This document shows, piece after piece, positions 1 through 31,074 of a stretch of 31,074 nt of DNA. Under the pieces are notes generated by a model. It saw only the letters and a list, made by a program, of their open reading frames with translations, did not search any database and was not told the origin of the DNA. Source of the stretch: Histomonas meleagridis 2922-C6/04-290x (Eukaryota; Protista; Parabasalia); the NCBI GenBank assembly GCA_020184695.1, contig JAANOX010000174.1, positions 1 to 31,074 of the forward strand, in the 5' to 3' direction. How positions within the stretch are numbered: the first letter of the stretch is position 1; each line of letters begins with the position of its first letter. The translations under genes and the position numbers were made by a program.

Positions 1-1690
1 TTGAAATGTCATTGTCACATTTTCCATTCAAGAATATATTCCCTGGCATATCTTTATGGATATACTGCGATGGATATATTTCAAACAGTAGTGATAAAGC
101 AAAGTATCATTGATATTTATGATTCGTTATCTCCATTTATAAAGAAAATGAAATATTTCGAAAAAGTTAATGAATGTGTGCCAGCTCCAACAAAACTGGA
201 TGCAATTCCACAATGCATTGTTTTACCCTGCAAAGGCCCGATTTTGATCTCATCATAATCAATTGAAACCACAAAGAACAGCGAAAATGAGTCTAAGTGG
301 AAGTACTTTCGTGTGTGGCTCCTTTATACTATCTGTTTGCGCTCTTATAAAGTATTTTTCGTCGTCTATATTTGATCGCAAAGCATTAAAACGAACATTA
401 GAGTGCTTTTTGGCGATTCACAAATAATAAGGAAAATATATAAGTATGGTAATTCTTTGCAAGACACATTTCCAAGTGTGTTAAAGCTGACATGTTTGTG
501 GCAAGTTCTCAAAGTTTGTGTTTTAATCATGTGTATTATTTAAAGATATGCCATCTGATCTTTCTTTTCTCTCTCTCTTCTGGTGTCTTATCCCGGAACG
601 GATCATTTGGAACCAAAGCTACAATGGCCCACAAAATATTCATTTGGAAATCAGATGCGGATAATCTAGAAGGAATTGTTCAATCTACATTAGAATTATT
701 AGATTCCTTTTATCCATTTTCTCTTTTAATCTTCTAATATGTAATTTCGTTTATGAATCATTTTTATTGTCAAAATGAAAGAAGCAAAATATTTATATAT
801 ATTTAAAAGCAACCCGGTAAAGAAGAAAATATTAAAACAAAGAAATATTTTATCATGGTATCTATCATCAATGGAATCACAAGAATCCATGAATTCAAGA
901 GAAGAAAAATTTGTATTTTAGTACATTCGTTTACCTGATTTCCTTTTTGAACCAAAACGGACTTTCAAAGAATGATTGGGAATTACATTAGGAGGTCAAT
1001 TGAAAGAAGGAGTTAATCCAAATGAAATCTCAAAATAATTCGAAATGATGAAATATAAAAGACTTCAAGATCATATCGCTGCGCATGATTTTGCAGTTTT
1101 AACTGTGACAATTGAACCATCACTTTATGAAAGATGTTCATTTATTAATGATGTTACATTGAGTGATTTTGGCAGCATTTTCATCTGGCTTAAATGTTTT
1201 AAATATTTACTTATGAGATGGCTCATAAATGTAGAAAACACATGTAAACATGCGGTTGCAGGTGGAAATGAAGAACTGTTTCATATGCGAGAAAATACTA
1301 TGTATTTAACAGAAATATCAGTGAATATAACTTAAATTTTTACTGATAATAAAGTGTTCGCAGAAAGGTTTCAACGATAGAATCTGGAATGAAGGGAAAA
1401 TCGTCGAATTCATATTCAAAACTCCGGTGGTCGCACTTTTACACTCCGTTAATTTCTGTATCTTCTGACATGATTTTGAACACAAACAAATACATTGTTC
1501 TACCACACCGAAAGGAATTAGGATCAGATGGACGTGAGCAGTTACAATTTTATTTTCTGTTTTCATTTGATTTAAAGAGAGCAGCGCTAATAAATCCATC
1601 ATGTGTGAGGAATTGAAGAAGAAGAGCGCAAGCGTCGATAGGAATCAAAAAGGAATGAAGGACTCGAGTCCTTCTCGCTAATGGCTAAAT
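1..1690 (+). pseudogene. Frameshifted, stop-interrupted remnant of a large hypothetical protein gene (identity unknown; enters from the left edge)
   Basis: Protein-like segments in alternating + frames (ORFs 1-258, 492-737, 1045-1335, 1389-1616) end in a charged stretch EEEERKRR*ESKRNEGLESFSLMAK* with an in-frame stop. No recognisable family motif. Confidence 0.3.
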
Positions 1691-2327
1691 GAAAATCTTC
1701 AAATGAATGAAACTTTTACTTAAACTCAGGTTATTCGAGAATAAATTTTGTCATTTGATTCTGTTTAATTTGGAGCTGATGTTTAAAAATCAATAGAGTT
1801 AAGTTATAACCAAAAATTTGTATAATACTGGAAGTGCAACTATCCATGGAGCAAACGATAGAAATTTCAGAATGACGACGTGGTTTTACGTTTTCATTAG
1901 CAAATATTAAGTTTTTGATCTTCTCTGAGCTTTTTGAGATAAATAATACAGTGCGATATAAGTGAGAATAAAGCGAGACCTTATGAAGAGGAGAGATTAA
2001 CATTGTAATGATTTTTATGATAGATCTAATCACAAAATCAAACTCAATAGAGAGAGAGTTTCATGATGAGCTGAGAGGTGCGGATCCCGAAATACTAAGC
2101 TTAATCGATATGAGTAAAAAGGATGATGTTACAACTGTAATGCTGATTATGCAAAAAGATTTGTATTGTTTCTACGAAATCGAACGTACAAAAAGCTAAT
2201 CACTCGAGTTTCTTTGTCGGATTCGAAAACATTTGATGTGGATTGCGATAATTTTCTTTATCTAACTTGATTCCAGATAAAATGCTGCTCAGAAAAACTA
2301 GAAAATAAAGTGCTAAGAGAAAGAGGT

Positions 2328-2341
2328 AGAGAGAGAGAGAG
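2328..2341 (+). repeat. (AG)7 microsatellite in a purine-rich tract
   Basis: agagagagagagag read directly. Confidence 0.8.
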
Positions 2342-2759
2342 GGAGTGTTTATGCTTGGAAGGATTGGAAGTGAAAATAGTTATTATAATGCACAACCAAC
2401 TAGGACCAGAAATCAGAATTAAAGTGTATTCATTTGACTTTTTCTTGAACGCTAAATTTTGTAATGTGTTTTCTCATTATATCATCTCAATTTTGTGTTT
2501 TACAACGGCTTCACATGTCTGGCCAAACTCGAACTTTTGAAGCTATCTGTTATGATAAACCATTCAATTCAAAATCTATTCGAAAAAGTGACAGATTTTG
2601 GAGATGAGCTTCCTGTTATCGTAAATTCGAATAACCACCTTTTGATAGCGAATTCTGAGCTCATGATAAGTTGTACGATTATGAGAATCTCAAGTAGGCT
2701 GGTTCGATACAATGAGAAACATCTCGGACAAATATGTTTTCTTCATATTCAGTGCATTA

Positions 2760-3526
2760 CTCATAATAATTAGTGAGCAATTTTTATTACGCATCATGAG
2801 TTAAATATTAAATTTTAATAATGAAATTAGAAATCATGAAAGCGTATGCGAAAATTTGTGTTTTTGATGAAAAATAATTGTGCAAATGTTACTGGGAAAA
2901 TTTGAAATATTTGAAATTTGAATCAATTCAATTATGAAAAATTCATTGCCATAAATTTATAGATAATACTTTCGATTGAGATATATTCATTGGTTTATCC
3001 ATATGGATGGATCAAAGTATGACACCGTAGTGAGAAGCTTCTCAGAAAGCTTTCTAAAAAAAATTGAATTGAATGCAATAATTTATTTATTCAAAAGGTC
3101 AATAATTACAAAATACCAAATAATTTATTAATTCTTTGCGGGTTGGCACTGCCAAAGAAGAGGTAGGTTTTCTGTTGATGGATCAAGTGCCGTAATCTCT
3201 GTGATTTTTGTTGTCTGTGAATTTTTCTTCTTCCTGTTCTTCGAAATTATTGTATGCTTTTATCAATTTTCTGTTGCTATGGTAATTTCCTTCAATTCTC
3301 TGATAAAGTATGTCTTTGATTTTAAGTATTTCGTCAATTGGTTTATTTTTTCTGAACTTTTGAAAATACGTTGCTTCTTTATTTTGGATGTTTTTGAAAT
3401 TGGAGTTATATAAATATATGCGATCTCCGTTTTTGATCCCATAAAATTGGAGGGAAAAAGCTTTGACACAAATTTGTCCATTAAAGATCCATTTATGTGA
3501 ATGATCAATTGAAAGTAGAGTATCAA
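2760..3526 (-). pseudogene. Possible degraded coding remnant
   Basis: ORF 3263-3526 (-) is K/I-rich and protein-like. Further protein-like segments continue downstream with stops and frameshifts; no motif recognised. Confidence 0.2.
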
Positions 3527-4988
3527 GATCCGCTACACTATCAGTTTCACGAAGTTCTATTACCTTTCATTAGTGATGAGATGGCTGCAATTGTAATGTG
3601 TATCATTGACATAGCAAAATAATGATGGCGTGTTTATTCATCACCAAAATTTAAAAGTTAATTTTCAAAAGGTGTTTGACAGGTTGTGACAAATATTTCT
3701 GATGAAGTTAAAATAATCTTTGTAAAACTTCAATTTCCCACTATAAATTGAATGGCTGTTCTTTTTGTGTGTTTTCACAGACATTTCTATGCTTTTCTAA
3801 CCGGTGTTGTTTCGACACCGTTGTGTTTTTCTGATGTGAAAGATAACTTTTCATTGTTTACACCGTTTATACCTTTCAAAAACGATCAGCCGCAGGAAGC
3901 GAGCTTTCATGGCCAACGATAATTGGACAAACTTTATCGGAAAAATAGAATTTCTTGAGATATACTACTGTGCTTCATGCATTAATGTTTCTTTGCTCTA
4001 GCTTATGTAAAATTTTACTTAAACATTAAAAAAAAATGTTCTGAATACACATTCTGAATAATTACCATCCTATAACTCGTTTTAATGTGGTTTTTCTGCT
4101 TGTAAAATAAAGTTTTGATTTTCTAATATGGAAATGATTAATGAGAAATATTACCGAAATTGGAAATTAAAAAAAATTGTTTTAATTATTTAAGATTATT
4201 GCAATCTTTCATTACCCTTATTGAATTTATTTAAGCAAGAAATTCGTATCATTAATTATCTTTACATTTTATGAAGAAACTCAGCGTACTGTTAACAAAC
4301 GTCCTCAGTTTGACGGTTATTGAACGATAAATAATTTGAGAAAAAACAAAAACAAAAATCAATTGAGTTTTCCTCAAATGTTCGTGTGATATCTATTTGA
4401 TAAAAAATGTTCATCTTCACATTTATGGTTTCTTGAATGAAGATTGACAGAATGTTATCACATGATCCATTTGTAAAATATTTCATATAAACATATTAAA
4501 TGTAATTATTAATGATGAATAAAATTGATATTAATACTTGGAAATAGAATATAATATGCTCTGCAAATATTTTGAAAAAGTTTTTCAATGTAATAACAAA
4601 TTTGAGTTTATTAAAATTTAATAAACTCATCATAGGTTCACCAAAAAGTTCAAAGGAAAACAATCAAATCTTTTAAGTTGAGTTAGAAAGTGTCAATATA
4701 AAATAATTTGTGTTACTTGATTCTGAAACTCAAGTGCATTACTTGCTTAAGAAATGACTAACGATTCAAATAAAAAATTGTATATAGTAAAGTGATAAAC
4801 ATAATTGCAGAATAGTTTCATTGATTGAAATCAATAAAAAAAATTTTTTGATTCAATTTCCAAATCATAATGAGTATGATGCCTTTTAGTTTACAAAAAA
4901 AAAAAGGTGTCGATTTTTAATGTTTGCTTATTGATACATTAAGTTGCACAATTTTTAATGTTAACGTTCCCAAGGGACTAATTTCGTT

Positions 4989-5816
4989 TTGGCTGATTTC
5001 GAAGAAGTAGCGAGACGCCATCAAGAAGAAAAAGATGCCCTTGAAAAGCAGATAGCACAAATGCTCGAAGGTGCAAAAACAAAAAATGAACGAAAAAGGC
5101 TAAATCAACAAGCAGAAAAAATGAGACGTGAATTGTTTGAAAAGCAACAAGAAGAGGCTGATGATCCGATATATGCCATTGCAGAACAAATTACACAATC
5201 TAACAACGAGCAAGCAAAGCCAGCCCCTCCACCCCCTAAACCCAAACCAGCAGCAAAGCCCAACAAAGATAAGAAACGCCAAAAGCGACCCCAAAAAGCC
5301 CAACAGCGATTAGCTCTTCAAAGCGAAATAGCCAATGCCGTCAACTCCACCAAAACGCAAAGTCAAGCAGAATATGAACAAGCCGAATTACAACTTTCCA
5401 AACTCCATCTTAAAATGCATCCCGTTATTGGAGATGGCAATTGTTTATACCGTTCAGTTGCTTATTGTCTTTCCCAATGTGGTCTCCATGAATATTCTGA
5501 TTCTTTATCATTCAAAATTCTCCGAAAAAAGGCCGCTGACGAACTCCGTGCGCATCCCAATGAGTATCAGTCCTTTGCTGGCTGCGAAACGTCCGAAGAA
5601 TTTGAAGTTTATTGCAATAAAGTCGAAAACACAGCCGAATGGGGTGGCGAACTCGAAGTCACTGCGCTCTCCAATGCACTCGATTACGCAATTGTGGTGC
5701 ATATGGTAGGGAAGGAACCGATAAAGCACGGAAACCAAGCGAACGCTATACAGCTCATGTTTCTAGCGCATTTTACTTCATCGGGCGGACACTATAATGC
5801 AGTGGTGAATGAATAA
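4989..5816 (+). CDS. OTU-domain deubiquitinase, OTUD6B/Otu2-like
   Basis: N-terminal coiled coil (RRHQEEKDALEKQI...KRLNQQAEKMRREL) typical of OTUD6B, catalytic GDGNCLYRSV, WGGELE and GGHYN motifs. The first codon is TTG, not ATG. Confidence 0.9.
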   Translation: MADFEEVARRHQEEKDALEKQIAQMLEGAKTKNERKRLNQQAEKMRRELFEKQQEEADDPIYAIAEQITQSNNEQAKPAPPPPKPKPAAKPNKDKKRQKRPQKAQQRLALQSEIANAVNSTKTQSQAEYEQAELQLSKLHLKMHPVIGDGNCLYRSVAYCLSQCGLHEYSDSLSFKILRKKAADELRAHPNEYQSFAGCETSEEFEVYCNKVENTAEWGGELEVTALSNALDYAIVVHMVGKEPIKHGNQANAIQLMFLAHFTSSGGHYNAVVNE

Positions 5817-6538
5817 ATAAAAGTAAAATATATCTTATAATAAATAAAAGAAAATTATATATGAAGCGCTTTATAAAATGAGAAAGTTGTTGAAATCTTT
5901 TAAGATATTTTTTTCTTGTGAAATTGTTTAATTTAAATAATGAAGAACCAAAAACATATTGAGTTGTTTCTTGAATGAGGATTTTTGGTTTGAATTACTT
6001 CATTCTTCTTATAAGAAGTTAATAATCTTGATTAAGTTCTGCATTAAATTATATATTAATTGTTTCATAAATTTTTAAAAATCTTAAAATCCCTAAAAAT
6101 CAATGGAAATATATAAAGGCACCATGAAAAACTGTCTACTTTCGTACAACCAAGAAGAATTGCTCTAAAAAAACGTGTAATGATCCTTCTAGAAGGTATT
6201 TTCTGCCTAATATGCAGAAGATTTTAACTTTTACAATTGCATCAAATTAGAAGTTGTCAAAAAAGATAAATTTTTTAAAAAGGCATTGTGATTGACATAC
6301 ATTGATATTATATCATATTTATTCTTTAAACTTGGTATGTATTTATATGCTTTTTTCTAGGATGAATAGAGCTTCTCTGAATGACTTTCTTATCGAGGTA
6401 AACAGTTTTTCACTATATATATAATGAAGGCACTAACAATATTTCCAAAATTATACAGTTTTTCACTGCGTCTATAATAATTTCATACCAATTTTATTTT
6501 ATTGCAATAAATATTTATATTCGAACTCTATTTCTCGT

Positions 6539-7519
6539 TTATTCAATTATTTTATAAAATAAATCCATTGAGAATCCATCAGGAAAGTTCTTTCCTTTCG
6601 ATCGATGATGCGGCCCATCCAATTCGTTCTTATCCAAGTGCACAACGTCTAATTCATCTTCTTTTCTTAGCTTATGTAACCCGCACAGTAAAAAGTCAGT
6701 ATGCAATTGACATCTTACACATGCGTCTTCAGATTTTTCATCGAAAAGTTCAATAACGAATTCCCCTTTGATGGTAATTTCTTCATTACTAAGGTCTAAA
6801 GAATTACCATCGAAAAGTTTTGTGTATATACTTTTATCAATATATGGAATACCTTCGATTAGTGAGAAATTTATCTCGCGGCCAATTCCAGGTGAAAATA
6901 TAATTTTCATTGGTCGGATTAAATGATGGGTTGGAGACCCATTAATGCATTGGTGTTCATAATAATGTAAAAATCGAATTTGTGATGGAATCGTAATGCA
7001 CATATTCTTTGGTGATCGAGACGAATCAACTTTTCGTATGGATTCTTGGGCTGTAAGTGAACCCGTATGGATTTGATAAGCGCAATAAACAGTTCCAGAT
7101 CTACCACGACCTGCTTTACAGTGTATAAAAATTGTGCATTGTGGATCTGATTTTAAAACATTGGCAATTGCTTGACTTACAGTTTCAAAATATGATATGC
7201 GTGGTGAACAATGATCGGGAAATGGAAGAAATGTAACTTTATTGTGGAATATTGATTTATCATAATTGTCTTCATGAACATTAATTATATGATAATGTGT
7301 ACCATGTTTCTCTTCAATAAAGTCATGTATAATCCAAATGTCATTTCGCTTGATTATATCTTTAGCAGAAGGTTGGCACATCAATGCAAAATTAGGTTGT
7401 ATATAACTTAAATTTAGGAGAATTCCATTCCAGTTTGTAAATTTTACAAGAGAATCGGATTCTAGCTTTTTTTTATTAAACTCATCTAAATTTTTTATCC
7501 CATACTTCTCTGCAAACAT
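6539..7519 (-). CDS. PTEN-like (tensin-type) lipid/protein phosphatase with a C2-like C-terminal region
   Basis: P-loop HCKAGRGRSG (PTEN HCKAGKGRTG), FPDH WPD-loop equivalent and TI-loop ITIPSQIRF; 326 aa. Confidence 0.88.
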   Translation of the reverse strand: MFAEKYGIKNLDEFNKKKLESDSLVKFTNWNGILLNLSYIQPNFALMCQPSAKDIIKRNDIWIIHDFIEEKHGTHYHIINVHEDNYDKSIFHNKVTFLPFPDHCSPRISYFETVSQAIANVLKSDPQCTIFIHCKAGRGRSGTVYCAYQIHTGSLTAQESIRKVDSSRSPKNMCITIPSQIRFLHYYEHQCINGSPTHHLIRPMKIIFSPGIGREINFSLIEGIPYIDKSIYTKLFDGNSLDLSNEEITIKGEFVIELFDEKSEDACVRCQLHTDFLLCGLHKLRKEDELDVVHLDKNELDGPHHRSKGKNFPDGFSMDLFYKIIE

Positions 7520-7721
7520 TGGAGAGAAATGCTATATGAAATTTCTAAAAAAGTGGCGGAATGGAACAGATCCCGATTTAAAAAGTGGATAAATCTCTCA
7601 AAAAGTGGCATCGAGAAACCGATAATGAATTATGAAATTTACACTAGTCACTTTTGACGATACTTTAGCACAGATGATCCAAATGAGATAATGTTCAATA
7701 TGTGAATTTACAAAATTTGTT

Positions 7722-8888
7722 TTAGTTGTTTTGGCTTTTACTCATGTTGTTTGCATATTTTGCTGCACCTGTAACAAATACCGACTCAGGATTAACATTG
7801 CAAAAAATCTTTTCGCCAAAGAAACCTTGTAATATTTCTTTTACAATTGGAATATTCGATGAACCTCCTGCAAGTATTACATCGTCAATATCTGCTTTTA
7901 TCATATCGGCTTTCTTGAGAACATCTTTGATTGGTCTTAATATATTTAGGAAAATTTTAGAATTAATATTTTCGAATTTTATCCGATCAATCCTCTGTAA
8001 AAAATTGGTGTCGTTATATAATGCTGGAATAGATATCATCGCTTTTTTAAGTTTTGACAGAATAACTTTTAGTTTAGATGATTGTCTCTCTAGTATACAC
8101 ATTGAACGCCTGTTATTACGAATGTCCAATCCGAATCTATCCTGGATACAATCTAATAAGTATTCCACGATGTTATCAGTTAAGGATTGACAACCAATAC
8201 TAACATCTTCAACAGCAGCGCAAATTTTGATTTTATTTTGTTTAACTTTAAGAATTGAAACTTTGAGTGTATTACCAAAATCAAATAATAGAACATTTTT
8301 TTTGTTTTCTAAAGTATCTATGGGATAATATGCAATTGCAGCTGCTATTGGTTCATCTATAATACTTACAAAATCAAGACCAGCTATTTTTGCTGCTTCT
8401 TTAATGGATTCACGTTGAATAGAATTAAAAGAAAAAGGAACAGTTATGACAGCACCCATTACAGTATCCGCTAAATATTCTTCAACAAGCACTTTTAAAT
8501 ACTTTATAAGGAATGACGAAATATCAATTGGAGAGTAAAACTTTTTTTTATGATCAAGCTCGATTTCAATCAAAGGAGTATTTTCGGCACTACGAATAAC
8601 TTTAAATGGCCATTTGTTAATATGATCTTGAATTACAGGATCATCAAACTTACGCCCAATCATAATTTGAAAATCGTATACAGTTGACTCTGGGTTGAGT
8701 AGTAAGAAATCTTCAGCGCATACACCAATAAGTATTTCATTTTCATTTGAAAATGAGACCATAGCTGAAATAGTTGGACTACCTGAATAGTCATTAATGA
8801 CCTCTATCTCACCATTTCGCGTAATTCCGACGCAGCAATATTTTGATCCTAAGTCAATAGCTATTACTTTCTTTTTACTCCTTTTCAT
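7722..8888 (-). CDS. Hsp70/DnaK-family protein, nucleotide-binding domain only, with degenerate ATPase motifs
   Basis: IDLGSKYCCVG, AVITVPFSFNSIQR, IIDEPIAAAIAY, VILAGGSSNIP and NPESVFVTGAA. The ORF ends at 388 aa with no substrate-binding domain. Confidence 0.88.
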   Translation of the reverse strand: MKRSKKKVIAIDLGSKYCCVGITRNGEIEVINDYSGSPTISAMVSFSNENEILIGVCAEDFLLLNPESTVYDFQIMIGRKFDDPVIQDHINKWPFKVIRSAENTPLIEIELDHKKKFYSPIDISSFLIKYLKVLVEEYLADTVMGAVITVPFSFNSIQRESIKEAAKIAGLDFVSIIDEPIAAAIAYYPIDTLENKKNVLLFDFGNTLKVSILKVKQNKIKICAAVEDVSIGCQSLTDNIVEYLLDCIQDRFGLDIRNNRRSMCILERQSSKLKVILSKLKKAMISIPALYNDTNFLQRIDRIKFENINSKIFLNILRPIKDVLKKADMIKADIDDVILAGGSSNIPIVKEILQGFFGEKIFCNVNPESVFVTGAAKYANNMSKSQNN

Positions 8889-8946
8889 TTTGTAAAAAAT
8901 GCCAAAAATTTCAATTCAAAATTATTTTCACTATAAACTCGTTTAT

Positions 8947-11900
8947 TTAACACTTAAAATCTGTATTTGAATTAATTTCCAACATATCTTGAAATGATTT
9001 ATACAAATTTTCTACCGAAGCAATTGATTTCTTTAAGATTTCTTGTATTTCATATTTATATTCCACAGGTTTATTTGATCTAATTTGTGGGAAAAACAAC
9101 AAAAAACTTTTAGACATTTGTTTTTTGTTTAAGAATTCCTCAATAAATCTCATGTACGACTCATTAAAACTTATGTGTTGCAGTACAGAAATTGGTATTT
9201 TCATATTATATGGGTTATATAATATTAAGTTTAATACGAAATAAATAATTAAAGAACTTTCCGATTCGATATTTGATGTTTTTAATATTAATTTCATTAC
9301 TTTTAATGAGATATCATAAAACTCATTAACAACATCAGTTGATATACCAAACGAAAACATTTTCGTATGTTTAAATGCATCCATTAATTCTTGGAAAGTT
9401 ATTAAATGTACATTTTCGACAAGATTTTCAGGAATATCATTCACACAAACGAAAATATTATCGAACAAAATCTGGAAGAATTTATAAGTATTAATTTCAT
9501 CGGAAATAGTTTCATATACAGAGTTAAAGAATTTTCGAATAAATTTCGAAGGATTAACTCCGAATTTATATGAAGCGAATTTAAAAAACCACAAAAACTT
9601 ATTAAACCAATTTAAATTTGAAGAAAAAATATAAACTAAAAAATCATATATTATAACATTATTTGGATACTTAAATATTAAGAAGATACACCAAGGCAAA
9701 CAAAATCGATTATTAATTAAAATATTCGACTTTGATTTAAGGTCATATAAAAATTCGATTAAAAATTCGTCGTCAAAGAATTGTGTACATAAAAGTAATA
9801 TTGTTAAATGGAATATATAATTATCAGCTAATGAAATGAATTTACTTTTTACATGTTTAAATATGATACAAGTAAAATCATTTTTACAAAAGTCGAAATT
9901 TTTTGGTTCATTTGTTTTCACAAAGAATATATAAAATAATTCATTTAAATGTTTCCCAAGTAATTCGATAATAATATCAGCTTCTGGTTGACAAAACAAA
10001 GTAAAACCTAACTCGATAATTAATTCATCATTATTTACTTTAATGAAATTAATTAAATCATTAATTAAATTCTCATTTGATGTTTGAGTAAATGAAATTC
10101 TAAATAATGTCCATAAAATATTTCGATTACTTTTAATTTCATTTGGTATTAATCCTAATATTTCTTTAGTTAATGATTCTGTTACATATTGAATACCTGA
10201 AGTAATAATATTATATCCATAATTATTAATTAAACATTGATATAATTCATAATTTACTTTACGCCAAAAACTTAATTTTAATATGAAATCAATTAAGAAA
10301 ACTGATTTATATTGTTCGCCTTGTAATATATTAAATAATTCTAACATTGGTTCAATAATACTTTTATCATAAGCTTTAGGATCAATATTTCTCATCGTAT
10401 TAACATAAAAATTCATCGAATTTGTCGTGAAAATCTTCTTCTCGAATTTCGGTTGAATTTTTATAATCTTCTTAAATAAATCAAATACAAATATAAATGA
10501 ATTTGGGTTTTTGACATGTTCTATTAATTTAAGTAAACCACTTTGTTCGACTAAAGTTTGGAATACATTAATAGCACTTGAACAGATATAACCTTTTACA
10601 TGTATTACATTATTATTAGTTGATTGCGTAGCCATATTAGTTAAATATTGATCATTATGTTCTAAAGGAATCATCTTAAATTCAAGTTGTGCTTCATCAC
10701 CAAAATTCATTGATAATGTTAATCGTGCTTCGATACAAGATATAGCTAATAAATCTTGTCCTAATATATTATGTCTAAAGATATATATAGAACAAATCAT
10801 TCCATTTAAGTTACTACCAAATATAGTATTGATCGGTTGATCTTTAGGAAACTCTAATGATATATTAGCTTCTAAATATTTAACACCACCAATAGCTAAT
10901 ATTAATCTTTTATTAGCTACTGATAATGCTAAATAATACCATTTTTGTGGTAATATTTTTTCTTTAGATTCAGTAATTATTTGATTATTTATAATGATTT
11001 GTAATATCCCATTATTAACCTTTAAAATAAATCGATGATTATTATCAGAATAAAATTCAAATAAACATTGTTGTGAATGTACAAATGAATCAATACAAAA
11101 TGATATTGTTATTGTATAACGATTATTTAATAATGTAGTGGAAATACCAGTGACTGTAATACCTGAATTTTCTTTACTTAAAAAGATAAAAGCTTTAGGG
11201 AATTCATATGATTCTCGTGTTACAACATTAGTTAATATCATTTGTACTTGTTCATTCGATTGACTTTCTAATAACTCATCAAATATAAATGAAGGAAAAT
11301 TCCATTGTAACATTGGACTTAAGATACTAATAAATGATGATGTAATTGATGATAAATTATTTCCGATAATATATTGATAAGCAAAATGATAAAATTGTGA
11401 ATGATATATACTCAATTGATTCTCAAATAATTCTTTTATACTATTTGTTAAATATTTATATAAGATTTTATGGAATTTATCTTTCCGTGTAATATAATGT
11501 GCAGCACAAATTCCTTCACAATTAGTGATTAAATGATGAGCACTCGGTAAATCATCATAATTAATTAATATCTCTCGATTAAATATTAAATATGTAATTG
11601 AACGTATTAAATCAGGTGTAATTTTAATGTTCTCATAACTTTCGAAATTAGTTTGATAAAAGTTTATGGAAATTAATTTCTTTTGGATCTCTGGAAATGT
11701 CGATATTGTACCTATCATATGAATTACACTAAAAACTATATCTTCTTTTTGTGGATCTTTTAATATTTCGAGTAATTTATCAATATGATTTGAATTTAAT
11801 AAAAGATTATTAATATCAACATTTTTGTTATCAATAATTTCATCAAATATTAATTGTAATTGTTTAGTAACTTTTATCCATTTAGGATTTCCACTTTTAA

Positions 11901-13788
11901 AATTTGATAATGTTTTAATTAATAATGATATTAATAAATGTGAAGTTTTTAATGAACGTATATAACTTATTGTATTTAATAATAAATTTAATGTATGTGC
12001 ATTCATTTCAGAATCAAATAACTTATGAAATAAATCATCAACAAATATTAAATCACCATAAAATTGATCAATTATTTCTGTGTCTTCTAATAATTGAGAA
12101 ATGAAATAATAAAATCGTTTTTGTGCTGTAGAATTCCCATATATTAAATTACTATAATAAGTGAATTTCTTTATAAATGAATTCATTGGAAAACATTCGA
12201 TGAATTTTTTGCGATTTTCTTTTAATAACATAATTAAAACAGAAATAATTTCATCACAAATTATTACATCATTAAAAATCGATGCCAATTTCTCAAACAA
12301 ATTTTTTACATTAAAATTATTTAACTTAAATAATTTCATTATTAAAAAATATAATTCAGCTCGTGCTAAATATTGTAATTCAAGTTCTTCACCATTTTCA
12401 TCAATTATTAAAATTGTTGGATGGAAAAAAGGAGTGAAATCCAATGAATCAGTAATTGTTACATCTGCAATAGAAAAAGCTAATCCTGTTATATAAATAA
12501 TTTGTATAATTTCTTCTTTAGTTTTATTTTCATCATTTAATAAACTTAATGCATAATTTAACATTAGTACATTAAACTCTTCTTTGTTTATAACATTTAA
12601 TAAATTACAAAATAAACCAATACTTGAAGAAACATATTGATTAATTTGTGTGTTAGAAGTTAAATCAATTAATGATGGATTTTCATCATATAAAAATGGA
12701 TCTCTTTCAATGAAATTATAATCAAATTCATTATCCTCTTCAAGTGAAATAAATCGACTTTTTATATTATCAATTTCATGTTTATATGTTTGAGATGTGA
12801 AAAATTTCTTTATACACCATAATGGATATAAAAAAACTGAAGTACAAATTTGATTCATAATAAAAATCGAATAAAAGTTCTTGTTTTTATCCCATATAAT
12901 TAAGCGCTCAAATGATAATAATATATTCGAACATAATAAATTTAATATTTTGATGTCACATGGAATTTGTTCAATGCTTAATAAAATTGTTAAACAATTA
13001 TGTAAGAAATGTGACACCATATCATTCTGAAAGATTTGTAATAAGCCATACCCTGAGATTAAAATTTCTTCTAAAACTGATATAATATAATTATATTCAT
13101 TTTGATTTAACGTTGTAATGTGTTTTGTTAAATAATCAAAGTAACAAACGGTCATCCGAAATAATGACTTACGAATTGTTGGATCTTCATGGATACAAAA
13201 CTTGGTACAGATTAAGACACCAATTGGAATGTTAAAATTTTGAAGTTTTGGATGGTCAAAAATTGTTGTGTCAAATTTAGAATATGGAATACGACTAATA
13301 AAATCATTAAATAGAATAGAAAGATCTGGGTTTAGAATCTCTAAAGAAAGCTTTAAGATGTTTAAGTTTAGGTTTACATCTAATTTATGCGTTTCATCGA
13401 GATTATCAATGTTATTAATGAAAAGTCGAAATTTAACAGTATATTGCATAAAAATTCGAACAAAATATGGAACTATGAACTTAGAAACTTTAACTTGCTT
13501 ATGGAAAAAATTTTTGTTTTCGATTAAGAATTTGATGAAATCAAGTTGTGCACTTCCAAATTCAGTGTTTAATTTAAACGCATCTATTAAAAATTCTTCA
13601 TTGCTTGTTTCATTTCTAGGTATTTTAGTTTTAGCAATTACAGTTCTTTCAGCATAAAGTTTTTGACAAATTTGAACAAATTGAGGATCCATACCTGATG
13701 AATTTATCCAAGAATCACTTTCTCTTCCAGTAAAATATTTTATATAAAGCTTAGGAATTGGATTCTCATTTTTTTCTCTTCGCTTCAT
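8947..13788 (-). CDS. Large (1613 aa) helical-repeat protein with a central ConA/LamG-like beta region, resembling the N-terminal part of Beige/BEACH proteins
   Basis: Uninterrupted 4.8-kb ORF in very AT-rich DNA. Segment YTITISFCID..LFEFYSD..ILPQKWYYLALSV..LNGMICSIYIF resembles the neurobeachin-type ConA-like domain. No BEACH or WD40 motifs seen. The CDS is secure; the family call is tentative. Confidence 0.75.
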   Translation of the reverse strand: MKRREKNENPIPKLYIKYFTGRESDSWINSSGMDPQFVQICQKLYAERTVIAKTKIPRNETSNEEFLIDAFKLNTEFGSAQLDFIKFLIENKNFFHKQVKVSKFIVPYFVRIFMQYTVKFRLFINNIDNLDETHKLDVNLNLNILKLSLEILNPDLSILFNDFISRIPYSKFDTTIFDHPKLQNFNIPIGVLICTKFCIHEDPTIRKSLFRMTVCYFDYLTKHITTLNQNEYNYIISVLEEILISGYGLLQIFQNDMVSHFLHNCLTILLSIEQIPCDIKILNLLCSNILLSFERLIIWDKNKNFYSIFIMNQICTSVFLYPLWCIKKFFTSQTYKHEIDNIKSRFISLEEDNEFDYNFIERDPFLYDENPSLIDLTSNTQINQYVSSSIGLFCNLLNVINKEEFNVLMLNYALSLLNDENKTKEEIIQIIYITGLAFSIADVTITDSLDFTPFFHPTILIIDENGEELELQYLARAELYFLIMKLFKLNNFNVKNLFEKLASIFNDVIICDEIISVLIMLLKENRKKFIECFPMNSFIKKFTYYSNLIYGNSTAQKRFYYFISQLLEDTEIIDQFYGDLIFVDDLFHKLFDSEMNAHTLNLLLNTISYIRSLKTSHLLISLLIKTLSNFKSGNPKWIKVTKQLQLIFDEIIDNKNVDINNLLLNSNHIDKLLEILKDPQKEDIVFSVIHMIGTISTFPEIQKKLISINFYQTNFESYENIKITPDLIRSITYLIFNREILINYDDLPSAHHLITNCEGICAAHYITRKDKFHKILYKYLTNSIKELFENQLSIYHSQFYHFAYQYIIGNNLSSITSSFISILSPMLQWNFPSFIFDELLESQSNEQVQMILTNVVTRESYEFPKAFIFLSKENSGITVTGISTTLLNNRYTITISFCIDSFVHSQQCLFEFYSDNNHRFILKVNNGILQIIINNQIITESKEKILPQKWYYLALSVANKRLILAIGGVKYLEANISLEFPKDQPINTIFGSNLNGMICSIYIFRHNILGQDLLAISCIEARLTLSMNFGDEAQLEFKMIPLEHNDQYLTNMATQSTNNNVIHVKGYICSSAINVFQTLVEQSGLLKLIEHVKNPNSFIFVFDLFKKIIKIQPKFEKKIFTTNSMNFYVNTMRNIDPKAYDKSIIEPMLELFNILQGEQYKSVFLIDFILKLSFWRKVNYELYQCLINNYGYNIITSGIQYVTESLTKEILGLIPNEIKSNRNILWTLFRISFTQTSNENLINDLINFIKVNNDELIIELGFTLFCQPEADIIIELLGKHLNELFYIFFVKTNEPKNFDFCKNDFTCIIFKHVKSKFISLADNYIFHLTILLLCTQFFDDEFLIEFLYDLKSKSNILINNRFCLPWCIFLIFKYPNNVIIYDFLVYIFSSNLNWFNKFLWFFKFASYKFGVNPSKFIRKFFNSVYETISDEINTYKFFQILFDNIFVCVNDIPENLVENVHLITFQELMDAFKHTKMFSFGISTDVVNEFYDISLKVMKLILKTSNIESESSLIIYFVLNLILYNPYNMKIPISVLQHISFNESYMRFIEEFLNKKQMSKSFLLFFPQIRSNKPVEYKYEIQEILKKSIASVENLYKSFQDMLEINSNTDFKC

Positions 13789-13916
13789 TAGAATTGGGGT
13801 ACCCCTTTAACCTATAAAATAAAAAGAAAAATCATCGTAGTTAGAAATGTGATATGAAAAAGAAAAAAAATAAACTACAGAAAAAATAAAAAAATTGAAA
13901 ATGGTCTTTTGCTTAT

Positions 13917-14630
13917 TTACTGGCCTTGTTCATCACCCCATAAAGCAACATTGTCTTTAAGGAGTTGGAGAATAAGTGTGGCTTCTGAATATTCATCTTC
14001 GTCAAGTTCATCAAGAAGATCAACTGCTTCTTTGAAAGCATTGTCTGCAAGATCAATAGCTTCTTGCTTCTTGCCGATGATTTCATATAAGAAAACCGAG
14101 TAGTTGAGAGCCAACCCAAGATAAGCTGGATTAGCTTTCATTAATTGTTCCTTTGCAATATCAAGAGCCTTTTCATAGCACTCCTTTGCCTTTTTGGAAT
14201 TTTCTTCGCAACCTCCTTCTTTGAATTCAACAGAATAACGGTAATAATCGCCCTTCAATTTTTCATAAAATACTTTTTCAACTGCTGATTGGGAATCTTT
14301 CAAGAGTTTGCTATCGGTGAACTCGATTAATTCATTGCAGTATTGATCAAGTTCTTTTATAAGTGATTCTTTAAGTTCTGTTAGTTTTTGAACTCTTTCT
14401 GGAATCTTTTTAACACTGTCATCTTCAAGAAATGCTCCAATAGTACGGAGGGTACTTCTGCATGATCCAGTGAGAGCCTTATAAGCGACAGAAAGAAGAT
14501 TTCTTTCATCTGCATTTAAATCACATCCCATGTCAACAATTTCTTTGATATACTTGATAACATCCTGATAGCGTTCTGCTTGGTCAGCAACACGGGCCAT
14601 GAAGAATTTCAGCTCTCTCTGGGATGACAT
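13917..14630 (-). CDS. 14-3-3 protein
   Basis: ERNLLSVAYK, KLKGDYYRY, LGLALNYSVFLYEI and ILQLLKDNVALW; phosphopeptide-binding K/R/R/Y residues retained. Confidence 0.97.
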   Translation of the reverse strand: MSSQRELKFFMARVADQAERYQDVIKYIKEIVDMGCDLNADERNLLSVAYKALTGSCRSTLRTIGAFLEDDSVKKIPERVQKLTELKESLIKELDQYCNELIEFTDSKLLKDSQSAVEKVFYEKLKGDYYRYSVEFKEGGCEENSKKAKECYEKALDIAKEQLMKANPAYLGLALNYSVFLYEIIGKKQEAIDLADNAFKEAVDLLDELDEDEYSEATLILQLLKDNVALWGDEQGQ

Positions 14631-14903
14631 TGAGGAAAGTGTGGTTGTAATTTGCTGTCAATTTTGATAAAAATTATTGCGGTTTTTGGAAGGTTTTTGT
14701 GTGATTGAAATAACGTCTTTGGGTTTTATCATCACTTGTCTTATGTTCCTACATTAAACTCTTTAAAATACAAGAGATTTAGCATATCTATAAGAAGGAA
14801 AAGAATAACTTGATGTTTGGTTGAGAAAAAAAATTTAATTTGCATTTATTAGAATTCACAAAAAAAAGCAAAATAGACCCTAAAAGAAAGTCAGCAATGT
14901 GAT

Positions 14904-15317
14904 TTACTTGCCGAATACAAGTTCAAGTTCACGAGCAGCAGATGCTGGTGAATCAGAACCATGACAAAGGTTTTCTGTGGTGCTACGAGCATAAAGGGCA
15001 CGAAGTGAGTTTGGTGCTTGTTCGACAGCAACTTCTTTCTTTGTAGGGCCGATGATTTCACGCCATTTGGCAATTGCATTTGGACCAACAAGTTCCATAG
15101 CAACGATTGTTCCGGATGTCATGTAGCCTGCAAGGTCTTTATAGAAAGGTTTGCCGACATGTTCAGCATAGAATTTAGCAGCGAATTCATCATCGAATTT
15201 CATTGTCTTCATTTGGGCAATCTTAAGACCTTCCTCGGTAATGCGTGTGATAACCTTACCCCAGTATTCTTCATATCCTGGCTTGATCATAGCATAGGTG
15301 TGTTGCTCTTCTGCCAT
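14904..15317 (-). CDS. ndk: Nucleoside diphosphate kinase
   Basis: TYAMIKP, FYAEH, WREIIGPT, SLRA and active-site NLCHGSDS. Confidence 0.97.
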   Translation of the reverse strand: MAEEQHTYAMIKPGYEEYWGKVITRITEEGLKIAQMKTMKFDDEFAAKFYAEHVGKPFYKDLAGYMTSGTIVAMELVGPNAIAKWREIIGPTKKEVAVEQAPNSLRALYARSTTENLCHGSDSPASAARELELVFGK

Positions 15318-15775
15318 TTTCAGAGTGTCACTTTTATGATTATGTGACGGTTATCTCATCAACATCATTCAATTTCCAACCTTCCGTTGCGGTCATTTCA
15401 CCTTTGACTGAAGGCAATTGCTATAACAACTTGTAAAAATTTATTTACAAAAATTCATTTAATATATCCATTATAATAAAATTTTATTATCATCTATTTT
15501 TTGGTTAAGTTGGAGTAGTGTATAATCAAACAAAATTTATGTATTAGCATATTAAACGTCAATGACTTTATAATTTTTTTCTCTTTAAACAAGCAATAGC
15601 CATAAATTTAATAAATTTTAAATTAAAGATAAATAAACATCTTTGTGTAATTTATTTATATTCGCTTTCTAATTATAACTTTTTGATATGATTTTTCATA
15701 ATACTCCAAGTTTTATGAAGGAAATTATAATTATAAAAAAAAAAAAGCAATGATGATTATTATTGATGTGTAGGA

Positions 15776-17305
15776 TTATTCAAAAAAGTTAGTATGCTTA
15801 AATTCTATTAAAGAGAAATTTCCTCTGGAAGCTGCTTTATCCTTTCTGAAACATGCAGGTATATATAAAGCATCTCTTCTAAAATGATTATATATTTGGT
15901 ACATAAAATGTGATGATTTTTGATGGCCTTTAGCCTTTTTCATTTGTGGATCACTTTCATGATTTAATCCATCATTTCCAAACATTTTAAATTTTAAAGA
16001 TTTAGAAATCAGCTTTGTTCCACATAAAACATGAGAAGACATTGATAAATACATATCTTCACCATGAGCAAATGTAATAGCTTGAACTCTAGCAGAAATT
16101 TTAGCATTTATAGGTCTATACATCATAGGTGATGCAACATGATCAGGTTTTCCACAAAAAGGAATGAAAATAGAAGTATTCCATTTAATTCTTGTATCTT
16201 CATAAGAATGTAACCCAATAATAACATCATCTTTATCTAAAAAATTTGAAAGAATTTTTTGTGTTTGAATACCAATTGGATATTGATCATCATCATAACG
16301 CATAATAAAATCAGCTGGCAACATACCTGAAATATAAACAGGAAACATAAATAAAGGCTTCCAATTATAACACCATATATGATATATTGGTACACGGTAA
16401 TTTATGTTTATCTTTAGTTGTTCTAAATTAAGATTAAATCGATTTTCACATTGAACTATTACATAATAATTTGTTTTATATAATTCTTTTTCATATATTT
16501 TAATATACTCATAAATATTTTGTCTTAAAAAAAGAGGCAATATGGTTGCAAGTGTATAATTTTTTTCTTTTTTTATATGAGCACAATGTTGATGTATAAG
16601 ATTTTCTATTTTATGAATATAATTATAATTTTGTAATGGTTTCATTCCTTCAAAAATATTATAAAGTATATGAATTTGGTTGTTAGGCATTAATGAAAAC
16701 AAAAGTAATGGCGGTGTTGAAGAATAAGTGGAATTAGTATAATAAAGAATTTCTCGAACTAGTGAAGCTTTAATTATAGCAACACCAATACCAACTGTTT
16801 TATTTTGAAATATGGTAGAACCACCAAAAAGAATATCAGAATCATTTACACAAAGATTATTGATTGATGATTCAATCCAAGCATTATTTGGCATGTAGTT
16901 AACATTTGAACTATTGATATATAAAATATAATCAGGCATTTTTAAAGAATATACGGCATTTTGAAGAGCAAGATAACCTGTGTCTGGATACGTAGTAAAA
17001 GTTATATTGTATGTATGATTAATTAAAAGTAACGATTTATTTCTTATAATTGCAAAGGATGATAAAGTTTGAATATATTTTAAATCATCATATAGATTTA
17101 AAGATATTTCATCATTGAGATCAATCCCTACCGAAATTGTGATTCTAGAATAAAGATTACCAGAAAATAGCATGGGTTTATATTCAATTGTAAACATATA
17201 ATAAAACAAAAGTATTATAAATAAAACAGTAAAAACATTACTAAGATGATAAAAAATACCGAGTTTAGTTGGTATTTTTGTAATAGGATCTTGTGTTTTC
17301 TGCAA
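15776..17305 (-). CDS. Putative type II membrane glycosyltransferase-like protein (5' end uncertain)
   Basis: 509-aa frame with an N-terminal hydrophobic segment (VFTVLFIILLFYYMF) and a GT-A-like DFIMRYDDD motif. The track start is TTG and the true start is unresolved. Confidence 0.6.
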   Translation of the reverse strand: MQKTQDPITKIPTKLGIFYHLSNVFTVLFIILLFYYMFTIEYKPMLFSGNLYSRITISVGIDLNDEISLNLYDDLKYIQTLSSFAIIRNKSLLLINHTYNITFTTYPDTGYLALQNAVYSLKMPDYILYINSSNVNYMPNNAWIESSINNLCVNDSDILFGGSTIFQNKTVGIGVAIIKASLVREILYYTNSTYSSTPPLLLFSLMPNNQIHILYNIFEGMKPLQNYNYIHKIENLIHQHCAHIKKEKNYTLATILPLFLRQNIYEYIKIYEKELYKTNYYVIVQCENRFNLNLEQLKININYRVPIYHIWCYNWKPLFMFPVYISGMLPADFIMRYDDDQYPIGIQTQKILSNFLDKDDVIIGLHSYEDTRIKWNTSIFIPFCGKPDHVASPMMYRPINAKISARVQAITFAHGEDMYLSMSSHVLCGTKLISKSLKFKMFGNDGLNHESDPQMKKAKGHQKSSHFMYQIYNHFRRDALYIPACFRKDKAASRGNFSLIEFKHTNFFE

Positions 17306-18046
17306 TATTTGTAAAAGGTGAGGTAATTAAAACTGTAGCACTGAGTCAAAAAGCCATAGGATTTGAAAGCAAAACCACTTTTTTATATCAAAAAGTTTAG
17401 TGTAACAAGGTTTTAGCAAAGTTCGGATCAGAATTTTTGGTTGCCTCGAAGAATAATGAACAGATTGAATACTTATCGTATTTTTATAACGACGGTTTGA
17501 TTTTTGTGTTGAAATTGATCGTCTTGGATTGAGATTTGTATTCAAAAAACGCTGCGATGTGGACTCTATTTTATAAAATTCCTTCCATGTGAAAAAAATA
17601 GAGTAGTTCGGCAGAAGGCCTTCAGCCTATTTTGCTGAACCCATCAAAATTGTACATAAGGTACTCACCATCCTATAAAAAATTCCGATGATTACTCACC
17701 GCAATTTTTTTCTGAAATAAAAAACCATGTCTTATGATTTGATAATATTTAATAAGAAATGTCAACAGGGATATGAATACGAATTATGAGAGAATAATTA
17801 TTCATATTAGTCAAGATGAAATCGATAATGATAAAGCTTTCAGATGAAATACTTTTCATCATCATATAATAAAAAACGGTATAAATACATTCCCCTTAAA
17901 AACTCTCTGATAATTAAAATATTTTGAAACATATTCGCTGGTGAATTAACCCTGTTTTGATAACATAAAAATTTATGCTTAATTGTTCTCAAAAAGAAAT
18001 ACTATTTCACAAATGTAATGCTTTATGAAACTTATAGGCAATTGAA

Positions 18047-18664
18047 TCAAGTTTTGGAAACTTGCTTATCCGCTTGGTCATCATCTGAGTACATATCATC
18101 TTCATCATCATCAGTTGATTCTTCTCCAATAATAAGAACCCTTAATGTTGGATGTGATTTCTTTCCAGCCAAATGTTGCAGCCAAGCCGGTCGATTTTGT
18201 GACAATTCGAATGTTGCTTTGAAATTGTTTACAAACTCTTCTTCGCAACTTTCTGGAGAATCTACAAATTGATTAAATTCATTGAGTGTTGCATTGATGC
18301 TCCACATTTGAAGTTTACGGAGACACATTATAACAAGTCCTGTATTATGAGCACCATTTGTTGAATGTATATATAAAGGAAAATTCTGTTTATCACACAT
18401 AATGTTAATTATTTCAGTAATTGTTGTTGAGGTCATAACAATTTGATCTGTAAATTTAGGAACAATGTAAGTATGATTTGTAATATTTTCATCTTCACAG
18501 AATTTTTTGAGATCTGGATCTATAGGATTTGGAATAAGAGAAACAATTGTCTTTAAATGTAATGTCCTTAAGAAATCGAAATTGAGGGCAACAGGGTATG
18601 ATCCTCTAAATAAGTCTTTTTCAACATATGCAAAACGAAAAGGGGGAATTAATCTTGGTTTCAT
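18047..18664 (-). CDS. Siw14/OCA-family (OCA6-like) tyrosine-phosphatase-fold protein, catalytically degenerate
   Basis: LIPPFRFAYVEKDLFRGSYP..NFDFLRTLHLKTIVSL and FPLYIHSTNGAHNTGLVIMCLRKLQMW, with an acidic tail. First in-frame ATG is at 18664; an ATG at 18699 would be in frame if one base is missing. Confidence 0.85.
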   Translation of the reverse strand: MKPRLIPPFRFAYVEKDLFRGSYPVALNFDFLRTLHLKTIVSLIPNPIDPDLKKFCEDENITNHTYIVPKFTDQIVMTSTTITEIINIMCDKQNFPLYIHSTNGAHNTGLVIMCLRKLQMWSINATLNEFNQFVDSPESCEEEFVNNFKATFELSQNRPAWLQHLAGKKSHPTLRVLIIGEESTDDDEDDMYSDDDQADKQVSKT

Positions 18665-19122
18665 TCCAATGTTACCTGAAAACACTCAGAAGCTGTCATT
18701 TTTTTTGTGAGGTTTTAATTATGCCAAACGGAAATTTTCTTATTTCAAGAATCGAATTATTTTCATTATCAAAACTCAGGTCTCATGATGCGTTAATCAA
18801 TCGTAAAGAGTATTATATGTTTAGAGTATTAAATTTTTTTTAAAAAATAAATTATCTTTAGAACATATTGACAATAAAATCATTTTTGATACATAATTTT
18901 AATTTCATCCAATATTTCGTATTAATTTTTTAATTTATCAAGAAATGAATCAATTTAATTTTTATTCAACCCTCAAACCGTTGAAATAGTGTACAACAAC
19001 CGTTGGTTATCCTTCACAAATTTCACAGAAACCATTTTCTTGTTTTGCTTTTTGAATGCGGGGGTGCACCAAAATGACAATCGAAAAATGTGAAATTTGT
19101 CCGCTCATTCAAAAAATGGATT

Positions 19123-19133
19123 TCATTTCACTT
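19123..19133 (+). promoter_or_regulatory. Parabasalid-type initiator (Inr) motifs upstream of actin
   Basis: Overlapping TCATTT and TCACTT within 20 nt of the actin ATG, matching the trichomonad Inr consensus TCA(C/T)(T/A). Confidence 0.6.
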
Positions 19134-19140
19134 TCATCTA

Positions 19141-20259
19141 ATGGCTGAAGACGAAGTTCAAACATTAGTTATCGATAATGGTTCTGGTATGTGCAAGGCT
19201 GGTTTCGCTGGTGATGAAGCACCACGCTCAGTTTTCCCATCAATTGTTGGTCGTCCAAAGTATGTCCAAACAATCGCCGGTGGTCAAAACAAGGATACAT
19301 ATGTTGGTGATGAAGCATGCGCTAAGGCAGGTATCCTCATCCTCAAGTACCCAATTGAACACGGTATCGTTACCAACTGGGACGATATGGAAAAGATCTG
19401 GCACCACACTTTCTACAACGAATTACGTGTTGACACAGCTGAATACCCAGTTCTTCTTACAGACGCCCCAATGAACCCAAAGGCCAACCGTGAAAAAGAT
19501 TCGAAACATTCAACGTTCCAGCATTCTATGTTGGTATCCAAGCCGTTCTTTCCCTTTACTCATCAGGTCGTACAACCGGTATCGTTTTCGATGCAGGTGA
19601 TGGTGTTTCCCACACAGTTCCAATCTACGAAGGCTACTCCCTTCCACACGCCATCATGCGTATCAACCTCGCCGGTCGTGATCTCACAGCCTACCTCCAA
19701 AAGATCCTTAACGAACGTGGTTACACCTTCACAACATCCGCCGAAAAGGAAATTGTTCGTGATATCAAGGAGAAGCACGCATATGTCGCTCTTGATTTCG
19801 ATGAAGAAATGAACAAGGCCGCCACAACATCCGAATGCGACATCTCATACACACTTCCAGATGGTAACGTCATCACCATCGCCAACGAGCGCTTCAGGTG
19901 CCCAGAACTTCTTTTCAAGCCACACTTCAACGGCTTCGAATTCGAAGGTATTGACCAAAACCCTCTTCAACTCCATCATGGCATGCGATATCGATGTCCG
20001 TAAGGATCTCTACGCTAACATTGTTCTCTCTGGTGGTACCACAATGTTCGAAGGTCTCCCAGAACGTATGGAGAAGGAAATGGTCCGCCTCGCACCACCA
20101 ACAATGAAGATCAAAGTCGTCGCCCCACCAGAACGTAAGTACGCAGTTTGGATCGGTGGCTCTATCCTTGCTTCCCTCGCCACATTCCCACAAATGGTTA
20201 TCACACGTGACGAATACAACGAAGCTGGTCCAGGAATTGTCCACCGCAAGTGCTTCTAA
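19141..20259 (+). CDS. act: Actin, with two frame disruptions in this sequence (sequencing error or pseudogene)
   Basis: [21 protein letters not shown]...IVHRKCF with strong C-ending codon bias. About 13 nt net are missing at ~19500 (after REK, before FETF), and there is a +1 base in the A-run at ~19957-19960. Confidence 0.93.
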
Positions 20260-20552
20260 ACATGCATTGATATGCTTTACTTGAATTTTTATGAGTTCTC
20301 CAATTATTGGACAGATTTAAAGTTTTAATGAATTTGTTTGTTTTCTTCTTTTATCTGATTTAGACACAGTTTTGAGATTGCGTAAAATAAAATTTCTAAA
20401 GTTTTTGCTTTGGCACATGGACATTTTTGATGAGATCGGAATGAGAATGATGTGAAATGTCTCAACAAGAAGAGAAACATTCTGCTGCATCGAAAAGCTT
20501 TGGTTGATAATTGTGTTCAATTTGATCGTTATCGACCACAGCAAAGATTTTA

Positions 20553-21248
20553 ATGTTCTCAAGTAATGTAGCCTTCCCAAAATCATCTTTCCTAAAGATT
20601 CAGGAATCAATATCTGTAATAGCACAAGCACTAAAAAAGTATCAAGGATATATTGGCGTTTGTTTTAATGGAGGAAAAGATTCAGTTGTTCTTTTGGATT
20701 TAATTTCAAGATACAAAATGGCTAATAACATTAACGATCATATTACATATTTTCATTTTCAAAATAACCATGAATTCCCAGAAATGCTAGATTATTTCAA
20801 AGAAGCTGAAAGTTATTGGAAAATAAAAATGTCACACGTTCACTGTAATAGCATCATTGAAGGTCTTTCGAAAGCTATAGAAACACATAGTACAAAAGCT
20901 TTGTTTATTGGTGTTCGTGGAAATGATCCCGAAGGAAAGTCTATCAACTTCTTTCAACACACATCTGAAGGTTGGCCTAGTGCTATACGTATACACCCTC
21001 TTCTAAAATGGAGTTATAATGAAATATGGAACTACATTGAAACATTAAATTTACCTGTTTGCAAACTTTACGAGCGAGGATACACATCAATTGGCTCAAC
21101 ACTGGATACAAGTCCGAATCCGATGCTAAAAGACGGAAAAGGATCATATCTACATGCAAAGTTCTTATCTGATGAAATGTATGAAAGAGCCGGAAGAATC
21201 AAAGGAACACGTGCAAAGCCACCAGCAGTTAATGATTTAAAGCGATGA
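20553..21248 (+). CDS. FAD synthetase (FMN adenylyltransferase, PAPS-reductase fold)
   Basis: FNGGKDSVVLL, FIGVRGNDP, RIHPLLKWSYNEIW, LYERGYTSIG and ERAGR. Confidence 0.92.
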   Translation: MFSSNVAFPKSSFLKIQESISVIAQALKKYQGYIGVCFNGGKDSVVLLDLISRYKMANNINDHITYFHFQNNHEFPEMLDYFKEAESYWKIKMSHVHCNSIIEGLSKAIETHSTKALFIGVRGNDPEGKSINFFQHTSEGWPSAIRIHPLLKWSYNEIWNYIETLNLPVCKLYERGYTSIGSTLDTSPNPMLKDGKGSYLHAKFLSDEMYERAGRIKGTRAKPPAVNDLKR

Positions 21249-21602
21249 ATGTGTACTTTGCAAAAATATTTTATTATTTTTAAATCATAGAAATATAATT
21301 TTATGTATCAACTAAACCTATTTAATATAACTTATTATAAAAGTATAAAAAAATTCAAATATGATATACAATATTTGTTTTAAAAATAATATCAGAAAAT
21401 TGCAAGTGCATTAAGATAAATAAATTTAAAAATCAACATAATTAAAATTTTAATCATAATTTTTAATATATCAAAAAATTCATTGGAATAAAAATGCGTT
21501 ATTAACAAAAAAAATTATTGTTAAAATTCATAAATAAAATGATTTTAAAAAATGATAATTAAAATAATTATTATATAATAATTATTTAAATATCTACAGG
21601 CT

Positions 21603-21676
21603 TCCTCCCTAACTCAGTTGGTTAGAGTGTCAGACTGTTAATCTGGAAGTCGTGTGTTCGAGCCACACGGGAGGAG
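21603..21676 (+). tRNA. tRNA-Asn (anticodon GTT), intact
   Basis: Full cloverleaf: acceptor TCCTCCC/GGGAGGA, D arm ACTC/GAGT, anticodon arm TCAGA-CTGTTAA-TCTGG, T arm GTGTG-TTCGAGC-CACAC, discriminator G. Confidence 0.97.
21663..21676 (+). repeat. Target-site duplication copy 1 (tRNA 3' end, CCACACGGGAGGAG)
   Basis: Exact 14-mer repeated at 24345 and 26971. The following A is also shared, so the repeat is 14-15 nt. Confidence 0.92.
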
Positions 21677-21677
21677 A

Positions 21678-24288
21678 ATGAATTTTTTTACACAGTCATT
21701 TTTACACGCTGAAAATCGAAAATATGATTCAAGACCATCTACACAACAAGATAATATACTTTTTGATCAAAACATAGCAAATTCTTCGAAATGCATACCT
21801 AATTATTTACCACAATTCATTAAGTCTACCCCTTTGCCACACTATACTCAGCCATTACTCATTAATCATATGCTTAATGTCTCAGGATTACCCTCAGGAG
21901 TCGAGATAGAAGAACAAAGATTTTACCCTTTTCGGTCCATCGACCATGGCCGTCCTTTTCAATACGAAATCCTACTTTTAAAAAATCTACATTATCGTCC
22001 TGACAAATGGTACCCATTTAATGTTGGCAACAAACCATTACCTTCATCAATTATAATTAGTGCTGACCCGAATATTAGTGTCTATTTACCTGTTTATATT
22101 TCAAATCTAGATTGCTTAATTATTCAGAGAGGTCATTGTATTATTGATCAAGATAAATGTCTTAGATTAGATGCTAGTTTAGAACCATTCAAACTTACAC
22201 AATATGAAATTGATAATAATGTTATAAATCTTAATCTTTTCTTTAACCAAAATTTATTATATTATAAGAATTTTCAACCAGTTAACATTTTTAATCATAA
22301 AACGAAATATTATAGAAGCATTGCTAAATTTTATATTACTTATTCAAATATTATTATTAATTTAAGTGAAGATTATGATTTTATTTCTAAAATCATTAAT
22401 GTTTCAAGACTTTTGATTGATTATTTACATGGTTTGAAATATAACTCAAGATATTTATTTGATACACATGATTCGATTAAATATACAATTAGTTCAAACA
22501 TGAATATTGAATCTTTCCGAGAAATATTTGCTAATACACCCAATTTATTTGAGAATATTGATGAGGAAATTAAAGATATTTTTAATAACGAACATGTGAA
22601 CCTTAAACAAAAGAATCTTGCTGTAATCAAGATGATTAATGAAAGACAAACTGAAAAGACGTATTCATCGTTTTTATATGAAAGAGATGTTCTTGGGTCT
22701 TTTACATCTAATGAATCAATATCTTTCTTAATTTCTTTATATCTACAATGCTACTTGACAGTAAGGTCGCAGTTCAATAGTTCTTTAGATATTAAGGACA
22801 ATGATGAGCATAAAGATCTGGAGTCTAATAAAGCAGAGATTAAAGAAAATCAAAAATGAAAGTTAATGAAAATTCTGATGAGAATCATATGATAAATAAT
22901 ATTGATGATAATAATGATAACGACAATGAAATTACAAATATTAAAAAAATTTGACTGATATGTTAAAATGTTTCAATATTATAATTAATTATCAAAACTT
23001 CAAATCTCATAATATATTATTCACTTTTAACTTACTTAATTCATTAACTTATCATTATCAACACCCGGAAAGTTATTGTTTCTTATTTACTGATGACGGC
23101 GTGGCTAGAGTTAAATTAAAAGAGAAGTTAATATTAGTTAAGGATCTGGATGCCTTTATTAATATATTCGATCTTGATCCAGATCCTTTAACTAATAATT
23201 TTATTGATTATTCGATTCAAGCTTTTAATCATATGTTGAATTCGAAGTATTTAATAATAATTAATTCAAAATATATGAAATTGTTTAACATTAAAAGGAA
23301 TATTTGGTTATCATTAATTCTACATATTACTTATAGAAGGAACAAAAAACCCCTTAAGCCTTCAGGTAATTGTAGATTTAGTAAATCATTATTCTATTTG
23401 ATATTAGACAATTTCATCGCTTTACCTCAATTATTATTATATACTTTATTAAATAATTCACTTCTCGACATATCAATTCTTCAGACAATTCGAATTGGAA
23501 ATATAATTATATTAGGAATTAACTTTATAACATCAATTATCCCTTATTTCTTATCTATACTATTTTACTCACTTATAAAATTGTTCAATTTATTAGTTTT
23601 TTTAATAAGCATTTATTTTATTCAATCTTCAAAGCTGTTTACCATTCTTAAACATAGTAACATTTTGGTTTCATCAAATATGATCAGAAGGAACAAAAAA
23701 CCCTATCAGCCTTCGCGTATTTGTAAATCAAACAACTTCTTTGTTTTAGATCTCATTAATTTGAAGATTTTAACAATTCTTAATCTTAATCTCAATCTCA
23801 ATCTTAATAGTTTATTATTATTGCTCATGGAAATTTATATTTTTTTAGATAAGAACATATTGTATATTTATTTGATGTATTCAAATGTAAGTGTAACAAG
23901 GAATAAATTATCAACAGAAAGTATTAATAAATATTTAAAACGAAGAAATATTTTGATTGTACTCGGAACGATCAGAAGGAACAAAAACCCTTATCAGCCT
24001 TCGCGTCTCCGCTCGTCAAACATTTTCTTTAATTTAAATATTTTATTAATTTCAGTATTGAGAAATTTGGAAACAAAGAAGATTGAAGATGAATTTGGTT
24101 CCGTTGGCTACACAGGTCTCGTTTTGCGACATAAGTTAATCCCTTTATTTTGTTCAGTCCTTAATTGGTACAATATGTTCAATATGTTCAGTGGGTTCAC
24201 TAGGTTCAGTAAGTTCATGATGCCAGTTTCCAATTGGATTGTTGGCCCCTTCCGTTGGCAACAAATCCTCAAGGTTCACACATTTTGA
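21678..24288 (+). CDS. Short-element protein (~869 aa after correcting two homopolymer indels)
   Basis: ORFs 21678-22859 and 22951-24288 are joined by a frame that is open across the same region in copy 2. The breaks lie in A-runs at ~22850 and ~22945. Confidence 0.72.
21683..21689 (+). terminator. T7 run: probable Pol III terminator for tRNA-Asn, located inside the element 5' end
   Basis: TTTTTTT begins 7 nt after the discriminator base and overlaps codons 2-5 of the element ORF (M-N-F-F-T). Confidence 0.75.
23335..24006 (+). repeat. Three dispersed ~29-37-nt internal repeats (AGAAGGAACAAAAA..CC.TA..AGCCTTC; peptide RRNK[K/N]PxxPS)
   Basis: Copies at 23335-23363, 23682-23718 and 23970-24006; the last two match at 35/37 nt. 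Also present in copy 2 at 25958-25986, 26305-26341 and 26594-26630. Confidence 0.88.
23779..23808 (+). repeat. (CTYAAT)5 hexamer repeat encoding (LN)5
   Basis: cttaatcttaatctcaatctcaatcttaat; also at 26402-26431. Confidence 0.8.
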
Positions 24289-24344
24289 TTTTAATTCCTT
24301 TTGATCTTTAAAACACCTAATTATAATGATATTTAATGAATAAA

Positions 24345-24358
24345 CCACACGGGAGGAG
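24345..24358 (+). repeat. Target-site duplication copy 2 (tRNA 3' fragment)
   Basis: CCACACGGGAGGAG, exact. Confidence 0.92.
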
Positions 24359-26970
24359 AATGAATTTTTTTACACAGTCATTTTTACACGCTGAAAATCG
24401 AAAATATGATTCAAGACCATCTACACAACAAGATAATATACTTTTTGATCAAAACATAGCAAATTCTTCGAAATGCATACCTAATTATTTACCACAATTC
24501 ATTAAGTCTACCCCTTTGCCACACTATACTCAGCCATTACTCATTAATCATATGCTTAATGTCTCAGGATTACCCTCAGGAGTCGAGATAGAAGAACAAA
24601 GATTTTACCCTTTTCGGTCCATCGACCATGGCCGTCCTTTTCAATACGAAATCCTACTTTTAAAAGGTTTACATTATCGTCCTGACAAATGGTACCCATT
24701 TAATGTTGATAACAAACCATTACCTTCATCAATTATAATTAGTGCTGACCCGAATATTAGTGTCTATTTACCTGTTTATATTTCAAATCTAGATTGCTTA
24801 ATTATTCAGAGAGGTCATTGTATTATTGATCAAGATAAATGTCTTAGATTAGATGTTAGTTTAGAACCATTCAAACTTACACAATATGAAATTGATAATA
24901 ATGTTATAAATCTTAATCTTTTCTTTAACCAAAATTTATTATATTATAAGAATTTTCAACATTCAAATATTATTATTAATTTAAGTGAAGATTATGATTT
25001 TTATTTCTAAAATCATTAATGTTTCAAGACTTTTGATTGATTATTTACATGGTTTGAAATATAACTCAAGATATTTATTTGATACACATGATTCGATTAA
25101 ATATACAATTAGTTCAAACATGAATATTGAATCTTTCCGAGAAATATTTGCTAATACACCCAAATTTATTTGAGAATATTGATGAGGAAATTAAAGATAT
25201 TTTTAATAACGAACATGTGAACCTTAAACAAAAGAATCTTGCTGTAATCAAGATGATTAATGAAAGACAAACTGAAAAGACTTATTCATCGTTTTTATAT
25301 GAAAGAGATGTTCTTGGGTCTTTTACATCTAATGAATCAATATCTTTCTTAATTTCTTTATATCTACAATGCTACTTGACAGTAAGGTCGCAGTTCAATA
25401 GTTCTTTAGATATTAAGGACAATGATGAGCATAAAGATCTGGAGTCTAATAAAGCAGAGATTAAAAAAAAAAAAAAAATGAAAGTTAATGAAAATTCTGA
25501 TGAGAATCATATGATAAATAATATTAATGACAATAATAATTATAACGACAATGAAATTACAAATATTAAAAATTTGACTGATATGTTAAAATGTTTCAAT
25601 ATTATAATTAATTATCAAAACTTCAAATCTCATAATATATTATTCACTTTTAACTTACTTAATTCATTAACTTATCATTATCAACACCCGGAAAGTTATT
25701 GTTTCTTATTTACTGATGACGGCGTGGCTAGAGTTAAATTAAAAAAGAAGTTAATATTAGTTAAGGATCTGGATGCCTTTATTAATATATTCGATCTTGA
25801 TCCAGATCCTTTAACTAATAATTTTATTGATTATTCGATTCAAGCTTTTAATCATATGTTGAATTCGAAGTATTTAATAATAATTAATTCAAAATATATG
25901 AAATTGTTTAACATTAAAAGGAATATTTGGTTATCATTAATTCTACATATTACTTATAGAAGGAACAAAAAACCCCTTAAGCCTTCAGGTAATTGTAGAT
26001 TTAGTAAATCATTATTCTATTTGATATTAGACAATTTCATCGCTTTACCTCAATTATTATTATATACTTTATTAAATAATTCACTTCTCGACATATCAAT
26101 TCTTCAGACAATTCGAATTGGAAATATAATTATCTTAGGAATTAACTTTATAACATCAATTATCCCTTATTTCTTATCTATACTATTTTACTCACTTATA
26201 AAATTGTTCAATTTATTAGTTTCTTTAATAAGCATTTATTTTATTCAATCTTCAAAGCTGTTTACCATTCTTAAACATAGTAACATTTTGGTTTCATCAA
26301 ATATGATCAGAAGGAACAAAAAACCCTATCAGCCTTCGCGTATTTGTAAATCAAACAACTTCTTTGTTTTAGATCTCATTAATTTGAAGATTTTAACAAT
26401 TCTTAATCTTAATCTCAATCTCAATCTTAATAGTTTATTATTATTGCTTATTGAAATTTATATATTTTTAGATAAGAACATATTGTATATTTATTTGATG
26501 TATTCAAATGTAAGTGTAACAAGGAATAAATTATCAACAGAAAGTATTAATAAATATTTAAAACGAAGAAATATTTTTGATTGTACTCGGAATGATCAGA
26601 AGTAACAAAAACCCTTATCAGCCTTCGCGTCTCCGCTCGTCAAACATTTTTCTTTAATTTAAATATTTTTATTAATTACAGTATTTAGAAATTTGGAAAC
26701 GAAGAAGATTGAAGATGATTTTGGTTCCGTTGGCTACACAGGTCTCGTTTTGCGACATAAGTTAATCCCTTTATTTTGTTCAGTCCTTAATTGGTACAAT
26801 ATGTTCAATATGTTCAGTGGGTTCACTAGGTTCAGTAAGTTCATGATGCCAGTTTCCAATTGGATTGTTGGCCCCTTCCGTTGGCAACAAATCCTCAAGG
26901 TTCACACATTTTGATTTTAATTCCTTTTGATCTTTAAAACACCTAATTATGATGATATTTAATGAATAAA
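24359..26970 (+). mobile_element. Short (2612 bp) tRNA-Asn-inserted element, copy 2
   Basis: Same termini as copy 1. Differs by scattered substitutions, an in-frame 63-nt deletion (copy 1 22279-22341), an in-frame 3-nt insertion and homopolymer indels. Confidence 0.8.
24360..26914 (+). CDS. Short-element protein, copy 2 (~849 aa after correcting five +1 homopolymer insertions)
   Basis: ORF pieces 24360-25010, 24985-25173, 25127-26605 and 26693-26914 are collinear with copy 1. Every break is an extra T or A in a homopolymer run. Confidence 0.68.
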
Positions 26971-26984
26971 CCACACGGGAGGAG
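26971..26984 (+). repeat. Target-site duplication copy 3 (tRNA 3' fragment)
   Basis: CCACACGGGAGGAG, exact. Confidence 0.92.
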
Positions 26985-26985
26985 A

Positions 26986-26992
26986 TTTTTTT
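26986..26992 (+). terminator. T7 run immediately after the third tRNA 3' fragment
   Basis: GGAG-A-TTTTTTT-GATTTTTC-ATG. It is either the long element's 5' end or the tRNA's original terminator. Confidence 0.55.
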
Positions 26993-27000
26993 GATTTTTC

Positions 27001-30000
27001 ATGAATATTGATTTTTTGCGTCCGAGAACCCGATTTTCGGAAATAACTCCCCCAGGGCACTCGATTGATACCAGTTTTGTTCGGTCGGAAAAAAATTATC
27101 AGATAAATATATTGCGGAAAAAATCCGACACTACTCATGAAATAACGGCACAAGACCACAGGATAGAACCGATTATTGAAGAGGAAGCCCCAGACCTCGA
27201 ACAAAAAGAAAATGATGAAGATTTTGTTCTTGAGATTAATCAAGAACTTCCATTTCAACAAGAAATTTTATTAATACGAGGTCGTCATTACCACCCAACA
27301 CCAACAAGCCCAGAAGGAACACCATTACCTCCACCACCAAATTGGGTGATTATTTCATCAGATATTAATATTCTCAGATTTTTACCTATACAATGTAATG
27401 ACTCAAATGGGGCTATTCTAGCACGAGGACAAGCTATTATTCAACATGATATATTAAGAATTAATACCCACAATCCTCCCATTCCTACAACGATAGAGGA
27501 ATTTGACAGAGGTCTACTCGATTTACGTCCTATTATAGGACCAAACAGACTTAGAGAATCCCCGTTTAGATTATTTTGGGAATGATGAACAGATTTCTCA
27601 CATTAGGAATGAAGCTCAGATCATTGTGTATAATATTCTTAATCAACAACAGATAAATATTAATTCTTCTAATAATACTTGGAATTTATTACAAATTAAT
27701 TGCAATTATGATTTTTCGAATAACTTTATAAACTCATGTTCACCAGTTCAAAACAATACCAAAATTGGTTTTATTGCATTTGGTCAAGATAACAGATCAA
27801 TTAATCAAAATAATGCAACTTTTAATTTTACTAATTCACCATTTGTTGAAGAAACAGAAGATATTCAAGCTCAGGCTATTACTTATGATTTGGATTCAGA
27901 AGAACCTTCATTTGAACCCGAACTCGAATTTCCAACAATAAATTCTGATTCTCAAGATTTTCAAGTTACTCCATCCTTTAATCCCGGAAATATCACAACT
28001 GAATCAGATTCATTAGAAGTTATACCTAAGAGAAACATTTTTAACTGCTAGTCCTAGAATTGATAAATTACATATCAGCAAAGTTAATAACATTATAACA
28101 GAAGATGCTCAAATAGATAACTTAATAAATAAACCAATTATTAATACTATTACTTCCAACCCGATTAATGAAGAACATAAAGTAATACCTATTAACAAAA
28201 CTATAATTTCTGAACCAATTAATGAAGAACACAAAGTTGAACCATTAAATAAAACTATAATTTCTAATCCAATAAAGGAAAAACAAAAGGTTGAACCAAT
28301 TAATATAACTAAAACTTCTAAACCTTTGGTAGAAAGTCATATTAATGAACCGGTTTATACAACTAAAAACTTCAAATCCTATATCTGAAAGTCATGTTGT
28401 TATACCAGAGTATCAAAACGTTACTTCAACCCCAACTGTTCTTTCTCACGATATCAAAGTTATTGAAGGTTGTAAAACTTCAGTAGCTAATGTTGAAAGT
28501 TTAAAAGTTACTGTTAATGAAGTGGATTTAACTTATGATGCTGAAATTCCTCAAATGAAAATCAATATTATCAAAGAAACTAAAACAATAGATGTTATAG
28601 TCCCAATTTTGGAATTTAATTATATCAGTGTTCCAAAATTTTTTTTACCAATTACTAATTTATCTACTTTTTCTTCAGATGATTCAACTTACAATGCTTT
28701 AGATACTTATTCAGATGATAATGTTAATCATATCACTTCTACTGATACTTCAAATAATGATCCATCAAATAATCCTTCTTTTTCCTGATCCTTCTGATTC
28801 AGAGGGTTCAGATGATTCAGATTCCGGAATTGATGATATTAGTGATTTATTACCAGATGATATTATTTATAATAAATTAATTAGTGACTTAAAACTTTGT
28901 AGATTACCTGATGATATTAAAGATTTTATTAATAAATGGAAGAATTTAAATAACTTAAATTGTTGGAAACATGAAGATATTAATTTAGCTAAACAACCAT
29001 TAATTCATATTATGATTAGAGAAAATAAAATGGTGTGCACCAGGTCAATTCCCTTGTCAATGTGAATGTTATAAATTAACTAAATCAGGTAATGATTTGA
29101 TTAGTCATATGACTAAAGTTCATAATCATAAACCTGATCAAAATCATTTATATGGTTGCATTAAATATTTAATCAATAATGATTTATATTGGAAATTAAT
29201 TTATGAAGAAGATAAACCTGAGTGTTATCGAAATAATGTTTACGTTTGTCCAATACCTAATTGTAAATATTTTTTTCAAATACAAATAAATCCCTTTTTC
29301 TCTCATATTACTTATTCTCATAAAGATTTTTGAGAAAAATGAAGAATTCTATTGGTTGGTTTTTGGTCTACAATGTTACAATATGTTAATACTTACGACA
29401 AAAATTCCTTCATGTTTAGATATAATTAAACTTAAAGAAGGTTTTTGTTTGTAAATATTGTGAAACATATTGGACTTCTGATTCTAAAGGTTTACATAAT
29501 CATTGTAAAAAAAGAATCATGCATTAAATACTATTGAAGGTACAAATTTACCTTATTATAGAATTAAATGTTGTCCTTTAATGTATTTAAATTTTTAATG
29601 AAACAGAATTAGAAGTAATTAAAAAAGATATCAAAGATTATGAAGATAAAGTGTTTATGAGTAGAACAATCACAGAAAGAGAAAGATTAGCGGTCAGAGA
29701 AATTCCTTTCATTTTAAATAATGAACAAACAAATGCTATGGAACAAAGACAAAGAAGAGAAGAAAATGACCGTATTAATTTAAATAGAGATTTACAATTA
29801 CAAGCAATTCAAAATTCCCGAACATTAAATTTAACTCCTCCAGATCAAATACATCCCCCAGTAAATTTAAATTTAATTAATAATGAATTTGATTTAAATA
29901 AAATTAAAAATTTAAATAGAGACCAATTATTAATTTTAGCTAGAAAATGGACTTCTGATAATCAAGAACAAGAATCTCAATTTATATCATTACCTAAAAC

Positions 30001-31074
30001 TTGGGGTAAAAATAATAAATTTAAAAATTAGAGCTAAATTACCAGATTTATTTAAATATAAAATCGAACCTTTAATAGAAATTTGTAAACCTCAAGATTA
30101 TAATAATTGTAATGATGAAGATTTTTATATTTGGGAAGGTTGCCTTTCTAAAATTAATATGTTAATTCGTGATGAATTAAGAGATATTTTAAAAATTCCG
30201 TTGAATAAAATGTTAAACAGAAGGAACACAGTAGTCACTAGCACAGAAGATAGAATAGATCTTCGTAACAAAGAAATGGAGACACATAATTTATGTAAAA
30301 TTACGTTTTGGTTAAACAAATTTAAAGATTTATATCATAAGCCTCAATCTCAATTTATTCTTAATACAATGTCTAAACTTCAAGAAAAGATTATTAAAAA
30401 CCATCAATTTCCTCCCGGATGAAATAAAATCTATTCTTGAAATTAATGAGCCTCAAGATATTATAAATCTAATACAATCAGCGGAAGACTATTATGAAAA
30501 TAAAATCAAATTCATTGATGCTAAAATTAAAGAAAATCAAGTTAGTAATAATAATAAAAAAAATCAAAACTATAAAGGTTTAGTACAAAATCTTTACATG
30601 GAAGATCCTAGTAGATGTTTACGTTGGTTTATCACTAATAATACGACTCCTGAATGTAAGTTAAATCCTGAAGATTTTTATGATGGAATATGGTAATAAT
30701 TGGAGTCAAGAAAAAAATTTATTAATGACTCCCAGGAATTTGATTTTTAAAGATATTATTAACCCTAATAGTAATGAATTATTATTAAATTATATTTTTT
30801 TGATGATGATAATATTAAACATGCAATTTTTCTAGATCTAATGCGGCTGCTTATGGTCCCGATGGTATTTCTAATTATATTTGGAAATTAGGAGATACTA
30901 CTACTATTAAATTAATTAAAATTACTACTAAAATTACTATGTTAACTAAAAAATGTCCTGAATTATTTAAATTAAGTAAAACAATTATGTTATACAAAAA
31001 AGGTGATGCTCAAAATCCTCATTCTTGGAGACCTATTTCTATTACTCCTACTTTTTATCGTATTTGGATGGTAT
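27001..31074 (+). CDS. Retrotransposon polyprotein (shared N-terminal domain, low-complexity and repeat region, 3x C2H2, start of RT); many single-base frameshifts; 3'-partial
   Basis: All fragments are on + and reconnect across homopolymer indels (e.g. RLF|GNDEQISH at ~27575, TK|TSNP at ~28368). The RT-containing last frame is missing from the supplied ORF track. Confidence 0.8.
28134..28404 (+). repeat. Five tandem 54-nt (18-aa) repeats inside the polyprotein
   Basis: PIINTITSNPINEEHKVI / PINKTIISEPINEEHKVE / PLNKTIISNPIKEKQKVE / PINITKTSKPLVESHINE / PVYTTKTSNPISESHVVI. Confidence 0.85.
29055..29520 (+). other. Three C2H2 zinc fingers of the retrotransposon protein
   Basis: CQCECYKLTKSGNDLISHMTKVH (29055-29123), CPIPNCKYFF...SHITYSH (29247-29321) and CKYCETYWTSDSKGLHNHCKK.H (29450-29520). 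Confidence 0.82.

Follow-up and report, generated by a model that had tools for sequence, protein, structure and literature searches.

Head-to-tail non-LTR retrotransposons that very probably integrate only into tRNA-Asn genes in Histomonas meleagridis

An intact tRNA-Asn gene of Histomonas meleagridis 2922-C6/04-290x is followed by three inserts, and the last 14 nucleotides of the tRNA recur at each junction between them. What elements are these, and how did they come to be stacked behind a single gene? We conclude, with a probability of roughly 90%, that non-LTR retrotransposons which bear a restriction-like endonuclease (RLE) and integrate only into tRNA-Asn(GTT) genes are stacked head-to-tail at this locus. 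The window, by which we mean the whole stretch of DNA analysed, is an entire contig of 31,074 nucleotides (C174), and the third insert runs to the contig end.

A tRNA-Asn gene and three inserts

ARAGORN reports a single tRNA-Asn(GTT) at 21602-21677, placed by Rfam at 21603-21676. Its T-loop reads TTCGAGC and its discriminator is the G at 21676. Apart from position 59, where the variants G, A and T mark groups of occupied loci, its sequence is shared by all 14 further tRNA-Asn genes in the genome. The locus is laid out as follows.

21603-21676, + strand: intact tRNA-Asn(GTT), the apparent insertion target (Rfam tRNA, 61.7 bits; ARAGORN)
21663-21676, + strand: target-site copy 1, tRNA nt 60-73 (exact 14-mer)
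21677-24344, + strand: SHORT element copy 1, 2668 bp, directly adjoining the tRNA-Asn
24345-24358, + strand: target-site copy 2 (14-mer, exact match)
24359-26970, + strand: SHORT element copy 2, 96% identical to copy 1
26971-26984, + strand: target-site copy 3 (14-mer, exact match)
26985-31074, + strand: first 4,090 bp of a LONG element of subfamily 'w3' (label coined here), cut by the contig end

The 14-mer, CCACACGGGAGGAG, comprises the last T-loop base, the 3' strands of the T-stem and acceptor stem, and the discriminator. The window has three copies of it and no more (at 21663, 24345 and 26971), always on the + strand, with none expected from 100 shuffles. The repeat has a sharp left edge: within the tRNA it is preceded by G, and at both junctions by the A with which ..AATGAATAAA ends. 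This arrangement, an intact tRNA followed by three inserts in its own orientation with the 14-mer sharply bounded at each junction, is the one that the first-pass annotation had described, and it is confirmed. The order tRNA-SHORT-SHORT-LONG rests on assembled contigs; in addition, contigs assembled from short reads of other runs span the tRNA-to-SHORT junction as well as one between two SHORT copies.

Two elements and their proteins

The first two inserts are not truncated copies of the third: both are a distinct 2.67-kb unit, SHORT, that carries neither reverse transcriptase (RT) nor endonuclease. Within the inserts we distinguish the following features.

21678-22859, + strand: ORF1 of SHORT copy 1, 393 aa
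22951-24288, + strand: ORF2 of SHORT copy 1, 445 aa, first ATG at 22960
23331, 23682 and 23970, + strand: three internal repeats of ~70 nt in SHORT copy 1, seen in the sequence
27214-27582, + strand: conserved ~120-aa N-terminal domain of LONG, EILL..G.HYNP...P.W.IIS.DP...RGQ, by alignment
29055-29129, 29247-29321 and 29450-29524, + strand: three C2H2-like zinc fingers of LONG, split by frameshifts over several frames
30831-31073, + strand: first part of the RT of LONG (motifs 0-1), ..PHSWRPISITPTFYR.., the remainder lying beyond the contig end

SHORT copy 1 begins with A-ATG-AAT-T7 and ends in AATGAATAAA. Over residues ~90-220, its ORF1 has 28-34% identity with the N-terminal domain found in LONG proteins. 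For ORF2, Pfam gave no family, and a search of 5.8 billion proteins gave no homologue. The two window copies differ by 4% and many indels, which break ORF1 in copy 2 and leave ORF2 open; another copy, 98.6% identical to window copy 1, lies behind a tRNA-Asn on contig C181. Purifying selection was not detected in the SHORT ORFs (dN/dS ~1.2), a value that is uninformative because the comparison copy has decayed. SHORT shares its termini and its duplication with LONG, has no RT or nuclease of its own, and is presumably mobilised by LONG in trans.

The full LONG element, whose build is known from sister copies and an intact metagenomic ORF, measures ~6.4 kb. The portion at 26985-31074 matches, in the same order and over several frames (tblastn), residues 2-1291 of P0001, an intact 2101-aa metagenomic retrotransposon protein. 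It opens with a double T-run (26986-26999), its start codon lies at 27001, and copies that follow six other tRNA-Asn genes or 14-mers are 97.5-98.9% identical to it. At least seven copy-specific frameshifts interrupt its reading frame, their positions varying from copy to copy; whether such frameshifts are real decay or assembly errors cannot be distinguished from contigs. Every copy examined in the genome is frameshifted or incomplete (the best, on C20, has a 1367-aa ORF), and current activity in this genome is therefore unproven. The dN/dS between the C20 copy and P0001 is 0.14.

The ~120-aa N-terminal domain is common to LONG, SHORT and distant relatives. Its AlphaFold model (pLDDT 73.6) found no fold match in the PDB (Foldseek E >= 2.8; VIA Z <= 2.5) and none in the Atlas. 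The C2H2-like fingers are the counterparts of those at residues 628, 694 and 759 of P0001. The first-pass annotation had credited the third insert with C2H2 fingers and non-LTR RT motifs: the fingers are there, three in number, and the RT is present in the window as its first motifs only. Its further attribution to a sequence-specific RLE element is borne out by sister copies. Contig C49 overlaps the window from 29849 to 31074 at 97-98% and then continues through YADD, CCHC and RPD..IEVT..K..KY; YADD, CCHC and K/RPD..IEVT..K..KY are present in C20, C49 and P0001, that is, in sister copies only and not in the window itself. Besides C49, the tiling past the contig end drew on C167/C38/C30. The RT is recognised by Pfam RVT_1 (E 1e-27 to 3e-32) and has R2 proteins as its best PDB sequence match (2e-50), while the CCHC and RLE region aligns with avian R2 (E 6e-10), with the KPD, (D/E)VT and K..KY residues matched. 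Judged by sequence, the build of the element is that of the R2 group, with N-terminal C2H2 fingers, RT, CCHC and a predicted PD-(D/E)xK nuclease in one ORF of ~2100 aa.

Pfam scans gave no AP endonuclease (Exo_endo_phos) in full-length proteins, no RNase H domain, no Ulp1-like Peptidase_C48 in P0001, P0004 and P0005, and no Myb match at E <= 1, Pfam being insensitive for such a short motif. The Rfam scan of 21300-31074 returned the tRNA and one chance snoRNA-like match only; neither an HDV-like ribozyme nor another RNA family appeared at E <= 1, a search that a divergent ribozyme could escape.

Occupation of tRNA-Asn genes

The genome holds 15 tRNA-Asn genes: four are cut by contig ends, ten are occupied and one, on C87, is empty and has an ordinary T-run flank, so that occupation stands at 10 of the 11 assessable genes. 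In all ten the element 5' end lies directly downstream of the tRNA, and every other complete 5' end among the loci analysed comes after a 14-mer, intact or degenerate. The 14-mer itself was found 25 times, 12 times within tRNA-Asn genes and 13 times directly after an element 3' end. The latter continue into another element in ten cases and into T-run DNA unlike the elements in three. The proposals of the first-pass annotation, that element 3' ends would abut the 14-mer, that a stack would close with the original T-run flank and that empty and filled loci could be compared, agree with what we found, although the closing flanks lie elsewhere in the genome; its interpretation as a whole is supported. 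Eleven different upstream flanks among the 15 genes indicate that the loci are independent. One finding counts against Asn-only integration: a ~1-kb RT fragment (C54:32233-33221) lies apart from any tRNA or 14-mer.

The arrays also break the assembly, with four contigs stopping in or just past a tRNA-Asn and seven stopping ~4 kb into an element. A longer target duplication, in which native flanks would resemble element 5' ends family-specifically, was rejected because matched families score no better than mismatched ones and because SHORT and LONG differ immediately after the 14-mer; by score matrix the likeness of native flanks to element 5' ends is generic (two T-runs).

Related families in the same genome have the same placement in tRNA-Cys, Arg, Ile and Lys genes, with duplications of 14-17 bp that reach from T-loop to discriminator. 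In three metagenome contigs (L027, which carries the 2101-aa ORF, L035 and L036) head-to-tail elements are likewise separated by this Asn junction of 14-15 nt. In an RT tree sampled from relatives in this genome and in metagenomes, with APE-type outgroups, the Asn-targeting RTs all fall in one clade (support 93/91).

Proposed integration and comparison with known systems

Target-primed reverse transcription is the integration route of R2-type elements, and the junctions suggest that it operates here. A bottom-strand nick in the T-loop, separating nt 59 from nt 60, would prime cDNA synthesis at the element 3' end (..AATGAATAAA); the top strand would open 14 bp farther downstream, past the discriminator. 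Openings staggered by 14 bp would therefore duplicate nt 60-73. The upstream copy of the 14-mer would complete the tRNA, and the element 5' end would bring a run of seven Ts within 1-7 nt of the tRNA end, where it could serve as a Pol III terminator; LONG would bring two T-runs, like the native flank. A gene completed in this way and provided with a T-run should stay transcribable and remain a target. Later insertions are suggested to enter beside the tRNA, pushing older ones downstream.

The junction pattern fits staggered nicks and a target segment carried on the RNA equally, and it is from this pattern that we infer the positions and order of the nicks. An RNA-borne 14-mer, with both strands cut at nearly one place, is in our view unlikely, whether supplied as a 5' leader by co-transcription with the 3' part of the upstream tRNA or as a 3' read-through tail annealing to the nicked target. 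Such a segment would suit the right edge of the duplications, which is the mature tRNA end (the RNase Z site) in five tRNA species with no fixed distance (14, 14, 16, 16 and 15-17 bp), as well as the junction of L036, whose left edge has moved by 1 nt while its right edge is constant. Element 5' ends are moreover uniform and full-length, and R2 likewise employs co-transcribed rRNA sequence (flanking 28S; background cited in PMC3414825). However, the T-run directly after the tRNA rules out a Pol III co-transcript, and Rfam detected no ribozyme or known RNA family at the 5' end. Staggered cuts of 10-20 bp are, besides, ordinary among RLE elements. That recombination built part of the stack, by unequal crossing-over between SHORT copies or 14-mers, gene conversion or segmental duplication, is a comparably minor possibility. 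Contig C181 and the window agree at 98.7% from 206 bp upstream of the tRNA through the tRNA itself and one SHORT, yet C181 has this one SHORT only and then a different LONG subfamily; arrays C175 and C183 hold internally deleted and mosaic copies, and two LONG subfamilies are nearly identical in their first ~95 nt and ~60% identical elsewhere. The 4% difference and many indels between the SHORT units are nevertheless unlike a recent duplication, the tRNA-proximal SHORT is, as expected under serial insertion, the more intact and the nearest to the copy on C181, and recombination cannot account for the independent occupation of at least eight loci with unrelated flanks.

Very improbable, to our mind, is a mobile unit that includes the tRNA (tRNA-headed, SINE-like or integrase-type, its ends sharing 14 nt) and inserts anywhere. 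An element does lie behind nearly every tRNA-Asn gene, and CAGRCT stands just upstream of all 15, but the flanks are unrelated past 6-7 nt, an empty gene with an ordinary flank exists, and internal array junctions consist of the 14-mer alone, never of a whole tRNA. Moreover, the tRNA-Asn genes are the cell's sole Asn decoder gene family, and the element codes for an RT and a restriction-like nuclease, with no integrase. Integrase-type integration at the tRNA 3' end was rejected by this enzyme content together with the empty site.

Serial insertion of RLE elements into tRNA-Asn genes remains our preferred reading. A more far-reaching one, which we consider improbable, is that the whole clade reads tRNA genes by structure-indexed positions (first nick in the T-loop/B-box, 5' boundary at the discriminator) irrespective of the tRNA species, which are Asn, Cys, Arg, Ile and Lys in this genome and others in metagenomes, the 5' end of the element RNA being set by host RNase Z on a tRNA-element co-transcript. 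If so, RNase Z would play the part that the HDV ribozyme plays in R2, small changes in the finger region would suffice to switch the target from one tRNA to another, and the clade would amount to a set of non-disruptive, site-specific integrases re-targeted in nature.

Insertion of the proposed kind would be non-disruptive, the gene being complete in sequence and the element supplying a Pol III terminator: 10 of the 11 assessable genes are filled, yet Asn decoding is still required by the cell. Across this genome and gut-type metagenomes, R2-like enzymes with different tRNA targets and, apparently, the same cutting geometry offer a natural target-switch series, useful for learning how the nuclease chooses its site and relevant to R2-based gene-insertion tools.

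Elements of this kind have been published, and what seems unreported is confined to the Asn target and to how far the system extends. The first-pass annotation knew of no tRNA-Asn family in parabasalids, which still seems to hold for the Asn target, but a tRNA-Pro-specific RLE non-LTR retrotransposon, NeSL-1_TV of Trichomonas vaginalis, is already on record (PMC4640811). The reported tRNA targets of NeSL-1_TV and of two NeSL-related RLE elements of planarians, LIN15_SM and LIN25_SM, are Pro, Arg and Glu (PMC4640811), and trichomonad genomes are listed with the NeSL type as their sole class of retrotransposon (PMC12289875). All three are, like the Histomonas elements, RLE-type and single-ORF and are described as tRNA-gene-specific, NeSL-1_TV being compared here by the published text, which names the tRNA but no position inside it. 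The Histomonas system differs from this group in its tRNA-Asn target and its at least five sister families on other tRNAs in one genome, in a protein about twice as long (2100-2390 aa) with an orphan N-terminal domain, and in its RT-less partner element. Utopia and NeSL elements, at home in U2 snRNA and spliced-leader genes, follow the same strategy of settling in multicopy small-RNA genes and share with LONG the order of N-terminal fingers (one to three there), RT, zinc finger and RLE. Their target class is another, and neither Ulp1 nor RNase H was detected by Pfam here; the Ulp1-like protease of nematode NeSL and some Utopia elements is not universal in the NeSL clade (PMC4640811).

R2 (R2Bm, avian R2Tg) provides the best solved-structure sequence matches for the RT and for the CCHC and RLE region. 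R2 and LONG have in common N-terminal C2H2 fingers, a single ORF, a precise 3' junction and no poly(A) tail, and R2 SIDEs, which are head-to-tail internally deleted or non-autonomous derivatives (PMC3414825), resemble the Histomonas arrays. Outside animals, no R2 has been reported (PMC5035012). In contrast to R2, the target here is a tRNA gene rather than the 28S rRNA gene, and the 14-bp duplication rebuilds the target that an R2 insertion inactivates. Neither Myb (Pfam) nor an HDV-like ribozyme (Rfam) was detected.

Dada elements are also sequence-specific within small-RNA genes (tRNA/snRNA), but they are DNA transposons with a transposase, whereas the Histomonas elements have RT and RLE and no transposase. 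For Dictyostelium TRE5/TRE3 and yeast Ty1/Ty3, too, tRNA genes are safe havens where the genome is dense with genes. These integrate at a distance up- or downstream via the Pol III machinery, with an AP endonuclease or an integrase, the target sequence being variable for TRE5/TRE3 and Ty3; integration in Histomonas, by contrast, falls inside the gene, at one nucleotide position, and would employ a sequence-specific restriction-like nuclease.

Window layout and the inserted elements

The window, one complete 31-kb contig (G000:C174), opens with ordinary intron-free eukaryotic genes (positions 1-21250), whose products are a PTEN-like phosphatase, an Hsp70-like protein, 14-3-3, an OTU protease and a PAPS-reductase-like protein. 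Behind them, as the first-pass annotation had read it, an intact tRNA-Asn is followed by three insertions joined by 14-nt junctions:

21603-21676, forward strand: tRNA-Asn(GTT), found by Rfam (61.7 bits) and ARAGORN
21663, 24345 and 26971, forward strand: exact copies of the 14-mer CCACACGGGAGGAG
21677-24344, forward strand: SHORT copy 1 (insert 1), a 2.67-kb unit
24359-26970, forward strand: SHORT copy 2 (insert 2), 96% identical to copy 1
26985-31074, forward strand: LONG (insert 3), matching in the same order residues 2-1291 of P0001, an intact 2101-aa metagenomic retrotransposon protein

Parsed by eye, the cloverleaf has a T-stem GTGTG/CACAC, a T-loop TTCGAGC, acceptor strands TCCTCCC/GGGAGGA and a discriminator G, which places the 14-mer at tRNA nt 60-73. 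No further copy lies in the window (0 expected by chance), and the sharp left edge claimed earlier is real: the base 5' of the 14-mer is G within the tRNA, whereas both junctions have A.

SHORT lacks a reverse transcriptase (RT). Copy 1 carries long ORFs of 393 aa (ORF1) and 445 aa (ORF2), and in copy 2 ORF1 is broken. Its sole resemblance to LONG is in ORF1, where residues ~90-220 are 28-34% identical to the LONG N-terminal domain; ORF2 gave no Pfam family in a Pfam scan and no homologue in a search of 5.8 billion proteins. Three ~70-nt direct repeats spaced 290-350 bp (23331-24039) have a GC-richer core, GAAGG-N18-CCTTC, able to form a small hairpin and confined to SHORT copies.

At least eight frame segments are needed to match insert 3 to P0001. 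The C2H2 fingers attributed to this insert are present as three C2H2-like fingers, while its RT extends only to the first motifs before the contig ends. The predicted YADD, CCHC and endonuclease motifs were recovered beyond the window, in contigs C20 and C49. C20 is, end to end, a single full LONG element; it measures ~6.45 kb and extends from ..GGAG/ATTTTTTTGA.. to ..AATGAATAAA/CCACACGGGAG (slashes mark its bounds), with a 1367-aa ORF encoding RT (YADD), CCHC (CPYCGQINSLRHRLNDC) and KPD..IEVT..KDKY. C49, 97-98% identical to the window end where the two overlap, goes on to YADD, CCHC and RPD..IEVT..KVDKY; C167, C38 and C30 in turn overlap the end of C49 and reach ..AATGAATAAA plus the 14-mer. 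In metagenome contig L027 the ORF is unbroken (2101 aa, 70% identical), starting 7 nt past one 14-mer and followed by a second.

The best sequence matches among solved structures are R2 proteins (RT, 2e-50; CCHC-nuclease part, 6e-10), and in the latter part KPD, (D/E)VT and K..KY align. dN/dS between C20 and P0001 is 0.14. Six further copies match the window's LONG, of subfamily 'w3', at 97.5-98.9% identity. Frameshifts fall at different positions among these copies, which means that the frame was open in the copy they came from. The ORF begins 1-17 nt into the element, and its first residues are conserved (M-x-F-F..F-L..E-T-R-Y).

Several features of LONG were noted separately. The first ~95 nt of two subfamilies (window 26985-27079 and L006 in C181) are nearly identical and the remainder ~60%, pointing to a mosaic 5' end or to strong constraint on it. 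The N-terminal third of LONG proteins carries 10-14 tandem 54-nt (18-aa) repeats, ..ES(L/V)xVNPK.., varying in number among families (P0001 residues ~300-480; L035 7409-8056; L036 8288-9289; L037 4755-5584). Locus L004 (C175:8500-11200) adds another kind of non-autonomous derivative, a LONG without ~3.8 kb of its middle that keeps both ends and 14-mers; internal-deletion derivatives are likewise known for R2.

Occupation of tRNA-Asn genes across the genome

The genome holds 25 exact 14-mers, 12 in complete tRNA-Asn genes. All 13 others lie directly behind the 3' end of an element (..AATGAATAAA; one subfamily has ..TAATAGAC), as had been anticipated; ten of these lead into another element's 5' end, and three into T-run DNA without element similarity, the predicted original flank. 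Queried with the tRNA's 5' half, the genome returned 15 tRNA-Asn genes. The proposed comparison of empty and filled loci found ten with an element directly behind and one empty (C87, whose downstream DNA showed no protein similarity when searched); four are cut by contig ends. Upstream flanks form 11 unrelated groups, and the occupied genes are therefore independent loci. Exceptions are degenerate arrays with mutated 14-mers in C183 and C124.

One isolated ~1-kb Asn-family RT fragment (L031, C54:32233-33221) is a relic away from the usual setting: neither a tRNA nor a 14-mer lies within 4 kb of it. Four contigs (C11, C38, C114, C178) stop in or just past a tRNA-Asn gene, and seven (C6, C54, C58, C167, C174, C236, C268) stop ~3.7-4.1 kb into LONG; the arrays break the assembly, and the LONG 3' half seems to have collapsed into the 3.4-kb C49.

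CAG(G/A)CT directly precedes all 15 tRNA-Asn genes (e.g. window 21596-21602), the outer flanks being unrelated, and may be a Pol III start-site motif. Position 59 of the tRNA (window 21662), just 5' of the putative nick, is G in most loci, A in C6 and T in C156, C236 and C268. Either normal T-loop variation or a mark left by integration or conversion could account for this, and the base provides a natural tag for following the expression of occupied tRNA-Asn genes.

Sister families and the proposed integration route

The genome also has more divergent RT families (35-44% identity), which are retrotransposons of the restriction-like-endonuclease (RLE) type and lie on the same strand directly behind other tRNAs. 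On the downstream side each ends at a second copy of the last 14-17 nt of its tRNA, starting at T-loop position 58 or 60 and reaching the discriminator:

tRNA-Cys: L021 (C280), 16-bp duplication
tRNA-Arg(ACG): L023 (C227), 16 bp
tRNA-Ile(GAT), twice: L024 (C269) and L025 (C153), 14 bp
tRNA-Lys(TTT): L026 (C11), 15-17 bp

ENA metagenome contigs L027, L035, L036 and L037 are head-to-tail arrays of intact 2100-2350-aa ORFs, with the 14-mer at the joints of the first three; the Asn junction thus recurs in contigs whose proteins are 36-42% identical. L035 has LONG units alternating with a short element of 1.2 kb, L036 has a 15-nt junction repeat that starts one base earlier, and in L037 the joint is the 3' end of another tRNA, TTCCAGCAGCGCGGA. 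In an RT tree, from which the tRNA-Cys element was left out (matched stretch too short), all elements known to target Asn form one clade (support 93/91; ten of its rows have no known target), apart from an Ile clade and a Lys/Arg clade.

The domain set, junctions, duplication and target range are direct observations, alongside which we propose R2-type target-primed reverse transcription. The bottom strand would be nicked between nt 59 and 60, inside the B-box, as marked by the 3' junction ..AATAAA/C60; the top strand would break after nt 73, as marked by the 5' junction, or possibly one base later, because both element types start with A. Such a 14-bp stagger would rebuild the tRNA. A live alternative to staggered nicks is a target segment that travels on the RNA. 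Every element 5' end has a run of seven or eight T, immediate or 7 nt in (SHORT), and LONG types have a second T-run, as in native tRNA flanks; in this way the A and B boxes and a terminator are retained in an occupied gene. An Rfam scan of 21300-31074 (E <= 1) found no known ribozyme. Stacking towards the tRNA is suggested, in keeping with the proximal SHORT copy being the better preserved of the two; some arrays have clearly been reshaped by recombination.

Comparison with known tRNA-specific elements

The sole retrotransposon class given for trichomonads is NeSL (PMC12289875). Kojima and Jurka (2015, PMC4640811) describe NeSL-1_TV of Trichomonas vaginalis as tRNA-Pro-specific and name tRNA-Arg and tRNA-Glu as targets of planarian LIN15_SM and LIN25_SM. 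Mechanism and kind were thus already known. Recent R2 reviews make no mention of tRNA targets, and neither an Asn-specific family nor a multi-tRNA radiation came up in our literature searches. The novelty raised in the first-pass annotation accordingly seems to hold for the Asn-specific family; a tRNA-specific parabasalid element as such had already been published with NeSL-1_TV. By its published description, that element shares tRNA specificity with the Asn family; the features that look new are Asn as the target, a single tRNA gene family filled almost to saturation, a geometry shared across five or more tRNAs, an orphan N-terminal domain and a partner element that lacks an RT.

Follow-up and report, generated by a model that had tools for sequence, protein, structure and literature searches.

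Protein-coding elements without a reverse transcriptase at a tRNA-Asn gene of Histomonas meleagridis and their probable dependence on an R2/NeSL-like retrotransposon

HAL1 (half-L1), which is mentioned in PMC5753468, is an ORF1-only derivative of mammalian L1 that is mobilised by L1 ORF2p. Among the non-autonomous partners of site-specific elements, R2 SIDEs and R2/R1 hybrid SIDEs have been described in Drosophila (Eickbush and Eickbush 2012, PMC3414825). In parabasalids tRNA-specific elements of the NeSL type are known: in Trichomonas vaginalis, NeSL-1_TV is specific for tRNA-Pro (Kojima and Jurka 2015, PMC4640811), and in planarians LIN15_SM and LIN25_SM target tRNA-Arg and tRNA-Glu, respectively (PMC4640811). 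Here we describe a 31,074-nt stretch of Histomonas meleagridis DNA (the window) in which two short elements, E1 and E2, lie head to tail downstream of a tRNA-Asn(GTT) gene and are followed at the same site by a long, RT-encoding element. We read E1 and E2 as members of a low-copy, RT-less but coding non-LTR family and as dependent partners of an R2/NeSL-like retrotransposon of the restriction-like endonuclease (RLE) type that is specific for tRNA-Asn(GTT) 3' ends, with a probability of roughly two in three. The coordinates are listed in Table 1.

Table 1. Positions of the target gene, the repeats and the element parts in the window.
Feature	Position	Strand	Remarks
tRNA-Asn(GTT) gene	21603..21676	+	intact, target; ARAGORN; Rfam tRNA 61.7 bits
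tRNA-Asn acceptor stem	5' strand 21603-21609; 3' strand 21669-21675	+	discriminator G 21676
Direct repeat CCACACGGGAGGAGA, copy 1	21663..21677	+	tRNA 3' end, serves as target-site duplication
Short element E1	21678..24344	+	2667 nt; ATG from the first base on, then T7 run; terminus ...TTTAATGAATAAA
E1 reading frame, three pieces	21678..24288	+	21678-22856 (393 codons); 22844-22951 (~36); 22945-24288 (447 over 22945-24285; stop TGA)
N-terminal domain core, E1 aa 93-200	21954..22277	+	common to long element; E2 equivalent 24636-24959
63-nt in-frame segment	22279..22341	+	in E1 and RNA contig, deleted in E2
Motif AGAAGGAACAnnAAACCC...GCCTTC, three copies per element	23335..24016	+	encodes RRNxKPxxPS; starts E1 23335, 23686, 23974; E2 25958, 26309, 26598
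3'-terminal box of E1	24315..24344	+	like long element's 3' end; E2 equivalent 26941-26970
15-nt repeat, copy 2	24345..24359	+	E1/E2 boundary
Short element E2	24360..26970	+	2611 nt; 99% identical to E1
15-nt repeat, copy 3	26971..26985	+	E2/long element boundary
Long element, 5' 4.1 kb	26986..31074	+	exits window
Long-element N-terminal domain	27001-27585	+	
Long-element 54-nt coding tandem repeats	28132-28324	+	
Long-element C2H2 zinc fingers	about 29040-29520	+	
Long-element RT start	about 30830-31073	+	

Both short elements begin with ATGAATTTTTTT and finish with TTTAATGAATAAA, and no A-tail follows. The stop codon of E1 (24286-24288) leaves a 3' tail of 56 nt. The original prediction for this locus had described these common termini, the tail length and the lack of poly(A), and all three were borne out. 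The two copies are separated by 26 substitutions and 10 indels; the indels comprise the 63-nt deletion in E2, a 3-nt insertion (both anticipated) and changes of 1-2 nt in A/T runs. The frame of E1 breaks in A-runs near 22851 and 22943, that of E2 at T/A runs near 24998, 25162, 26574, 26647 and 26666, and these runs differ from those of E1. Joined, the E1 frames amount to ~870 aa, and a single consensus ORF interrupted at different homopolymers, as predicted, is recovered from the two copies. Across 500 shuffled versions of E1 the longest open frame was 128 codons. A SINE, which would be short (<~600 bp) and non-coding with an internal Pol III promoter of small-RNA origin, was ruled out by the size of 2.6 kb, the ORF share of 98% and the lack of a small-RNA-like head in an Rfam search. 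The threefold AGAAGGAACAnnAAACCC...GCCTTC motif is found in the short elements only and is possibly an RNA hairpin.

The frameshifts at 22851 and 22943 in E1 and at 25162 in E2 are absent from contigs of the public DNA and RNA runs, which show an open frame here: an additional A at 22851 and a deletion of two bases at 22943 retain a single frame. An actin gene within the same window is likewise broken, into three frames. Given the open run contigs and the broken actin gene, part of the apparent 'decay' is probably long-read homopolymer error.

The 15-mer CCACACGGGAGGAGA has three exact occurrences in the window versus 0 expected. It spans the last T-loop base, the 3' strand of the T-stem, the 3' acceptor strand, the discriminator and one extra base, and the tRNA-Asn gene upstream of E1 is the target and lies outside the element unit. 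The same repeat, CCACACGGGAGGAG(A), borders both element types, in the window as well as in loci L001, L002, L004, L005 and L006. The short elements have the target site and the target-site duplication of the long element, and the 5' ends of both types are located at the discriminator of the tRNA or one base after it.

The long element, which we call the helper, is incomplete and frameshifted in the window assembly and its C-terminal part lies beyond the window. In a tblastn comparison with the full-length relative P0007 (2101 aa) the window copy covered aa 2-1291. P0007 matched RVT_1 with an E-value of 3e-32, its top PDB matches were R2 proteins (E 4e-52), and residues 1772-1991 aligned with the CCHC and RLE region of R2 (E 7e-10). 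Judged by these matches the helper is R2-like (RT, CCHC and RLE) and of either the NeSL or the R2 clade. The region before the RT is unusually long (~1150 aa) and includes an unassigned domain and peptide repeats. By read depth, about 20 or more copies of the helper are present. Stacks of long elements with the same repeat occur in L002 and L005, and in L002 different long subfamilies adjoin.

The short protein and the helper have an N-terminal domain in common (tblastn: 34% identity over 108 aa, E 6e-13), and a profile of this domain gave 15 library matches. The homologous region covers about 110-200 aa and falls within the first ~200 aa of the short protein, which speaks against the earlier view of the ORF as neutral 'cargo'. 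Past this domain our searches found no recognisable fold or family. The predicted lack of an RT and an endonuclease was upheld: neither turned up in searches with Pfam (even at E<=10) or a PDB profile, and in the profile-profile comparison (hhalign) with the 2101-aa helper protein only the N-domain aligned, the CCHC and PD-(D/E)xK region being absent. The middle ~1.7 kb of the short element are without similarity anywhere in the helper. Contigs from RNA runs cover the short element (one of 2104 nt at depth 19), whereas neighbouring intergenic DNA is uncovered.

A short-type ORF is also present in gut metagenomes (P0003 in L001 and P0016 in L006), where it is an intact frame of 735 aa with full-length homology at 31-39% identity; here 748 codons are open in DNA of 23.6% GC, compared with at most 151 in shuffles. 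Their junction reads ...TTTAATGAATAAAAAA, then CCACACGGGAGGAG, then TTTTTTCATGG, and is the same tRNA-Asn junction. These data bear on the possibility that the short units, much like SIDEs, are dead products of internal rearrangement of the long element, with the long frame as a leftover. The first ~600 nt (with the N-domain) and the last ~30 nt do derive from a long-type element, the assembly shows frameshifts in both window copies and L003 contains a decayed chimera. In addition the dN/dS ratio between E1 and E2, a check proposed with the original prediction, was ~0.56 on 23 changed codons (7 synonymous and 16 non-synonymous) and not significantly below 1. However, a homologue with ~60-69% of its residues changed has retained an uninterrupted 735-codon frame, and second codon positions are the best conserved (identity 0.62-0.64, compared with 0.51-0.54 for first and 0.45-0.50 for third positions). 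As the middle ~1.7 kb are unlike any part of the helper and the frameshifts are partly contradicted by the read contigs, we regard a dead derivative as unlikely.

At the 3' end the short element and the long element of L003 are identical at 17 of the last 20 nt and at ~26 of 32, and the blastn alignment starts 30 nt before the repeat. A comparison of this kind had been called for, and the last 20-30 nt are indeed alike; the termini as a whole are not identical, as only these ~20-30 nt and loose 5' features are common to both types. In the metagenome lineage the 3' similarity between short and long elements is down to ~10-13 nt. Loose ends of other elements terminate in AATGAATAAA. A stable or conserved 3' RNA fold was not detected (z-scores about 0 or positive).

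Mobilisation of the short elements in trans by the helper, as originally proposed, fits the common duplication and the 3' box, and we infer it from these as the best reading. The helper protein of ~2100 aa, with its N-domain, peptide repeats, C2H2 fingers, RT, CCHC and RLE, would recognise the tRNA-Asn gene and nick its bottom strand where the T-loop meets the T-stem. Reverse transcription would then be primed on an RNA that ends in ...TTTAATGAATAAA and needs no poly(A). A top-strand cut 14-15 bp downstream, at the discriminator or one base past it, would duplicate CCACACGGGAGGAG(A) and thus rebuild an intact tRNA gene upstream of every insertion. The rebuilt gene would remain a target, so that elements could stack head to tail. 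Short-element RNA with the same 3'-terminal box would be copied by the helper in trans. The short element would retain its own ORF of ~735-870 aa with the helper-like N-terminus, and its protein might bind its own RNA or dock onto the helper, though either role is guesswork. Against a dependent partner stand the shortness of the 3' similarity without a stable or conserved fold, the presence of ~3 full short copies compared with about 20 or more helper copies, a dN/dS ratio that lacks significance, and a helper copy in the window that is itself incomplete and frameshifted. Furthermore there is an excess of short-to-short junctions, which local amplification would explain as well as insertion.

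E1 and E2 are not the only copies. Contigs shared between short elements had a depth of 2200-3300, compared with ~1000 for the upstream-flank contig (21426-21625) and for single-copy variant contigs, which suggests ~3 full short copies in H. meleagridis. On another JAANOX contig of this species (L003) we found a decayed array in which a long C-terminus and a long 3' end are followed by a mutated repeat and then by a partial short copy of 1235 nt (92% identical); DNA run X4 contains this long-to-short junction too. A third short-type lineage (P0009 in L004) lies directly behind a long-element 3' end. Overall short elements occur in tRNA-to-short, short-to-short, long-to-short and short-to-long junctions. 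The short-to-short type is represented by E1-E2, by one RNA contig and by two metagenome contigs which wrap on themselves.

These junctions call into question the original claim that E1 and E2 were inserted separately, and tandem amplification and template-jump concatemers are live alternatives. Both copies may have arisen from one inserted copy of a dependent family, through tandem duplication at the locus or unequal exchange within the array, or else in one event in which the RT jumps end to end between two read-through RNAs that have the 15 nt of tRNA origin as their 3' ends. Template jumping is a known property of R2 RT (PMC3414825). Short-to-short junctions are far more common than a short to long copy ratio of ~1:7 predicts; one RNA contig joins a short 3' end, via the repeat, to a short 5' end, and two independent metagenome contigs close on themselves with overlaps of 55 and 77 nt. 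RNA contigs also read past the element end into the repeat, hence RNAs with a target-derived tail exist. However, E1 and E2 differ by 1% and by the 63-nt and 3-nt indels and the RNA contig shows a third combination of these states, so E2 is not a very recent duplicate. The long-to-short junctions (L003 and L004), the short-to-long junction of the window and the mixed long subfamilies of L002 cannot be produced by tandem duplication, and thus stacking by insertion does occur. We consider an origin of E1 and E2 from one copy plausible but less likely than not.

The two self-overlapping metagenome contigs can also be seen as circles of 2.3 kb in which the repeat is present once. This would suit a short element that is self-mobile via a DNA intermediate, i.e. 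a small circular integrative element with an unrecognised recombinase or HUH-type nickase, for which the 15 nt would serve as attachment core and not as target-site duplication. The classic att pattern, as in bacterial islands, is integration at a tRNA 3' end that leaves the end of the tRNA duplicated. A weak language-model lead connected P0003 200-735 to YagK/YfjJ and Rep-like clusters with a sub-threshold score of 0.87; another Atlas query gave RVT_1 at 0.68, and as the queries point in different directions both leads look like noise. Moreover, searches with Pfam (E<=10), PHROGs and PDB profile showed no tyrosine or serine recombinase, other DNA strand-transferase, integrase, Rep or HUH signal in the short protein. 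The same 15 nt border bona fide RT/RLE elements, whose staggered nicks give such duplications, the short element has the 3' box and the N-domain of the helper, and circular contigs are the expected assembler output for tandem arrays. We therefore judge a DNA intermediate to be highly improbable.

Taking up the dependent-partner reading again, a tentative and rather doubtful extension is that the short element is a long-lived, protein-coding 'satellite' or hyperparasite of the site-specific retrotransposon, with 5' processing by RNase Z included. It may have kept from its helper only the exact target with the 14-15-bp duplication, a ~20-nt 3' box and the N-domain. The 3' box may act together with target-derived read-through sequence, and the N-domain may let the short product dock onto the helper or its RNA. 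As the 5' ends lie at the discriminator or one base after it, the RNA 5' ends may be cut from tRNA-element co-transcripts by RNase Z, the tRNA 3'-processing enzyme. If this is true, RNase Z takes the role that a ribozyme plays in R2. Hypothetically, short elements could also provide minimal cis-signals for gene writing.

Compared with the known systems, the long element resembles the NeSL-1_TV group in being a single-ORF RLE non-LTR element with zinc fingers, RT, CCHC and PD-(D/E)xK nuclease and, like NeSL-1_TV, it inserts sequence-specifically in a parabasalid tRNA gene. It differs from this group in its target, tRNA-Asn, and in the ~1150 aa before the RT. The best structural-database matches of its RT and C-terminal nuclease are arthropod and bird R2 (8gh6, 8ibw, 9dou, 9nl3), which likewise lacks poly(A), has a precise target, forms read-through or co-transcript RNA with target sequence in it, and shows template jumping. 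However, R2 targets 28S rDNA, inactivates the unit it enters and has its 5' end set by a ribozyme, whereas the tRNA-Asn element regenerates its target gene, shows no ribozyme in an Rfam search and has its 5' junction at the tRNA 3'-processing site. Similar to the short element, HAL1 codes for a protein without RT or endonuclease, relies on an autonomous LINE and keeps a protein module of it. HAL1 is not site-specific and retains a whole known ORF, that of the RNA chaperone ORF1p, from an APE-type LINE with two ORFs, whereas the short element is inserted at one nucleotide position and keeps only the N-domain (~110-200 aa), joined to unrelated sequence, from an RLE element with a single ORF. SIDEs resemble the short element in that they are rare, low-copy, non-autonomous partners of a site-specific RLE (R2) or rDNA-specific element, retain the helper's 5' and 3' ends and use the same site with the same junctions. 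They are, however, short, non-coding and plain internal deletions, while the short element has 2.3-2.7 kb, almost all of it ORF, with ~1.7 kb foreign to the helper and a frame that is open in a lineage at 31-39% protein identity. The description of the NeSL group (PMC4640811) holds no counterpart of the short element, and a conserved, coding, RT-less partner appears to be new.

The eukaryotic DNA of the window is rich in AT and contains ordinary genes, namely 14-3-3, NDK, actin, phosphatases and a fragment of Hsp70. The final 14 nucleotides of a tRNA-Asn(GTT) gene together with one further base form the 15-mer CCACACGGGAGGAGA. It occurs three times in the window, at 21663, 24345 and 26971, and at no other position, where by chance none would be expected. 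These copies separate two short protein-coding units, E1 and E2, from the tRNA gene, from each other and from a long R2-like RLE retrotransposon (the helper), and all parts lie on the + strand in the order tRNA / E1 / repeat / E2 / repeat / long element. In both short units the first base is the start of an ATG followed by a run of seven Ts, and both end in ...TTTAATGAATAAA without an A-tail. This confirms the original prediction that the two units share their start and end and lack poly(A).

Coordinates of the tRNA gene, the elements and the recurrent motif (window positions unless stated)
Feature	Position	Strand	Remark
tRNA-Asn(GTT) gene	21603-21676	+	
E1	21678-24344 (2667 nt)	+	between repeat copies 1 and 2
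E2	24360-26970 (2611 nt)	+	between repeat copies 2 and 3
Long element	begins 3' of third repeat copy, continues past window end	+	5' 4.1 kb present
AGAAGGAACAnnAAACCC...GCCTTC motif, window	23335-24016, 25958-26640		
AGAAGGAACAnnAAACCC...GCCTTC motif, metagenome contig L001	1730-1772, 2042-2084 (contig positions)		

E1 and E2 can be aligned end to end with 26 substitutions and 10 indels. A 63-nt segment (22279-22341) is missing from E2, one indel is a 3-nt insertion and the rest are of 1-2 nt in A/T runs; the full-length alignment thus agrees with the differences that had been described between the copies. E1 has three open frames in succession (393, about 36 and 447 codons) and E2 breaks at other runs. 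Read jointly, the two give a single frame of ~870 codons with a 56-nt tail, compared to 128 codons for the longest open stretch in shuffles of E1. This agrees with the expected ORF of ~850-870 aa that fills almost the whole element. The frameshifts had been placed at different homopolymers. The breaks indeed sit at differing runs, but three of them are absent from contigs that derive from this organism's public DNA and RNA runs and have an additional A at 22851, two bases fewer at 22943 and one fewer at 25159. Part of the apparent decay of E1 and E2 is probably assembly error, because the read contigs are open, the actin gene of the window is split as well and a related H. meleagridis assembly was built from Nanopore and Illumina reads (PMC8529796). 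The actin gene (19090-20259) runs across three reading frames, either as a pseudogene or through assembly error: one break comes with about four residues lost near REK/FETFN and another is a single extra base in GACCAAAACCC. This bears on the weight that frameshifts can carry here. An Hsp70-like ORF (7722-8888, − strand) stops at position 373 of a profile of 599 positions, and a search of all frames up to the PTEN-like phosphatase gene next to it (6539-7519) did not reveal the missing part.

The check for copies outside the pair was positive. Contig L003 of H. meleagridis contains, in this order, a long-element C-terminal coding region, the long 3' end, a mutated repeat (CACACTGGAGGAGG), 1235 nt matching the start of E1 at 92% identity, ~150 nt with another 3' end, a mutated repeat and a long element. 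Its long-to-short junction is matched letter for letter in the public DNA run X4. The stretch at 8575-9970 of this contig is a chimeric old copy, in which the 1235-nt short start is followed by the ~150 nt (an ORF end without relation to the short element, then a 3' tail of the long type) and the mutated repeat; it could have arisen by a template switch or by a deletion spanning two neighbours. In an X4 contig (depth 472) the same short-element position (window 25544) is fused directly to the repeat (26973). Word depth was ~1000 for one upstream-flank contig (21426-21625, X4) and for single-copy variant contigs, and 2200-3300 for contigs common to the short elements. The extra variant contigs (~1000) are confined to the 5' 1.2 kb, in agreement with the L003 copy. 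These depths suggest about three full copies and one partial copy.

Relatives were also found in other lineages. P0003, an uninterrupted protein of 735 aa from a gut metagenome (contig L001), shows full-length homology to the window protein with 31-39% identity, and the junction of its element reads ...TTTAATGAATAAAAAA / CCACACGGGAGGAG / TTTTTTCATGG. The same element with three codon differences was recovered in L006, an independent gut metagenome assembly of another project. P0009 on contig L004 represents a third short-type lineage, which begins immediately after the 3' end of a long element and the repeat. Each of these two metagenome contigs overlaps itself at its ends, L001 (2357 nt) by 55 nt and L006 (2380 nt) by 77 nt. 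We take these lengths to be typical assembler k-mer sizes, leaving a unit of 2302-2303 nt with one repeat copy. Such self-overlap means that these contigs are tandem arrays or free circles.

We then evaluated the coding constraint. E1 and E2 are distinguished by 7 synonymous and 16 non-synonymous codon changes (on ~512 and 2101 sites, respectively), so the dN/dS check that had been proposed gave a point estimate of ~0.56, which is not significant as the changes are too few. The three codon differences between L001 and L006 are likewise too few for dN/dS. The window and L001 are too diverged for dS and we therefore used codon-position identity instead. A distant metagenome homologue with 23.6% GC has an open frame of 748 codons (shuffle maximum 151), and in codon alignments with the window identity was 0.62-0.64 at second, 0.51-0.54 at first and 0.45-0.50 at third positions. 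A long open frame with conservation in the order second, first, third position is the signature of a protein that selection maintains. For expression we had one RNA-labelled run. It contains a 2104-nt contig (depth 19) over 22284-24385 and shallower contigs over the 5' part, while the intergenic DNA beside the element is missing from this run and covered in the DNA runs. This coverage of the short element points to transcription but falls short of proof. The 2104-nt contig has the 63-nt segment and E2-like substitutions and is free of the E1 frameshifts. Given these mixed states its source is therefore a further copy or allele. It passes the 3' end and the repeat into the 5' start of a short element.

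To characterise the helper, we built a profile of the domain common to short and long elements and compared it exhaustively with 1.84 billion representative proteins. It matched 15 proteins, including P0007 (2101 aa, contig L002), residues 2 to 1291 of which span the window's long element with 36-67% identity. P0007 has an RVT_1 domain, its closest solved relatives are R2 proteins (E 4e-52) and its C-terminus aligns to the R2 CCHC and restriction-like endonuclease region (E 7e-10). On L002 three elements of this type lie head to tail and all junctions read ...GAATAAA / CCACACGGGAGGAGA / TTTTTTATG; the junctions of contig L005 are the same. As the 15-nt repeat is present at all of these junctions, it is the duplicated target site of an RLE retrotransposon with specificity for tRNA-Asn. 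Other elements of this group with tRNA specificity are known, with NeSL-1_TV of Trichomonas vaginalis as the parabasalid case (PMC4640811). The helper is a further member of this known group and shares with NeSL-1_TV the tRNA specificity and the parabasalid host, whereas the target is tRNA-Asn rather than tRNA-Pro.

The long-element ORF of the window had no exact counterpart in the protein collection. The H. meleagridis match P0001 (contig JAANOX010000183.1), whose DNA is 87% identical to that of the long element here, carries the annotation 'titin'; in the GenBank record this name stands on the N-terminal part of a helper element (10001-11416 of L003, protein KAH0789353.1). The published genome lists 0.01% retroelements in 23-32 fragments (PMC8529796). 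With an element ORF named 'titin', it seems that the tRNA-Asn retrotransposon system went unnoticed in that description. Read depth over the 5' region suggests a helper copy number of ~20 or more. Across 26980-27370 the first 200 nt of the long element have a word depth of 65-95 times single-copy and the next 190 nt of ~18-27 times, and read contigs show several differing continuations 3' of ...GGGAGGAGATTTTTT, so there are many elements or subfamilies with a common start. Within the N-terminal region of the helper, tandem repeats with a unit of 54 nt (18 aa, xESLxVxPxxxEKTxxT) lie at 28132-28324; they are also present in P0005, P0007, P0008 and P0011 in numbers that differ among the relatives.

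The short-element protein matches the helper only over residues ~93-200 (34% identity, E 6e-13 in the window), and hhalign returned this same single match. The first residues of both proteins are also similar (M-N/D-I/F...F-L). For the remaining ~550-670 aa there was no match in Pfam (even at E<=10), PHROGs, the PDB profile or two word-based database searches. When the E1 N-terminal piece, P0003 and a profile of the C-terminal two thirds served as queries, the word-based searches recovered no protein other than P0003 itself. The claim that the short elements encode no RT or endonuclease was thereby borne out. The language-model search Atlas gave two leads, which contradict each other and are both under the tool's own threshold. 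A fossil RT (FTDD string, RVT_1 0.68) was rejected on the blank Pfam result and the N-domain-only hhalign match; furthermore, the metagenome homologue has ESG there rather than DDG. A Rep/YagK lead for P0003 was rejected as Pfam, PHROGs and the PDB profile gave it no sequence support. The AF2 model of the shared N-terminal domain (15 sequences) has a pLDDT of 56 overall and 70-80 in the core, a small beta-rich domain for which Foldseek against PDB and the Atlas shape search yielded no credible fold relative. The AlphaFold model of full-length P0003 has a pLDDT of 32 and is thus unusable. As a working guess, the shared domain may let the short-element product bind the helper, or the element's RNA during its translation.

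The comparison of short and long 3' ends that had been suggested revealed a shared box. In H. meleagridis 17 of the last 20 nt of E1 are identical to the long-element 3' end of L003, and the BLAST alignment of the two starts 30 nt before the repeat; in the metagenome lineage ~10-13 nt are common to short and long 3' ends (TTT[A/G]AT..AATAAA). Upstream of this box we found no similarity between the short and long 3' ends, and the RNA fold of the 3' tail was no better than shuffles. Read contigs with loose ends reveal additional elements at the tRNA-Asn site, which end in AATGAATAAA. At the 5' end, all elements have a T-run in the first 15 nt and an ORF start 0-15 nt from the junction, and in L001 the first ~25 nt of the short element closely resemble the long element. 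The 5' junction lies at the tRNA discriminator or one base past it. The discriminator boundary is the cleavage position of RNase Z, which suggests such cleavage as a candidate way of defining the 5' end of the element RNA. No ribozyme was detected at the element 5' ends; the tRNA was the sole Rfam match.

The motif AGAAGGAACAnnAAACCC...GCCTTC encodes the peptide RRNxKPxxPS, occurs three times in each window element and twice in L001, and is absent from the helper. Across the five units, which come from both lineages, its codons do not vary, GC-rich AAC and CCC included; the two lineages have an overall third-position identity of only ~0.5. A hairpin model, in which the inner stem of 5 bp is invariant and the outer stem contains five compensated pairs, gave 89% paired positions, compared to 80% in shuffles and 38-49% with the pairing slid, which for five sequences is no more than suggestive. 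The end of the short ORF is also complementary to the following repeat, over 11 bp in the window (24249-24259 with 24345-24357, GPFRW codons) and 8 bp in L001 (1-8 with 107-117, PLSG codons). In read-through RNA this pairing would mimic that of acceptor and T-stem; its folding energy was no better than shuffles.

E1 and E2 had been regarded as separate insertions. Tandem duplication as the general cause is contradicted by mixed junctions: L003 and L004 have a long-to-short junction, the window has a short-to-long one and in L002 differing long subfamilies stand side by side. As tandem duplication cannot produce these, they show that elements do stack by inserting repeatedly into the tRNA gene that each insertion regenerates. 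Short-to-short junctions are present in the window, the RNA contig and both metagenome contigs (self-closing by 55 and 77 nt), and are more frequent than the low copy number predicts. Local unequal exchange, re-insertion beside the source and template jumping between read-through RNAs bearing the 15 nt could each explain this excess; the R2 RT is known to jump between templates (PMC3414825). For E1 and E2 themselves we rate separate insertion at little better than even.

The short element has neither RT nor nuclease, both of which were looked for, and so does not qualify as an autonomous RLE element; no recombinase indicating an integrative DNA element was found. Its interest rests on the putative mobilisation in trans and on the role of its protein. 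Site-specific RLE retrotransposons such as R2 are under development for transgene insertion, and the central design question is what such an enzyme needs in cis on an RNA other than its own. A natural element of 2.3-2.7 kb, placed at one nucleotide position in a tRNA gene that is left intact and sharing with its helper only ~20-30 terminal nucleotides and one protein domain, is a test case for these requirements. In transposon biology it would exemplify a non-autonomous partner of a single-ORF RLE element with a gene of its own, and it raises the question of how its own gene benefits a parasite of a parasite.

Compared to known systems, the short element is, as had been proposed, not a SINE, since it consists almost entirely of ORF. 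It resembles the SIDEs in using the site and ends of a helper without an enzyme of its own (PMC3414825). The suggested loose likeness to HAL1 holds slightly, in that a helper protein module is retained, but not for most of the ORF, which is unrelated to the helper. Unlike both, the short element is nearly all ORF, and the reading frame remained open while the lineages came to differ at about two thirds of residues.

What the first reader, a model, noticed from the sequence alone, without database searches (positions are those of the whole stretch)
21954..27525. Unrecognised N-terminal domain shared by the short elements and the RT element
Seen: short-element PFQYEILLLKNLHYRP…IIISADPNISVYLPV…IIQRGHCIIDQD.CLRLD (21954-22233; also in copy 2) aligns collinearly with long-element PFQQEILLIRGRHYHP…VIISSDINILRFLPI…ILARGQAIIQHD.ILRIN (27250-27525). 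Identities are 10/16, 8/15 and 6/12 in the three blocks, while the DNA is not obviously alignable. I recognise no family for it. Inference: the two families share an old common origin, and the domain is a candidate for tRNA-locus targeting (DNA binding or TFIIIC/Pol III tethering), RNP assembly or proteolytic processing.
Basis: partly seen in the sequence, partly recalled or inferred. Interest (0 to 1): 0.8.

Follow-up and report, generated by a model that had tools for sequence, protein, structure and literature searches.

The report
Orphan domain shared by tRNA-Asn retrotransposons
A roughly 140-residue protein domain with no known relatives sits at the start of every R2-like retrotransposon that inserts at the exact end of the tRNA-Asn gene in the poultry parasite Histomonas and its kin, and a shorter protein-coding partner element without reverse transcriptase or nuclease domains has kept this domain too, which suggests the partner uses it to borrow the copying machinery.

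Summary
Third codon positions are saturated, so the conservation is at protein level.

The window is Histomonas meleagridis. Two tandem ~2.65-kb coding elements that lack RT and nuclease domains, then an R2-like element (three C2H2 fingers, RT), sit head to tail at the last base of a tRNA-Asn gene. Each is preceded by the same 15 nt of the tRNA.

A profile search of 1.84 billion proteins found the domain only in such elements. A deeper local profile found it in nine full-length RT proteins, all in one RT clade.

- **Junctions:** every junction examined repeats the tRNA-Asn 3' end.
- **Sister lineage:** one nested lineage checked, at tRNA-Glu, lacks the domain. A second, whose junction I did not assign, lacks it too.

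AlphaFold models the domain confidently (pLDDT >90). Foldseek, VIA-align, ESM Atlas, Pfam and PDB profile searches found no relative.

Common origin of the two families is supported. The function is not settled. I favour a docking or RNP-assembly module (about 0.4) over direct target recognition (about 0.25). A protease role is unlikely.

It is a new variant of site-specific non-LTR retrotransposons with an orphan domain. The scan had already noted tRNA-Asn elements elsewhere in this genome.

The parts
21602..21677 (+). tRNA-Asn(GTT) gene, the target. The first element begins at the base after the discriminator A.
   Evidence: ARAGORN. It is identical to the tRNA-Asn genes in L005 and in metagenome locus L011.
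21663..21677 (+). The last 15 nt of the tRNA (CCACACGGGAGGAGA). This is the first of three copies, each lying immediately before an element.
   Evidence: 3 exact matches in the window, 0 expected by chance.
24345..24359 (+). Second copy of the 15-mer. It is the last 15 nt of short element 1 and lies immediately before short element 2.
26971..26985 (+). Third copy of the 15-mer. It is the last 15 nt of short element 2 and lies immediately before the long element.
21678..24359 (+). Short element copy 1 (2682 nt). It starts with ATG at its first base. In this copy the ORF is broken by a frameshift at codon 393.
   Evidence: With the differences shown by a contig from an RNA-labelled run, the element reads as a single ORF of 870 codons.
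24360..26985 (+). Short element copy 2 (2626 nt). It has a ~60-nt deletion and frameshifts relative to copy 1.
26986..31074 (+). 5' part of the long R2-like element, running off the window end. The reading frame is broken several times in this copy.
   Evidence: It is 95% identical in the domain to H. meleagridis protein P0001.
21912..22346 (+). N-terminal domain, short element copy 1.
   Evidence: hmmsearch on six-frame translations, E=5e-30; BLASTP.
24594..24956 (+). N-terminal domain, short element copy 2.
   Evidence: hmmsearch, E=5e-31.
27124..27579 (+). N-terminal domain of the long element. Its C-terminal end is cut by a frameshift near 27583.
   Evidence: hmmsearch, E=7e-54. Intact relatives continue in frame.
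29000..29333 (+). C2H2 zinc-finger region of the long element. The second finger, CPIPNCKYF...H...SH, is at about 29247-29321.
   Evidence: The same three-finger block is at residues 628-781 of the intact relative P0009.
30837..31074 (+). Start of the reverse-transcriptase domain (YGPDGI ... KKGD ... WRPISI motifs).
   Evidence: The equivalent region of P0009 matches Pfam RVT_1 (E=2.8e-32) and solved R2 proteins (E=4e-52).

Best explanation
**Shown**
- The stretch is a real, protein-level conserved domain of about 140 residues, here called NTD. It lies 40-200 residues from the N-terminus of a clade of R2-like retrotransposon proteins.
- These proteins have three C2H2 fingers, an RT, a CCHC motif and a restriction-like endonuclease.
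- The elements insert at the last base of tRNA-Asn genes in Histomonas meleagridis and in related organisms known only from metagenomes.
- A second, old family of ~2.3-2.7-kb elements uses the same site. It encodes one protein of 735-870 residues with no RT, no zinc fingers and no nuclease, so it cannot copy itself. The first ~250 residues, including the NTD, are all it shares with the long elements.

**Inferred**
- The NTD is a protein-protein docking or RNP-assembly module.
- The short element's protein binds its own RNA as it is made. Through the NTD it then joins the long element's protein or RNP, and so borrows RT and nuclease.
- This resembles ORF1-only (HAL1-type) elements borrowing L1 ORF2p.
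- Site choice itself would come from the zinc fingers and nuclease, and from pairing of the 15-nt tRNA-derived RNA end with the nicked target.
For: **Homology and selection**
- BLASTP E=2e-14.
- Third codon positions are at the composition expectation, and 19 of 37 identical residues use different codons.
- The NTD is a conservation island in long proteins: 0.27-0.34 mean pairwise identity against 0.14-0.22 in its flanks, similar to the zinc-finger block.

**Distribution**
- The family occurs only in element proteins among 1.84 billion searched.
- It is present in 9 full-length RT proteins, all within one RT clade with 100/98 support.

**The short family is coding and old**
- The window copy and metagenome protein P0003 are homologous along their whole length: 39% identity over 321 aligned positions at the N-terminal end, 32% over 428 at the C-terminal end.
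- A copy in an RNA-labelled run reads as one ORF of 870 codons.

**What the two families share**
- Only residues ~2-254 of the short protein match the long protein.
- The short protein therefore lacks the canonical DNA-binding fingers as well as the RT and nuclease of P0009.

**The domain itself**
- It is a compact, confidently modelled fold (pLDDT >90 over about 135 residues, pTM 0.71).
- It has only one near-invariant basic residue, which fits a protein-binding surface better than a nucleic-acid-binding one.
- The nested tRNA-Glu lineage has an intact 2072-residue ORF without the NTD. The NTD is therefore accessory rather than part of the core TPRT machinery.
Against: - No interaction, oligomeric state or binding was tested, so the mechanism is inference.
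- The domain is tied to tRNA-Asn junctions and is missing from the nested tRNA-Glu lineage. That is what a target-linked role would predict.
- A docking role does not by itself explain why that lineage could drop the domain.
- The short family's NTD sits on a long branch (2.3 substitutions per site) and has lost the conserved Trp. That could mean a changed function.
- The C-terminal 600 residues of the short protein could not be modelled (pLDDT 30) and have no homologues. Their assumed RNA-binding role has no support.
Confidence: 0.4

Rival explanations
1. Target-linked module. The NTD recognises something specific to the tRNA-Asn site: the gene's DNA, the tRNA-derived 15-nt RNA end of the element, or a factor bound there. 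It holds long and short proteins at that site. The short protein would then act as a separate targeting or adaptor subunit.
For: - Every junction examined in NTD-bearing elements repeats the tRNA-Asn 3' end: the window, L002-L005 and L010-L013, plus a degenerate copy in L006.
- Within the same RT clade, the nested P0042/P0049 lineage sits at tRNA-Glu(CTC). It lacks the NTD by six-frame HMM and by hhalign.
- That lineage keeps only short vestiges, EAPEI and PPQRIMITATDQ.
- No NTD was found in about 39 RT proteins of the other clades.
Against: - The association rests on one, perhaps two, loss events, so lineage history can explain it.
- The three C2H2 fingers, the usual R2 DNA-recognition module, are conserved in both the Asn and the Glu lineages.
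- Only one basic residue is near-invariant in the NTD.
- No similarity to any nucleic-acid-binding fold was found.
- Targets of six NTD-bearing RT proteins (P0026, P0028, P0030, P0033, P0038, P0041) were not checked.
Confidence: 0.25
2. Host-factor or cell-biology module. The NTD does something each element needs for its own protein or RNA, regardless of partner or target. Examples are binding a host protein, nuclear import, protecting the RNP, or blocking a host defence. Each element therefore keeps its own copy.
For: - The domain is an orphan fold found only in these elements, with no relative anywhere.
- It is accessory, since the tRNA-Glu lineage does without it.
- The region just before the domain is strongly acidic.
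Against: Nothing points to a particular host partner. This reading does not explain why the NTD is the only part of the long protein that the partner kept.
Confidence: 0.2
3. Self-processing protease or other enzyme at the N-terminus of the polyprotein.
For: - H, D, R and E/Q positions are conserved.
- Relatives in other RT clades carry ubiquitin-hydrolase (PF00443) domains upstream of the RT.
- Other RLE elements are known to carry Ulp1-like proteases (PMC4640811).
Against: - No Cys or Ser nucleophile and no aspartic-protease motif is conserved.
- No hit to any enzyme family or fold was found.
- A polyprotein-processing protease has no obvious use in an RT-less partner protein.
Confidence: 0.05
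4. The similarity is not a functional protein domain. It would be either a nucleic-acid-level 5' signal (promoter, ribozyme, IRES) that happens to be translated, or a decaying remnant of a recent deletion derivative.
For: The 5' ends here do carry conserved nucleotide motifs, namely T-runs and a stretch complementary to the tRNA end.
Against: - Third codon positions are saturated while second positions are conserved.
- The ORFs stay open over 735-870 codons in AT-rich DNA.
- The two short-family members are only 39-43% identical, yet keep the same motif residues as the long elements.
Confidence: 0.05

Closest known systems
R2 and other restriction-like-endonuclease (RLE) site-specific non-LTR retrotransposons (R2, NeSL, Utopia, R8/R9)
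   Same: - The relative P0009 is a single ORF with N-terminal C2H2 fingers, a non-LTR RT, a CCHC motif and a PD-(D/E)xK nuclease.
- Solved R2 proteins are its best PDB matches (E=4e-52).
- Insertion is nucleotide-exact into a multicopy RNA gene, with head-to-tail arrays.
   Different: - The target is the exact 3' end of tRNA-Asn, and the tRNA is left whole.
- The proteins are about twice as long (2100-2400 residues).
- An orphan ~140-residue domain lies ahead of the fingers.
- I found no description of such tRNA-end elements in parabasalids in the paper library. Absence from that library is not proof.
HAL1 / ORF1-only non-autonomous LINE partners
   Same: A non-autonomous element that still encodes a conserved protein, sharing only the non-enzymatic N-terminal function with its autonomous partner. 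It must borrow RT and nuclease in trans (general knowledge of HAL1; works-like comparison only).
   Different: HAL1 derives from two-ORF, APE-type L1 elements, and its protein is a known RNA-binding chaperone. Here the partner belongs to a single-ORF RLE lineage. Its protein has a unique C-terminal part of about 600 residues, without homologues.
R2 SIDEs (short internally deleted elements) and SINEs
   Same: Short elements at the same site as the autonomous element, with the same 3' terminal motif. A non-coding 1.18-kb element of this kind lies in the same array in L012.
   Different: The window's short elements are not simple deletion derivatives and not non-coding. The ORF fills the element, and 70% of it is unrelated to the long element.
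tRNA-gene-targeting retrotransposons that tether to Pol III factors (Dictyostelium TRE5/TRE3, yeast Ty3)
   Same: tRNA genes serve as safe havens in a compact genome (PMC5006619, listed).
   Different: Those elements insert at a distance from any tRNA gene by reading TFIIIB/TFIIIC (general knowledge; PMC3159450 abstract). The elements here insert at one base of one tRNA species with a fixed 15-nt repeat, which is the behaviour of a sequence-specific nuclease.

Membership tests
RLE-type (R2-group) non-LTR retrotransposon (long element) | Non-LTR-type reverse transcriptase | tested here: met
   RT motifs lie at the window end. The intact relative P0009 matches RVT_1 at E=2.8e-32 and solved R2 proteins at E=4e-52.
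RLE-type (R2-group) non-LTR retrotransposon (long element) | N-terminal C2H2 zinc fingers | tested here: met
   The finger CPIPNCKYF...H...SH is at about 29247-29321. Three fingers are present in P0009, P0026, P0031, P0036 and P0042.
RLE-type (R2-group) non-LTR retrotransposon (long element) | C-terminal CCHC motif and restriction-like endonuclease | tested here: inconclusive
   In P0009 a CCHC motif is at residue 1835, followed by KPD...E.T, and the R2 match has a second stretch. The window copy ends inside the RT, so this could not be seen for the window copy itself.
RLE-type (R2-group) non-LTR retrotransposon (long element) | Sequence-specific insertion into a repeated gene | tested here: met
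   The same junction, at the last base of tRNA-Asn, occurs in the window and in 8 other loci, plus a degenerate copy in L006.
R2 proper | Insertion into the 28S rRNA gene R2 site | tested here: not met
   The target is tRNA-Asn.
SINE / SIDE (short elements) | Non-coding, or a plain internal deletion of the autonomous element | tested here: not met
   The ORF of 735-870 codons is conserved between two hosts. Only the first ~250 residues are related to the long element.
Any described protein domain family (Pfam) or solved/predicted fold, for the NTD | Significant sequence-profile or structural match | tested here: not met
   - Pfam: none.
- PDB profile search: 0 hits at E<=10.
- Foldseek PDB: best E=0.46, TM 0.12.
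- AFDB clusters: best E=0.57.
- VIA-align wide: best Z=2.7.
- ESM Atlas: TM<=0.30 by shape, score <=0.43 by features.
   The near-invariant residues are H, Y, P, D, P and R. No Cys or Ser column is conserved.
Pol III-factor tethering module (TRE5-A ORF1 / Ty3 integrase type) | Binds TFIIIB/TFIIIC and gives distance-based insertion near any tRNA gene | not testable with these tools
   The insertion pattern is base-exact and specific to one tRNA identity, which this model does not predict. Binding itself was not tested.

The most novel reading that the evidence does not exclude
The NTD is the part that ties these elements to the tRNA-Asn site. The RT-less short element would then be a second, separately encoded subunit of a two-component retrotransposition system. 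Its NTD protein would mark or hold the tRNA-Asn target, or the tRNA-derived RNA end, and recruit RT and nuclease made by another element. Losing the domain would have gone together with the switch to tRNA-Glu. This would be a new fold for site choice in target-primed reverse transcription, separable from the zinc fingers.
Probability: 0.2. Interest if true: 0.85.

Novelty: new variant of a known kind. Interest (0 to 1): 0.62.

Why it matters
Site-specific R2-type retrotransposons are being developed for safe-harbour gene insertion (reviewed in PMC13580325). How their N-terminal regions set target choice and RNP assembly is an active question in that field.

This clade offers three things:
- A target that is a tRNA 3' end, left functional after insertion.
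- A confidently folded accessory domain with no known relative.
- A natural experiment: a protein-coding partner that kept only this domain, and a nested lineage at another tRNA that lost it.

If the domain proves to be a docking or targeting handle, it would show how a non-autonomous element can hijack a single-ORF retrotransposon through protein rather than RNA mimicry. It would also provide a portable module to test in engineered systems.

If it proves to be a lineage-specific accessory, the result is still a new domain family and the first described protein-coding parasite of an RLE element, as far as the library I searched shows.

Tried and rejected
- **Wrong collection.** `search for related loci` in genome contigs holds only prokaryotes and gave nothing.
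- **Searches that returned only the query.** Word-based search with P0009 residues 1-260, and with the short protein's C-terminal 496 residues. The length filter and word index limit both.
- **Pfam** on all window pieces and on eight homologues gave nothing for the domain. A few sub-threshold hits (Gemini_V2, STAT_linker, HTH_44) are noise.
- **Structure searches.** Four libraries gave no match. Scattered OB-fold and tRNA-synthetase rows at E>2 and TM about 0.1 were not taken as evidence.
- **AlphaFold of the whole short protein** (6-row alignment) failed with pLDDT 30, so no fold search was run on it.
hhalign of the short family against the long family finds no match outside the N-terminus (probabilities 0.3 and 0.1).
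- **NTD hidden in the tRNA-Glu lineage.** Six-frame HMM and hhalign were both negative. Only two short vestigial motifs are visible.
- **A conserved 5' RNA structure as the reason for the conservation.** RNAalifold gives only -0.74 kcal/mol, and codon analysis points to protein-level selection.
- **Transcript start sites.** The reads tool served only contigs, so start sites could not be read.
- **Proline-rich hits** P0013-P0015 from the big search were discarded as low-complexity matches.

Full report
**1. What is in the window**

The window is from Histomonas meleagridis. Its 14-3-3 protein is encoded on contig WSYJ01000130.1 of assembly GCA_020186115.1. PMC9615429 treats that assembly as one of two H. 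meleagridis assemblies.

A tRNA-Asn(GTT) gene lies at 21602-21677. Directly after its last base come three elements in a row:
- short element 1, 21678-24359;
- short element 2, 24360-26985;
- a long element from 26986 to the window end.

Each of the three is preceded by the same 15 nt, CCACACGGGAGGAGA, which are the last 15 nt of the tRNA. There are 3 exact matches where 0 are expected.

The long element carries C2H2 zinc fingers near 29250-29320. Non-LTR RT motifs begin near 30840.

**2.

- BLASTP of the short ORF (21654-22859) against the long ORF (27001-27585) gives one collinear match: 37/108 identities, E=2e-14.
- The DNA has indeed diverged to saturation. Identity at codon positions 1/2/3 is 0.36/0.57/0.38, and composition alone predicts 0.36 at third positions. 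19 of the 37 identical residues use different codons.
- The conservation is therefore on the protein, not on an RNA or DNA signal.

**3. The family**

A profile of the three window copies was searched against 1.84 billion representative proteins. It returned 17 hits: 12 clear ones and two weaker fragments that a deeper profile confirmed. The other three are proline-rich repeat proteins.

The real hits come from H. meleagridis (for example KAH0789353.1, mislabelled 'titin') and from short metagenome contigs.

One hit, P0009, is a complete 2101-residue protein. Its layout is:

| Region | Residues (approx.) |
|---|---|
| Leader | 1-60 |
| NTD | 62-201 |
| Repeats | 220-500 |
| Three C2H2 fingers | 628-781 |
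| RT | 1150-1660 |
| CCHC motif | 1835 |
| PD-(D/E)xK-type nuclease motif | about 1905-1925 |

The best solved relatives of P0009 are R2 proteins (E=4e-52).

A search with its RT found about 50 related long RT proteins. A deeper local profile then found the domain in eight more of them.

In an RT tree, all nine NTD-bearing proteins fall in one clade of 18 with 100/98 support. Five of the nine NTD-less members of that clade are much shorter proteins (1165-1792 residues), probably truncated at the N-terminus. In the long proteins the NTD is a conserved island between variable stretches.

**4. All hits checked are tRNA-Asn elements**

- In L002, L003, L004, L005, L010, L011, L012 and L013 the element starts right after the 15-mer, or after its first 14 nt in L003. 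L006 carries a degenerate copy of it.
- L005 and L011 contain the whole tRNA-Asn gene. It is identical to the window's.
- The 3' ends share ...AATAAAC... followed by the 15-mer.
- L008 and L009 begin inside the ORF, so their junctions are not visible.

**5. A nested lineage at another tRNA lacks the domain**

P0042/P0049 and P0032/P0035 branch inside the NTD clade, with 93/92 support for their placement.

- P0042 sits at the 3' end of tRNA-Glu(CTC), with about 22 nt of the tRNA end repeated with two mismatches. It has an intact 2072-residue ORF with the same three fingers.
- P0042 has no NTD by six-frame HMM or by hhalign. Only two short motifs recall it.
- L015 (P0032) also lacks it. Its junction resembles another tRNA end, which I did not assign.

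**6. The short elements are an old, coding, non-autonomous family**

- The window's short protein and metagenome protein P0003 (735 residues) are homologous along their whole length, at 39% identity in the N-terminal part and 32% in the C-terminal part.
- A 2104-nt contig from an RNA-labelled run of the same organism matches 22284-24385. Its differences from the window turn copy 1 into a single ORF of 870 codons, starting at the element's first base. The run's RNA label is a guess, so this shows an intact copy rather than proven transcription.
- Short and long proteins share only residues ~2-254 against 5-217 (hhalign 94%, nothing else).
- The short-family NTDs form one clade (100/100) nested among one group of long-element NTDs, on a long stem.
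- The short protein has no fingers, RT or nuclease, and its C-terminal part has no homologues.

**7. Fold**

AlphaFold2, run on a 26-row alignment, models residues 45-180 of the query (P0001 residues 30-230) at pLDDT >90, with pTM 0.71. The model is a compact, mainly beta domain followed by a long helix.

Nothing resembles it:
- Foldseek PDB, best E=0.46;
- AFDB clusters, best E=0.57;
- VIA-align wide, best Z=2.7, where unmatched models usually reach 7-8;
- ESM Atlas, TM<=0.30;
- PDB profile search, no hit;
- language-model features, score <=0.43.

The near-invariant residues are H, Y, P, D, P and R, plus frequent G, Q and E. No nucleophile typical of proteases is conserved, and only one basic residue is.

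**8. Reading**

Shown: this is a real orphan domain, specific to a tRNA-Asn-targeting R2-like clade, and an RT-less coding partner has retained it under selection.

Inferred: because the partner kept this part and nothing else of the long protein, the domain most likely gives the partner's protein (with its RNA) access to the long element's machinery, by docking or RNP assembly. This works like ORF1-only partners of L1.

The main rival is a target-linked role. The Asn-only distribution and the loss in the tRNA-Glu lineage favour it. The conserved finger block, the lack of conserved basic residues and the small number of independent events count against it.

Base-exact insertion specific to one tRNA argues against simple Pol III-factor tethering as the source of specificity.

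I found no paper describing these elements. That library is incomplete.

**9. Earlier notes of the scan**

Other windows of this genome were noted as holding tRNA-Asn elements, and R2-like elements at the 3' ends of tRNA-Ile, Cys, Met, Arg and Tyr genes. I did not examine those loci.

The big profile search found no NTD in H. meleagridis proteins other than Asn-family ones. This fits restriction to the Asn family but depends on gene calls.

Noticed in passing
L014:190-300 and L014:6530-6640: A sister R2-like lineage (P0042, 2072 residues, intact ORF) is inserted at the exact 3' end of a tRNA-Glu(CTC) gene, with about 22 nt of the tRNA end repeated with two mismatches. It comes from a GC-richer metagenome organism and has the same three zinc fingers but no NTD.
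   Followed up: partly
L012:6982-8161: A 1.18-kb element without a long ORF lies between two long elements in the same tRNA-Asn array. It is bounded by the same 15-mer. It looks like a non-coding (SIDE/SINE-like) third kind of passenger at this site.
   Followed up: no
proteins P0047, P0048, P0052, P0053, P0056, P0060, P0062: Several very long RT proteins (up to 3451 residues) in a neighbouring RT clade carry a ubiquitin carboxyl-terminal hydrolase domain (PF00443) upstream of the RT. This is a deubiquitinase-bearing RLE retrotransposon lineage, known only from metagenome contigs.
   Followed up: no
window:27035-27065; L002:955-985; L005:9050-9075: About 55-65 nt into the long elements lies a conserved stretch (GAATCTACTCC; TTCTCCTCC in the L005 and L006 copies). 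It is complementary to the tRNA 3' end GGAGGAGA that precedes the element. Small hairpins nearby differ in sequence between subfamilies. RNAalifold support is weak (-0.74 kcal/mol), and the stretch is also coding (ESTP).
   Followed up: partly
window:21678-21692, 24360-24374 and 26986-27010: Each element begins with a run of 6-7 T within its first 12 nt (ATGAATTTTTTT in the short elements, TTTTTTTGATTTTTCATG in the long one). The tRNA gene therefore gets a Pol III terminator from the insert. The same holds in all metagenome junctions.
   Followed up: partly
window:23335-24016 and 25958-26640: The short-element ORF contains three copies of a motif encoding RRN(K/N)KPxxPSxxC, spaced about 290-350 nt apart. 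Two copies are conserved in the metagenome relative P0003. Its function is unknown.
   Followed up: no
window:19090-20259: A divergent actin gene reads in three different frames (ORFs 19090-19812, 19656-20003 and 19861-20259). It is either a pseudogene or contains indel errors of the long-read assembly. The long retrotransposon copy is also broken by many frame changes, so assembly errors should be kept in mind.
   Followed up: no
window:8947-13788 (-): A 1613-residue ORF in very AT-rich DNA (GC 0.21-0.23) has only a weak Laminin_G_3 / concanavalin-like hit (E=0.004).
   Followed up: no
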